DNA of 64,000 bases from Oikopleura dioica (lineage: Eukaryota; Animalia; Chordata): contig OU015566.1 in NCBI GenBank assembly GCA_907165135.1, positions 2,480,001-2,544,000 of the forward strand, written 5' to 3'. Positions within the stretch are counted from its first letter, which is position 1; each line of letters opens with the position of its first letter. Shown in pieces: positions 1-64,000 of the stretch. The notes under the pieces were generated by a model. That model saw only the letters and a list, made by a program, of their open reading frames with translations. It ran no database searches and was not told the origin of the DNA. The translations under genes and the position numbers were made by a program.

Positions 1-1
1 A

Positions 2-628
2 TACAGCCAGGTCGTCACGCGAAAAGGCATCAAGGTTGATAAGATGAATTTGATGGTGGGAAGCTACGCGCCGCGAGCTGATGACTACACTTTCACTACT
101 GATGCTGATGAAGCACCTTCGGTAAGCGTTTAAAATCTCCCATTCAAGGGAAAGAGCCTCTTTGAAAGAGTCTTTCAAAGAGTGATAAATGAAGTTCGAC
201 CAGAGATCCTGTTCATCTCATAGAAAGGGAAATAATTTACCCAAAGATGTCTAAAGGAGATGTGATTCAGATGTCCCTTGATGTCGATTAATTTATCCAG
301 TCGTCTTTAGGCATATTTTATCCCTTTCTGACTCCTCACTGAGGAGTCCTCAGGATGTTTCGAGATGCATGTTGATGTCTACCGGGAGATCTCTTGATGA
401 GACCTCATGAAGTCTACAGACCTGCTGAGACGTCTGCTTCGGTCCAAAGATGATGAAAGGCACCTTTCATTACTATGATTCTGTCTGAATCAATATTTTT
501 CCTTAACAAAATTTCAGGGAATGCTGGCTCGAGGCACCTACAAGGTCCAGTCAAAATTCATCGACGACGATAAAAAAGAACACGCCGCTTGGGAGTGGCA
601 ATTCGAAATCGCCAAAAAGTGGGAATAA
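2..628 (+). CDS. RhoGDI: Rho GDP-dissociation inhibitor, 3' part (exons 2-121 and 518-628; gene starts left of the window)
   Basis: The spliced translation YSQVVTRKGIKVDKMNLMVGSYAPRADDYTFTTDADEAPS|GMLARGTYKVQSKFIDDDKKEHAAWEWQFEIAKKWE* matches the RhoGDI C-terminus (MVGSYxPR, EEAPxGMLARG, DDDK, WEW). GT-AG intron 122-517. Confidence 0.93.
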
Positions 629-1331
629 CCATCTTCAATCGCGAATCAACCCTTCATTCCAACACAGAAATACCCAACTATCCACCAAAAAGAGTCTCTC
701 ACTTTCAAAAAGAACCAACCATTGATTATTTCTCACCCCTAGAAAGCTGCCTTCAAATCTACCGTATCTACTCTATCGCACAAAAAAGTTCAACCAAAAA
801 GAATTCCTACTTGATTTCAATCCAACTCTCATCCAACTTCAGTACCCAGAATAAGACAACAAGATCAAAAGTCAGGTTATTAAAACCCTTCAAATTCAAA
901 ATGATCCTTTGCCCATCGTCGATTTTGCATGCACAAAGAAATAACTGATCCCTACTTCTTCTTATCTTCATACCTATTCTTGCACTTATTTTGGCCCCTT
1001 TTACGTTATCTTTTCTGTGCAAAAGTAAATAAATTATTGGACATTCTCACAGAAATGCTACTAAAATTGATGACTTTCTCAGATAGAAAAATCTCCTAGG
1101 TTTTCCCATATTAGGATGTCATCAATCTGTCCCTTCTTTTATCATTTCCTTCGTGGTCATTATTTTTAAGGGCTTTTCCTTTTCACAATCAGCGCTATTC
1201 ACGTGTCATCGCGAGGGCAAATATGCCTGTTTAACTACCCGCTGGCTAAGCCATTTTCCCTTTTTTGGAAATATAAATATCGTCGCGCACCTATTCCTGA
1301 CAGACAAAAAATTTGAGAAAAAAAAAACGAG

Positions 1332-2399
1332 ATGGAGCAATCTCTTTTCTTTTGCCACTCTTGCAACCACAGAGCTCAAACTGTTGCAAAACCGTTTAAT
1401 TGCATAAATTGCTTCTCCGTTTTTGTCGACATAGCAGATATTTCTATCAAAAGACCTCTGGAGAAAAGCGATGAATTGATAGAAGCAGAAGATTCAAGTC
1501 AAAGTTTGGCGAAAAAAAGAATACCTCAACAAAGTAAGTTTCAGAAAATTAAAACATAGACACCGTTTGTTTTATATTAACCCAAGCTGGGGAGTCTATG
1601 TTCTCCGACCACAGTTATCACAGAGGGTTCCCTAAAGTACCAGAATGTAGCTTAGGGTCTGATCTGTGGCGTAGGGGTACTTAGAAAAAGTTATTGTCAC
1701 ATGTTGCATCATACAGTGCCTCAATGCAGCTAAAATAAGAGGTAAAGGTCTATTCTGTGGCGTAGGGGGGTTAAAATAATCTCAGGATGTCCTCATCCCT
1801 TTTCTAGAGGGGTTCAAAAACGGGTGGATAATATAAAACAAACGGTGTCATAGTTTTTTCTTTGTTTGACTAGCGAGAAAATCAAACATTTTCCCTCGTC
1901 TATTCATGAACTCGTAAATTTGAAACGCCCAAACTCATTTTCCTTCTTTTCAGGCCGCACAAGCATCAGAGAATCTTCAAACTACATGCAGCAAGAGGAA
2001 GAAAGATCCAACTCTCCCACCAGCATTACCTCCCTAACTTCTCTTTTCGCCCATTTACCTCCCCTCCAACAGCGGCCAGCGACTCCACGAAGAATTCAGG
2101 AGCCCCGGCCACAGCTTTTCGTGACTCCTGATGGCAGAATCGTCGACAATCCATCTCACCCCGGGGACGAACAAAACGAGATAACAGAAGACGAAAGGAT
2201 CAGAAGACATGCTGCAGTAGAAATAAAACAGTTGAGCGAAAAGGAAGCAAAGGAGATTTGCTCAGTTTGCCACGAAATTTACGAGGACGAAAAAGGGGCG
2301 GTGCTTCCAAACTGTCAACATGTCTTCCACGAGAAATGTATCAAAAAATGGCTCGATCAGAAAAATACTTGTCCTCTTTGTCAAACAACTGTCGCATAA
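1332..2399 (+). CDS. RNF126/RNF115-like E3 ligase (N-terminal C2C2 zinc ribbon plus C-terminal RING-H2), ~215 aa
   Basis: Exon 1332-1533 encodes FFCHSC...FNCINCFSVFVD. A phase-1 GT-AG intron (1534-1953) joins it in frame to exon 1954-2399, which carries CSVCHEIY...LPNCQHVFHEKCIKKWL...CPLC. Confidence 0.85.
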
Positions 2400-3687
2400 A
2401 AATTTCGTATAATTTTTTTGTAATAAAGTATAATCAACCAATGGACACACCAGTCTGCCTTGGTATTTTTAATGCAGTTTTAAAAGGAAAATTCTTCAAA
2501 ACCACTCTTGATGCCGAAAAGATAGACGTCACGCAAGTTGCTTCTGAGCAAGTTGTAAATCCCAAGTTCAATTAACTCAACTCACAATTGGCACATAATA
2601 AAAAGCATCGCTGAATAGCATCTTGGCGCCGGAGGCAAAGTTTCAGCCTCTATTTTTTCGGTTAGCGATCATACTTTTTTTCTGAATTTTCCGGAGAAAT
2701 TCAAGAGATTTGAAAATTCAAGAAAAAGAAATCAATTTATCAAAAAGGTAAGAAATGACCCTTTTGACGGGAAAAAGCCATTGAACTTGTCAGAAGAACG
2801 CTCGTGTGGCTCTGAGCCTTCATGCGTCTTGAAAGTATCGGAATAGCAAACAACGCGTAAAATGCGCGAATTAATCATTATGCTCCAGCAATACCTGGAT
2901 CTCCCCTTCACTTCCACTCTTAAAATGTTCCAGACTCACTTTTTTCGTTCTCTCGAATTTTGTTCTTTCTTATGAAAAGAAATAGAAAGCGAAGAAAAAT
3001 GGATTCAAGAGAATGGGAATTCATAAAAAAATCTGACAAAAAACGGATCGATTTATTTTAATACGACTGAATTTTAATTGAGATGAAATTAAATTAGCAG
3101 CGCGTATTCCCAAACTCAGAACGTACCCTTCGACCCTAATGAGTTTGGACGAAGAACAAGAGTTTAATTTTCAGTTTTCGTTTCAAAATAGGTTCGTTTC
3201 GCGAAAATAAATTCTCTAGTCAAATCCTCATTCATTGTGAAAAAAAGAGAGAATCCTGCGTTTTCAGAAGATATCTGAAACTTTTAAATTAACGGTTTAG
3301 TTTATAGATTTGACAAAAGAATAGGTAGGATAAATCACATATAAATCATATTTTTGTTAAGAAAGGGGGCAATTTTTTATTATAAGGTAGCCAATGACCT
3401 TAGGACCATTCTGACTAAGGATAAGGTACTTGGGGGTGATTTCGTACCCTGAGGCCATTTAGGTACTTCCAATGTCTCAGAATCTCAGTTTTTTTTTGCA
3501 TCAAAAGAAGGATGGTTTTTTATTGAACTGTATTTTTGTTATTTTATTTGAAAGGCTATGAATGTACATTGTACAATGGCTATGGTTAGATGAATGTATA
3601 TTCGGGATTCGATCTTTGCAGTTTTTCGCTCAGCAATCTTAAAAAAAAATTGATAATAATGGTAAACGCCTTGTTATTTGTAATTTT

Positions 3688-4542
3688 TTACCTTGCTTGA
3701 TGTCGACGATGATCCAGATCGGAAATGAAAACATCATCATCAGTCGTTTCATCCTCTTCTTCCTGCGAGTCGTAGTCAATTTCTTTTGAATCAAAGGATT
3801 CTTCGCTTTTTCCTTTTTTCGACAAATGCGACATTTTTTCAGGATAGCAAATCATCAAAAAGCCGGTGAGAAGAATAAACGGATTCAAGGCCCAAACAGT
3901 AATCAGTGCCCAACCAAACACAAACTGCGCTGTATCACAAGCCAGTAAACAAGCAGTAGCAAAAGCCTCTGCATTCCACCAGCTTTTAAAAATATCGGCA
4001 GCGTATAAAATCGAGCAAAGAATATACGCAGCCGCCTAAAAGTAACTCTTTCCCTCTTTTTTTGTCCAATTTTCACCTGCAAAACAGCCATAGCACCGGA
4101 AAACTGAACCCATCTCAGTAAAATTTTCGCTCGAATTTTTCGCGCATGAAAAGCAGCGACCAAATAGCCGACTAGGCCAAATACTCCGGCGGCGGAACCG
4201 ACTACTGTCAGGGATTTCATGAAGAGGAGTTGTATTGTCTGAGTGATGTAGAACCGAGTTTTTGAGGAAAGAGCTTACCTGATAATGAAGTGGAGCTAAG
4301 TCATTCAATTCGCAGGCATAGCTCCCTGGCTCATTTTCGAAACAGTACATCTAAAGATAAAATTGAATAGGACAGCACTGTCTTTTGTCTTTCGAACTTA
4401 CCCATATTCCCTTCCACATTCCGAACATATCTCCCAAAACATTCGCATGCTTCGAAAGCATCATCCATTTGTCAGAGACGCAGCAAGAAAAATTCAAACC
4501 CGTAAAAATTATGTACCAAATTAGCAAGTAAAAATCTCTCAT
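3688..4542 (-). CDS. Claudin/PMP22/EMP-family four-pass membrane protein, ~240 aa
   Basis: Exons 4542-4402, 4350-4279, 4238-4077 and 4035-3688 are joined by GT-AG introns of 51, 40 and 41 nt. The protein has W...GIWMYC...C in loop 1, four hydrophobic segments, FGWAL before TM4 and an acidic tail. Confidence 0.8.
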
Positions 4543-5206
4543 TTTGAGTTGAAAAAATAGTCAGAAGAAAGTGGAAAGTGAAATATTTTAATTTGGAGAA
4601 GCCCAAGTTTACGGCGGCGCGATGAATAGAAGGAGAATTTGTTACGAGGCGCGTTTTTCGGATAAATTATCCAGCAAAGAATCTACTGTCTCTGGCAAAC
4701 AAAAAGGAAATTTGAATTTTTAATGGATTTTTTCGATGTTTTTTTCATATTTTATTATTTTTGTTCTTCGTTTGAAAGAATTCTTAAGATGAAGAATTTT
4801 GCATTTTCATTTTTACGATTTTTTAATTCAGATCGAAGCGAGAATTCTCCGACGAAACAAGGCCCAATTCATCACAACAATCAGAGCATCTCCATAGCGA
4901 GCAAAAAATCCTCATCTATCGCCGCGAGTGCTACAAGAAAAATCGCCAGCCGAGCTTTAACAAGGCCAGTGCCGAGTACTGCGATCTATTTGGCTCTGAT
5001 AAGAATGTAAGGTGCAATTCGAATGCGGAGAAAAACACTGGCGAGTTTGGGAAAAAAAGTTCTCTACCGAGGGAGCAGCCGTTTTCGGAGAAGATGGAAA
5101 GGGATGAACAGGTGACGCACTCGCTTCTTCGAGGGCAGTTTCAAACGAGATCTTCAGGGAAGGGGCTTTGCTCTCATTTTTAAAAAATTTCTTTTTAACA
5201 TTGATT

Positions 5207-5282
5207 CTAACCCTAACCCTAATCGTTATAGTCTTACCCTAGCTGTTAGGGCCTAACCCTAACCCTAATGATTAGGGCCTAA
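5207..5282. repeat. Interstitial telomere-like (CTAACC)n / TTAGGG cluster with both orientations
   Basis: CTAACCCTAACCCTAA twice, plus two TTAGGGCCTAA head-to-head junctions. Confidence 0.75.
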
Positions 5283-5856
5283 TCAATACTGAAAAATCGA
5301 CTCAAAAAGCCTGAGAAGGAAACTCCTCTGAATACAGCAGACGAGATACTGCGTTGAGCGATAATCTGGCCGTTTTTACTGATAGGTAAGTGAAACTCTC
5401 AAGATCGACTCTCGATCTTAATTTTACTTTTTCTCTCCTTCCCATTCATGATCCAGTGAACAATGGATCCCAACTCGCGTTATTAAGAAAAATTAAGTAA
5501 ATATCATTTTCTGAAGTTTTTGCTTATAATTAAGATGACTGAAGAGACTTTGCTAAAAGCTAAAAATTTACCTCCGAGTGGGGAAGGAGTAGAGAGGTTT
5601 AAAAGAGTAATTGTTCTTGTCTTTTTTATTGAAATTTTCAGAGATATTCGCCGCGCATCCCTCTTCAATCGCATCAAAATCGAGCGCCTTACGAAACGCG
5701 AAAAAATCCTCAGGAACGATTCTCTTTAAAAAAGTAGCAGACAGACAAGGCTATCAGTGAAAACGGGACAGTTCCACTTGTAAACATGCCCGAGGGGCTT
5801 GATTTAAACATTCTATCGAACATTGATTATGATTATCGGAATTGCGAAATTCTGAA

Positions 5857-8587
5857 ATGAAAGTTTCAGAGAAAAATGGCGAGGAAAAAAATTTAGTAGA
5901 GATTCCGAAAAGTTTATTTTGCTGTCTTCTTGTGGCTTCTCTTGGGTTTGTGATTTTTTCCGGAAAAAAGGTCGAAATATCTGAAAATAAAAAATTGGCA
6001 TTGAAGTTAAAGATTGCCGCTAAAACTATAATAAAACTTATTTTGATCTTCCTTAAAAGTGTCGACGACCGGATCAGCCTCAAAATCAACCCGCTCTTCC
6101 GAAGAAACCTGCACAGAACGAGCCTGTATTGAACTAAGCGCCTCCGTCCTTGGCGCGATTGATGACACCATCGACCCCTGCGATGACTTCTTCGAATACG
6201 CATGCGCCAATTGGATCAAAAAGAGTCCGATGCCGAATGGGAAACAGAGCTGGGGAACGTTGACGAAAAGATCAGAGTTGACGAATGCGGATGTGAAGGT
6301 GATGCTGGAAACGCCGCTGGAAAAGCAGCCTGAAGCACCTTATGTCAAGGAAATATTGAATATGTACAGGAAGAGGTTCTTTATAATATCAGATATTGTT
6401 AATTGAGAACATTCATTATCGAACCTTGGAAAAGAGCGTGTCTAGACATGGGCGAAATCAATTCCCGCGGCGCGCAGCCAGCTCAAGATTTCATAAAACA
6501 ACATTTCGGCGGCTGGTCATGGACTTCTGAAAACACAATGTCAGCTCAGCAACTCGTGCAAACTGCCCACTCACTTGGATCACCAGCTATTCTCGGCTTT
6601 GGCGTCGGAATCGATCTCGCCGACTCAAACAAGCATATTCTCTCCTTGGAGCAAGATGGCCTGAGCTTTATGACGCGCGATTATTACATTTCCCGAAATG
6701 GAACTGCTTTCGACATCATGGAAGAAAACACCCCACTGAACTTTTACTTCGAATACATGTCCGGCGTCATAAGTCTCTTGAGCCCAGAAACGGAAGAATC
6801 TTTCGTCCGGGAACGAGTGATAAAAATCTTGAAATTCGAACAAGAGCTTGCCAAGATCATGATGTCGCCTGAGGAGCAAAGAGACTACAACGCTAATTAT
6901 GAAGAAATCACGATGACGGATTTGATTGAACTCACGAAATTTGAGGGCTGGGATTGGATAGGCTTCTTTGCTACCTTTTTTGGCGAAAGGGAAGTGACGA
7001 AAAACGAACGAATCGTCATCTTTGCCAGGTAAAGCCCTTTACTTTCCTTAAAATCTGTAAGAAAATTAAGGGATTACCTGAAAAACGTCGGCGCAATCGT
7101 AACCAAAACTCCAATCGAAACTCTCAAAGATTACGCTGCCTGGGTTTCCGTCAAGCCGCTGATTTCAACTCTTTCCGAAGATTTCCAGCAGCTGAGATAC
7201 AAACTGATTCTCGAAGTCAACGGCGTCGATTTCTCATGCCAGGAGAGATGGCGCGTTTGCACAGATTTTGTTCAAGGTAATTTTTTTCCTTTGAAAAATA
7301 GGCTCAAAAATGTTTTACGAATCAATGCCACTTGTTGTTGGAAGAGTGTATGTCGAGAATTTCTTCAATAGGAATATCAAAACTCAAGGTAAAATTTGGT
7401 CTTTTTCGAGTAAAAATTGATGAAAAATTCAGTGGAAAATTTTGCTGAATCAATAAAATCCGAGTTCATTGAAACCCTCTCCAGTCAGACATGGATGGAC
7501 ATCGATACTAAGGCTCGGGCAAAAGACAAGGCGAACAAGATGAAGGACAAGTACGGGTTCCCTCCTTATTTGCTCAACAATACGAAGATTATTTCCGAGT
7601 ACGAAGGTCTGGTGCTGGAAGATGACGATGATTTCTGGGGATATACGTGGACGATTAATGAGTGGGCGATTAAAAATCATAACATGAAATTGAGGAAACC
7701 TGTTGACAAGGTGAGTTCAAATTTGAGAGATTGAAATTAACGAATTGGACATTAAAAGGAGCTTTGGTCAATGTCGGTCCAAGAGACGAACGCATACTAC
7801 AGTCCGACAGAGAATGCGATGGTCTTTCCTGCTGGAATTCTTCAACCGCCACTGTATCACATTGACTATCCAAGTTATTTCAACTATGGCGCGATCGGTA
7901 AGAATGGTTTTCCGACAATAGTTGGCCCAGAAATGCCTGTCATCTCGTTTTAAATCGCGAACGCTCATCTGATTGGCCAATTTTCTAAATTTATTCTTAG
8001 GTATGATTATTGGTCACGAAATCACCCATGGCTTCGATGACCAAGGCCGCCACATGGACGCAGACGGAAATCGAAAGAACTGGTGGGGCGAAACTACTTC
8101 TCAAAACTTTGCAGAAAGCGCGGAGTGTATGGTGAATCAGTACGACAAGCAAACATTCATGGGGATGAATCTTTCCGGAAGATTGACACTCGGAGAAAAT
8201 ATCGCGGATAATGGTGGCGTCAAAATTGCTTTCAACGCTTGGGTAAAGTTCCGTTTATTTAGTGGTTGTTTTAAAGAAAAATTCTAGAAACGACAAGCAA
8301 AGGAGGAGAAAAGACTGCCGGGAATGGAGAAGTATTCGTCGGAGCAGATGTTTTTTGTTGCGACAGCTCATGCCTGGTGCTCGGAATCGCTTGAAAAAGG
8401 TTAGTTTGTCCACTCTTCTTGTCGATCAACCGATTAAGCGGCCCAAAATCAAATGAGAATGGACGCACACCCTCCCAACAAAATAAGAGTTAATCAAGCC
8501 TTCCGGAATTTTGAACCCTTCTCGGAAATTTGGCAATGTCCTGTTGGCTCTCCTATGAACCCAAACGATCGCTGCCACATTTGGTAA
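5857..8587 (+). CDS. M13 family zinc metallopeptidase (neprilysin/ECE-like), type II membrane anchor; apparent 1-nt frameshift near 8480
   Basis: N-terminal hydrophobic anchor, PCDDFFEYACANW, NAYYSPTENAMVFPAGILQPP, HEITHGFDD, ENIADNGG, and C-terminal HPP..IRV...CPVGSPMNPNDRCHIW*. About nine short introns. Confidence 0.95.
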
Positions 8588-8730
8588 TGAACAGACAGCT
8601 GCTTTATTTATGACTTTCATTGCACATACTTTTCATTCTGCTAATAAAACATAAAATACTATCAAACGAAAGCAATGGATAATTTCTTGTTGTTTTATAT
8701 TGGAAAGAAGTATTGAGGCAATCAGATGAA

Positions 8731-11700
8731 TCAATAACCGCGGTATCGGTAGGAATAAGTCGGCCGGTGGTATCCGAAATTTCTTCCTCGGAATCGCCGG
8801 ACGTTCGGATTTGGTGTTGGTTGAGTAGAAGACGTTCCAGTTGCGGCAGATGTTGTGCTCTCTGTTGTTGCCAAGGCGCTCGTGGTTGTCGATCCTGAAA
8901 AAAAAAGCTGAGGTTATTCATTTCATGGAAATTGGATACCACCAGAAGTTGTGGAGGCAGTAGTGCTGGTTGTTTCAGTGGTAGAGCCGGAATAGGTCGT
9001 GTAGTCGTATTTCGTCGTTGTCAGGGGAGTCGTTGTTGTATCTACGTCATATCCTGTTGTTGACAGCGTGTAAGATGTCGTTGTTGCCGTCGTTGTTGTT
9101 AGTCCGCCTGAAGTTGTCGGTGCCTCTGTTGTTACTTCTTCGGTGGATGTGGTTGTTGTGGTTGTTGTTGTTGTTGTGGAAGTGGATGTTGTGGTGGAAG
9201 TGGTAGTTGTTGTAGGATCTTCAGTCGTTGTTGGGATTGGTTCAGAGCATTTGTCATCAGAAAATTGATGATTTTTCGAAATTCGCCAACCCGATAAATC
9301 GTCACAGGCGATTTTGTACCTAAAAAGATTCTTGAAAAAAGAATGAAATGGAAGAAAAATTACCGAATTTCCTCGTCGTCGTTTTCGCATTTTCCCTTGC
9401 ACATGAATTTGTCCTTGCCCTTCACGTGACAATGCCAAGATCCGAATCCAATGTCGAAGAGATCAGTGGCGACTTTTTCTGTGCATGGCATTGGTGGAGG
9501 GCTTGTTGTTGTTGACGTTGTGATTATAGTTGTTGTTCCTTCGGAATACTTGGTTGTTGTTGGAAGGATTGTCGTGGTTTCGGGATCGGTATAGGAGCAG
9601 ACATCATCTGAAAAGTCGGGGTCTTTAGTGATTGACCAGCCTTTGTCTTCCCAGCAACCGACGTTGAATCGAATCTTCTTTCCTTTATCATCGCACTGTC
9701 CATTGCAAATCAAGCCCTTCTTACGCTCCTTGCAAATCCACTTTCCGTCGCCAAGAGGATACTCCTCAAGCGCCGCATCCGCGCTACAGGTTATCGGAGA
9801 AGGCAAATCGGTGGTTCCAGGAGAGCCAGTTGTCGATTCCCCTTCGCATCGGTCGCCGAGAAATTGCTTGTCGACGAATTCCCAGCCTTTGCCGGTGCAG
9901 CGAAGCCCGTAACGGATTTTCTGCTTGTCCTTTTAACAAGTCAAAAAATGTTTTTGGTATTTTTATCGATAATTTTTCTTTCCAATTTTATTCATCGAAT
10001 AAATAATTACAAGAGCACTCCCTAAACGCCTTCAAATGAATAATATTTCATCAAAATTGAGGAGATTTCGTTAAGGGTACTATCTTCGATTTCCCCAACT
10101 TGAGCCTTGAATAACTCGGAACTTGTAAATGATTGCTGAGTTCATATGGGCTCATCGAATAGACCTGTCCTAGATCTTAAGGGTAGGGTCCCCGTACAGG
10201 CCCAAAGCAGCGAGACTCTCTTCCGAACCTATCAATGCTAGGAAGGCGTGTAATGGCTCAAATGAAAGTTCAATCTTAGATCTTCTGATTAACACGAGCT
10301 GTTTTCGAAATTCCAAGAGAAAAGTCATGTGCGGTTCGCTCAAAGTTGTCGTCTCAGCGAAAAATCGCGAAAATAGCCAATATTCAGGGCGACTCTCCTC
10401 CAAAGTGAGCAATGAAAACCCACTCGATTCTTTTGTAGGGTAAAGTTTGGACCCTAATCTTGAAAATGACACGAGCTTTTTTCAATTGGTCAAAATTTTC
10501 TATGTTAAAAATTTTAAAGTACGAAGGTACCCATTTTCTGTCCCTTTGACTCCGTGAATTGCCTTGCGGGCATAGCCCAAAAGGCGCCGTTCTCATCGCA
10601 AATAGATGTCCTGAACGTAGGCTTTCCAAAAAGGTATCATATGACACCCTAACATAACGACCAAAAATTGTAAAAATTTTAAAATTTCCGCCTTTTAGCC
10701 AAAATGCACTAATTTTCGCCATTTTCAATTGCAATTTATGCGAAAATGGGTTGAGATAGAGATAATTCTCATATGGAGTTTTTTGCTCAGAATTTCATAG
10801 AGATTCAGAAAAAGTGGTCAAAACCCGATTCTGAGACTTGACCCTGTAAGGGGACCCTACCCTTAACTATTACAGAGGGGTTTATTAATTGCTTTACCGA
10901 AAAACGGCTAAATTTTGGCTTGAAGTGGTCATTTTCGCCAAAATGGCCTGTATAAACGGTTGAATAACTCAAAAACAAGTCTGATAACTAGGCCTTATTA
11001 TATTTTTCATATATAATTTGAACCTTAATCTTTAAAATTACAGAAGGAATTTTTCATTGAAAAACTAAAAATACGAAAAATAATTTTTTTTAAAATTGTG
11101 TCTCGCAGTTTTCGCTAAAATTGAGCATTTTTTTTAATTTTGCGGCACATTTTTGGCTCTAGAATCGAAAATATCTTGATGTCGCGATCGATACAGCCAC
11201 TAACATACTGCTCTTGCTCTGAGCTTTCGAAAAAGCCGTTGATCAAGAAAATCGAAGTTCAAAATTTTTTTTCGAAAAAATTTCTAGTGGCCATATCTCA
11301 AGATATATTCAGAGTTGGTAAAAAAGTATACTTCCCCTCGCCCTTCAAAAATCTGCAGGGCGCCCTTCATTCTTGAAGGGCGGTGAAGTGTACTTCACGC
11401 GCCCTTCAAAGCCCTGAAGTATACTTCAGCTATCGGTTCATCTGCCACAATCAGCGTGATTTAAATCATGGCGCCTGAGAGCCAATAAGCGCAAAATTTG
11501 AAAAAATTCTGGCGGATGGATTCTGATGGCCGACAGAACCAAGTTGTAGTAGAGTGAAGGGCGGAAGGGCGGTTGAAGTAGAGGGAAGGGCGGAAGTACA
11601 CTTCACGCCCTTCAACGCCCTGCAACGCCCTGAAGTATACTTCATGAAGTATACTTCATTCTGAAGGGCGGGTGAAGTATACTTTTTTACCAACTCTGGA

Positions 11701-13160
11701 TATATTGATAATTTCGAATAGTTATCAATAAGGTATAATCATAAAATTTTATGAAGAATCCATCTCTAGTAGCCGATTCTTACAAATCTTTTGAAAGGTC
11801 ACCTTCTGGAAATCGAAGATAGTACCCTTAAGAACGAATATCTACGGTACTAAAAATTCAATGAAAAGTCTCTAGAGTCTAGACGCGGCGCAAAAGAGTC
11901 GTGGTCGCGCTATTAGCGCGATAATACGCGTTTCCGCGCTTCCAGAAGATTCGAATCAATGAAGTTTTTCTCTAGATGCACCCGGCACCTTTTGCATAAC
12001 AACTCTGGTGCGCCATATCTAGCGATTTTCTGCGCTTTTTTTGTACCGTAGAATCTACGGCGTAGATGCTCGCGCAAAAGCTTAAGCTAAGTCAAACAAA
12101 AAATAGATCTAATAAAGTGCTCTTTTGACTTTTCCTGATTGCATTTGCCCTTACAATACAGCTCATTTGGCTGTTTATTCTTACACTGCCAGTACCCGTC
12201 GCCAATATCTGTGATATTGTACGCCACTTCTTCCGTACAAAAGGAAGAGGACGAACAGGAATCTGGAAAATCCGCGAGTTTTTTCGAAAAGAACTTTCCA
12301 TCCTTGCATTGCGCCGTGCCCATAACTTGACCGTCGTCGCATTTCACTTCGTAGTTCGAAGTGCCTTTCTTTTCGTGGGTAAAGTCGAGTGAGCCGGACG
12401 GGATGGAAAAATCGCCATTTTCGAGGGCGGCTTTGCATAGATCGCCGGAGCTGGAGGCTTGGCAAGCGAGCTCTCCTTTGAGTTTGCTCTTGATTTTGAT
12501 CTTCTCGCCGCAAAGAACCTTATTTTCAGCTTATTGAAAGCAAATTTATTTACGATCGTCGACTTACGATGAAAGACCCAGATTTCCATCTTGACTGAGC
12601 GCTAGAATCGTCACAAGTGGCTTCGCATTTTCTCCCTCCAGTTTCTGCATCATCTGCGCATTCAAAATGGCCGTTTTCAATCGGATTTTGAGCGATAAAA
12701 TCGTTCTCTGCCGTCGTGCATTTTTCGCCAGCAGTTGAGGGCTGCGAGCAAATGAGGGAGCCCTTGACTTTATTCTTGGTGTTGGGTGGATTCTTGCATT
12801 GGACGATTACCAGTGCGCGTTTCCATTCTTCCTCGAATCCTTAAATTTATCATTACATCTTTACTTAAATTCTCCCTTTTTTCAGCTTTTACCTTCGTTG
12901 CATTTTCCAAAGCACGAAATCTCCGACTGAGCTTCTTCCATCGATGGGCAGTTCCAAAATCCATTGTCAATTGGATTTTCCTCCACAAACGTCAGCGTCG
13001 CATTTTCGCACGGACTTTGCTCTTCAGCAGTTGTCATTCTAGCAAAGGTTTTCATCGGGTTCTTCGCCGACTTTTTGATCCACTTGCTGTGCCATTTTTT
13101 CGGCTTGTACTGGGCATTCGCTACTTCCAGGGCAGCTAAAAATCCGACTGCGAGCTTCAT
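8731..13160 (-). CDS. Secreted protein: signal peptide, six Cys-rich (GxWxC-type, sushi-like) modules, Thr-rich mucin-like stalks, Arg/Tyr-rich tail
   Basis: ATG at 13160 (MKLAVGFLAALEVANAQ). Repeated C..IGxGxWxC..CxGxC..IRY..C..GW..FxxDxC modules, poly-Thr runs at 8950-9240 and 9490-9580. The last exon ends VRRFRGRNFGYHRPTYSYRYRGY* (stop 8731-8733). Large intron 9930-12134. Confidence 0.85.
10181..10862. mobile_element. Nested TTAA-target MITE (Kolobok-like)
   Basis: 20-bp TIR with one mismatch, GGGTAGGGTCCCCGTACAGG / CCTGTAAGGGGACCCTACCC, with TTAA at 10177-10180 and 10863-10866. Confidence 0.85.
11310..11698. mobile_element. hAT-type MITE
   Basis: Perfect 25-bp TIR CAGAGTTGGTAAAAAAGTATACTTC, 8-bp TSD GATATATT (11302-11309 and 11699-11706), and subterminal GAAGGGCG/CGCCCTTC and GAAGTATACTTC arrays. 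Confidence 0.9.
11845..12048. mobile_element. Possible degenerate TA-flanked MITE
   Basis: TA|CGGTACTAAAAA ... TTTTTTGTACCG|TA (12-bp TIR, one mismatch), with weak internal inverted similarity (CTAGA..GGCGCA..AGAGT). Confidence 0.45.
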
Positions 13161-13597
13161 CTCTTTCTCTTCTTTTTTATTATCGACTAAAATACGCCTT
13201 AATAAAAATGTGAGATCATGGTTTAGTTGGATTGAGCATTTATAGCGCGAAATACTAGAGCGAAGGATTTGGGCGATCAAATTGCATCCGATTAAGGCGC
13301 TGGAGTTTCATCCATAGAAGGGATCAAACGATCAGCTTTTGTAGGAATTTTTATTTACGAGACATGATCGCAGAAGCGATTTTCACGGCTAAATTTAGTA
13401 AAATATTAGCATTTTATGATCAACAATCCAGAACACACGAGAAAAGACCAAGGACTCGTAACATCCCGGTGATAGAAATCAAAATAGCTCGAATTGATCC
13501 TCGGCCATCTCCGACCGCTTTGATACGATGTGATAAGAAACCGGCCGCCGTGAATTCTGACAATGGTGGAATCAGTCGGCGTTTTTCCCAAGAGCCT

Positions 13598-16500
13598 ATG
13601 CTGCTCCGATTTTTGCTGGTCGGGCTTTTAGCCCACCAGACTATAGCTGGGAAAGGAAAAGGCAAAGAGAAAGATGAAAAGCCTAAGAAAGCGAAGAAAT
13701 GGGCCAAAGGAAAAGGCCTGAAAGGTGGCAAAGGCGATTTCGAGGTATCTTTTAAATTTTTAACACGATTTTAACGAAATTTTTAGACCACTACCTTTGA
13801 AACGACATCGGAAGAGCTCACCTCCGAAAGTCTTGATACCGCGACTTTGAACGCGCTCATTGTTGATGAAACCGTCCAACCAATCGCTAGATCCCTCTCA
13901 CCCATGACAGATCGATTCATCCGTACTACTGACGCTTGCACTGGAGTTTCCTGCGGGGCCAACCAAGAGTGTCTACTTGACGAGTTTGTCGAAGACGGGT
14001 ACCGATGCGCCTGTGTTACCGATTTTTTCGAGAAAGATGGGACGTGCTTCTTTGAAACATGGTTAGTTGAAGAAAACGTTCAGAATCTCAACATCAACGT
14101 CGACGTAAGCAGGCTGGCCGCGATCAGAAGTGGTCTCAAAGAGACTTACTACCCGACTGCTCTTTTTGACCCGGCAACTTACGATATCACTCTCGTAAAT
14201 GACGTATCGGAGGTTTTTTCGAACGAGTTTGGCGATCTCTATTTGAGAATGAAACTCCTCGTTCAAGTCTTAACCGCCGATAGCACTGGCCGAGATGGTT
14301 TCAGTAACATTCTTGTTTCTGAGAATCGTCTCTCAGTTTCATATGAGCATGTCAATCAAACCATTTTCGACAACATCATTGAAACGGAAGATTGGCAGAT
14401 GAATACAATGGAATGCCCCTACCGAGAGGAGGCCACTGAGTGTGGTGCCTACGACTGCCGAAAAACCTGCGAGTCAGAGGCCGAAGGTCTTGATCCATAT
14501 TGCACTGAGCTCTCGGTCGCCTGCGTTGTCGGTTGCTTCTGTGAAGACCCGTTCGTTAGATCCAATCGGGATCTGAACTCCACTTGCCGACCGATTGAGT
14601 ACTGCCCCCACAACACTTGTGGAATTGGTATGCGATTCGACTGGGTCTTAGGCGGTGGATATGATGACGGAACATGCATTGATATCGATGAATGTGCTGA
14701 GGACGCGCCATGTGACCGCGAAGCAACATGTAACAACACAATCGGTAGCTTCACTTGTACCTGTAACGATGGTTTCTACGGCGACGGAGTTGGTAACGAC
14801 ACCTGCTTCGACGTCGATGAGTGTGCCAACTTCACCCTCCACGGTTGCGATGCTAATGCCTTCTGTACCAACCTTTGGGGCAGTCACAATTGCACCTGTA
14901 ACGTTGGATACGATGACATCGGAACTGCTCTTGATGGAGAATGTATCGATATTAATGAGTGTGATACCGATAATGGGGGTTGTGATGACAATGCAAACTG
15001 TACAAATACCGATGGAAGTTTCTTCTGTACTTGTACTGCTGGATGGGACGGTGACGGCTTCACCTGCAGCGATCGAGACGAGTGTATCCTTGATATGCCT
15101 TGCCACGCTGAAGCCACTTGCAACAATACTATCGGCAGCTTTGAGTGTCTGTGCGACGAAGGCTTTGAAGGCACTGGCTTGAACTGTACGGACATAAACG
15201 AGTGCGATACAGACTTTGGTGGCTGCGACACGAATGCGAATTGCACAAACACCTACGGTGATCATTACTGTACTTGTCTTGACGGATTCCGCGGAGACGG
15301 CCTCCTCGGAAATTGTACTGACATTGACGAGTGTGCTGAAGATATTGACGGTTGTCACGCTGATGGTTTCTGTACCAACTTCGTTCCTGGATTCAATTGC
15401 ACATGTAATGAAGGGTACGAGGGTGACGGATTCACCTGCAATGACATTAACGAGTGTCTCACTGATCACGGCGGATGCGATGCCAATGCTGACTGCATCA
15501 ACTTCCCCGGCAGTCACAACTGTACCTGCCTTGATGGATTCGAAGGAAGTGGAATTGATGGCGATTGCGCTGATATCAACGAGTGTGTTAGAGAGATTGA
15601 TCTTTGCCACGTAAACGCTACTTGCGAAAATCTCATTGGTGATTATAACTGCACATGCGTTACAGGATACCGAGGCTCTGGATTTGCTTGCACTGAAATT
15701 AACGAGTGCTTGGAGATGACTGACGACTGTGACGCCGAGGCAACATGCACCAATACTGATGGAAGCTATTTGTGTGACTGCAACCTCGGATGGGCTGGCA
15801 ATGGAACTCACTGTGAGAACATTGACGAATGCTCTTCCATGGTTCTTCCTCACAATTGTCACGCTGATGCTGAATGTACTGATACCGAAGGAAGCTTTTA
15901 CTGTACTTGTAACTGGGGCTACAGAGGCAACGGAACTGATTGTGCCAATATCGATGAATGTACAGACTTGCTTGATACCCATGACTGCCATGTGGATGCG
16001 TTTTGCACGGACGACGTTCCCGGGTGGAACTGCACCTGTAACGCTGGATACTCAGGAAACGGAACTTATTGTGAAGACGATGATGAATGTTCCTTTGTTC
16101 CTAGTGTTTGTCATGAGGATGCAACATGTACAAATGAGCCAGGAACCTATTCATGCGCCTGTGATGAAGGTTTCTTCGGTGACGGCGTAAACTGTACAAA
16201 TATCAACGAGTGTGCCCCTATTGACCCTGCTGATCTTCATAACTGTGATGTGAATGCCACTTGCACAGATACTCACGGTTCTTTCAACTGCACCTGCAAT
16301 GTGGGATACGATGGTAACGGTGTCACTTGCTCAGATGTCGATGAATGTGACGCAGCTGTTCTTCTCTACAATCATGATTGCGATGTCAACGCTGCTTGTA
16401 CAAACAACATCGGTAGCTATGAGTGCGAGTGCAATATTGGTTGGGAAGGTGATGGCATGAACGGCAACTGTCTCAACATTGATGAGTGTGTTGTTGACTT

Positions 16501-19500
16501 TCCTTGCAGCCCACAGGCCAACTGCACTGATAATCCCGGATCTTTTGACTGCGAATGTTGGGATGGATTCCATGACGTGAACAACGATGGACTCATTTGT
16601 AATGATATCGACGAATGCGCAATCAACGACTATGATTGTCCGATTCACGCTACTTGCAACAACACCTTTGGTGCATATGAATGCATCTGTAATGAGGGTT
16701 ACGAATTCAACATGGCAGGAGATGACTGTATCAACATCGACGAATGCGACCGAGGAACTGATGACTGTCACGACGATGCTATCTGTACGGACAACGAAGG
16801 CAGCTTCACTTGCCAGTGCGACGTTGGATATGTTGATAATCCAGTTGCTTTGAATGCGACCCAGGGAACCGACTGCGTTGATTTCGATGAATGTAGCATC
16901 GCGAGAATGTACACATACAATTGTAGCGACAATGCTGCTTGCGTCAACGCTATCGGAAGCTATATTTGCGAGTGTAATGTCGGCTGGGAAATGGGTCCTG
17001 ATAACTACACCTGCCTTGATGTCGATGAGTGTGATCTAAGGATCGATCATTTGGAAGGCAAGAATCATTCTTGCTCATACGATCCAGAAGGAATCTGTAC
17101 TAACACAGATGGTTCATACGAATGCTCATGCCCTCAGGGAATGGGTGGAAACGGAACTATCGAGGATCCTTGCTATGAAACAATCGTTTGTACAGATCCC
17201 TACCATATCATCGTTCCATGTGCAAACTTGGATGCGTACACAACTTGCGAGAGCTACCTCAATTACCTGCCAGATGTTGTTCCCGTATCGCGAGCTGTCT
17301 TTAGTCGAGCTGTTGGTGTGCTCACAGAAGACTATCAGAAGGAAACTCGATTGATTGCAGAAAACTGGAAGCTGAAGAAAAGCCGTCTTTGGCCGATGAT
17401 TTTCTTACCAGAGATGGAAATGAGCACAGAAGCACCAACTGAGCCTCCAACTGAACCGCCAACCGAGCCGCCTACTGAGCCACCAACAGAGGCACAAACC
17501 ACGAAAAAGTCTTGCATTTACGGATACAACAAAAAAGGCGGTTGCCTAACTTGGTTCCAATGGAAGAAAAAATTCGGTGGCCGTCGTCGACGAGACATTG
17601 AATACGAAATTCAAGACGGCGTTTATTACAGATCAGTGAATGAGGAAGCAACTTGTCTTCGAGGTTGCGTTTGTGATGATGGATATGCAACTCAGGATGA
17701 TGGAAGCTGTATCGCTCTTGAAGACTGCGAGTGTGATCTCGGTTACTATCACGTTAATAACACCGGTTGCACTAATGTTAACGAATGTAGTCCACTTCCA
17801 GAAAATGCTCACTTGCTCTATGATTGTACTGATACTCAATATTGCGAAGATACCGATGGTTCTTACACTTGTGAATGCTTGGACGGATACATGTTCAACG
17901 ACAATGCTACCGACTGTATAAACATCAACGAGTGTGAACTTGACATTTCTTACCATCAGTGCGATGTCAATGCTTTCTGTACGGATCTTGTTCCCCTCTG
18001 GGAATGTACCTGTAATGATGGCTACAGAGGCAATGGTACAGTCGGACAATGTGAAAATATCGATGAGTGCGCCGAAGATTCTGATAGCTGCGATGTCAAT
18101 GCAAGCTGTGAGGACTCAATTGGATCGTACGTTTGCCGATGTGACACTGGTTTTGCCGATGATATCAACACACCTGAGCCTGGATGGGTCTGCGTCGATG
18201 TTGATGAGTGCGCCACAGGAGGCGATGATTGTGATGATAACGCTTTTTGCACAAACACTTTTGGTGCTTGGAACTGTACCTGTAATGAAGGATGGCAAGG
18301 CTCTGGTCAAAATTGTACAAACATTAACGAGTGTCTCGCTGATCCTTGCGACGAGAACGCAGATTGTACCGACAACGACGGTTCCTTCACCTGTTCGTGT
18401 GTTACTGGCTACGCTCAAGCGGACAGATTCGGTCTCCCCGGTGACTGTCTCGATATTGATGAGTGTGTCAGCATGACTCTTCCACATGAGTGCGATATCA
18501 ACGCTGAATGCACAAACACAATCGGTAGCTATAATTGTACTTGCGATCTCGGATGGAGAGATGCTGAAGGCTTCGGCGTCGCAGGAATGAACTGTGACAA
18601 TGTCAACGAGTGCATTGATGAAGATCTTCCGCATGATTGCCATGTGCAAGCGACTTGTGCGGATAATGACGGCAGCTACGAATGCACTTGTATCGAAGGC
18701 TGGGAAGGCCCAGCTTTCATTGCTGACGGAGGTTGCACTGACATTGACGAATGTACGACGGGTGACCATGATTGCGCGGTCGATGCAGACTGTACAAACT
18801 TAAATGGAACATTTGCGTGCACTTGTCACATAGGTTTCGATGATGTCAACGGGGACGGTACAAACTGTACTGACATTGATGAATGTGACGAAAATACATA
18901 TGTTTGTCCTGATTACTCAAATTGTCGAAATACTTACGGAAGTTATGAGTGTGACTGCTGGGATTACTTCAACAAGACTGGTGGTATCTGCGACAACATC
19001 GCCTGCGATACTTATGCTCATCTCTGCAATGCAAACGCAACTTGTTACGAATACGTCAACTCAACATCAGAGACAGCCTATTATGACTGCGACTGCGACG
19101 ATGGATATCATACAACGGTCGCTGATTTCTGCTATCTGTCACGAGATCAGGCAACTGCCTTTTCTGAAGATTTCTTCTCACAATTCTTTGACTTGACTAT
19201 AATGGATATTGAAGACCGTGACGACATGATTATCAGCGCCGCCTGGCCAGATCAGTTCGTTCCAGAAGGATTCGTCATCTCAATCGTCGATGTTTGGGCA
19301 TCAGCTGCGGCTAATACCTACCGTTACTTGGCTAATGTCGCTGTTCCTCAAGGAGAAAGTATCGATACTTTCAAGAATGGAATAAACATTGCCCGAACCG
19401 TCGTATTCGTTGGCGACGCTGACTGGGAAACATTCGCTGGCTTCAGAAACTCCACTCCAACGGAGGCTGCTATTGACTGTCCGGCAAACGAGGTATTTAG

Positions 19501-22500
19501 CGAGTGCGCCGATGCCACGTGCTGGACTGATTGTCTCGGAGTTCAATTCGAGCAGAATGACACCTGTGGCAATCCATACGGCTATGTTGCTCCATGTGAA
19601 GGTCCTGGAGGCTGTGTTTGTTTCGACGGATATGTTCGAGATACTGCCACTGGAGCCTGCATCGCTTTCGAGAACTGTCCTCATAACAGTTGTGACGAGG
19701 GACATCTTTACAACTACACTTCTTTGGCATGCTACGATGAGAACGAGTGCGAAACTGGAAATGATAACTGTCATGTAGAAGCAACTTGCACGAATATTGT
19801 TGGATCTTTCAACTGCACTTGTAATGTTGGATTCGAAGGAGATGGTGTCAACAATTGCCCCGATGTCAATGAGTGTAATTACGCTGAATCTCCTTGCCCA
19901 TCCTACTCTGACTGTAGCAATACTTATGGTTCCTTCGTTTGCACATGCTGGGATGGATTCGAATCTGTCTATAACGCAGGGTATTCTGACGAAGATATGA
20001 TCGTCAGAAACGCACGATTGTCCGAAAAAGCTGGTGTGCCAATGAAAGCGACAAGAATGTCTCAGCTGAACAGTTGCCGTAACATGGCTTGTGATGGATT
20101 CGCATGCCCAGCCAATGCGCATTGCGTTACTTCCGTCGATTTGGATACTCGGGTCACTTCAGCAACTTGTGAATGCGATGAGTGGCATAAGATGACTCCG
20201 GCTGGCGAATGCTGGCCAAGTGCTATTCCGGAAGGCATTTTCATGATCGTCAACGATCCTGGTGCTCCAGTCTCACTTGCGTCTCAAGAAGCATTCTGGC
20301 TTGATGGAGTCTTTGATGGCCAAGCTGTCGATCTTCTTTACATGGCCCAGGGCGAGACTGTCCTTCAAAATTTTACGAGATCTGCACGCAATGCTGATAC
20401 AACTGTTACCGTCGTTTTCGAAGCTGATGACATTGATCTCGCGCTTGATGCCGCTGAAAACTACACTGTTCTTAGAAGCGACTCCAGTGAGCTCTGGTCT
20501 CTTTCACTTACTGTTACGGATATTGGAGATCTTGCTGAATTCAATGTTGAATGTGGCACTAATGAGATTTTTGATGAATGTGCTAACAGCTGTTGGCATA
20601 CTTGTCAATCTAAGTTCGAAGGATCATCGATGTTCTGCGAGCCTGTTTCCCGAAACTACAAGCATCGTGTTATGCGCAGCTGCGGAACTGGTGCTTGCAT
20701 TTGTAACACTACTGCTGTTTCCGAATATGAGGGTTCTTTGAGTTGCATTGAGTACGATACTTGTCCACATAATTTCTGCGCGGTGGGACTTGAGTACAAT
20801 TACACAGAAGCTGCATGTCTCGATCTTGATGAATGCGTTCTGGATGAACCTTGCGATGTCAATGCTGATTGTGCAAATACATTCGGCTCTTTTGATTGTA
20901 CTTGCCACACTGGTTACAATGGAACAGGTTTGGATGGTTTCTGCCGCGAAATCGATGAGTGTACTGAAACTCCTGAAGTTTGTGATGCAGTTTCCGAAGT
21001 TTGTACAAACAACCCAGGCTCCTATGTCTGCTCCTGTGCTGAAGGATTCTTTGACTTTAACGGTGTTTGTACTGATATTGATGAATGTACGATTCAGGAA
21101 CCTTGTGACAATTCTAATGGATTCTGTACTAACACTCCTGGTTCATTCGAATGCTCCTGCAACGTCGGATACGAGTTTGAAAATGCTACAGATCATTTGA
21201 GCACCTGTATCGACATCAACGAGTGTCTCGTCGGCTTGTACAACTGCACAGAAAACAGTTCCTGTAACAACACAGTTGGATCTTATGAATGTCCATGTGA
21301 TACTGGCTTTGAAGCTGACGGAGATCTGTGTGTCAATATTGACGAATGTGTAACTGGAGACCATCTTTGCGTCGCAAATGCAGACTGCGAAGACACTATT
21401 GGGTGGTACAATTGCACATGCTCAATCGGATACTCTGGTGACGGACTTGTACTTTGCGAAGATGTTGATGAATGCGCTCCTCCACTTAACGGCACTGATG
21501 TTTGCCCCGACGAGCTTTCAACTTGCGTTAATAACGTTGGTTCTTTCACTTGTCTTTGTGACGTTGGTTATCTCATCGGGAACGACACCATCACCTGTGA
21601 AGATGTCGACGAGTGTATTGAAGAAACTCATCTCTGTGTTGCTCTAACTGAAGGCTGCGTCAATACCGTCGGTTCATACGATTGTAACTGTGCCACAGGC
21701 TACTATCTCGATGACGACGACGTTTGTGCCGACATCGATGAGTGTGGCATGATCGATAATGTTTGTAATTCGATCACCTTCGCTGAGTGCTCAAATAATA
21801 TTGGATCTTACACTTGCTTCTGTCCAGACGGATTCGGAACAAACTCAACTCTTCCAGAAAACGACCCAAATATGTGCTACGATATTGATGAGTGCGCTGA
21901 CGGATTAGATGACTGTATTGATACAGCTGATTGCATTAACCAAAATGGTAATTTCACCTGCGTTTGCAGCGAAGGATATCAAGGTGATCCATACGCTTGC
22001 GAGAATATCAACGAATGTGCGGAAGGAATTGCCGTTTGCACAGAAAACTCATCTTGCCAGGACACTATTGGATCATACGTCTGTAATTGTAATGAGGGAT
22101 ATGAAGCCGATGGAGACCTTTGCGTCGATATTGATGAGTGCGCTGTCCCCCAAAATACAACCTGTGAGTATGACAACTGGGCTTACTGTACAAACACTGA
22201 CGGATCCTATGATTGCCACTGCCCTGGAGGCATGAGTGGTGGTGGTGTTGCTGAAGACCCATGTTACTTCCCAATCTCTTGTGGGGAAAATGAAGAGCTG
22301 AGTAAGTGCATCAACGAGGAATGCTTCGCAACCTGTGAAACCAGCCTTAACTATTTGGATGACATCTGTAACTCAAACTTCAACTTTACTCTTCGTGCTC
22401 AAGGCGTGTGTAAGACTGGTTGTCTCTGCGCCGAGGGCTACACTCGAGAGTCGCTTGCAAACGATGCTCCTTGTGTGCCAAATATTCCAGGAACATACAC

Positions 22501-25500
22501 GGAATGCTCATGTCCTGAGGGATATGAGCATGTCACTGACGTCGGCTGCGTTAACATCGACGAATGCGCCGAGGGAACTGACAATTGTGATGATGTAACT
22601 GAAGTCTGTGCTGATACCGAAGGATCTTACGATTGTAATTGCGCCACTGGATGGGCCCGGGTTAACGGTAGCGACACTTGCACTAACATCGATGAGTGTG
22701 CATTGGGAACCGATGAGTGTGGCTTCAAGTCCACTTGCTCGGATACCGAAGGATCTTACGAGTGCCCGTGTGAAGATGGCTGGCAACACATGGACGGAAC
22801 CGACAACCGTATCTGCGAAGATATCGACGAGTGTCCAACGGACCCTTGCCAAGAATACGCCGAGTGCACCAATCTCCCAGGATCATACATGTGTTTCTGT
22901 ATGACTGGATTTGTCAACCAACAAGATGTTTGCAAAGATATCGACGAGTGTCTTTCCGCAGCTACCTTTGACTGTGACATTAATGCCAGCTGTAACAATA
23001 CCATTGGTTCATACGATTGTATCTGTAACGGAGGTTACTCTACCGAAATTGTCGCTGGTATGTGGGGAGACCTTGTTGTCTGTAACGATATCGATGAATG
23101 TGCAGATGAGACTGACGATTGTGGAACAGACGCAACTTGCGTGAATACAGATGGATCCTTCGAGTGTACATGCGAGGCTGGATACGAACTTGACGATGCC
23201 AATAATTGTGTTGACATTGACGAATGTCTGGCAGAGCCTTGTGGTGTTAATATGGACTGTACAAACCTCGACGGATCGTACTCATGCGACTGTTCAATTG
23301 GTTTTGAGCTGATTGATCCAGCGAATGATCTTCTTGGCTGCCAGGATATGGATGAATGCGCTCTGGGAACATCTGACTGCGACACTACAGGTGCTAATGG
23401 TGATCATATTGCTGAATGTCAGAACACTGAGGGATCATTTGATTGCCTCTGTCCAGAAGGATATGGTGGAAACGGTACTGTCTCAGATCCATGCATTTCA
23501 CTCGCCAAGGACGAGTGCGCTCTTGAAGAAGACAACTGTTCAGAGTTTGCTGAATGTACCGACACTTTCCTTGCATTCGAGTGTGACTGTATCAAGGGTT
23601 TCAATGGTGACGGTGTTACTTGTGAAGACACTGATGAGTGTGAGTTTGATCTTTGTCATGAACAAGCCGCTTGTAACAACACGTTTGGCTCATTCACCTG
23701 CACTTGTGAGCCTGGTTGGGGTGGAAATGGCTTCCTCTGCGAAAATGTCAACGAATGTGATGACAGTCCTTGCCATGCAAACGCTACTTGTACTGATACT
23801 GTTGGCTCCTTTGAATGTGAGTGTAAACCTGGATACACTGGTGATGGCCTTGACTGCGCAGATATCGACGAATGTCTTACCGATCCTTGTCACGAAGATG
23901 GTGTTTGTACAAATACTGATGGATCATATGAGTGTGAGTGTGCACCTGGTTACTCGGGCGATGGAGTTGATTCTTGTGAAAACATTGATGAATGCGACAC
24001 AGACCCATGTCACGAATTTGCAAATTGTACTGATACTATCGGATCATTTGAGTGCGAATGCTTAGAGGGCTACCAAGGAAACGGACTTAATTGTGCTGAT
24101 ATCAATGAATGTAACCTTCCTGATCCTTGTCCAAATGATGATGATATTTGCATCAATTCTATTGGAAGCTTCGAGTGCAGATGTTTCCGAGAAAACTTTA
24201 TCCACAACGAGAATGGAACATGTGTCGACATCAACGAGTGTGAAGATGGAACATTCGAGGAGGAATGTAATCCTGATTGGGAGAATTGTGTCAACACTAT
24301 TGGCTCTTTCATTTGCGAATGCAAGACAGGTTTTGCCAAGACCCGATATTTCTCTGCCGGTCGAGTTATGTTCGGAAGCTGTGCTGACATCAACGAATGT
24401 GCGAAAGATCCAATGATTTGCGGAACCAGCGGTGCTTGCAACAACACTATCGGTAGCTATGAATGTGACTGTTTTGATGGATACGACCTTCTTGACGATG
24501 ACAATATGTGTGACGACATTGACGAGTGCGTCGATGATGTTTGTGACGGACTCGGACACTGCGTCAACACAGAGGGAAGTTACCAGTGTGGCTGTGACGC
24601 TGGATATATCTTCAACAATATCACTTGCGTCGATATTAATGAGTGCGTCGACAGTTACGGTTGTCACGAAAGTGCAATCTGTACGAATACTGTAGGCTCA
24701 TTCGACTGCTCCTGTCCTGATGGATATGAGACCAGAATCATCGAACTCAATCGACTTGTCAACACTACTATTTGTGTTGAAATCAACGAGTGCGAGGACC
24801 CTGATCTCAATGATTGCTCCGATATCTGCACAAATACTGACGGTAGTTACGAATGCTCTTGTCCAGATGGAAACTTTATTGGAAACGGTACTGTTGGAAA
24901 TCATTGTATCGAAGTCCAAGAGTGTGCATCCTATGAGGAATTCGATGTTTGCGGTAATGTCATGTGCTACGATTCATGCGATGGTGAGTTCTGCCCGACT
25001 CTTGATGGAAATTACGAGTACGCTGAGTGCGACGGTGGCTGTGTTTGCCCAGAAGGAACTTATCGACTTTATGCTTCACAAGATGCACCTTGTGTCCGAC
25101 TCAATGAATGTTCTCTTGAATGTTCCATCTTTGAAATCGATGTTGGTTGCGGTAATCATTATGATTATCACACTTGTGACACGCTTAACAGCGGATCTGC
25201 TCCAATCGCTGGCAACTCTTCAGCTGAATGCAATGTCATGTGCATGTGCGACTCTGCCGCTGGCCTCGTTCGATCCGATACTGGAGTCGGTGCAACTTGC
25301 GTCCCAGAGGATCACTGCACTGTTGATACTTCTGAGCCTTATCGATTCTCATTCATCTGGCAAATGGCTTCACTTCCCGACGGTGTTCTCCTTGGCGACA
25401 AAACTACCTGGCCATCACTTCTCAATGGATTCACGCCGTTAGTGCGAACAACATATGGTGTTCCTGGCTCGCTTTTGGACCCTTACGTAGTCTACAATGA

Positions 25501-28500
25501 CGAGCTCGCTCTCGATGGCGGTCACTACTACATCATGATGAAACTTGCCTTGACCGACTCTCTTGATATCCTTCGATACAGTGATTCAATGCTTGCCGAG
25601 ATTCTTGCTCAATTTATCGACACTGAGAATACTGTTTTGAGAACTCCAGATAACGAGGACGTAATGGCGATTGCCGACGACTTGGGTACAGACTTCCCGT
25701 GTCACGGCGAGGAATGCTTCCCAGAATGCCCAGCTGGTCAAGTTTGGGTCATCTGTGCTAATCAGGCTTGCTACAACACATGCGAAAGAACTATCGCTGG
25801 TGACGCTGATTTCTGTCCGGCCATCCGATGGCATAACAGACAATGCAAGGGCGCCTGCATGTGTGATGACGATCATACCTTTATTTCTGAAGATGACCGA
25901 ACATGCGTGCCAAAGGTCGACTGTAAGGAGACTCTTGCTTCTTGCGATGATACACAGGTCTTCACAGATAACTGTACTGGTGTTGTTCACACTTGTGACA
26001 CACTTACCTGGCAGCTTCCTCCACTTGACTTTGATTGCGACTACGGATGTAAATGCGAAGAGGGACTTGTTTTCAGCAATGGAACTGGCTCCACTTGTGT
26101 TGATCCAAAAGATTGCGACATCCCAGAATGTGGTGTCAACGAGGAATTTTCGATGTGCGCTGATAGCTGCTACCCTCTCTGTCAGGACGATGAGCCAATT
26201 TGCGATGAAACATGTGTTTCCGGATGCAAATGTCTTGACGGCTATGTTCGAAGTTCAGAAGCACCTGATGCTGAGTGTGTGAGAGTTCATGATTGTCATG
26301 ATTACAATACTGTTGAATGCGCGGCTAATGAAATCGCTACCGAATGCTTCAACGATGGTTTCGAGACTTGCGAGTCCGTTCGACTTGGTCAAACCAGACT
26401 TCAAACCGGTGAATGGTGCACTGGCGGGTGCACATGCGAAGAGGGCTCTGTCCGATTGAACGCTGATATCCAGAGCCCTTGCGTCCCCCGACAAGATTGC
26501 TTCAACGTGTACACTACCTGGGAGAAATCAGATCTTTTCTATATCTTCGACAAGGCCCCACCAAGCTTTGACATTGAGAATCCCTACACTTGGAGAGATC
26601 TCATGTTTAAACTTCGAAACAGCGAGAACTTTGCCAACATCAGCGTCATCGACATCCGTGCCAAGGACTACTCCTACTTTGACGATAATAACAACTTCAT
26701 CACTACAGAAATCTATATCACTCAACTCCATTTGGTCGCTGAAGAAATAGGATCTTCTATTTACAGTTTTATCTCTGATGCAGAAGATGTCGGATTTAGC
26801 GGCTACGATTTCATTATGGAATGGGATCGGGACTTTGAGGATATCGTCGAGGAGAATGACTTTGAGTTGCCATGCTACAACCGCGGCTGCGACATTGAAA
26901 ATCTCGGATGCAATGAAAAGTATGAAGAAGTTGGTTGCCCAGATGACGTTGGACCTAGCTGTAATGACTCTTACAGTGAAATCTACGCTGAGCGAGACGA
27001 AACCTGGAACGAACTCGTTGGTGCCCGAACTCTTAATATGGATTGCGCTGATAAGGATCTCCAGTGTGTTTGCAAACCTGGCTACTACCGAGAGAATGAC
27101 GATCCATTTGCACGATGCGTCAAGCTTTCCAAGTGTATGGGTGGATGTCCTCGACACGCCAAATTTGTCGACGATATGGATTATTGCGTTCCAACTTGCG
27201 ATGATCCAGACGGATCGAAGTGCATTGCGGAAGCAACTCAGGCTATTCCAAATTTCGAAGACGTTTCTGACCAGCTTCAGATCCCAGGTTGTGAATGCAG
27301 AAAGGGATTCCTCAAGAAGGACCGGAGCCCATTTGCTGAATGCGTCGAAGAGGGAGAGTGCGTTCGAGTTGAGCCAGAATGTGGCCCCAACTCTTCATGG
27401 AGTTGGGAAGCACCTGGCTGTTTCGAGAGCTGCAAGCATCCTTATGCATTCGATGCTGATGAAAAATGCCACGAGAGAACTTTGGAAATGTGCGTTTGCG
27501 ATCCTGGTTATGTCAAAGAAAAGAGAAACAAGAAATCTGAGTGCATTCCTATCGCTGATTGTTTCAATTGCAAAGAGACAGAAGTTTTCAAGGATTGCAA
27601 GGATACCTGCTTCTATGACTGCAACACATTGACCTACGGCAAAGAGAAGCTCTGTATGGAAGAGGACACCTGTCGACCAGGTTGCCAGTGCGCACTGGGT
27701 TATGTGTACAGATGGGGTAAGAGAGTCCTTGAAGGCAAGAAAGGAAGATGCGTTGCGATCTCTGAATGTCCAGTTCCAAAGACTGAAGCTGTCAATTTCG
27801 TCAATCAGCAGAACACTCTTCCTGACACCGTCGACATTAGCGATCCATCTACTTGGGACGAGCTTTTGGATGGATATGACATCGAAGGACTCGATATTCT
27901 TGAAATCAAGGAAGTTTCTGCTGCTTCTGGTTTGAGCCTCGAGAATTACGGTCGATACATCATGGCTTCAAGAAAAGAAGTTGCTCGATCGGTAACTTAC
28001 ATGATCGTCCTCCAGGCTGTCGTTGAGACAGAAGATAACGCTGAAGATCCAGTTGAAGACAAAGCTGCTGAAATTCAAGCACAAATGGAGGCCTACGCTG
28101 CTGCTTCTGGTTCTGAAGTTATCGACTCCGCTGACGCTGGATACGACGAACTCATTGAAGCTCTCGACGTTACTGTTCCTGACGCACCGCAGCCAACAGC
28201 GCCACCAACGCCAACCCGATGCGTTGGAAACCAGACTTATGACGAAAACTTCGAAGGAGAATTCATTTGGCCAGGCATGTACATCAACCGAGTCAACAAA
28301 GGTCGAGGTAATGCCACTCATGAGTACTGGCACGAAGCTTTCAACGGAGAAGTCTACCACGACGAGGGTGATCAGATTCGAATGGCATGCAAAAAGGGCT
28401 ACAGAAACTCGATTGGAAAGCCATTCGTTGGAGCCAAATGTGTCTGTGCTGTCAATTCTTGCGATTGGGTTCTTGCAAAACCAATGAGGTAAATAACGTG

Positions 28501-29167
28501 AATTTTACATGTTTTTCATTCAATTCTTTAGATGCGTCTCATCTGAAGATGCTGGTATGCCAGTCTGGTCCGGAAACAAATTCAATCAAGTCCGAGAAGT
28601 TGAAAATGGCTATATCAAGATGAAGGCAAGAGGTCTTTCCTTGCTTGCTTCAAAGAACTGGACTGATAACGGAAACATTGATTACGATGCTCATCCAGAG
28701 TATGAAGATCGAGCGTACTGGGAGAATGCTAACTTCACATTGTTTGTCTATTGCCCGTTCAATGTCAAACTCGGCGGCTCATCTAAAGGTTAAAAAAAAC
28801 AAAAATCAAAAATTCAAATGAAAATTTTTAAGGCCTCGGAACAATGACCTTCCCTGATTTCTACCCAGCCGAGAGCTCCGAAGACGGCCGTCTCTGGTCC
28901 TTCCTCTCTCGTCCTGGAGTTCATCTGATCAAGACGACAAAGCCAGATCCTAAGAAGTCCGTGTACTTCAAGGGCTTCATCGACCGATCTGACGACGTCA
29001 ACGAGCAGGGCGAGTCAGCCACCTTTACAACCGGCAAAGACAAACCAACATGCGAGACTGGTATTTTGCCCGGCCATCACCCATTCGCCATCACCAAGCT
29101 CGTCGAAGAATATGATATCTTCGAAGGTGGCGATTTCACCCAACTCGACAAGTACACGAGAAAGTAA
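13598..29167 (+). CDS. Giant secreted fibrillin-like / oikosin-like matrix protein (~5,146 aa): ~59 cbEGF-like repeats, ~15 TIL-like domains, several Cys-free SEA-like domains, C-terminal sushi-like module and unique tail
   Basis: Exons 13598-13744 (signal peptide MLLRFLLVGLLAHQTIA), 13787-28488, 28532-28788 and 28833-29167, joined by GT-AG introns of 42, 43 and 44 nt, total 15,441 nt in frame. Domain counts are my manual counts of D[IV][DN]EC and TIL motifs. Confidence 0.95.
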
Positions 29168-29304
29168 ATTTTATTCATTTCACCATAAATCATAAAAAAA
29201 CATTTCGATTCTAAATTGTCCAAATACCTGTCCAAATAGTTCAAAAATCTCCCTGTCCAAATAAATTCAATTCGGCCTATTCATGAGTCAGTTTTTCAAT
29301 TTTA

Positions 29305-29679
29305 TTAAATTAGTGAAATTACATGTGCTGCAATTATACAGAGATGGGTTGTTTTTCTGGGGGTTCTCTTCTGTGAGGTCGATAATACTAGAAATTTAAG
29401 CCTTGAAGCCATTGAAGCCTTGTCAAAACTGCTTACCTTGACACTCATAGATTCTGATCTGACAATTCCAAGTGAACTTTCTCGCTTTTTACCACCATTT
29501 TCGGAGTTTTTCCTTCCACTTCTACAAATCAGGCAGCAAATTATCCCACTAAGAATGATCACCAAGCCCAATAAACCGCAAATTATCCAGAAAAGAACTT
29601 CCCTACTGACCCATTCCGGCGCGATGGAGTCAAAAAACTCGTTTTCCTGGATTTCCTCTTCGCTTAAAGTTTCATTCAT
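29305..29679 (-). CDS. Small single-pass membrane protein with juxtamembrane Cys cluster, unknown function
   Basis: MNETLSEEEI..., then TM VLFWIICGLLGLVIILSGIICCLIC, then basic RSGRK. The 3' end may be spliced. Confidence 0.55.
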   Translation of the reverse strand: MNETLSEEEIQENEFFDSIAPEWVSREVLFWIICGLLGLVIILSGIICCLICRSGRKNSENGGKKRESSLGIVRSESMSVKVSSFDKASMASRLKFLVLSTSQKRTPRKTTHLCIIAAHVISLI

Positions 29680-29858
29680 ATTTTGTGTAAAAAGCGAGAC
29701 TTTGGAAAAATATTTGGCTGAGCATGACGAGCTGGTTAAACAAGAGTGAGTCAAAAGGGAAGAGCGTCTGTTTTTGGGCCCTGGCCTTTTGTTTATTTTT
29801 TCATGTTTTTATTCGATTATAAGTTCAATAAAGTTATAAAAAGATATGTATAAATAGC

Positions 29859-32800
29859 TTATTGGAATCTGTGATCTTGTTGAGCTTCTGGCAGACTTGA
29901 TCTCGCTTCATGTTTATCCTCTTAAAGTGAAATTAATTTTTTCATTTTAATTATTTCAATTACGATATGCATATCCATGCAGACTTCTTCCTTGGTCAGT
30001 GCACGATTTTCGTTGAAGTTCCTTCAGTCGGTGATCCAGCTCTTTTTCTTCTTTATCCAGAGCTAGAATCAGCAACAGTTATAAAGCGTATACGATTAAA
30101 ACTAACCTTCGACGCGTTGCTTTATTGATAGCATGCGATGTTCCAGTTCTAGAGCATTCGCTTGACCAATCGGCTGGAGTGTAACAGGAGCGACACCAGC
30201 TGGTGGTTCCGGAAGACGGCGTCGGGAATCGGGACGTTGGAGAACATGAAATTGTGGCTTTTTAAGATGATGATATATTTGATAATAAATGGGTTTCTAT
30301 TTTTGATTTTGATCTTTTCCTGCAAGTTGGGATTGTGTACTGGAGGGTGGTTATTTTGAGGGTTGAGCGGGGAGGAATAATAAGTAACATGTGCTGGCGG
30401 TGGTGGATGCGATGGGTAAGAGATCGGATAAGGCTGAGGAATTGGAATCATTTGTGGGATAACTTGGGGCTGGATTATCGGCTGAAATACTGGCTGAGAT
30501 TGCTGAAATGGAGAATGACAGATTTGAGCAGAATTAGAGCCTTACTTGAAATGGCTGTTGTTGCTGAGCGTTTTGCTGCGGAAAACTCGGTGACATTTGA
30601 GGTTGGTCGTATCTTACATTGAAATTGATTAAAAATAAAACAGAAATTGTTACCTGTGATTTTGAATCGGACTTGGATCTCTTGAAATATTGACAAGTTC
30701 CCTCACTTCCTGAACAAGATCTCGGACACAATTGCTCAGCTCCTCAGTCGCCTCATTATCAGAATAAACGGATGATCTACGAGAAACGCGCGAATTCGAA
30801 CTTGAACGGGACCGATTCGAGCGCGCTGAAAAATGTCGTCCTCGTTGTCGCCGAGGAACGCTCTCGCCTTGAGCTCGATTTATTTGAAGCGCTTGTGGCT
30901 CGGCTACTCGCGGCTGAGAAACCATCGGTTGCTGCGATTGGCCGGACAACATTTGCACTTGAATTGCTTGATCGATTCCGTACGAGCGGTAAGTCTGCGT
31001 TGCTTCCGAAAATCGCTGAGCCTGGACTTGTGTGAAACTCGATCGCGAAACCGGCTGGACTTGGATCGCGATACTTGATCTCGCAACTGCTCCGATTTTG
31101 TTCAAATTACTTCGCGAGCTTGAATACTCAGAGTCTTTTTCCATCGCTCCTTTTCCGCAAAATAGGCATTTCGAAAGCGTGCCAGTCAGGGAATCTCGTT
31201 TGATTGGAGTATCTGGGTCAGCAGCGCCACCTCGTTTTGTTATCGCCATGCTTGAAGGGTCAATGACTGTCAGGTCCTTTTTTCGAGAAGACGATCGTTT
31301 CATGGATCCGTATGAACTATCCACTGCCTGAGCATTGATTAGTAAGAGTATGTGATGCGGAAAACTACTTTAAATAAATAACCACTTTCACTTTAAAAAT
31401 AAATGCTTGACAAACCTTGAGTGCTTCAAATGAAGTTGTCCTTTTCATCACCATTGAGGAGGAGGTCGTCGCTCTCTGGGCCACTTTGTCCAAGGCATCA
31501 GCGCTTCCTCCTAACGGTTGGGACTCAGTTTTCCTCAGCGATTCGTGACTGGCGACATTGATTGGTTTAGCCTCGTCGTCGGATTTTCGCCGTCCAAACT
31601 GGTCGTATTTCTTTGACACAGGAACGTCGAACTGCGACTTTGGCAGAGTATGACTCAGAGGAAGAGGCCCACTGTAAGTTGCTTTTGTTGACAAAGTCGA
31701 TGAAGAAGACATTCCGAAGTTCTCGAAATCCCCTTCTCCATCGTCCTCGAAATCAAAGTGCCGGAATGCGTTTCTAGAGCTGGGCAAAGAATCGTCATTC
31801 TCATTGAACTGCCTCGCCATCTCGAGAACGCTCATATTCTCGCCAATTTTTGGACTCTCGAGCTTTTTCATCGGCTCGGGAAAATCACAAAATTCGCGTT
31901 TTCGCAGCGCAAGATCTTCGTCACAGCCGAGGGATGAATCAGAACTGTCGAATTCTAAATAGTTGGGCGGGAAAACCGGCTGGTTGGAAATTCTCGAATT
32001 AAATTTGTTCAATTGAGCTTCTTTGTGGTCTTTGAGGGAGCCTGTTTCAGCGGGACCGAGTTTTTGAGGCCCAGAATTGGATTTCATTCTCTGATTTTCG
32101 GTTTGCTTCATTTTCTCGATTTCTGATACGATTGACAATGCCTCTGCTTTCTTGTCAATATTCTTCTCCGTCAGATTATCGGCGCTGCTATCAATTTTCA
32201 CAGGATTTTGCTCCGTAGACTTGCTGCTCTGAACTGAAGGTGGCTGGGTATCGAATATGCTCTTTGGCCCTGGAGAAGGTGAAGAGAGCTGACTTGACTT
32301 TGGAACAATTGATTTTGCTTTACGCGGCGACAAGTCGTAATTCGGCGGCTTGATCTTCTCATCTATCTTCAAATTCCCAGGGGGACCAACCGGAGCTTGA
32401 GAATCTGCCATGTTCGAACTTACTGAGGCGGATTTTCTCGGCATCAAGTCGAATGTAGGAAGACTGCTTTGCTCGAATAGTGACGATGACGAGATTTGCT
32501 TTGAAGGTTCTTTTGGTGGTTGTTTTTGAGCTCGATTTTGAGGTCGGTTTTGGGGAGCTTGAGTCTTTGGAGGCGGATTAGCTGGAATCGGGTCGCTTCC
32601 AAAAATACTGCTAAAGATCGATTTTGGTTGGGGCTCCGGCGGTTTCTGAACAGTTCGATTCTGAGGCTGCTGTTGTTGTCCTCCTCGCTGCGGTTGCTGG
32701 CGTGGTGCTGGTTGTTGACTCGCTGGAGGACGTTGTTGAGGAGGCTGATTTCGCTGATTAGGCTGTTGAGACTGCTGGCTAGCTTTTGGCTGAGGTGGTT

Positions 32801-34234
32801 GGGAACTTGTTCTTTGACTGTCTTTTTGATTTTGTTGTGGCCTACTTGCAACTTGTGATCGCGGCTGAGGAGGCCCAGCAATGCTTCCCGAACTCGGTTG
32901 CCTCTTAAAAATGCTCGGTGGTTGAGGTGAGTTCGACGGTGCGGGTTGAGGGTTCTGCGGTTTTGTGGCGGGTTGACTAGTTGTCTCCTTCTTCAACTCA
33001 CTTTGTTGCTGGTTTACTTTACTCGTGGTCGCGGGAGGCTGCCCTTGAGAATGCGGATCAGCCGGTTTGCTCGGATTTTCGTTCGTCTTGTCAATCGAGC
33101 GCCCTCGGGGGAGTGGCTTAGGCTTTTGCAGGGATGCTTGTTGACCCGGTAGTCCTGGATTAGGCGGACGAGGATTTGGGCTTGGATTTGTCGGTTTCAA
33201 ATTTTGCGGATTTCCAGGAGGAGTTCTAGCGTTGTTCATTCCGTGAAGACTATTTGTCCGTCTCTGAGTCGATGGAAAATCTTGATCCGTCTTCATCTTC
33301 GGAACGTCGCTTTGCGAGCTCTTCATTTGCCCCGGCTTCTTGATCCATTCATTCGACTGAGCGACCAAATCGTTTCGTTTTAGGCAAAGATTGCAGATTT
33401 TCTTTCCATTGGAGATTTTCGCGCACTTCGGGCAGATCGAGTCTGGACAGGAGGCACATCGGGTATTTGAGGGTAAGCCGCATTGGCATTTGTTTACCTA
33501 AGAATTAAGGGTAAGTTCTGAGAATTGGATTGAGCTTTTAGATCGAGTACTAATGTATGCATTCAGTCTACTCTTATTTCAAGCAGCTGAAAAGGAGGAA
33601 AGAAGGAGTGAATAAATAATTAAATTGAAATATTTAAAACCGATTCAATTATGCACGGCATTCTGCGTACGTTATTTGGCTTGTTGTCGGCGCTTTTTAT
33701 CTTTTCCTTCGATGCGATTTCTTCTTCCAGCTCTCTGAAAAAAACACTGTCAGAAATGTTCATTTCGAAAGAGGGGGAGTTATGTTCTTCGTAGTCGTGG
33801 TTAAACGCACCGTTGTGGGTACCTGATCTTTTCTTCTCTATCTTGATCCACTTGAGTCGCTCTCATCGTGACAGACATGATAATCTTGAATACAAGATAT
33901 CATGAGGTGAATTAAATGAGTTCATAAATATAATCTGACAAGTGCTTTTTCCACAATGATTTGTTAGTAGAACTTTGAAAAATAAGGGTGTCACTATGAT
34001 ATTTTTTCAAAATAAATTTCTTCTCAAATGAAGATTTCTTGACGTCACGTGGCTTTAAATAAGTACATTTAAATTTCAATAAATAATTAAAAATTTCCCT
34101 TGGAGTACACAAAGATTAAGATTGACAAAGAAATTGCGTGAATATTGCAACAACAATCAAACCTGTCTTTCTTCTTCCGTCAAATGGCTCAAATCAACGC
34201 CGGAAAGGGCGGAATCTTCTTCTGGCGGTCTCAT
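29859..34234 (-). CDS. RIM/Piccolo/Bassoon-like scaffold: Rab-effector-type N-terminal helix, Zn finger, long P/Q/S-rich region, C-terminal coiled coil; apparent 1-nt frameshift near 33400
   Basis: Spliced N-terminus DLSHLTEEERQ|IIMSV; Zn finger CQC...CASC...ICPKC...ICNLCLKRNDLVAQSNEW; 667-aa P/Q-rich ORF; RRRLPEPP followed by VEALDKEEKELDHRLKEL. Family assignment is from remembered motifs. Confidence 0.65.
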
Positions 34235-34999
34235 CCCCAAAATAAAATATTTCAATATCTCTAATGCAACGAGAAAAAAAGGCGAATCGACACCCCCGTC
34301 CGGGAAAAAAAACGACGCGCCTTGTAAATAAGTGAGAGTATTGATTGCAGTAGGCACTAATGCCCAAGAGGATTCGATACATTTTGTCTAACGCGTTCAC
34401 ATTATTTTTATTTCGCTCGCCAAATGCACTTATCGAAGATGAGCGCGGAATGAAATTAATAACTACTGATCAATATTGGTAATTTGTCACAAGATCCCAA
34501 AAAATATCGGAAATTGAAAACGCCATCTTCCAAAAAAATGTGCGTAAAATCGCGATTCCGGTTGCGACAGATTTTAGGGAAAAGGCTGACAGTTTTCATT
34601 TTCTAATCGAAAAGCAGTGTCATTATCGGACGCATTTGTAAAATTGGCTGCTGTTCCGGTTTCACCCAGGCTTTGCGTCACTCAACCACAACGTGACATG
34701 ATTCTGGTCCTATAATGCGTCTCCTAATGACTTTTTGTGGCGCCAGAGGATTTTTCATGATGAACAAAGAGAAATCCTGGGAATGATTCAAGAAGTTCAT
34801 TTCAAATTTTGTTCGAGCCGATGATGAATTGGTCGACTTTATTGATATTTTTTACCTTCAGTTGTATACAAGCCTCGGAATACAGAGAGATAAAGAAGGC
34901 GATACAGGAAAGAGAAAATAAATTGACAGATTTCTACTAAACTCGTTTCTTATCAACAGAAATGAATTCATGATAAACACAATTTTTTACTAAAAAAAG

Positions 35000-36057
35000 C
35001 CCTCCTCTTTCCTTGACGACGTCCCAGACTGGTTCTCCTCCGATCCTTATCCAGAACTGCACTTTGATTATGCCAAGTTGAGAAGCTCAAGAAAACGTCT
35101 TCTTCAACCGCGATCTTGGGGACGAAACGGCACAAGAACGCTCCCAATAAGAAGATGCCCAAAACTGTCTGTAGAAGGGCCTCATGAAGCGATTGCATGT
35201 GATAAAAGTAGCTGCGTAAAATTATGCGCGCCCAAGTTTCAACCTGTTGGAAAAAGAGTCAAGGTTCGTTGGAAAAATTATGCGATAAAAAGATGAATTT
35301 TCAGACGAGTTGCTTGAAATCAAAGCACCTCAAGCCACACTGGTCGCATCCTCTTACAAACTGCGCCACTTGTGACCAATTTGAGCTTCAAAATCCGAAT
35401 TTGAATCTCTTTTGTGATGTCGATCCTGAAACCAACCAGCATGTTTGCTCACTATCCTGCTTTCAAGGGTCTTTGAAGCGGGTAGAAGCAAGGGAAATTA
35501 AATGCAAATGTGAAAGCGAAAAATGCCAGTGGAAAGATCAGAGGGGCAATGTCTTTGGAAGCGAAAATACAAAAGGTAGAAAATGTCCTTACTTCAAAAG
35601 GGAATTTGTTCTTTCTAGATATTTGCGCTCCGAATTCGATGAGAAAAACGAAGTGCTTGGAATCAAGGAAGAAGTGCTACAGCCTCCCAGATGATAACTT
35701 CGAACGCTTGTATTCAATTTCAAACTCTCTCACTTGCCCGAACTGCATCAGGTTGGCCTTCATCATCCTTAGTTTCTTCAATTCTTTTGAAGGCTTTCCG
35801 CTGATTTGAAGCTACGGACTTCAAACAGAAATCACGCTGATGGAGACTTCTCGCTTTCCTTTCCGGATCAAAATCTTGTTAAAATAATAAGATACAATTC
35901 AGCAAACATAAAAGACCTCAAGCTAGAATCGGGCAATAACCTTTCAGGGAGAATACGAAGTGACCCCGCGCGGGGTCGATTAAGAATCGAAGCTATTTTG
36001 GAATTGGAGAAAAAAGCTCGTATTGAAAGAATCTCTGCAACAATTTGTACATGTTAA
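35000..36057 (+). CDS. Putative secreted Cys-rich protein with sushi-like modules (5' end not resolved)
   Basis: Spliced reading CPKL...CDKSSCVKLCAPKFQPVG...WSHPLTNCATC...CKCESEKCQW has the same Cys spacing as the N-terminus of the convergent protease. Confidence 0.55.
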
Positions 36058-36110
36058 TCAAAGTGACCTCTATTTTAATAAATTTCAAAAATCTTTAATC
36101 TATAATTACT

Positions 36111-37853
36111 TCAAAAAGGTGGAGCAGAGGACTCATTCTCTTCTATGATCTCTTCAATCCAATCGAGAGCAAAATGAACATTTGAGTAGATTCCCGGATA
36201 ACCAGGCGCAGCACATTTGAATCCTCGTGACACGACTCCGAGAAGAGTCGCCGTTCCATTTATCGGACAGATCAGTGGTCCACCAGAATCACCTTAAAAA
36301 TCAAAAATTGCGAAAATGAAAGGTGCCAAACCTTGGCAAGAATCGACTCCGCCATCAACGAGACCATCATCGTTCTCGTCAAGAGCATTTCCAGCGCAGA
36401 TGTCGTCCGGAAAAAGATTTCCATCACCATGGTCGTCCTGAGTTTTTGCCTTGCAGTAGTCCTGGTTCATCGCATGAACACCGATAGATTGGAGGTCGTA
36501 AGCGAGCTCGCCTCCGTAGTCAAGAGTTCCCCACCCGGCGACCCAGCAGTTTTCTCCGTCTTTTGAAAAATAAAAAAATAGAATCAATGAAAGGACTTTT
36601 ACGAGGAATATCAGCTGAGGCGGGAAAGCAAGGGAACTGAACCTTCATTGTTGTTTCATGGGTGCTAATTGGCGAATCAAGCTTCACGAAGATTCAATAC
36701 ATGAAATGACTTGATTATTTCTTGAAATCAAGGAAGAGAAAATTTTTATTTTAATCTTTTCCTTGAGCAAGCAGAAATCCATATTTGGCTTTCCATTTTC
36801 AGGATCGTATTCCGGATGATTGAAGATTCGAGCAATGGGAATTTCAAATGATCCTTCAGGATAAGAATAGTCATGGTTGAAGAAAGATGCGGTAATTGTC
36901 CTCTGAGAAGCAAAAATAATTGATGTTATTAACTTATTAAGTTTTAAATCCACCTGAAAACCATCACCATGAGCGCAACAATGGGCGGCTGTCAGAATCC
37001 ATTGATCGTTGATGGCACTTCCGCCGCAGAGGTGTCCACTGTAGAGGTCCAAATTGGCGATCCAGGACCAGTCGGAGATATTTGCTGATGCTCCGTTGAC
37101 GATTCGCTCTAAAGAAATCAAGATCGAGACTCAACTCTTAGGGTGAGGGTCTGACTAACCGTCAATTGAGAACCCATTTTCTGCCGAGGAGCAGGTCTTT
37201 AGATTCGGGTCAATATGATTCTTGAGCTCTTTGAAATCTGTATCTGCCCAAGTCGCGTTTCCATTCACATCTGTAGTCGTCGACATGGCTGTCGTCGAAG
37301 TCTGCGGCATACAGAACCAAGTAGAAACTTCTCTCGGAAGAACATATCGCCCAACCGCCCAGGAAAAGTACCGACATCGTTTTCTATTGCATCGGCATGT
37401 TGCAGAAATCTGATCAATTTCCAGCGGCGGAATGTCAGTTAGAATCGCAATGTTTGCATTGTCTTCGCATTTGAACGACACATGCTTGAGACCTTTTGGA
37501 TTAACACCGTATACGACTTTCAAGTCTTCCGGCAACCTTGATTCAGGGAAATCAGGACACGTGATGCATTTCCCGATCTTTTTACTCCAAAAGAATTCGC
37601 CATCATCTCCAACTCGGCAGCCTACAGACTTTCTTCCCTTGATAGTGTAACCCTTATCGCAAGTCAGTTTGCAAGATCGACCCTTGCAGTTCAAATTCAT
37701 TCCCTCCAGCTCCTCTTGAAACAAATTGTTCGCTTCGAATGTCAATCAATAGTTTTTCTTACCGATAGCCGGGCAATTTTTCCAGTTGACCCATGATCCT
37801 GGAGGTCTTGGAGCCTGACCTCGTACAGTTGCTGCTACGATTGAAGGAGCAAG
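36111..37853 (-). CDS. Trypsin-like S1A serine protease with N-terminal sushi-like modules (first exon not located)
   Basis: RIVNG activation site, LCGGSAI, TAAHC, DFCLLKLDSP, CWVAGWG, DSCQGDSGGP, GYPGIYS; stop at 36111-36113. Confidence 0.93.
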
Positions 37854-37874
37854 CTAAATTGATGATGATAAATA

Positions 37875-38580
37875 GGCTTACCGGACTGAATTTTGAACCA
37901 TTTTTCTAGCTTGATTCAGTAGTCATGTGACACAAATAAAGAAAGCCTAGAAGCAGGGCTTTCATTTGAGCACCATATCGAGGGGTCTGGGTCATGCCCG
38001 CAAGGCAATATATGGGACCTGAAGTTCCAAAATGGGCACTAGAATTCTTTAGAAGAATTTTTCGATACCGGGCCGGCCTTCTCGGAAGTCGAGAGTCAGT
38101 TAATTAGAAAGCCCAGGCTCTGAGCTTTCCGTAGAGCCCAAGAAATCTTAGTGCATGGCAATTTTTGGCCATCAGCGATCAGTTTAATTGTCAATTTACT
38201 GCCTATTTTGACCATTTTTTAGGAGAAAGTCATCAATTTTAGTGAAATTTCACCACAAAAACAAGACGTCAAGCGCTCGCTGAAGGCCACAAACCGCCCT
38301 GCACTAAGATTTCTTGAGCTCTACGGAAAGCTCAGAGCCTGGGCTTTCTAAATAACTGACTTTCGACTTATGAGAAGGCCGGCCCGGCATCGAAAAATTC
38401 TTCTAAAGAATTCTAGTGCCCATTTTGGAACTTTAGGTCCTATATATTGCCTTGCGGGCATGACCCAGACTACTCGATATGGTGCTCATATGAAAGCCCT
38501 GGTTCAAGGCTTTCTATATTTGTGTCACATGACCACTGAATCAAGCTAGAAAAATGAGTCGAAATTCAGTCCGGTAAGCC
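37875..38580. mobile_element. Foldback-type MITE with ~280-bp inverted arms, TA-flanked
   Basis: 37875-~38156 is the near-perfect reverse complement of ~38300-38580. Ends are TA|GGCTTACCGGACTGAATTT ... AAATTCAGTCCGGTAAGCC|TA. Confidence 0.9.
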
Positions 38581-38978
38581 TAATGATAAATTTCTCTAGA
38601 GCTAAACCCGACCTTCATATTCTTCAAAATTTCTCTAAATATTCAAAGATACTCTTACTCCAAAGTCCACGACTACTCTTTATAAGCTCCATTTTTAATG
38701 AGTTTAAAGCTTCTGAATTGTTCTAAGACAGCAATTTTCTGTGACGTTTTTACAAAATTCCCAAACAGATCATTTTCACGCATCATCCATCATTTTCCGG
38801 GCCAGACTCCGTTTTTTCTCTCTTTTTCATTATTTTCCCACGTGACTCATTTTTAGAATAGTTTTTATTGAATATATTTGTCGTTTTTGGCGCACGAAGA
38901 AAATTGCACAGCTCAAGATTTACAGAAAGCGGGGAACAGAATTATGTACAAAACCTCTTTTTTGAACTTATTTTTTCT

Positions 38979-41022
38979 TCAATTTGTGACGATCATTACG
39001 ACCAGAAAACTACTCAACGCTCCGAGAGTCAGTCCTAGGGTAAGGAAAGTCGTCATCATTGCTGAAGCTCGACTGGTTGAGGCGAAGGCGACGGAATTTG
39101 CGCCAGAGCGGAATGAGATGGTTGCGGCAAGACCGTTTGTCAAACCGAGGAGAATCATTAGCACTAGACATATTTAATTTCTTAAATTTTTAAAAATTTG
39201 AAATTTGCTCTTGAATATTGAAAAAATTGCAAAAAAAAAAAACAAATTTTCCCTGATAAAAAGCAGAAACAAAGAACTAAGAAAAATATCTTTGATTGTA
39301 ACCCTAACCCTAACCCTAACCCTTACCCTAACAAATGCTTCCATTTTGTTAACACCTGAGCTGCTTACCTATGAAAATCCAGTCAGAAGTAAAGACGACT
39401 GGCAGCTTCCTCGGCTGGCAATTCGTCAACGGCAGCAGAAATAAAATCACAAATCTTAAAGCAACAATTGCTCCAAGAAGTTTTCTATTATTCAGAGATC
39501 TCAAATGGCCGGCAACTTCTCGCCCGATGAAGTCGAAAAGGTTGAAGCTCAGGAAACAGAAGACAGGACTGAAGAACTAGAAAATCATCATGAGAGGAGA
39601 AAAAAAGACGGAAGTAGTTACTTTGTCTGGAATATACGAGCCAGTTGGGTTGTACATTGACACCAGAGTCGGGAAAACAGCGATGGTGACGGCAAAAGTC
39701 AAAGTCAAGGAAGCAAGCTCGACCCAAATCAATTTGGCGATTTCAATGTGACTCTCTGGCTGTGCTTTTTCATCGTTTGGCAGAAGAAGGGGCTAAATAC
39801 AGCTATTAAACAACGAACAAGGTGGAAAAATTCGAAGAAAAATGAAGGTTTTCTACTGCAAAAAGCCAATGGATAAAAGAACTCGTTTCATAAGTACTTG
39901 ATTTTCCGGCGAGTCGATTTCATTCTCATTATAATCAATTTGATCATAATCCGAAATCGACCTCTCGCAGCAGCCAAAGACGAAGCCATACGCGCCCCAG
40001 GCGAGCAAAATCAGCAACAGTGCGGAGAGAAAAAATGCAAATGCTTCCCACTCGATTTGGTCAGCAAAGGCGATGCACTTTCATTTTGGATCAGAAAACA
40101 TGCTATTTCGAGAAGCAGAATTTTCTTATTTCAAATTGAATAAATTTAGATCCTTTCCAGAATATTGGCGATTGCGGCGAGAATTCCGGCCACAGATTGG
40201 CCGGATAGAAACGGTGTCAGCAGATGGAACTCCGAAGCTTCCACAGAGCATGAAATATTCAGCGTAGAACTTAAAACATTTTTGAGTCGACTTTTAATGT
40301 CTACTTTTCTACTTGTTGAACACTCTCAAAAATGAGTGCTCTGGTTTGTAAATGATTTTGGGTTCAATTGAGCAAGAATTTTAATATAGCTTACCTTAGA
40401 ATAGTCATCAAAACAGCGATCCCAAGTGCACCTCCGAAGAAAAGTTCTTTACAAAAATTTCAGAAAAAATTTCGGAAAATCATAATTATCTTCTTTGGGG
40501 AAGAAAATCTATTTCTTATTCGCGAAAAAAACGCTGAATTTATAAAAATATCCATTTAAAAATATTAATGTTAAATATTGATTTTTCGCTGAAACCTCAA
40601 TCAAACGAATTTCTGAAATTTCCTTTATAATTTGAAGTGTCCACCAGAGCAAGAGTCGCGCAAGCTGAGAACAGCACCGCCAGTAGAGCAAAGCATACAG
40701 TAAATCGAGTTTGACGACTGAATTTTGTGATTGTGAACGTTCCAATCACGCAGAAAACGAATTGAACGCCACAAATAGCGACTGAAACCTCACTCAATCT
40801 GGGAAAAACTTCAAAATAGTCACCTGATAAGCTCGAGTCCCAAAACTTCTGCATCGCATTCGAATCAGTTGTATTGCTCGAGTAGAAACCATTTCCCGAA
40901 TCGGAGAATTTTTCATGCCAGTAAGTTTGGGGAGTGATGAAGAAATTCCACGGCGCGAGGCAGGCGATCCCAAAGATGTAGAAACATATGCTTTCTAGTA
41001 ACGAGCCCGTATCTGTTGACAT
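38979..41022 (-). CDS. SLC29: Equilibrative nucleoside transporter (SLC29/ENT family)
   Basis: N-terminal FYIFGIACLAPWNFFIT..YW and C-terminal LLGLTNGL...MMTTFLTLGLTLGALSSF are ENT hallmarks, with hydrophobic exons between them. Confidence 0.9.
39299..39332. repeat. Interstitial (TAACCC)n telomere-like repeat inside an ENT intron
   Basis: TAACCCTAACCCTAACCCTAACCCTTACCCTAAC. Confidence 0.85.
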
Positions 41023-41713
41023 TCTGAAATTGATCGAATTAAAAGAGTGTTTTTGGAAGATGGATTTTTAGAGGGCAGTTTCTTTCATTTCGTGGTCGAT
41101 GTATTTGTATCTTATCATGAGTCTTTTTTTTTCCTTTGACTTTAACAAAGTGAGACCCTTATTTTTTTCATGAAAAATAATGTTCAAACTGCTTCAAAAT
41201 TCCTTAAAATTCAAGATCGAAATTTTCAATTTGACGAAAAAAAAATTATTTTTTTTTTCTTTTTTTCCTATTTTGGGGACTCTACACCCTTAATTGTCAA
41301 AATCTTTAAAAAAAACCCTCCCTTATATTATCAAGTCTTTTCCTTCTCTTTCCGGATAAAATCTCGCAAATCTCCAGCTTCTCTTCTTCCTCCAATTTCG
41401 AGTTCGAGCCCAGCAAGTCTTTCGGTATAATTCTGTTCTGTGTCAAAAAATAACGCGAAATAAGACATGAATGTATTATCACATGTCTTAAAGTGTACGC
41501 CTCGGCTTCGACATTGGCGCCCGCGGGGAGTTATTTTTCCACAACGGTTTTGTGCATTTTTAATATTTTTTAGAGCCCGCGATTTATTTGCGTTAATTTT
41601 TTACAACTAGTCTCTCCAGACGGGGAGATTCTAAAAGACCATTTTTGAGCTGAGACGGCGAACTCTTTAAAAAAGTTGTTCTAGCAAATGTTTTCAAAGT
41701 ACTGATCCATTAA

Positions 41714-42048
41714 GGACCCCTCCCCCCCGTCAAGAATTTTCGAAAAATTTATTTTCGGAATTTTAGAATTTTGACCCTGGAAATGGATTCTAAAGGTCAT
41801 AAAACGATTTTGAGGCTTCATTTTCTGGGGTCTATCTCGACTCTAACACCCTCAAAATCGCGTTTGAAAAATGGACTTTTTGACGAAAAATGACGAAAAA
41901 GTCCCAATTTTGCTATAATTCTAGATTTTTATTGGTCAAGAAGTGCTCCGAACAAGTTTTTATGATAAATCGAACTTTCAGGCACGCTAAGAAGCCAAAA
42001 TATGTTTTTCTGATTTTTCGAGGAAAATTGTTGACGGGGGGGGGGTCC
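41714..42048. mobile_element. TTAA-target MITE with GG...CC ends (Kolobok-like)
   Basis: TTAA|GGACCCCTCCCCCCCGTCAAGAATTTT ... AAAATTGTTGACGGGGGGGGGGTCC|TTAA, with TTAA at 41710-41713 and 42049-42052. Confidence 0.8.
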
Positions 42049-43232
42049 TTAATAGCGTTTTCTACCTTTTTAAATCTCCGATCTGAATTTCTCTTTCAAA
42101 AATAAATTTTAAACTAAATTTCAGAATCCGCGGTACTTTAGCCAAATCTCGAGAAATCAAGCACCCTAATTAATCAATAAACACCATGTGGCGGACGAGC
42201 ACATTTCCGGCGTTATCTCTCTTTTTTCCCGCCCCGCGGAGGTGAAAAATTTTTCAAAGGAAAATAAAAAGCAATTATCGATCCTAAAATTGGTGATAAG
42301 GCGGTTCATTTCGATTTGTGATTTTTTGACACCAGTGCCCATGTGAATTTTGGCTCACGGGATTACCACCAAGCGCGACCAGAGTCTTTTTGTTGTTTTC
42401 TCTGTTGAAAATTTTCTTCAGACTCAGATTTACAGTATTTTTTTCGTCAAAAAACAGTCATTTCCCACTCGTTAAGAATTCTCTGTCTATAATCCTCTGA
42501 CAAACGGCGTAGTGCGCGTGTTCTGATCAATACATCGCTGCTTCGAAAATAAGCAGCATCGAATTTGAGAAATGGAAAAGTCGTATTCAAAACTGCCACA
42601 GGCCAAGTTCATCTGCACGGTCACATGGCTTTTCGAGTATTTGGCCTGGAATAACAGCCTCGGGCGGACAAAGCCCGCGAAATTGAAACGCTGCTAAAAA
42701 GCGCGAAAATATTTTTCTGTCAATTTTTCAGTGAAAAAATAAAATCACCATTTTCTCTGTTTTTTATTCTGAAATCTCTGATAGCTATACAAATGAACTA
42801 AAGGAGCTAAAGTCATCAAATCTCTCTCTGAAAGAAAATTGGTCACGCGCCAAATTTTCGTTGTTCAAGTTCGAAAGGAGGACCCTCCGCAAATAAGCTA
42901 TTTATACAAAAATGCGTCATTTTTTGAGAAAATAATCTTGCGAATTATAAATTGATAATTTTCAATTTTGGTGCCCTTGCCAAATGGACTGTTTTGACAG
43001 ACGGCGCGAGTTCCATTGTAACTGTTGACTTTTGTCTGGTTATGAATTTGTTAGAATAAAAAGTTGTTAAGTTCGAAAAAGGATGGATGAGTTCATAACC
43101 AAATGAATAAAACGGCATGAATAGGGGAGTTTCCAAAGCAATCAACTTGGTTTATATTTGCTCTTTTTCAGGATTTTCAAAGAAATTATTTCGGAAAATT
43201 TTTGACTCGAAAAAGACTTTCTTATGGCCAAG

Positions 43233-43258
43233 AACCCTAACCTAACCCTAACCCTAAC
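43233..43258. repeat. Short interstitial (TAACCC)n telomere-like repeat
   Basis: AACCCTAACCTAACCCTAACCCTAAC. Confidence 0.7.
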
Positions 43259-43289
43259 TTCTTTCCCTCACCCTATCATTTGAAAACCC

Positions 43290-44142
43290 TGGCCATGAGA
43301 TTGAAGAGTATGAATGAGAGTAATCGCCAATTCTGCTGAGTGTCGATGATACTTAGAGAGACTTGAGTCTTGACCGCTGCTCAAGAAATCCTTTTAGAAC
43401 GGACAAAGAACAAGCATTGCAAAATTAAAGTTTGAGTGAACGAAAATATCATCCCCTGAATATTTGACCGCCGCATGCAGAAGTGGCGTGTGTCCGTTGT
43501 GATCTGGCATGTTTGGATTCGCGCCGTTTTCCAATAAACTAACATCGGGACTTGAAATATCAAAAATCATGTTTTATCATGAAAAATTCACAATTTTCCC
43601 GTTGGCTTTTGATCTTCAAAAAAGGGTTCAAGCCCGTCCCAGATCAGAACATTTTCAACAGCATCATCTTCCACATGTTCTATCGCAACAGTCAAACAGC
43701 TTTTACCAAAATCCTCCATTCCAAAAACCTTCTTTTTCGACGAAAAAATCGTCTGCCCGCCGACATCCCTCTTCGACGGACTCCAGTTTACCACAGCTCC
43801 TTGTTCAATCCGCTCTTTTATTTCATTAACGTCTCCTTTCTTGCAGGCGAGCCACAAGAGTTTGCTGCCCTCTTTCCAGCCGAGAATTTTCGGATTCGGA
43901 AGGGATTTTCGAGTATTTCGGTCTTCGCATTTTCGGGCTTCTTTCGGATCTTCTCGAACTGAGGCTCGACGCTGACGACTTCGGATTTTTTCTTCGTCGA
44001 CTTTTTTGCAGGTCAAAATATTGATAAAAAAATTTATTTTTTGAATCAATTTTAAAATTATCGGATCATTGGATAGAATGAAGACCATTTCTTTATGAAA
44101 AACAGAATTGACTTTACTCGCTTTGTGATCAAAGAAACGCAT
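43290..44142 (-). CDS. Ankyrin-repeat protein (boundaries approximate)
   Basis: LLWLACKKGDVNEIKERIEQGAVVN, GKSCLTVAIE, and LLENGANPNMPDHNGHTPLLHAA in successive exons. Confidence 0.6.
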
Positions 44143-44286
44143 CCCACTTTCTCTGCAAATAGGGACCTAGTGAAAAGGACCGCACGTAGATGTTCACACC
44201 TCATCAAATCAAATTCTTCAAACTCGATCAACGTTCAAGCTTTAAAAACTGCTTTTCGAAAAAGATTTTGCATATTTTATTCATTT

Positions 44287-45927
44287 TTATTGAATATTAG
44301 CTCTTATCCATTTTCGCAGTGCAAAAGCATCGGCATAAACTCCGGGAATCGCGTTTCCGCAACCATATCCAAAAGAAACGACGCCATAAAGAGTGTATTT
44401 TCCATTGGCATGACAAACTAGAGACATATCGTTATTCGAAAATCTTTGGAGATTTACCAAGTGGTCCTCCAGAATCGCCACCACAAGTGTCAACGCCTGC
44501 CACACCACCAGCACAAAGCATCGAGTTGTCAAATTGATTTCCATTGTGCAGCTGATTTTTGCAATATGTCCGCGATCTAGAAATAGAGCTTTCAATTCCG
44601 CCAGTTTTCAATTTTACCTGACTTCCACAACTTGCATAAGCAATCGGTCACTGATTCTTCCACCGAATTCTTCTGAACCAAAACCACTGATGATGCATCC
44701 CGCGTTTCTTTCAGCTTTGAATTCTGGCAAACAAGCTGGTCGAACGTACTCGTTGTATTGAAAAGGGCGGTCAGTAACGATGATGCAAATGTCATTTGAA
44801 TTCGTTTTCGGGTCGTAAGATCTGGATGACTTTGAAATCAAGGAGGAAAATGGGTTTTTACCTGTGAGGAATATACTTCCCAAAGTTTCTTTCTTGTCTT
44901 CCCGGTTCAGGATTCATGGGATTATGAACTCTGAAGATGTTTCCCGCAGAAATCACGCCCCAGGCGAAGTTTTCATCTTTATTTTGAAAGCAATGAGCAG
45001 CAGATATCACATGTTTCATCGAAACAAGGGTGCCCCCGCAGACATTTCTTCCTCGAATAAGAACTTGCCAAGGAAGTGTTCTGCGCATTGCCTGTCTTCC
45101 TCCAATCAAATTTGGTCGAATATAAGACGTATTCCTGGGTGATTCTGTGGTTGCTGTAACAGGAATGGATCTGACCGATCGGGGTCGGTCTTTTGTAAAT
45201 TTTTCAATAGGATGATCGCCAACCATCAAATTCAAGCCAGGTTCCAGCTCGACAACTCCGCATTCGACATTTTCATTGACGATCTCTTCCTTGTCTCCAT
45301 TGTTTGCAGCAGCAGGAGATTTGCAATTCGAGCAATGATCGACCCCGCATTCCTCCCAGCGAGCGGAATACTTATTCGTGTAACACCACGGACCTCCATG
45401 ATGAAAATCAGGATTTCGACAAAAATTATGATCCCAGGACTCGCTGGGAAGAGGAATTCTATTTTCGACGTCAGCCCATTTGACGCAGTTTCTGCCTGAT
45501 TTTGTGGTTTGTTTCTTGCCATCGTACTTTTTCGAATACTCCCAGCTTGGGTAAGATGTTATTTTGTCATGATTATTGGGAAGCTTACCAATCACATGAT
45601 TTAGTCCTCGTTGTTGTCCCCCGATTCATATCGTCAATGCAATACTCCCACTCAGTATCAGGATCTGTTGTGTAGCACCAATGATGCCCTCCATGCCCGA
45701 CTACGAAAAATTGAAAGAATAATTTTTGAAGCGATTAAAGGTGTCGAAAACTCACATCCTTTGCAGCATAAATTATGCCACGGAGCAGAAGGGCTGCCAT
45801 CTACTCTATGAGGAAAATTCGTATCCCATCTTTGACAAGTTTTTCCCGAAACAGTTTCTCTTTGATCATTGCAGCTCCATTCTTGAGCATTCGCAATTAT
45901 GCCGGGGAAAATAAAAGCCAGTCTCAT
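44287..45927 (-). CDS. Secreted two-kringle S1A serine protease (plasminogen/HGFA-like architecture)
   Basis: Signal peptide; divergent kringle 1 (SGKTCQRW...HWCYTTDPDTEWEYC); kringle 2 (SGRNCVKW...NFCRNPD...PWCYT...WEECGV); SAAHC, NDICII, DTCGGDSGGPL. Confidence 0.92.
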
Positions 45928-46065
45928 TTGTCTAAGAATTGCTTTTCCTGATAATTTGAGAACAACTGTTTGTATTTGCTTGGTCATTTATTTTGTTGAC
46001 ATTGATTCTGATCACAGTCAAATGAGTCTTTTCGCTGATTTTTCATTCTTTTAGGACGTTTTTTA

Positions 46066-46938
46066 CATAGTGGTACATTGGCCCTTCGTGTTCAATGTCA
46101 AGTGGCTCGTTTTCTTCAAGCTCTTCCCTGAAAAAATTGTGAGAAAATAACAATAAAGCAGGGTTTACCTTATTCGAGCAAGTAGAAGCTCTTGAGCGCG
46201 GCTTGAAAAAGCAAAAGACGATCCAAAAGCCAGTAAAAAAAGCTTTAAAAATTGCATAGTTAGTTCTATCTCCATTTCTTGATGATTATAGGTTCTTTTT
46301 ATACGGAGAAAAAGCGACAATGTTTTTCTTGCTTGTCAAATTCAATTTTTAATTGTCTAATAACGGAATTGACGATGAGAAAATACTAGCCAGTCTTGTC
46401 CGGCTGAGAATAAAAAAACAGGTTTGTCGGCCTTTTAAGTTAAATGAGTTCGATTTTATTGATCATGAAGCTTTTTTTTATTCAATTTATTCTTGCAATT
46501 GACGATTCAATAGCAACTTCCCATATTTGACAAGAAATTCAACGGTATTACCTTTTTTTCTTCAAGAGTAACACAATCATCAATTTCCTCCGTCTTTTAC
46601 CTAAATTTCAGGCAAGCTAAGATTGATTTCTTGAGGAAAGTAGCAGAGGAAATCTTGAGCTTTGACGTCATTTGACGCTTATAATCGTAATTTATACAAA
46701 AAAGCTTAGCATAAATCGAGGATGATAGACAGTGATTTGAGAAGACTGTGGGCAATATCATAAATTTGCATTGTTTATCTTCTTCTTGGAGAAAATCATT
46801 CCTTAGTTGATGAAACACAGGGGGCCATAAAAGGAACATGGTAAAACATCCCCCGAACATATTTTTCTCTGATTTTCCATCCAGAAGGATATGGAAATGA
46901 CAATGTGCCAAAATTAGCATCCGGTCGAGATTCTTCAT
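46066..46938 (-). CDS. Possible unknown spliced gene
   Basis: A 113-codon ATG ORF ends at a GT donor, and a downstream GT-AG-joined piece reads RAQELLLARIR|EELEENEPLDIEHEGPMYHYV*. No family motif recognised. Confidence 0.3.
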
Positions 46939-47025
46939 TATTATTAGTTGGAGTTTTTATCATAAAAGGGCTCCTTCATAAGCTTATACGTTAGGTAATA
47001 TGAGCCGCCCCTGTGGTTCTTAAAT

Positions 47026-47082
47026 TCTACTATAGAATCTACTATAGTCTATAGTCTATAGTCTATAGAGTCTATAGTATAG
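47026..47082. repeat. (CTATAGT)n-like palindromic microsatellite
   Basis: CTACTATAGAATCTACTATAGTCTATAGTCTATAGTCTATAGAGTCTATAGTATAG. Confidence 0.75.
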
Positions 47083-47418
47083 TTTTTAGAGTCTTAACAG
47101 GACGAGTCCCTTCCTCGACACTTGATCGCATAAAAATCGGAATATTCTACTGCTAAAATGAATGAAACAAATTTTTCTTTTTGTCAACTAATCTACTCGT
47201 CTTCTTTTTAATCTATCTTCTTCTCGGCGACAGTGGATCGTTTACTGCGATTATCAGAAGTCATTTGACATTCAAGACAACTTTTTGAATAGAAAATTTT
47301 TTCTTTTGAAATATAATCAAAAATCTTATTTTTTAATATCATTGATTTAAAATAAAAAGACGATAAACAACTTGAGATAATTTTTAAGAGACTATATTTT
47401 CGTTTGAACATCAATTTG

Positions 47419-47835
47419 TTACAGTAAAAGTTCGCTTGATTCTGAGTTTGAGCGCAGATAAAATTTATCTTCCATATGAGCTTTTGGTTTTTTGACGATG
47501 TTTTCAATGATTCGCTCGAGCTGGATAATGAAGACAACGAAGATGACAAAGCTGAAGCAGATGACGAGGATGTTCATTTTTGAGAAGGTCGATCCCTCTT
47601 TTTCTTGGAAAATTTCCGGAGTTTCGACCTCGACGAATGCTTTTTCGGTGGCAGAAGGGACGAGGGAGTGGTGAGATTTCATTCCCCAGGCTTCGCAGCA
47701 TTTTGACTTTTGGATTTGACGGCAGAAGTGGTGATTTCCGTCGATAAGGGAGCAAGCCCGGCAGAAATTTTCAGTGCAGATTTGGGAAGCGGCGGCGATG
47801 GCGAAGAAGAAAAGTGGAGTCGAAAGAAAGTTCAT
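47419..47835 (-). CDS. Small intronless type I membrane protein with 6-Cys ectodomain, 138 aa
   Basis: Signal peptide MNFLSTPLFFFAIAAAS, then C-x4-C-x2-C-x9-C-x7-CC, then TM ILVICFSFVIFVVFIIQL, then a short tail. Confidence 0.6.
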   Translation of the reverse strand: MNFLSTPLFFFAIAAASQICTENFCRACSLIDGNHHFCRQIQKSKCCEAWGMKSHHSLVPSATEKAFVEVETPEIFQEKEGSTFSKMNILVICFSFVIFVVFIIQLERIIENIVKKPKAHMEDKFYLRSNSESSELLL

Positions 47836-47889
47836 GTTTTTTTTTGATTGTTCAACTTTTGCTGATGAAAAGAAGGAGCGAGAGGGTGG

Positions 47890-47930
47890 TTTTATAGGCG
47901 CCTGCCGGCGATGGAAATCGCAAGATGGCG
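47890..47930 (-). promoter_or_regulatory. Candidate TATA box and YY1-like site upstream of the small membrane protein gene
   Basis: TATAAAA on the minus strand at 47896-47890, ~55 nt before the ATG. AAGATGGCG (YY1 consensus) at 47922-47930. Confidence 0.3.
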
Positions 47931-48512
47931 CGAAGGAGAGAGAAGGAGGTGCCGGAAAGCGCGAGAAGAGAACATGTGTACATGGAAATGTAACATAACT
48001 CTATGGAAAAAATGAATGTATCGAAATCCTCTCATATAGTCTATTAAAGATATCAGATAAAGTTTTAGATCAGTCTTTATTCAAACTGCACTTTATTTTA
48101 TATAATTAAAACAAGTTTCTTATTTTATATAAAAATAAGGGCATCGTGAATCATGATGTCATTAACACAGCTATCTGAGCTCCCTTGGAAAGGAAATTCT
48201 TATAAGCTTCTTATTAGTAATCATTATTCAATAAGAACTGATATGTTCTGTTTTTTCAAACTTGCTGTATGGACTCCGTACTATGGACAGTGCTTGGAGC
48301 CTATTTTGAGACGAATGATTATGATAACTGCCAGAAAAGCTCTCTTAATCATTTTGGCTCACCGACCAGCTTTGCAATGCTCTGAATGGAATGAAATCAA
48401 CTTCGGGCCTCTTCATTTTCGGATATGCTTTGACTGTTTTTAAAACCATTTATAGAAAAAATCATCTGAACTCAGTAAGGTACGAAATTTCCGAGTCTTC
48501 TTTCAAAAGGAT

Positions 48513-49860
48513 TCAATAAGAGCATGTCCCAAAAAATACCCGTTCAGCTCTCAATTTTTTGCTCTTAATCCCAGTTCCTGAATGTTCTTCTTCGGAAAAA
48601 GTAAGCGCATTGTCACTTCCCACACTAAAATCATCATAGTCTCCGGGATGCGCGCAAAAATCTTCTGAAATAAACCAGAAAGAAAATTTAAAAACAAAAA
48701 TTGTGAAAACCTCCATTTTCATGCCGCCCATTGGAAAGTTCCGAGACACAATCATCCCCAGACCCGTCAGACTCAAACTCGTTGAAATCGTCATTTACTA
48801 AAAATCATTCCGTCAGACAGCAACGAGTCGAGAATCCTGTCTCTGTCCTCCATCCAGATGACGTTCATCGGCTGGAAAGACGGGCCGGATTTCAGATGTT
48901 TCCAGTTTGATTTTTCTTCTCCTACCTGAATGAGAATCATTGCCAACTCGTCCATACTGTTCTTCATACTCCCAAATCGCAGCTGAAAAAAGAATTGACA
49001 AACTTGGACTTTCAGAAAGCAAGCTACCTTGTTGAGAATCTTCATCGCTTTCCCTCATTTCCTCTTCTTCAAAGTTTTCCAGCGCTCGATCAAGATTCTC
49101 CTGGTCAGCCTCCTCAGCCATCACGCTTGGGAAGAGTTAGCTTATCAAGATTTCCGTTTCACGAACTTATAAGAGTTTGACAAGTAGAAATGGGTTAGTA
49201 ATTTGTTGAAATCGCACAATGGGATGGGATTAGTAAACACGCAATGGTTCTCAACCCATCGATCCGTTCTTGATCTCACGAACTTCATGATCTCGTTCAT
49301 GTCTTCATTTTGCTCGTCGTCCTCCGAGACCATGACGATCTCGTCCAAATTCATCATTCCCTTGGCCTCGAGGTTGTCGGAGTTGCATTCGGAAAGGGAG
49401 CTAGCTGTATCCCCACCACCATCTGATCCTTCATCATCTTCCTGGTCGATAGCTGCTTGTTCGGCCTCGACGCTCCAGTCTTAAATTTCAACGGTTAAAG
49501 AAAGCAATAGCAAAATAACAACCCTTTCCTGCTCATTGCTCTTCAAGAAAATAAAAATTATTTCTAGAAAGATTCTGAATCAAGCGTCATTTTGGAATTC
49601 GGAAGGTTACGTAAGATACTGTAAGATTCAAGGGGGAAATTTATTTCCATTTTATTGCCTCCCAGACAAAATAACAATTATCACTTTCCTTCCTGATTCA
49701 GAGACATGTTTCTTTTATGAATTCATTTTCCATAATCGGAAATTTCCCCCTCACCTTCGCCAAGGCTGCAGCTTGAATCGTCTGACCCGCCATCGCTGTC
49801 GCTTTCATCGTCCTCTTCCATTAGCAGATACTTCTTCTGTATCTTCCCGAGCTCCTCTGA
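48513..49860 (-). CDS. Unknown acidic low-complexity protein (multi-exon, boundaries approximate)
   Basis: D/E/S-rich exon blocks (EEDDESDSDGGSDD; DQEDDEGSDGGG; EEEEMRESDEDSQQ) separated by GT-AG introns. Confidence 0.45.
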
Positions 49861-50249
49861 AATCGAGTATGAGCGAACTTTTATTGTATCATTTTGGAAC
49901 TTTCCGTATATTGACGGGTTAGCTTCTTCCTGTCACAGCTGCAGAGCTGGAAAGGGGAAGCTGGAATCAATGATTCTGACCAAAATCTGCGGCAAAACCC
50001 GAACTGTTCGAACAGTCATCCGTCATAATCGATGAGGGGAAAGAAGAAGAGAAATATAAGGATCGTTTTGGAGGACTTACTGAGTTCTCGGCAGGAAAGA
50101 GCATGTGGAGGACGAAATCTTCTCATAGAAAAGACCCTCTCCTTCCGTTTTTTGTTAAGATTCTTGATCGATGACTCGCACTTGCGCTACAAGGAATAAG
50201 TTTGAGTTTCTCTTACAGTCGATAAAAACAGCACAAAGGATGATTATAA

Positions 50250-52150
50250 ACTGTTTTTAAGGATATCATACTTTATCTGCATTTCGAAAGTTTATAATAT
50301 GAATTTTAGGATAGACAAACCTTGATTAAATTCATCTCCTTTCGAAACGTTTTGAAAAACTGTCTCAACTTTTTCGACTTGGCGTTTGAATATTTCAAAA
50401 ACGACCTTTTCTCACTCCATTCTTTTTCTCTCCCACACGTAAAATGCGTATAGTAAGGTCCGTCAAGAGTCATTTCTGGGTAAAACTTTCCTTTCTCGAT
50501 TCTCACCATCTATTCCAGACCGTTATCTTTGATCAAAAAGAGTGAAGCTGTAAATCTATCCCGGGCTATACAGAATGTAATTAGCATAAAAGCCGATAGC
50601 GAAACGAGACGATTAATATTAAAACAAGGCAAAGTCGCTTAGGTGCGGTTAATGCTCTGCTATCAATCATTTTTCTTCGCACAAATATCCATTTTTGCAT
50701 CTTTAATCAAGCCAGCAAAATAGGTGAAGGGTCCTCATCTGAACACCTGAGCAATATATTGCAATATATTTTATTGAAGATAACCAAATTGACCACAAAA
50801 ATATTTTTTTATTGTTTGAATAAATTTGGTTCCTAAAAGAGCCTAGACGAAAAATCAAATTTGTTGGAAGATAGATTTGAGTCTTCATGTTATTTATTCA
50901 TTTCAGTAGGTATTCAAGCAAGGAGATAGATCTTTCTCAATACTGTTACTTATTTAAGATCGTCTTAGATATCTATAAATCGATTATCCCACTCTGAACC
51001 CCCTATAGATAAGTAATCTGGTATCTTGAACTTTCCATATCTCGTCGGATCATCGTCATTTTGACTTCCTGTCGCATCTACGAGCTCGGAAAATTGAAGC
51101 TGGGATCGGTGAATCTATAGGATAGCTTGAGCATTCGATGAGGAAGTAGCTAATTTTGATATTCGCATTCTTAAGCAGAGGGGTTCAATGATTGGTATGC
51201 AAAAAAGAAGCCTTTTTTTAAAAGGGGATACCTTATCAGGGACTCGCCAATTAACAGTCTCGAAATAGGGGTCAATTTATTTTTCGGGGTAGTAAACTAG
51301 TACCCCGGAAACTCATCCCCTTAAATCAATACCCACAATATCCTTCCCCTGTTCTCATAAATTTATATCAAATATTCTTTCTCGTCATTTTTCCGTGAAA
51401 TAAATCAGTATTAATAAATTCATCCGTTTTCTGGAAAGCCAAATAATCCGAAAATCTGGTTGTCATGATGGAAAGAATTATAATCGTGATATTGAGAGGA
51501 GGCAAAATAGGATTGTTTTCCACGATCAGGTGAATATTTGTAATTCAAATCTTTCACGTGAAGAAATTCTGAAGAGAAAAAGGAAAATTTTCTTTTGATT
51601 CAAAATTTCAGATCAATATCCTCCCGAGCTCTTGGACCTATTCGTATCTAGATTCTTGACAAACAAGCGGCTTTCTTACTTCCTGTCTTAACTGTGGACC
51701 TGAAAGTCAGCAGACGATTCAATGATACGGTTCAAAAATGATGGCAAGGCGTCGCCCTGAAGGCGAGACGAATGATTCAGTTAATCATCCGTCAGACTCA
51801 TTTTTCAGAAAGTCAAATTGACTAACAGAGTTAGTCCCAGCCTAGGACTCCCAGGAAAGAGCGCGTGGAGGACGAGGAGGCAAGGGATTCACACCAAAAA
51901 TGAATGAAACACCTAAGCAATATATTTTATGAATTAATTTCGCAGGAAAACGGCTATGAAATAATTTCTTCTTCTTTGAATAAATTTGCTTTCTAATAGA
52001 TAGAATGCGAGACTAATTGCTTTTTTGGGTGATATGTCAATTATGATGATATTTATTGAATTCAGTAGGTATTTTGTCTTTCCAATGTGTTCAATTTTTT
52101 TCGTCTTGTCAGGCCGGTCGCTAAATTTATATTCTGACGAGGAGAATCGG
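50250..52150 (-). pseudogene. Two degenerate tandem copies of the neighbouring multi-pass membrane gene
   Basis: Identical 24-mer at 51402-51425 and 53437-53460. ~50744-50910 aligns with ~51910-52070. RKEMNLI / RKRMNLL / RKWMNLL occur in the three copies, with stops or frame breaks. Confidence 0.45.
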
Positions 52151-52289
52151 TAAGCTGATCAAACTTAAAAAATATATTTATAGAAATAATACTTTTGAAG
52201 AACTAACTGGATTTTTCTTGACGGAAATTTTCACGGTTTCTTCGTTGATTTCTCTTTTCTTTGGTCGTGGAAGATCTTTTATAATTTAT

Positions 52290-54358
52290 AAACAGGTTCG
52301 TTCTTTGGCGTTTTTTTCGTTACCTGGAGTTAAGGATTCATTAATACGGACTTGCATTTTCTTGTGATTTCTCTTCATTTTCGACTTTTTATTGCGATTC
52401 GCGCTTCTGCTTGAAGTTGCTCCAAGATCAGCATCGTTGATGTCTCCATCTTCAGTCGATATCGACAAGGACTCTAGAATTCTCTTTCATGAAGCATCTT
52501 CGACGGACTTTACCTCCAAAGGCGTCGAGAGTCAGGCCCAGATTCAGCAGAAACTCGGTAAGGGTGTACCCACGCTTGAAGCTTTTTCTTCGCTTCATCA
52601 TTTTTTCGACTTGTCTGAAGATTTCTTTGAATATTTTTGCAAAGAAATGAAGGCTTACATGGAATGTCGATGAGAAAGAGGCAAGTTTTGTTGTTCGAAT
52701 TCACTTTCTTCTGCCGATACTTCTGCGACGATTCTAAAAGAATCTCGTTAGCTCGGCTTAGCTCGGACAAGCTTGGCTAAGCTCGACTTAGTCTGGCTAA
52801 GCGGAGGATTAGCTCGGCTAAGCTTGGCTAAGCGAAGACTAAGCCCGGCTTAGCCTGGCTGGGCGAAGACTTATCTCGGCTAAGCTAACTAGGCGAAGAC
52901 TTAGCTCGGCTAAGCTTGGCTAGGCGAAGACTTAGCTCGGCTTAGCTTGGCTTGGCGAAGAATAAGCTCGGCTAAGCTTGGCTTAGCAAAGAATAAGCTG
53001 AGCTTTTTGAACGTCAGTGCTGAACTTACCCATAGCAACTGCTGTTATAAAAAATCTGTCCTAGAAAGACTCTGACAAAGTCCCCGTCAATGATCAACAT
53101 GACAAACAAAATAATCAAAGGCTTGGCAATGATCAATTTCTCGAGAATAAAAAGGTAAATCGTCAAACTCGGAATCGAATAATAAGAATTGTCGAAGCAA
53201 TCAAAACGCGCGATATTTTGAAGGATAATGTTGACGATGGCAAGTGTACTTGAAACGATAAGAGCGCCGATGATCGGGAATCGAAGGACGTTGCATTGGA
53301 AGAAGACTTCGTCTTTGTCGAAGTTTCGGTAGTAGGTGAAGATTGAGTAGCTTTCAAGAGATGATTTCCTTGATGGAAGGGTTCTCAGAAAAAGGTACTG
53401 TAATAAAATATTCTTTTCTCGTGATTATCTTGAAACAAATCAGTATTAATAAATTCATCCATTTCCTGGAGAGACAAATTATCAAAAAATGTGGTAATAA
53501 AGCTGCGAAGAATTCTAATGTAAGAATCAGTCGAGGATTTCCATCCATCACAGCCGTATATGAATTCAGATTCATGCTAAAATCATATTGAAATGAGGAA
53601 AAATATGAAAATGAAAATTTGAAATTCAAATTCAAAATACCTGAAGAAAATCGAGTCCAGGAAAAGCGGGGCGATTGAAAAAATCAATGCTGGGAGCCAG
53701 CCAAAAAGAAGGGAGATCAGTTTATGCGACTTTTTTGATGGTTTTTTCAAGAAATTTTCAGACGGCGATTGGCTTGTTGGCCAAATCCTGGCTTCTGATT
53801 GGACGAAAATTTCCCCTCAAAATTTTAATTTCTGCTTGATCTAAACCAATTCCTGTTTCTTGACAAAATTGGGAATCCATTTCACGTCTTCAAAGTCAAT
53901 TTCCATAACAGACACATAAATTATGTCCAAAATGTTGATCACAGTATGGTAGAGTGAGCTAGACATCATGAACACCTTGAGACAGCCGTAGTACATCACC
54001 AAATTGTTGCCAAAAAAGTCGAGAATGATTTCAATGTCTTCTTTCGGAAACGCCAGAAGAATGTAGATTGGAATGTGGATGCTAGAATGCTCGTTATGAT
54101 TAGGTATAGACTAGTGTAATCATTCCGGAAAATTCTTCTTTTGTAACATTGCTTACTGTACCTCACGAGAAGCTCCATAACGTAGATCACCGACTCGCAG
54201 AATATAATCGTCGCTGAAAGGTTCAAAAATCGTCAAAAACTCTGAAATCAAGGAAGAACAGTACCCAAATAAATATTCTCCGTGTGCAGCAGCGCATCTT
54301 CATGAAAATTATACAGCATTCTGAAGAAACAAAACAGGAACATCCCAACTCCCGTCAT
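52290..54358 (-). CDS. Divergent multi-pass (7TM/GPCR-like) membrane protein; frame break near 54080
   Basis: Successive hydrophobic exons, including LLFGWLPALIFSIAPLF (TM4-like W...P) and EFFAALLPHFLIIC (TM5-like), then an S/T-rich loop and further hydrophobic segments. Confidence 0.5.
52748..53003. repeat. Intronic minisatellite, ~31-bp unit built from 10-bp TTAGCTCGGC/TAAGCTTGGC subunits
   Basis: The unit AGGCGAAGACTTAGCTCGGCTAAGCTTGGCT is repeated with variation inside intron ~52737-53029. Confidence 0.9.
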
Positions 54359-54402
54359 GATAATTGCGAACAGCACTGGAAAATATGATTAAATTATTCA
54401 CA

Positions 54403-55831
54403 CTAATATAAACAAAAAAAAAAGATTCTCACCAAAAAAGACCATATAAGCACTTCCGTTGAAAATTTCCGCAGCTTGGATGAAATAAAATTGATTATTC
54501 TTAATTGAAAAATTGAGAATTTGCATTGCTTATTTTTCAATACCTGCCATGGAAGACCACCGCAGACATGGAAGAGTTTGCATTTTCCATCACTTCCATC
54601 TTCATCGAAATCGTCCTGAGTCGAAAAGTACTCGTCCGTTGTATACAAATCGCCTTTGAAAAACGCATAGCGCTCAAGAACTTTGGACCGTTCCAAAAAG
54701 AAATTCTTCTTGTGGAATTGTTTCATCAGCCCTGTCTGCGACCAGCCTTTCCCCTCGAGAATTTCGGTCAAACTTTTTTCCGATTTTTGACAGATTGAAT
54801 AATCAATGGTTGATGGAATGCAAGTGACATTGCTTATCTTTGCGTCCTTTTGATCGTCGAAAGGGATGGAAGAATCGATGATTCTTGAAGAAGAGATTGT
54901 TTCGTTTTCATTAATGAAGCAGTTTTCCTTGTTGTAAGCGATTTTCCCATTAAAAATTTTCGTGCAGTTCCCGATTTTCGCTCTTATATCCGACCATGTC
55001 TCCTCCATCCAAATCGTCGCATCAACATAAGCAGTAGCATCGACTTTCAAAATCACAGCAAGGCCCTTGTTTGCTGAACTAATCGGATAGCGGATGAAAC
55101 GCTGGTTTTCGAGCTCAGTCATATTTGGGTAGTTGCCGTTCTTCTCGTACTCGGCTCGAGTTAGAATTCGGACGAATGGGAGCTTTGTTGGGATATCATG
55201 GTTGTTCAGCTTTTTGTGCTTTTCGATTTGAGTTTCTCTTAATTCCAATTTCCTTCTTGAAAGAGTAAAAAATTGTAAAGCAATCCTGAAAAAAGTTGTA
55301 CCCTCTCTCTTGACTAAGTCGAATATTATGATGAAAGTCGATATAACTCCCTATCGGCATCCAAAGATACTTGTATCTCCTCATCGCAGAGCAATGCAGC
55401 ATCGAGCTCTGTTCCATTTCCCGCATCTGTTCCTCCGAAATCGAGCCATTCCAATAGCCAGGGCAGACTCTCGTTTCTTTCAGTTTATTCGATCGACAGT
55501 TGAAATCGTCTTTTGAGAAGTTGCCGGACCAGTTGAAGTCAGAAATGGAGATTTTATGCGGGTGGGTATCCAAATACTTTTTTATTTCGGACGGATTTGA
55601 AACTGAAAAAGTGACGAAAAAGAAAAAGATTTTTCTTATTTTTTTTTGTAATTTTTCATTTTTCAGATTTTCCTTTAATTTCATTTTTATTAACTCACAT
55701 TTAAAACCAGTAGTGAGCAAACTATCAAGGTCAGGTCTCTCATTTGGAATGTATCTTTCTCCGTCGCTTTCTTTTTTAGGTAATTTTGAGCAAGAAAAAA
55801 CAAGTTTGGCGAAAAAAACGAGTTTTTTCAT
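54403..55831 (-). CDS. Orphan secreted/extracellular Cys-containing protein, possibly the ectodomain of the downstream 7TM-like gene
   Basis: Signal-like MKKLVFFAKLVFSCS. ORFs 55196-55831 and 54403-55248 are joined in frame by a 46-nt GT-AG intron near 55256-55301. Several N-x-S/T sites. Confidence 0.6.
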
Positions 55832-56059
55832 ATCTCCGTTTTTTTTCTCCCAAGCTTAAGAAGTTTTCTTTATGTGGAACGTACTTTACGGCTGAGTGGA
55901 GTAAATTGAAGGCGCGCGGGGAAATATCAAGAGAAATTATCGTAATTAATTGTTCGTAAGTATATTTCTTCTACAACTTTGAGAGATTTTCACATTAAAA
56001 GACACGTTTTTCATAAAAAAAATGAATAAATAAATAACTTTATTGAGGGGATAAACATT

Positions 56060-59000
56060 TTATATGTCAGCAAAAGTCTGGTAGTAAAAGTTTTTGACGC
56101 TCATTTGAGTAGCCGAGTCCGGATGATTCTTGGAAACCATCGCGTAGAGATCGCCGCTGCTGTAAGCATCGCTCGTCGCATAAGTGCCCGTGCCGATCTG
56201 AGTTCCATCAACGCTGACAACGTACTCGAGAGTCGATGGGGATCCAACTTGTTGGTTGACTTCGACAGAATAGGTGTTCCAGTCGCCGTCAGTGCAGGTG
56301 GGAAAGAAAGCGACATGGTGATTCGGCCCGCTTGGATCATTGACGCTGACCGACAGTTGTCCGTCAGTTGGCTGGTCGGAAATCGAAAATTGTCGATTAC
56401 CAGCAGTTCCATCTTGATCGGTGACTGGAGTGTACGTCAAATGAATGATGTTCCTGTAAGCTGTATCGCCGGCGATGTTCTGGCAGAGAATGTCGACGGA
56501 AACCTTTCAAAAGGGCTCTGACCTTTACTCACTACTAGTGAGTCACTAGTTCAAAAAAGCTGAATATGTATCTAAGTCAGCGAGTATTTCAAAGACCGTT
56601 CCTTATAGTTGAGGGCAGCACTGACAGTCGTTATTTGAGTATTTGACGCTGGACTGATTTCGCAGCCATTGACGATTGCAGTGCAATCTGAAAGTCCAGA
56701 GCATGGATCAGTCGCGCAGGAAGGAACATCGGCGAAAGTTTGGTAGTAAAAGTTTTTGACGCTCATTTGAGTGGCCGAGTCTGGGGTATTCTTGGAAACC
56801 ATCGCGTAGAGATCGCCGCTGCTGTAAGCTCCGCTTGTGGCATAAGTTCCCGTGCCGATCTGAGTTCCATCAATGTCGACAACGTATTGAAGGGTGGAAG
56901 GGGATCCAGAAAATTGGGTGACTTCGACAGAGTAGGTGTTCCAGTCGCCGTCAGTGCAGCTTGGATTAAAAACTGCACGATGATTCGGTTCGTTCGGATC
57001 ATTTACGCTAACCGCCAGTTGTCCGTCAGTGGGGATGTCGTTAATTGAAAATTGTCGATGACCAGGAGTTCCATCATGTTCGGTTACTGGATCGTTCGTC
57101 AAGTGAATAATGTTTCTGTAAGCAGTGTCACCGGCGATGTTCTGACAGAGAATGTCGACGGAAACCTTTCAAAAGGGTTCTGATAATTCGAGAAGAGTTA
57201 TTAATATAATATAATAAATGACATGCTACAAAATCTATTAAAGTTTTTGAATATTCGAATAATGACAGAGTTTTTCCTGTGTGTCAGAACTCATACCTTA
57301 TAATTGAGGGCCGCGCTGACAGTCATTATTTGTGTATTTGACGCTGGACTGATTTCACAACCATTGACAATTGCAGTGCAGTCTGAAAGTCCGGCACAGG
57401 GATCAGTGGCACAAGTGGGAACACCAGTAAAAGTTTGGTAGAAGAAGTTTTTGACGCTCATTTGGGTGGCCGAGTCTGGGGAATTCTTGGAAACCATCGC
57501 GTAGAGGTCGCCGCTGCTGTAAGCATCGCTCGTCGCATAAGTGCCAGTTCCGATCTGAGTTCCATCGACGTTGACTACATATTCAAGAGTGGACGGAGAT
57601 CCAGAAACTTGGGTGACTTCGACAGAATAGGTATTCCAATCGCCATCAGTACAGGTTGGATAGAAAGCAGTATGGTGATTTGGTCCACTTGGATCATTCA
57701 CGCTGACCGCCAATTGACCGTCAGTTGGCTGGTCGGAAATCGAAAATTGTCGATTTCCAGGAGTTCCATCTTGATCAGTGACTGGGGTGTACGTCAGATG
57801 AATGATGTTCCTGTAAGCTGTATCGCCGGCGATATTTTGGCAGAGAATATCTACCGAAACCTATCAAACGGGCTCTGATTTTTACTCGATGGTGCAATTA
57901 TTTATTCCGAAATAAAATGATTATATAAGTCAGCAAGTGTTTCAGGGACCGTTCCTTATAGTTGAGTGCGGCGCTGACAGTCATTATCTGAGTATTTGAA
58001 GCTGGACTGATTTCGCAGCCATTGACGATTGCAGTGCAGTCTGAAAGTCCAGAGCAAGGATCAGTCGCGCAAGAAGGAACGTCGGCGAAGGTTTGGTAGA
58101 AGAAGTTCTTGACGCTCGTAAGGTAGGCGGAAGGGAGAGTTCCATCAGATACCTTCGCGTAGAGGTTGCCGCTGCTGTAAGCTCCGCTTGTTGCGTAAGT
58201 TCCCGTGCCAACCTGAGTTCCATCGACACTCACAACGTATTGGAGGGTTGACGGAGAGCCAGAAACTTGGGTGATTTCGGCAGAGTAGGTGTGCCAGTCG
58301 CCATTAGTGCAGGCCGAAACGAACTCAACACGATTATTTCCAGCTGCAGGATCGTTAACATTGATCCCTATTTCATCGGTGTTGTCTGTATCCAAAATTG
58401 CAAATTGCCGACTGCCAACATCGGTTTGATGAGCGCCCGAGTCTTTCGTCAGGAGAAGAATGCTCTTGTAATAAGCGTGACCGGGAACGTCGTGGCATTG
58501 AACGTCTGCTGAAACCTTGAAGTCGGGCGATTACATCATTTTTCAAGTTAAATCAAGACGATTTTGAATGAGAATCTCTACCGCCCGTTCCTTGTAGTTA
58601 AGTGCGGCGGTGACAGTTCCAACTTGATTATTCCATCCAGGATTGACTTCGCAGCCATTGACGATAGCAGTGCAGTCAGAAAGACCAGAGCACGGATCAG
58701 TCGCGCAAGAAGGAACGTCGGCGAATGTTTGATAGTAGACGTTTTTGATGCTGGCTTGGTCGGCGGAAGCGTGACGATTATCGGATATTTTCGCGTAGAG
58801 GTTGCCGCTGCTGTATGCTGCGCTCGTGGCGTAAGTGGCCGTGCCGATCTGAGTTCCATCGACGCTGACAACGTATTGTAGAGTCGAGGGAGTGCCAGAA
58901 ACTTGGCTGACTTCGAGGGTATAGGTATTCCAGTCGCCATTCGTACAGCTATAGGATAACGCTCTTCGATTGTCAGCCTCTGCTGGATCAGCACAATTGA

Positions 59001-60827
59001 TGCCTATTTCACCAGGATTCGCCGAATCCATTATCGCAAATTGCCGACTGCCAATATCGGTGACATGAGCACCTGCATCCTTAGTTAAAAGAAAGATGCT
59101 TCTGAAAGAAGTATCGCCAGCGATATCACTGCAGAGCACATCGGCGGAGACCTTGTAATTGAGGGCAGCGCTGACAGTGGCGACTTGAGTATCAACAGCC
59201 GGGCTGATTTCGCAGCCACTAACAATGACCGTGCAGTCGGAAAGTCCAGAGCATGGATCGGTTGCGCAGGCTTGTAAGTCAGCAAAAGTTTGGTAGTAGA
59301 AGTTTTTGACGCTGGTTTGTGTGGCTGAATCGTGGAAATTGTTTGAAACCATCGCGTAGAGATTGCCGCTACTGTAAGCGTCGCTGGTGGCATAAGTGCC
59401 CGTGCCAATCTGAGTGCCATCAACGCTGACTACGTATTCAAGGGTGGAATGTGATCCAAGATCTTGATTGACTTCGAGGGAATAGGTGTTCCAGTCGCCC
59501 TCCGTGCAGGTAAAAAGGAAGCTTTCCCGGTGATTCGCGCCGTTAGGATCGTTTACATTGATTTCAATATTCTGAGCATTAGGTGTGTCAGCAATCAGAA
59601 ACTGCAAAGCGCCTGCATTTCCGGTTTGGTCGACAACTGGGTCGGTTGTCAAATGAAGAATGTTTCTCGAGGCTGAATCTCCGACGATGTTTGTGCAGAG
59701 AACGTCTGCTGAAACCTACGTTGCGGGCTTGAGAAATATTCTAGCGGTAATTTCTTTTTGCAAAAACTCTTCTTTTTAAATTTCTGAAGCCCCCTTCCTT
59801 GTAATTGAGAGCGGCGTTTACTGTCGTTACTTGATTATTGACAGAAGGATTGATTTCGCAGCCATTAACGACGGTTGTGCAGTCTGAAAGTCCAAAGCAC
59901 GGATCAGCCGCGCAAGAAGAATGGTCGGCAAATGTTTGGTAGTAATAGTTTTTGACGCTCATTTGGGTGGCTGAGTCTGGGTAATTCTTGGAAACCATCG
60001 CGTAGAGATCGCCGCTGCTGTAAGCATCGCTCGTTGCGTAAGTGCCAGTGCCGATATGAGTTCCATCGACGCTGACTACGTATTGGACGGTGGATGGAGA
60101 TCCAACAACTTGGTTTACGTCGACGGAATAGGTGTTCCAATCGCCGTCAGTGCAGCTCGGGAAGAAAGCCGCATGGTGATTGGGCCCGCTTGGATCATTA
60201 ACGCTGATCGCCAATTGTCCGTCAGTTGGCTGGTCGGAAATGGAAAATTGTCGATTACCAGCAGTTCCATCTTGTTCAACGACTGGAGTGTACGTCAAAT
60301 GAATAATGTTCCTGTAAGCAGTGTCGCCGGCGATGTTCTGACAGAGAATATCGACGGAAACCTTTGTTCAGAGGTCTTTTAATAAGAGACTTATATCATT
60401 ATTATCATCAGTAAAAGGCTATCGGAGGATACAATAAAGCAAATTTTGTACTTACAGTAAAAAAGTGGCGCTCGGACGGGAATCAATCCGGAGACTGTTC
60501 ACATTAGATAGAACAGACCCCTCCACAACATCATATCTAGAAACGATAAGAAAATTTTGGCAGTTTTTATGAGATGTTTCATGAAAATAAATAAAGAGAC
60601 CATTCCTTGTAGTTCAGTGCAGCGCTTACAGTCATTATTTGATTATTACTGGAAGGGTTGATTTCGCAGCCATTGACGATTGCAGTGCAGTCTGAGAGTC
60701 CAGTGCACGGATCAGAGCAAATTGTTGTTGAGGTTGTCGTTGTGGTCGAAGTCGAAGTCGTGCTCATAGTTGCCGTCGTTGTTGTTGCCGTTGAGATTGT
60801 ACTCCCTATCGGTCCAACATGGTTTAG
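56060..60827 (-). CDS. Secreted protein with Thr stalk and seven tandem ~165-aa LamG/concanavalin-A-like modules, each preceded by a small Cys linker (start not located)
   Basis: Seven copies of VS.DILC.NIAGD...CT[DNE]GDW[NH]TY...Y.V.VDGTQIGTGTYATS.AYSSG.LYA.VS...VKNF.YQTF, each preceded by CxxDPCxGLSDCT..V.GCE. Confidence 0.9.
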
Positions 60828-61249
60828 CTGATAATACAGCGAAAACGCGAAAAATAGAAAATGAAAGATCTTTGAAAAGAGTTCATAATCTGATGACAAA
60901 TAGATGAAGTGCGAGCGGACTCGAAATTCTGCTTCTACCCAAAATTACATGATCGTCTTACGTTGCGAAGAATCCGAACTCTACCTTATCTATCATTTTT
61001 CTCTCTTATTCTGATTTGCTTTTGATAAACAAGTACTCATGCTCAGTGGCTTCTAGAAATAAAACGGGACCGTTTACAATATCTTTTACAGTAACAAGTT
61101 GTTACTAAAGGACATTCAAATTTTCATTGCTTTGAGTTTCTTTTCTACTCAAGAAAAAACGGTATTTCAAACATCGGACATTTTGAAACGAAAAGAATGA
61201 TATTTCAATATTTATATTTGTTTATTTACAGTTAAAAAGCTTTTTTCTC

Positions 61250-64000
61250 ATCTCAGTGGAATATTTTTAACTTTCATTTTTTGACTCTTCTCAGGTTTCG
61301 GCGAGCGCTCTCCATTGAGCTTCGGCGATCTTGGTAACGAGCAAGGCCTCCTACAAATATGAATAGAGATAGAAAGAAGTGAAAAGACAAACCTTGGGCG
61401 GATGTTTTGAATATTCTCTTGGAGAACCATCTGTTGCGATTTGTCCAAGGCGTTTAGATTCTTTTGCGAGCCGAGGAGCTGGCTGAACCATTCGGTCGGT
61501 TTTGACCTTCGCCGCCGGCCACGCTCGGAGAGGGATTGTTCCGATCCGCCGTAAGCTGAGAGCGCTAGAAATAAACGGTCAAAACCGATGATTTGGAAAC
61601 TCTTTTTTCTCACCGATATTATGCGTCGATTCCATCCAACTGACCGGCCTTGTCTTTCGATTGTTTCCAGCTTCTGTTTTTCTGATTTCAGAGCTAGAGC
61701 AACTTTCGATCGAGAATTCCTCTGGATCGCGGATTTTTCTCAAACATCTTCTTCTTACTGGAAGTTCCCAAGGTTCGCCAGCGCCGTATTTTGAAATGAT
61801 TTCAGACTTCATCTTTTCGAACATCTCCAAAAGGTTTTTGTGAAGAGGGAGGAGGGAAGAAGAAATGTTTTTGCCGTGAAGAACTTGAGACAAAAAATAA
61901 GCCTTTTGACGAAAAACTTGAAAAATTACCAAGCGCTTTTTCGAGAATAGGAATCTGATCCCGGATCACTTTTTTCAGCTGCTTCTGGAACTCGGAAGGA
62001 ATTTCGCTATTTTCGTTCAAAAATGCATCTTCGTAGATTTTCAACCCTCCGTTGACTCTTGCGTCGATCGTTCCTTGCAGGAGCATTCCTGGAAAATTAA
62101 TTCTAGAGCTAATCGAATTAACTGATCGAAGTTACCTAAGTGACCATTGTCGCCGTTTGAAGTGAGGATAGTTTTGACAGTTTTCTTGATTTCCTCGTTC
62201 TTCGACCTTATCGCTTCAAGAGCGACTTCGATTGGTTGCCGGGTGATGGTGGTCACGTGACCGATTTTGACATGGGTTGAGACTCCAGGGAGGGAATCGA
62301 CTGTGATGAAGGTTTTTTCCTCGACAGCGGCGTTTTCTGAAGAAATATTCAGGGTTTTTTTCTCGAAAAAAGATAATCTTACCGATTCCTGGTGATTTGG
62401 AAAATTTCTTCCTGTGTTCAAATTGCCTCAATCCGTGGGCATCACCATGAAAGGGCTTTGCCTTGACAGGAAAAATCTGCACATGCATTTCTTGACTCTT
62501 TTTGATCTCTTCGGAAATCAGGTCGGAGTTGAGGATCAATTTCGCATTCGGAAACCATTCAAGCACCGACTCTTGAAAATCCTCCAGTCTTTCTAATTCT
62601 TCCCCTCTCGCGATCATCTGGACGTTTTGAAAGTTCTTGGGAAAACCATTTCCCCAAAAACCGAGGTAAAAGAAGGAATAGGCGGTTTCTGATTGAGGCG
62701 CTCGGGCGATAAGGCCAGATCTTATTCGGAGAATATCTGCGATTTGGGCGGAATCCTCCAACTCGGAATAATATGACTCGAGAGCAGAGCAAAGCTGGAT
62801 CGCTTTGGAGAATTCTTTCGCGTCCTCCATCATTGAAATCGTCTCTGCGATGAGTAGTTCCTTCACTTCCGGTTCTGTACTCGCCTCAGGGAACATTTTC
62901 CTCGCCCAGTCTTCTGAAAATTTTTCGCCGGCGGCGCTCGTTTCTTCGAATTTCAAGGTTTCGTTTATTTTCGTCAAGCAGTTTGCCGCTTCGAGTCTCG
63001 CGTTCTGCCCGAGTTGCACATCATAAAGCTTGAATAGATAATCGCGGTAGAGGTCGACTCTCGAGCAGCGAAAGAAGAACTGCGCGAGATTGACGAGACC
63101 GGCGATTTGAGCGACTCGATTGTCACCACAGTCGCGGTAGTCGAGCAGCAGCTTCATTGCTCCAGTGAGGCGGGAGACGAATTTGTGACCTTCTGGGTGG
63201 TCGTTTATGTTCTTTTGCACCCACTCAGAAAGACTGAAATTTTTGTCAGATTTTTGAATGATATTTTTCGAAAAAAAATTCAAATTTTAATATTTTTATC
63301 AGAAAATTTCACAAATTTTAAGGGGGTAGAACTAGGTTTTTCGAAAATAGCCGATTCTAGACCGGCGCTCAAAGCCAGGAGAGCTTAGATTTTCAAATTC
63401 TCTCTTCGGCTGAAGAAAGAACTAACTTAGATCTAACAACATTTTTCTTGAAATTTTTTTTCGTCAACACATTTTGGCGTTAGAGAGCGAAACGTCAACC
63501 CATCTCTTCGAAAAAAGCAATTTTAGCGTATTTGCGTCCTCAAATTTCTCGAGTCACGTGACTAGCCAAATTTTTTAAATCTCATTTTAAGATAGTTTGA
63601 CTCTTTATCCAGCAACATTTTTGAGGAAATTGCGTAATCATAAGTAAAAGCAGGTTTTCCTTATTTAAAGCGCCTCCCGAAAATCACGGTTTTTCGAAAA
63701 ATCTAGTTCTACCCCCTTAAGGAAAATTTTAATGAAAAAAGCAGCAATTTTGACTAAAAAATTGGTCAAATTTTAAATTTAGACTAATTATTTTGTATTT
63801 TTTCTTACTTTTGCCGTTCTTTTCTCGGATCATAATTTTGTCTCTCTTTTCAAGTCAAATTTAGCTTTTGTTAAAATTAGCGCTGTTAAAAATATAGCGA
63901 GAGTGATATTGATCAAGTGGGAAAGATCCGGAGAATGGGCTCAGCCGGATCAGTAACACAAATCAATCGATTTCGCCGAATTCACGAAACAAACTCCAAA
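61250..64000 (-). CDS. DOCK: DOCK-family Rac GEF, C-terminal DHR-2 region (DOCK1-5 type; gene continues beyond the window)
   Basis: LLDYRDC, FFYLGFWGNGFP, ERLEDF, LPGVS, QPIEVALEAI, MLLQGTIDARVNGG (catalytic Val loop), LHKNLLEMF. Confidence 0.9.
63322..63716. mobile_element. TTAA-target MITE with GG...CC ends (Kolobok-like) in a DOCK intron
   Basis: 26-bp TIR with one mismatch, GGGGGTAGAACTAG[G/A]TTTTTCGAAAA, with TTAA at 63318-63321 and 63717-63720. Confidence 0.88.

What the first reader, a model, noticed from the sequence alone, without database searches (positions are those of the whole stretch)
56504..60605. One intron position, three states: GA-AG (x5), GT-AG (x1) and no intron (x1) across tandem modules of one gene
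Seen: every module junction in the 7-repeat gene reads ...ALNYK|VS[AV]D. At 59152/59151 the junction is contiguous (AAG GTC), which gives a built-in spliced template. At the other six junctions an intron sits at the same phase-0 point. Five start GA: 60362-60605 (GAATGG), 59716-59797 (GAAGGG), 58516-58590, 57861-57954 and 56504-56601 (all three GAACGG). One starts GT: 57166-57296 (GTATGA). All end in AG. The exon context is always AAG|G, a proto-splice site. Introns 57166-57296 and 56504-56601 share their 3' ends (CCCTTTTGAAAG). Known: GA-AG introns are established in O. dioica. Inference: this is an internal natural experiment on GA/GT donor interconversion and on intron gain or loss at one homologous site.
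Basis: partly seen in the sequence, partly recalled or inferred. Interest (0 to 1): 0.8.

Follow-up and report, generated by a model that had tools for sequence, protein, structure and literature searches.

The report
Duplicated stem-closed GA-AG intron family
One young intron in an Oikopleura dioica secreted repeat-protein gene was copied along with its protein module, and its copies now start with GA (five), GT (one) or are gone (one), while all keep a short RNA stem joining their two ends; this gives a ready-made test of how this animal splices introns that break the GT rule.

Summary
A minus-strand gene (56060-60899) has seven 188-aa modules. Six phase-0 introns sit exactly between ..LNYK and VS[AV]D. 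Five are GA-AG, one is GT-AG, and one junction (59152/59151) has no intron.

- **Genome.** Its size and scaffold count match O. dioica OKI2018_I69.
- **RNA evidence is thin.** One GA-AG intron (59716-59797) is precisely removed in a poly-A metatranscriptome contig. The others are inferred from in-frame stops and strong purifying selection on downstream exons.
- **Origin.** The intron is lineage-specific. In 20 paralogous loci, 80 of 89 module junctions have no intron. Introns occur only here and in the closest paralog, where they start GC or CC, with an in-frame GT 6 nt inside.
- **Polarity.** The copies are homologous and spread by tandem duplication. GT is derived from GA. The intronless junction is most likely a secondary precise loss.
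- **New here.** All nine introns pair about nt +5..+13 with -10..-18, with compensatory changes. Four canonical GT introns of paralogs do not. One of two genome-wide arm-pattern tests links such stems to non-GT donors; the other was inconclusive.

Two earlier scan notes (s1-378092, s1-534408) reported this stem-closed class on other DNA of this genome. GA-AG introns themselves are already known, so interest is moderate.

The parts
60606..60899 (-). First recognisable coding exon: hydrophobic stretch, Thr-rich linker, then the Cys-rich C-part ending ..ALNYK. The 5' limit and start codon are unresolved.
   Evidence: The ORF is open from 60899. The nearest ATG (60886-60884) is one base out of frame. 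The HMM matches positions 122-188.
60362..60605 (-). Intron I0, GA-AG, 244 nt, phase 0. Stem arms GGTCT (60601-60597) and AGACC (60377-60373).
   Evidence: end-pairing P=0.042 against shuffles. There is no in-frame GT before the first stop. Intron nt 62-159 resemble C5:6371778-6371875.
59798..60361 (-). Exon with module M1 (188 aa).
   Evidence: HMM 1-188, E 8e-112. Covered by X1 RNA contigs.
59716..59797 (-). Intron I1, GA-AG, 82 nt. The whole intron is a hairpin, with arms GGGCTTCAGAAAT and ATTTCTCAAGCCC.
   Evidence: A poly-A metatranscriptome contig skips exactly 82 nt. Within its 3-nt ambiguity only GA..AG gives an AG acceptor. Fold z=-3.6. End-pairing P=0.006.
58591..59715 (-). Exon with modules M2 and M3. 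The intronless junction lies at 59152/59151 (AAG|GTC).
   Evidence: one 375-aa open frame. HMM shows two adjacent full modules.
58516..58590 (-). Intron I3, GA-AG, 75 nt. An 8-bp stem joins CGGGCGGT (58587-58580) and ATCGCCCG (58531-58524). An alternative in-frame GT donor lies 9 nt inside.
   Evidence: P=0.003. There is no RNA evidence.
57955..58515 (-). Exon with module M4.
57861..57954 (-). Intron I4, GA-AG, 94 nt. Arms at 57950-57942 and 57878-57870.
   Evidence: Homologous to I6 along its whole length (z=12). The only nearby GT is 5 nt inside and out of frame.
57297..57860 (-). Exon with module M5.
57166..57296 (-). Intron I5, GT-AG (GTATGA), 131 nt. A perfect 7-bp stem joins GTTCTGA (57290-57284) and TCAGAAC (57183-57177).
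   Evidence: P=0.034. Homologous to I4 and I6 (z=3.4-4.3). Pair +8:-13 is T-A here and C-G in I4 and I6. An X1 contig ends at 57168 with 9 loose letters that match a ..LNYK exon end.
56602..57165 (-). Exon with module M6.
   Evidence: Covered by three X1 contigs.
56504..56601 (-). Intron I6, GA-AG, 98 nt. Arms at 56597-56589 and 56521-56513.
   Evidence: No other copy in the genome.
56060..56503 (-). Last exon: module M7 without the Cys-rich C-part. Stop TAA at 56062-56060. AATAAA at 56044-56039.

Best explanation
A single lineage-specific spliceosomal intron entered the K|V (AAG|GT) junction of one module subtype. This happened in a large O. dioica family of secreted multi-module jelly-roll proteins. 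The intron then multiplied passively, by tandem duplication of module-plus-intron units and by one gene duplication.

In the window gene the functional donor is the non-canonical AAG|GA.
- This is shown for one copy.
- It is forced by reading frame in three more.

After duplication one copy changed GA to GT, and one junction lost its intron precisely.

All copies keep a short stem, with compensatory changes. It pairs roughly nt +5..+13 with nt -10..-18 and leaves a 9-11 nt ..TGAA.AAG tail. I infer that this stem holds the weak donor next to the branch/acceptor region and helps the U2-type spliceosome define the intron. The GT copy still carries it.

Shown: the anatomy, homology, polarity, one spliced junction and the covariation. 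Inferred: splicing of the other copies, and any function of the stem.
For: **Anatomy and coding constraint**
- Coordinates, phase and in-frame stops.
- Differences from the RNA contigs fall 30 of 40 at third codon positions, 31 synonymous against 9 non-synonymous.
- Module dN/dS is 0.09-0.22.

**Splicing**
- A contig joint removes 59716-59797 exactly.

**Lineage-specific origin**
- 80 of 89 junctions in 20 paralog loci are contiguous. Introns occur only here (6) and in L013 (3).
- Only 4 of 70 intronless junctions read AAG|GT.

**Descent of the copies**
- The seven window modules form a clade (100/99). It is nested with the L013 modules P2, P5, P6 and P7 (100/98).
- I4 and I6 align at z=12; I5 with I4/I6 at z=3.4-4.3; I1 with I3 at z=3.0.
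- The introns have no other copies in the genome.

**GT is derived**
- I5 is nested among the GA copies I0, I4 and I6.
- Its first 18 nt align without gaps to GAACGG.. at 11 of 18 positions.

**GA is forced**
- In I0, I4 and I6 the only nearby GT is 5 nt inside and out of frame. No codon before the first stop starts with GT.

**Stem**
- All nine introns beat shuffles (P 0.001-0.095). Each intron's own two ends pair better than ends swapped between introns (P=0.00065).
- In the fixed register 71.8% of cells pair, against 60.4±3.2 in shuffles (0/500).
- The covariation score is 0.299 against 0.144 (0/500).
- Slid registers give 35-54% paired.
- Five of nine pairs change on both sides.
- Four GT-AG introns of paralogs show no stem (P 0.21-0.54). 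The L013 GC intron and the L025 intron do (P 0.003, 0.004).

**Genome-wide**
- GA donor with GGGT/ACCC arms gives 11 hits against 2 in the control.
- GC/GG donors give 15 against 2.
- GT donors give 1 against 5.

**A relative**
- ORF P0027 reads through its intron as ..ALNYK|ERV...RLQ|GFSR. That means a GA start, 91 nt, and +8:-13 = T:A.

**Literature**
- 11-12% of O. dioica introns are non-canonical, mostly GA-AG.
- They are three-fold enriched among new introns, and the donor context is AG|GA+A (PMC4122922, PMC7072748, PMC8008620).
Against: - Only one of the six introns is seen spliced. It comes from one low-depth contig (depth about 2) of a wild relative that is 90-99% identical, not from this strain.
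- Three bulk RNA-seq runs labelled with the same species gave no reads.
- I3 has an in-frame GT alternative.
- In L013 an in-frame GT 6 nt inside could be the real donor, so the ancestral donor type is uncertain.
- Gene conversion among modules could fake the window-specific clade. The intronless junction could then be ancestral.
- The nine introns share descent, so the presence of a stem is not nine independent observations.
- The stem register shifts by 1-2 nt in three of the nine.
- The GGGC/GCCC arm test did not separate GT from non-GT donors.
- The GGGT arm itself contains a GT.
- Stem function is untested.
Confidence: 0.68

Rival explanations
1. The intronless junction M2|M3 never had an intron. 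It would descend from the ancestral contiguous K|V junction, like L013 P1|P2. Concerted evolution (gene conversion) among modules would then make the window modules look like a young clade.
For: - The intronless state is ancestral for the family.
- L013 keeps a contiguous ..ALNYK|VSADV junction.
- The end of the M2 C-part (TQVATVSAALNYK) resembles L013 P1-P3. The M3 N-tip is marginally closest to L013 P2 (0.64 against 0.60-0.62).
Against: - M3 pairs with M4 (98/86) inside the window clade (100/99).
- The 120 nt upstream of the junction are closer to the other window junctions (0.73-0.79) than to any in L013 (0.58-0.68).
- Tandem duplication of a periodic unit copies whatever intron state it holds.
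Confidence: 0.27
2. The introns are independent or repeated insertions of a mobile introner (MITE-like) element into the AAG|GT proto-splice site. The end stems would be its terminal inverted repeats, with no role in splicing.
For: - Inverted ends of 5-13 nt, with an AAGG direct repeat across both boundaries in 7 of 9 introns.
- An intron with very similar ends (GGGTTCTCGA / TCGAAAACCC-TGATAAAG) sits at another module position in a distant paralog, L025.
- Similar GA..GGGT..ACCC..AAG units are scattered across the genome.
- Precedent: Amoebophrya introner elements (PMC7789003).
Against: - The introns have no other copies in the genome by BLAST.
- The flanking exons are homologous and their relationships mirror those of the introns. 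Duplication therefore explains the copies within the gene.
- The arms differ between copies yet stay complementary, which relics drifting freely would not do.
- AAG|G is simply the splice consensus.
- There is no clean target-site duplication next to the arms.
Confidence: 0.12
3. The GA starts are not the donors used. Transcripts would use other sites (for example the internal GT), retain the segments, or the locus would be a decaying array.
For: - RNA support exists for one junction only.
- I3 has an in-frame GT 9 nt inside, and I1 has one 30 nt inside.
- L013 has an in-frame GT 6 nt inside.
- The start codon is unresolved.
Against: - The contig removes exactly the GA..AG interval of I1, not the GT alternative.
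- In I0, I4 and I6 no in-frame GT exists, and shifted acceptors do not end in AG.
- All downstream exons are under purifying selection.
- RNA contigs cover exons and stop at their borders.
- A relative keeps the GA start.
Confidence: 0.07

Closest known systems
Non-canonical G*-AG (mainly GA-AG) U2-type introns of Oikopleura dioica (Denoeud et al. 2010 as reviewed in PMC4122922; PMC7072748; PMC8008620)
   Same: - GA at +1/+2 and AG at the 3' end.
- Exon AG before the donor and A at +3.
- Short length (75-244 nt).
- A new, lineage-specific position.
- Precise removal, shown for one copy.
   Different: - Here one intron is seen in seven homologous copies with three states: GA, GT and absent.
- GC/CC starts occur in the paralog.
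- The copies carry a conserved end-to-end stem that the papers I could read do not mention.
Introner elements of Amoebophrya (non-canonical introns with 8-20 nt inverted repeats joining intron ends and 3-5 nt direct repeats at the boundaries; PMC7789003)
   Same: - Non-canonical boundaries.
- Complementary 5' and 3' ends predicted to bring the exons together.
- A short direct repeat (AAGG) across both boundaries.
   Different: - Not a multicopy dispersed sequence family here.
- The arms are shorter (5-13 nt).
- The AG acceptor is always kept.
- Copies arose by tandem duplication of coding modules.
Nonconventional introns of euglenids and 5'ss-branchpoint pairing in yeast introns
   Same: Intramolecular pairing shortens the effective distance between the reactive sites of an intron.
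   Different: - The euglenid introns lack GT/AG altogether and may be removed by another route.
- The yeast stems serve canonical introns.
- Here the stem goes with G[A/C/G] donors in an animal that has only the major spliceosome.
Intron inheritance by tandem duplication, and precise (reverse-transcriptase-mediated or deletional) intron loss (review PMC3443670)
   Same: - Homologous exons flank homologous introns.
- One junction is cleanly intron-free, with the frame intact.
   Different: The duplication copies an existing intron rather than creating one from a duplicated AGGT. The loss is internal and single, not biased to the 3' end.
Non-canonical introns of Fritillaria borealis (Henriet et al. 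2019, cited in PMC13326754 and PMC7789003; main text not held)
   Same: Another appendicularian whose U2 spliceosome handles many non-GT/AG introns.
   Different: Fritillaria introns are mostly AG-A(N) and change the acceptor too. Here the acceptor stays AG and only the second donor base varies.

Membership tests
O. dioica GA-AG non-canonical spliceosomal introns | Intron starts GA and ends AG. | tested here: met
   Five of six introns.
O. dioica GA-AG non-canonical spliceosomal introns | Exon AG before the donor and A at +3 (PMC7072748). | tested here: met
   AAG|GAA in all five.
O. dioica GA-AG non-canonical spliceosomal introns | Precise removal from mature mRNA. | tested here: inconclusive
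   Met for 59716-59797 in one poly-A metatranscriptome contig. The other four GA introns have no reads across them.
O. dioica GA-AG non-canonical spliceosomal introns | Enriched at new, lineage-specific positions (PMC4122922). | tested here: met
   80 of 89 homologous junctions in paralogs have no intron.
Introns copied by tandem duplication of exon+intron units | Homologous flanking exons and homologous intron sequence, with matching relationships. | tested here: met
   Module identities, the tree and intron alignments at z=12, 3.4-4.3 and 3.0. I0 is weak overall (z about 1) but shares the end motifs.
Introner / MITE-derived introns | Many dispersed copies with recognisable sequence similarity. 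| tested here: not met
   I0, I1 and I6 hit only themselves in the 64-Mb genome.
Introner / MITE-derived introns | Terminal inverted repeats plus a direct repeat at the boundaries. | tested here: inconclusive
   Inverted ends are present. The AAGG repeat occurs in 7 of 9 introns but equals the splice consensus and is not adjacent to the arms.
Stem-closed weak-donor introns (scan notes s1-378092, s1-534408) | Non-GT donor with complementary ends at a fixed distance from both splice sites. | tested here: met
   - Register +5..+13 with -10..-18 is exact in six of nine introns and shifted 1-2 nt in three.
- Four canonical GT controls lack it.
- Genome patterns: 11 against 2 for GA, 15 against 2 for GC/GG, 1 against 5 for GT.
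- A second arm pair was inconclusive.
Stem-closed weak-donor introns (scan notes s1-378092, s1-534408) | The stem is kept by compensatory change. | tested here: met
   - Five of nine pairs change on both sides.
- The covariation score is 0.299 against 0.144 in shuffles (0/500).
- +8:-13 is C-G in I3, I4 and I6, and T-A in I5 and L013 Ia and Ib.
Precise intron loss | An intron-free junction nested among intron-bearing homologues, with the frame intact. | tested here: met
   M3 pairs with M4 (98/86) inside the window clade. The junction reads AAG|GTC. Gene conversion is not excluded.
Concanavalin-like / TSPN / LamG jelly-roll domains (the protein module) | Beta-sandwich fold matching solved members. 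| tested here: inconclusive
   - The model has pLDDT 87.6 and is all-beta.
- The best PDB matches are the thrombospondin-1 N-domain, PL7 alginate lyases, galectins and neurexin LNS. They are weak (E about 1e-3, TM 0.26-0.44).
- No Pfam family passes its threshold.

The most novel reading that the evidence does not exclude
In O. dioica the end-to-end stem is a required cis-element that stands in for U1 pairing at G[A/C/G] donors. This would be structure-guided splice-site choice by the major spliceosome of a chordate.

This gene is its cleanest natural test set. It holds homologous copies with GA, GT, GC and no intron, where the stem has been kept by compensatory change even after a copy became GT.

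It would also explain why new introns here are 'G*': only the G of the boundary repeat is fixed.
Probability: 0.3. Interest if true: 0.8.

Novelty: new variant of a known kind. Interest (0 to 1): 0.55.

Why it matters
O. dioica lacks the minor spliceosome, yet it removes about 11-12% non-GT introns precisely. How it does so is still open; the 2026 NAR study (PMC13326754) looks to U2AF and snRNA methylation.

This locus offers homologous introns in identical exon context that differ in donor dinucleotide and share a co-varying stem. Donor swaps and stem-disrupting or stem-restoring mutations can therefore be read against natural controls.

It also gives a polarised example of three events in one gene family: the birth of a non-canonical intron, its spread by module duplication, its canonicalisation (GA to GT), and its precise loss.

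If the stem proves irrelevant, what remains is a tidy but ordinary case of known GA-AG introns copied in tandem.

Tried and rejected
- **Bulk RNA-seq.** Runs X5-X7 (same species label) laid no usable reads, so they are no test. Read laying and the look-up of sequencing runs allow one call each, so no second attempt was possible.
- **Transcript-derived proteins.** Two word-index searches with single exons found only P0001, P0002 and P0027. None comes from a spliced transcript of this gene.
- **DNA of P0027.** Its contig could not be fetched because the sample file is too large.
- **Orthologous genomic loci in metagenomes.** The protein scan found none. All 36 hits of a degenerate junction pattern were chance matches without the module.
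- **Multicopy introner.** Rejected for the intron bodies.
- **Known structured RNA or mirtron in the hairpin introns.** No Rfam match at E≤1.
- **Pfam.** Only sub-threshold noise.
- **First genome-wide pattern.** I mis-set the tail length. It gave 5 hits against 1-2 in controls, which is uninformative.
- **GGGC/GCCC arms.** 7 against 3 for non-GT donors and 6 against 0 for GT donors, where three of the six are one repeated sequence. Inconclusive.
- **Oikosin identity.** It could not be established from the house-proteome paper.
- **Denoeud et al. 2010 and Henriet et al. 2019.** Neither could be opened (not held), so I rely on papers that cite them.
- **Spliced model.** I did not build or search a joined protein.


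Full report
**1. What is there**

The region is a minus-strand gene running from about 60899 to 56060. After a hydrophobic and Thr-rich start it encodes seven copies of a 188-aa module. The last copy lacks the Cys-rich tail. The gene ends with TAA at 56062-56060 and AATAAA at 56044-56039.

There are six phase-0 introns.

| Intron | Coordinates | Length (nt) |
|---|---|---|
| I0 | 60362-60605 | 244 |
| I1 | 59716-59797 | 82 |
| I3 | 58516-58590 | 75 |
| I4 | 57861-57954 | 94 |
| I5 | 57166-57296 | 131 |
| I6 | 56504-56601 | 98 |

Each sits between ..LNYK (AAG) and VS[AV]D (GTTTC). Five start with GA (GAATGG, GAAGGG, GAACGG three times), one with GT (GTATGA), and all end in AG. Junction 59152/59151 is contiguous.

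The genome has 64,281,565 bases in 19 contigs, the longest 17.09 Mb. This matches the Okinawa O. dioica assembly OKI2018_I69. That paper reports 11% non-canonical introns (PMC8008620).

**2. Is it a working, spliced gene?**

All six introns hold in-frame stops. Yet the downstream exons are strongly constrained.
- dN/dS among modules M1, M5, M6 and M7 is 0.09-0.22, with dS 0.46-0.83.
- A poly-A marine-plankton metatranscriptome (X1) holds contigs 90-99% identical to five of the modules. Their differences fall 30 of 40 at third codon positions.

One contig skips exactly 82 nt at 59716-59797. Within its 3-nt ambiguity only GA..AG ends in AG. Another contig ends at 57168 with nine extra letters that read as the end of a ..LNYK exon. 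That fits removal of an intron before a VSVD module, but nine letters is too short to name which one.

Three bulk RNA runs gave no reads and so test nothing.

In I0, I4 and I6 the only nearby GT lies 5 nt inside, out of frame. No codon before the first stop begins with GT, so GA is forced there. I3 is the exception: GCG|GTAGAG, 9 nt inside, is in frame.

I did not build a joined protein. Exons were searched separately, by reference.

**3. Where the intron came from**

The module is a very large family, with at least 151 six-frame matches in this genome. An HMM scan of 20 paralogous loci found 89 module junctions, of which 80 are contiguous. Introns at the junction exist only in the window gene (6) and in its closest paralog L013 on contig 1 (3). 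Only 4 of 70 cleanly placed intronless junctions read AAG|GT.

A maximum-likelihood tree was built on module cores (aa 35-147). It used 35 rows from eight loci; 12 rows covering fewer than 90 residues were left out; the root is at the midpoint only.
- The seven window modules form one clade (100/99).
- That clade is nested with L013 modules P2, P5, P6 and P7 (100/98).
- Nine of these eleven modules have the intron in front of them.

The introns themselves are homologous.
- I4 and I6 align along their whole length (z=12).
- I5 aligns with both (z=3.4-4.3).
- I1 aligns with I3 (z=3.0).
- All nine share the end motifs.

They have no other copies in the genome. The simplest history is therefore one gain, then spread by tandem duplication of module-plus-intron units and one gene duplication.

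**4. Polarity of the three states**

*GT from GA.* I5 (GT) sits among the young units J0, J4, J5 and J6, whose other introns begin GAATGG or GAACGG. Its first 18 nt align without gaps to theirs at 11 of 18 positions, differing at +2, +4 and +6. GT is therefore derived from GA.

*The intronless junction.* Its downstream module M3 pairs with M4 (98/86) inside the window clade. The 120 nt upstream are closer to other window junctions (0.73-0.79) than to any L013 junction (0.58-0.68). A precise secondary loss is thus the best reading. Gene conversion among modules could mimic this, so I put 'never gained' at roughly one in four.

*The paralog.* In L013 the homologous introns begin GCTCGG|GTC (twice) and CCCTGG|GTC. 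A GT lies 6 nt inside, in frame, and would add two residues. CC is an unlikely donor, so at least that copy probably uses the internal GT.

*Relatives.* Two genomic ORFs from relatives read through these introns.
- One reads ..ALNYK|ERV.. (P0027).
- The other reads ..ALNYK|ARV.. (P0023).
- So the GA and GC starts, and the internal GT, are conserved in other lineages.

*An inference on the donor.* In I0, I4 and I6 the window gene has one G fewer (GAACGGTC). That puts the internal GT out of frame, and this is tolerable only if AAG|GA was already the working donor.

**5. The end-to-end stem**

I saw it, before reading the scan's earlier notes.

In each of the nine introns, bases from about +5 pair with bases ending about 10 nt before the acceptor. 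A 9-11 nt ..TGAA.AAG tail is left free. The arms differ between copies but stay complementary:
- GGGTC/GACCC
- GGTCT/AGACC
- GGGCTT../..AAGCCC (all of I1 is a hairpin, z=-3.6)
- CGGGCGGT/ATCGCCCG
- GTTCTGA/TCAGAAC

The tests:
- **Against shuffles.** Each intron's ends pair better than shuffled ends (P 0.001-0.095). Each intron's own two ends also pair better than ends swapped between introns (P=0.00065).
- **Fixed register.** On an end-anchored alignment, the register +5..+13 with -10..-18 gives 71.8% paired cells, against 60.4±3.2 in shuffles (0/500).
- **Covariation.** The score is 0.299 against 0.144 (0/500). Registers slid by 1-3 columns give 35-54% paired. Five of nine pairs change on both sides.
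- **Sister copies.** Pair +8:-13 is C-G in I4 and I6 and T-A in their sister I5.
- **Other introns of the family.** Four canonical GT-AG introns of paralogs show no such pairing (P 0.21-0.54). A GC-AG intron at another position in L013 does (P 0.003). So does an intron at module position 102 of the distant paralog L025 (P 0.004).

Genome-wide pattern counts:

| Arms | Donor | Hits | Backwards control |
|---|---|---|---|
| GGGT/ACCC | GA | 11 | 2 |
| GGGT/ACCC | GC or GG | 15 | 2 |
| GGGT/ACCC | GT | 1 | 5 |
| GGGC/GCCC | non-GT | 7 | 3 |
| GGGC/GCCC | GT | 6 | 0 |

The second arm pair did not discriminate.

Limits:
- The nine introns share ancestry.
- The register shifts by 1-2 nt in three of them.
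- The GGGT arm itself contains a GT.
- No experiment bears on function.

Two earlier notes of this scan (s1-378092, s1-534408) describe the same class on other pieces of this genome. I treat them as leads that my own tests agree with, not as support.

**6. The protein**

There is no Pfam hit above threshold. A model built from 52 modules is an all-beta sandwich (pLDDT 87.6). Its PDB matches are weak: the thrombospondin-1 N-domain, PL7 lyases, galectins and LNS domains (E about 1e-3, TM 0.26-0.44). This suggests a concanavalin-like jelly roll followed by a four-Cys linker.

A profile search finds 443 cluster representatives at E≤0.001, including an intronless 7-module protein on a metagenome contig. 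A secreted matrix (house) protein is a reasonable guess. I could not tie it to a named oikosin.

**7. Comparison and verdict**

GA-AG introns, their AG|GA+A context and their excess among new introns are already known for O. dioica (PMC7072748, PMC4122922). Copying of introns with tandem repeats and precise intron loss are ordinary.

What this locus adds is a polarised series at one homologous site, running from the family's intronless ancestral state to gain, then GA, then GT or loss, with GC/CC starts in the paralog. It also adds a co-varying terminal stem, which I did not find described in the papers I could search. The nearest described analogue is the Amoebophrya introner (PMC7789003). 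The defining multicopy feature of that kind was tested here and not met.

I rate this a new variant of a known kind, of moderate interest. The main gaps are RNA evidence for five of the six junctions and any test of stem function.

Noticed in passing
window 60447-60544 (inside intron I0): The extra length of I0 (244 nt) includes about 98 nt that match G000:C5:6371778-6371875 at 74% identity (E 3.5e-10). This is probably a small repeat fragment inserted into the intron.
   Followed up: no
window 60884-60899: The start of the gene is unresolved.
- The Thr-rich reading frame is open back to 60899 and shows a signal-peptide-like stretch (IFHFLFFAFSLYY), but it has no in-frame ATG.
- The nearby ATG (60886-60884) is one base out of frame, next to T-runs.
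- The cause may be an upstream exon, a homopolymer error of the Nanopore-based assembly, or a polymorphism.
   Followed up: partly
L013 about 3097-3163 and 3710-3781 (G000:C1:14568500-14576000): The paralog has two phase-1 GC-AG introns at module position about 33 (GNPG|..|DRTF). The first has GGGG/CCCC arms in nearly the same register (P=0.003). In the second the arms have decayed (P=0.36).
   Followed up: partly
L025 about 1551-1639 (G000:C4:4706500-4709000): An intron at module position 102 of a distant paralog has a 10-bp terminal stem (GGGTTCTCGA / TCGAAAACCC) and a TGATAAAG tail. Its donor is ambiguous: either AG right after ..GTQ, or an in-frame GT 6 nt inside. Its ends resemble those of the junction introns.
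   Followed up: partly
G000:C1:7482216-7482283, C3:683210-683276, C3:996682-996749: Three near-identical copies of a palindromic unit containing TTAGGG-like repeats (AGGCTAGGGTTAGTTAGGGTTACC..GGTAACCCTAAG..) turned up in a pattern search. This looks like a dispersed repeat with telomere-like motifs.
   Followed up: no
L018, L021 (G000:C1:16338000-16343000, 16796500-16800000): Some paralogs carry long Thr-rich (ACN-repeat) linkers between the jelly-roll core and the Cys-rich part. These are mucin-like spacers that vary in length between modules.
   Followed up: no
L028 and L029 (G000:C4:5901000-5905300, 5965500-5973000): Modules there are interrupted after ..GDRTF by segments beginning AAG|GGAG.. 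or AAG|GGGG... These are possible GG-AG introns. I did not pin down their boundaries.
   Followed up: no
P0003 (JGI metagenome contig, 4744 bp): A 1302-aa protein with seven modules is encoded without introns on an environmental contig. The family therefore exists outside this assembly, with contiguous junctions.
   Followed up: partly
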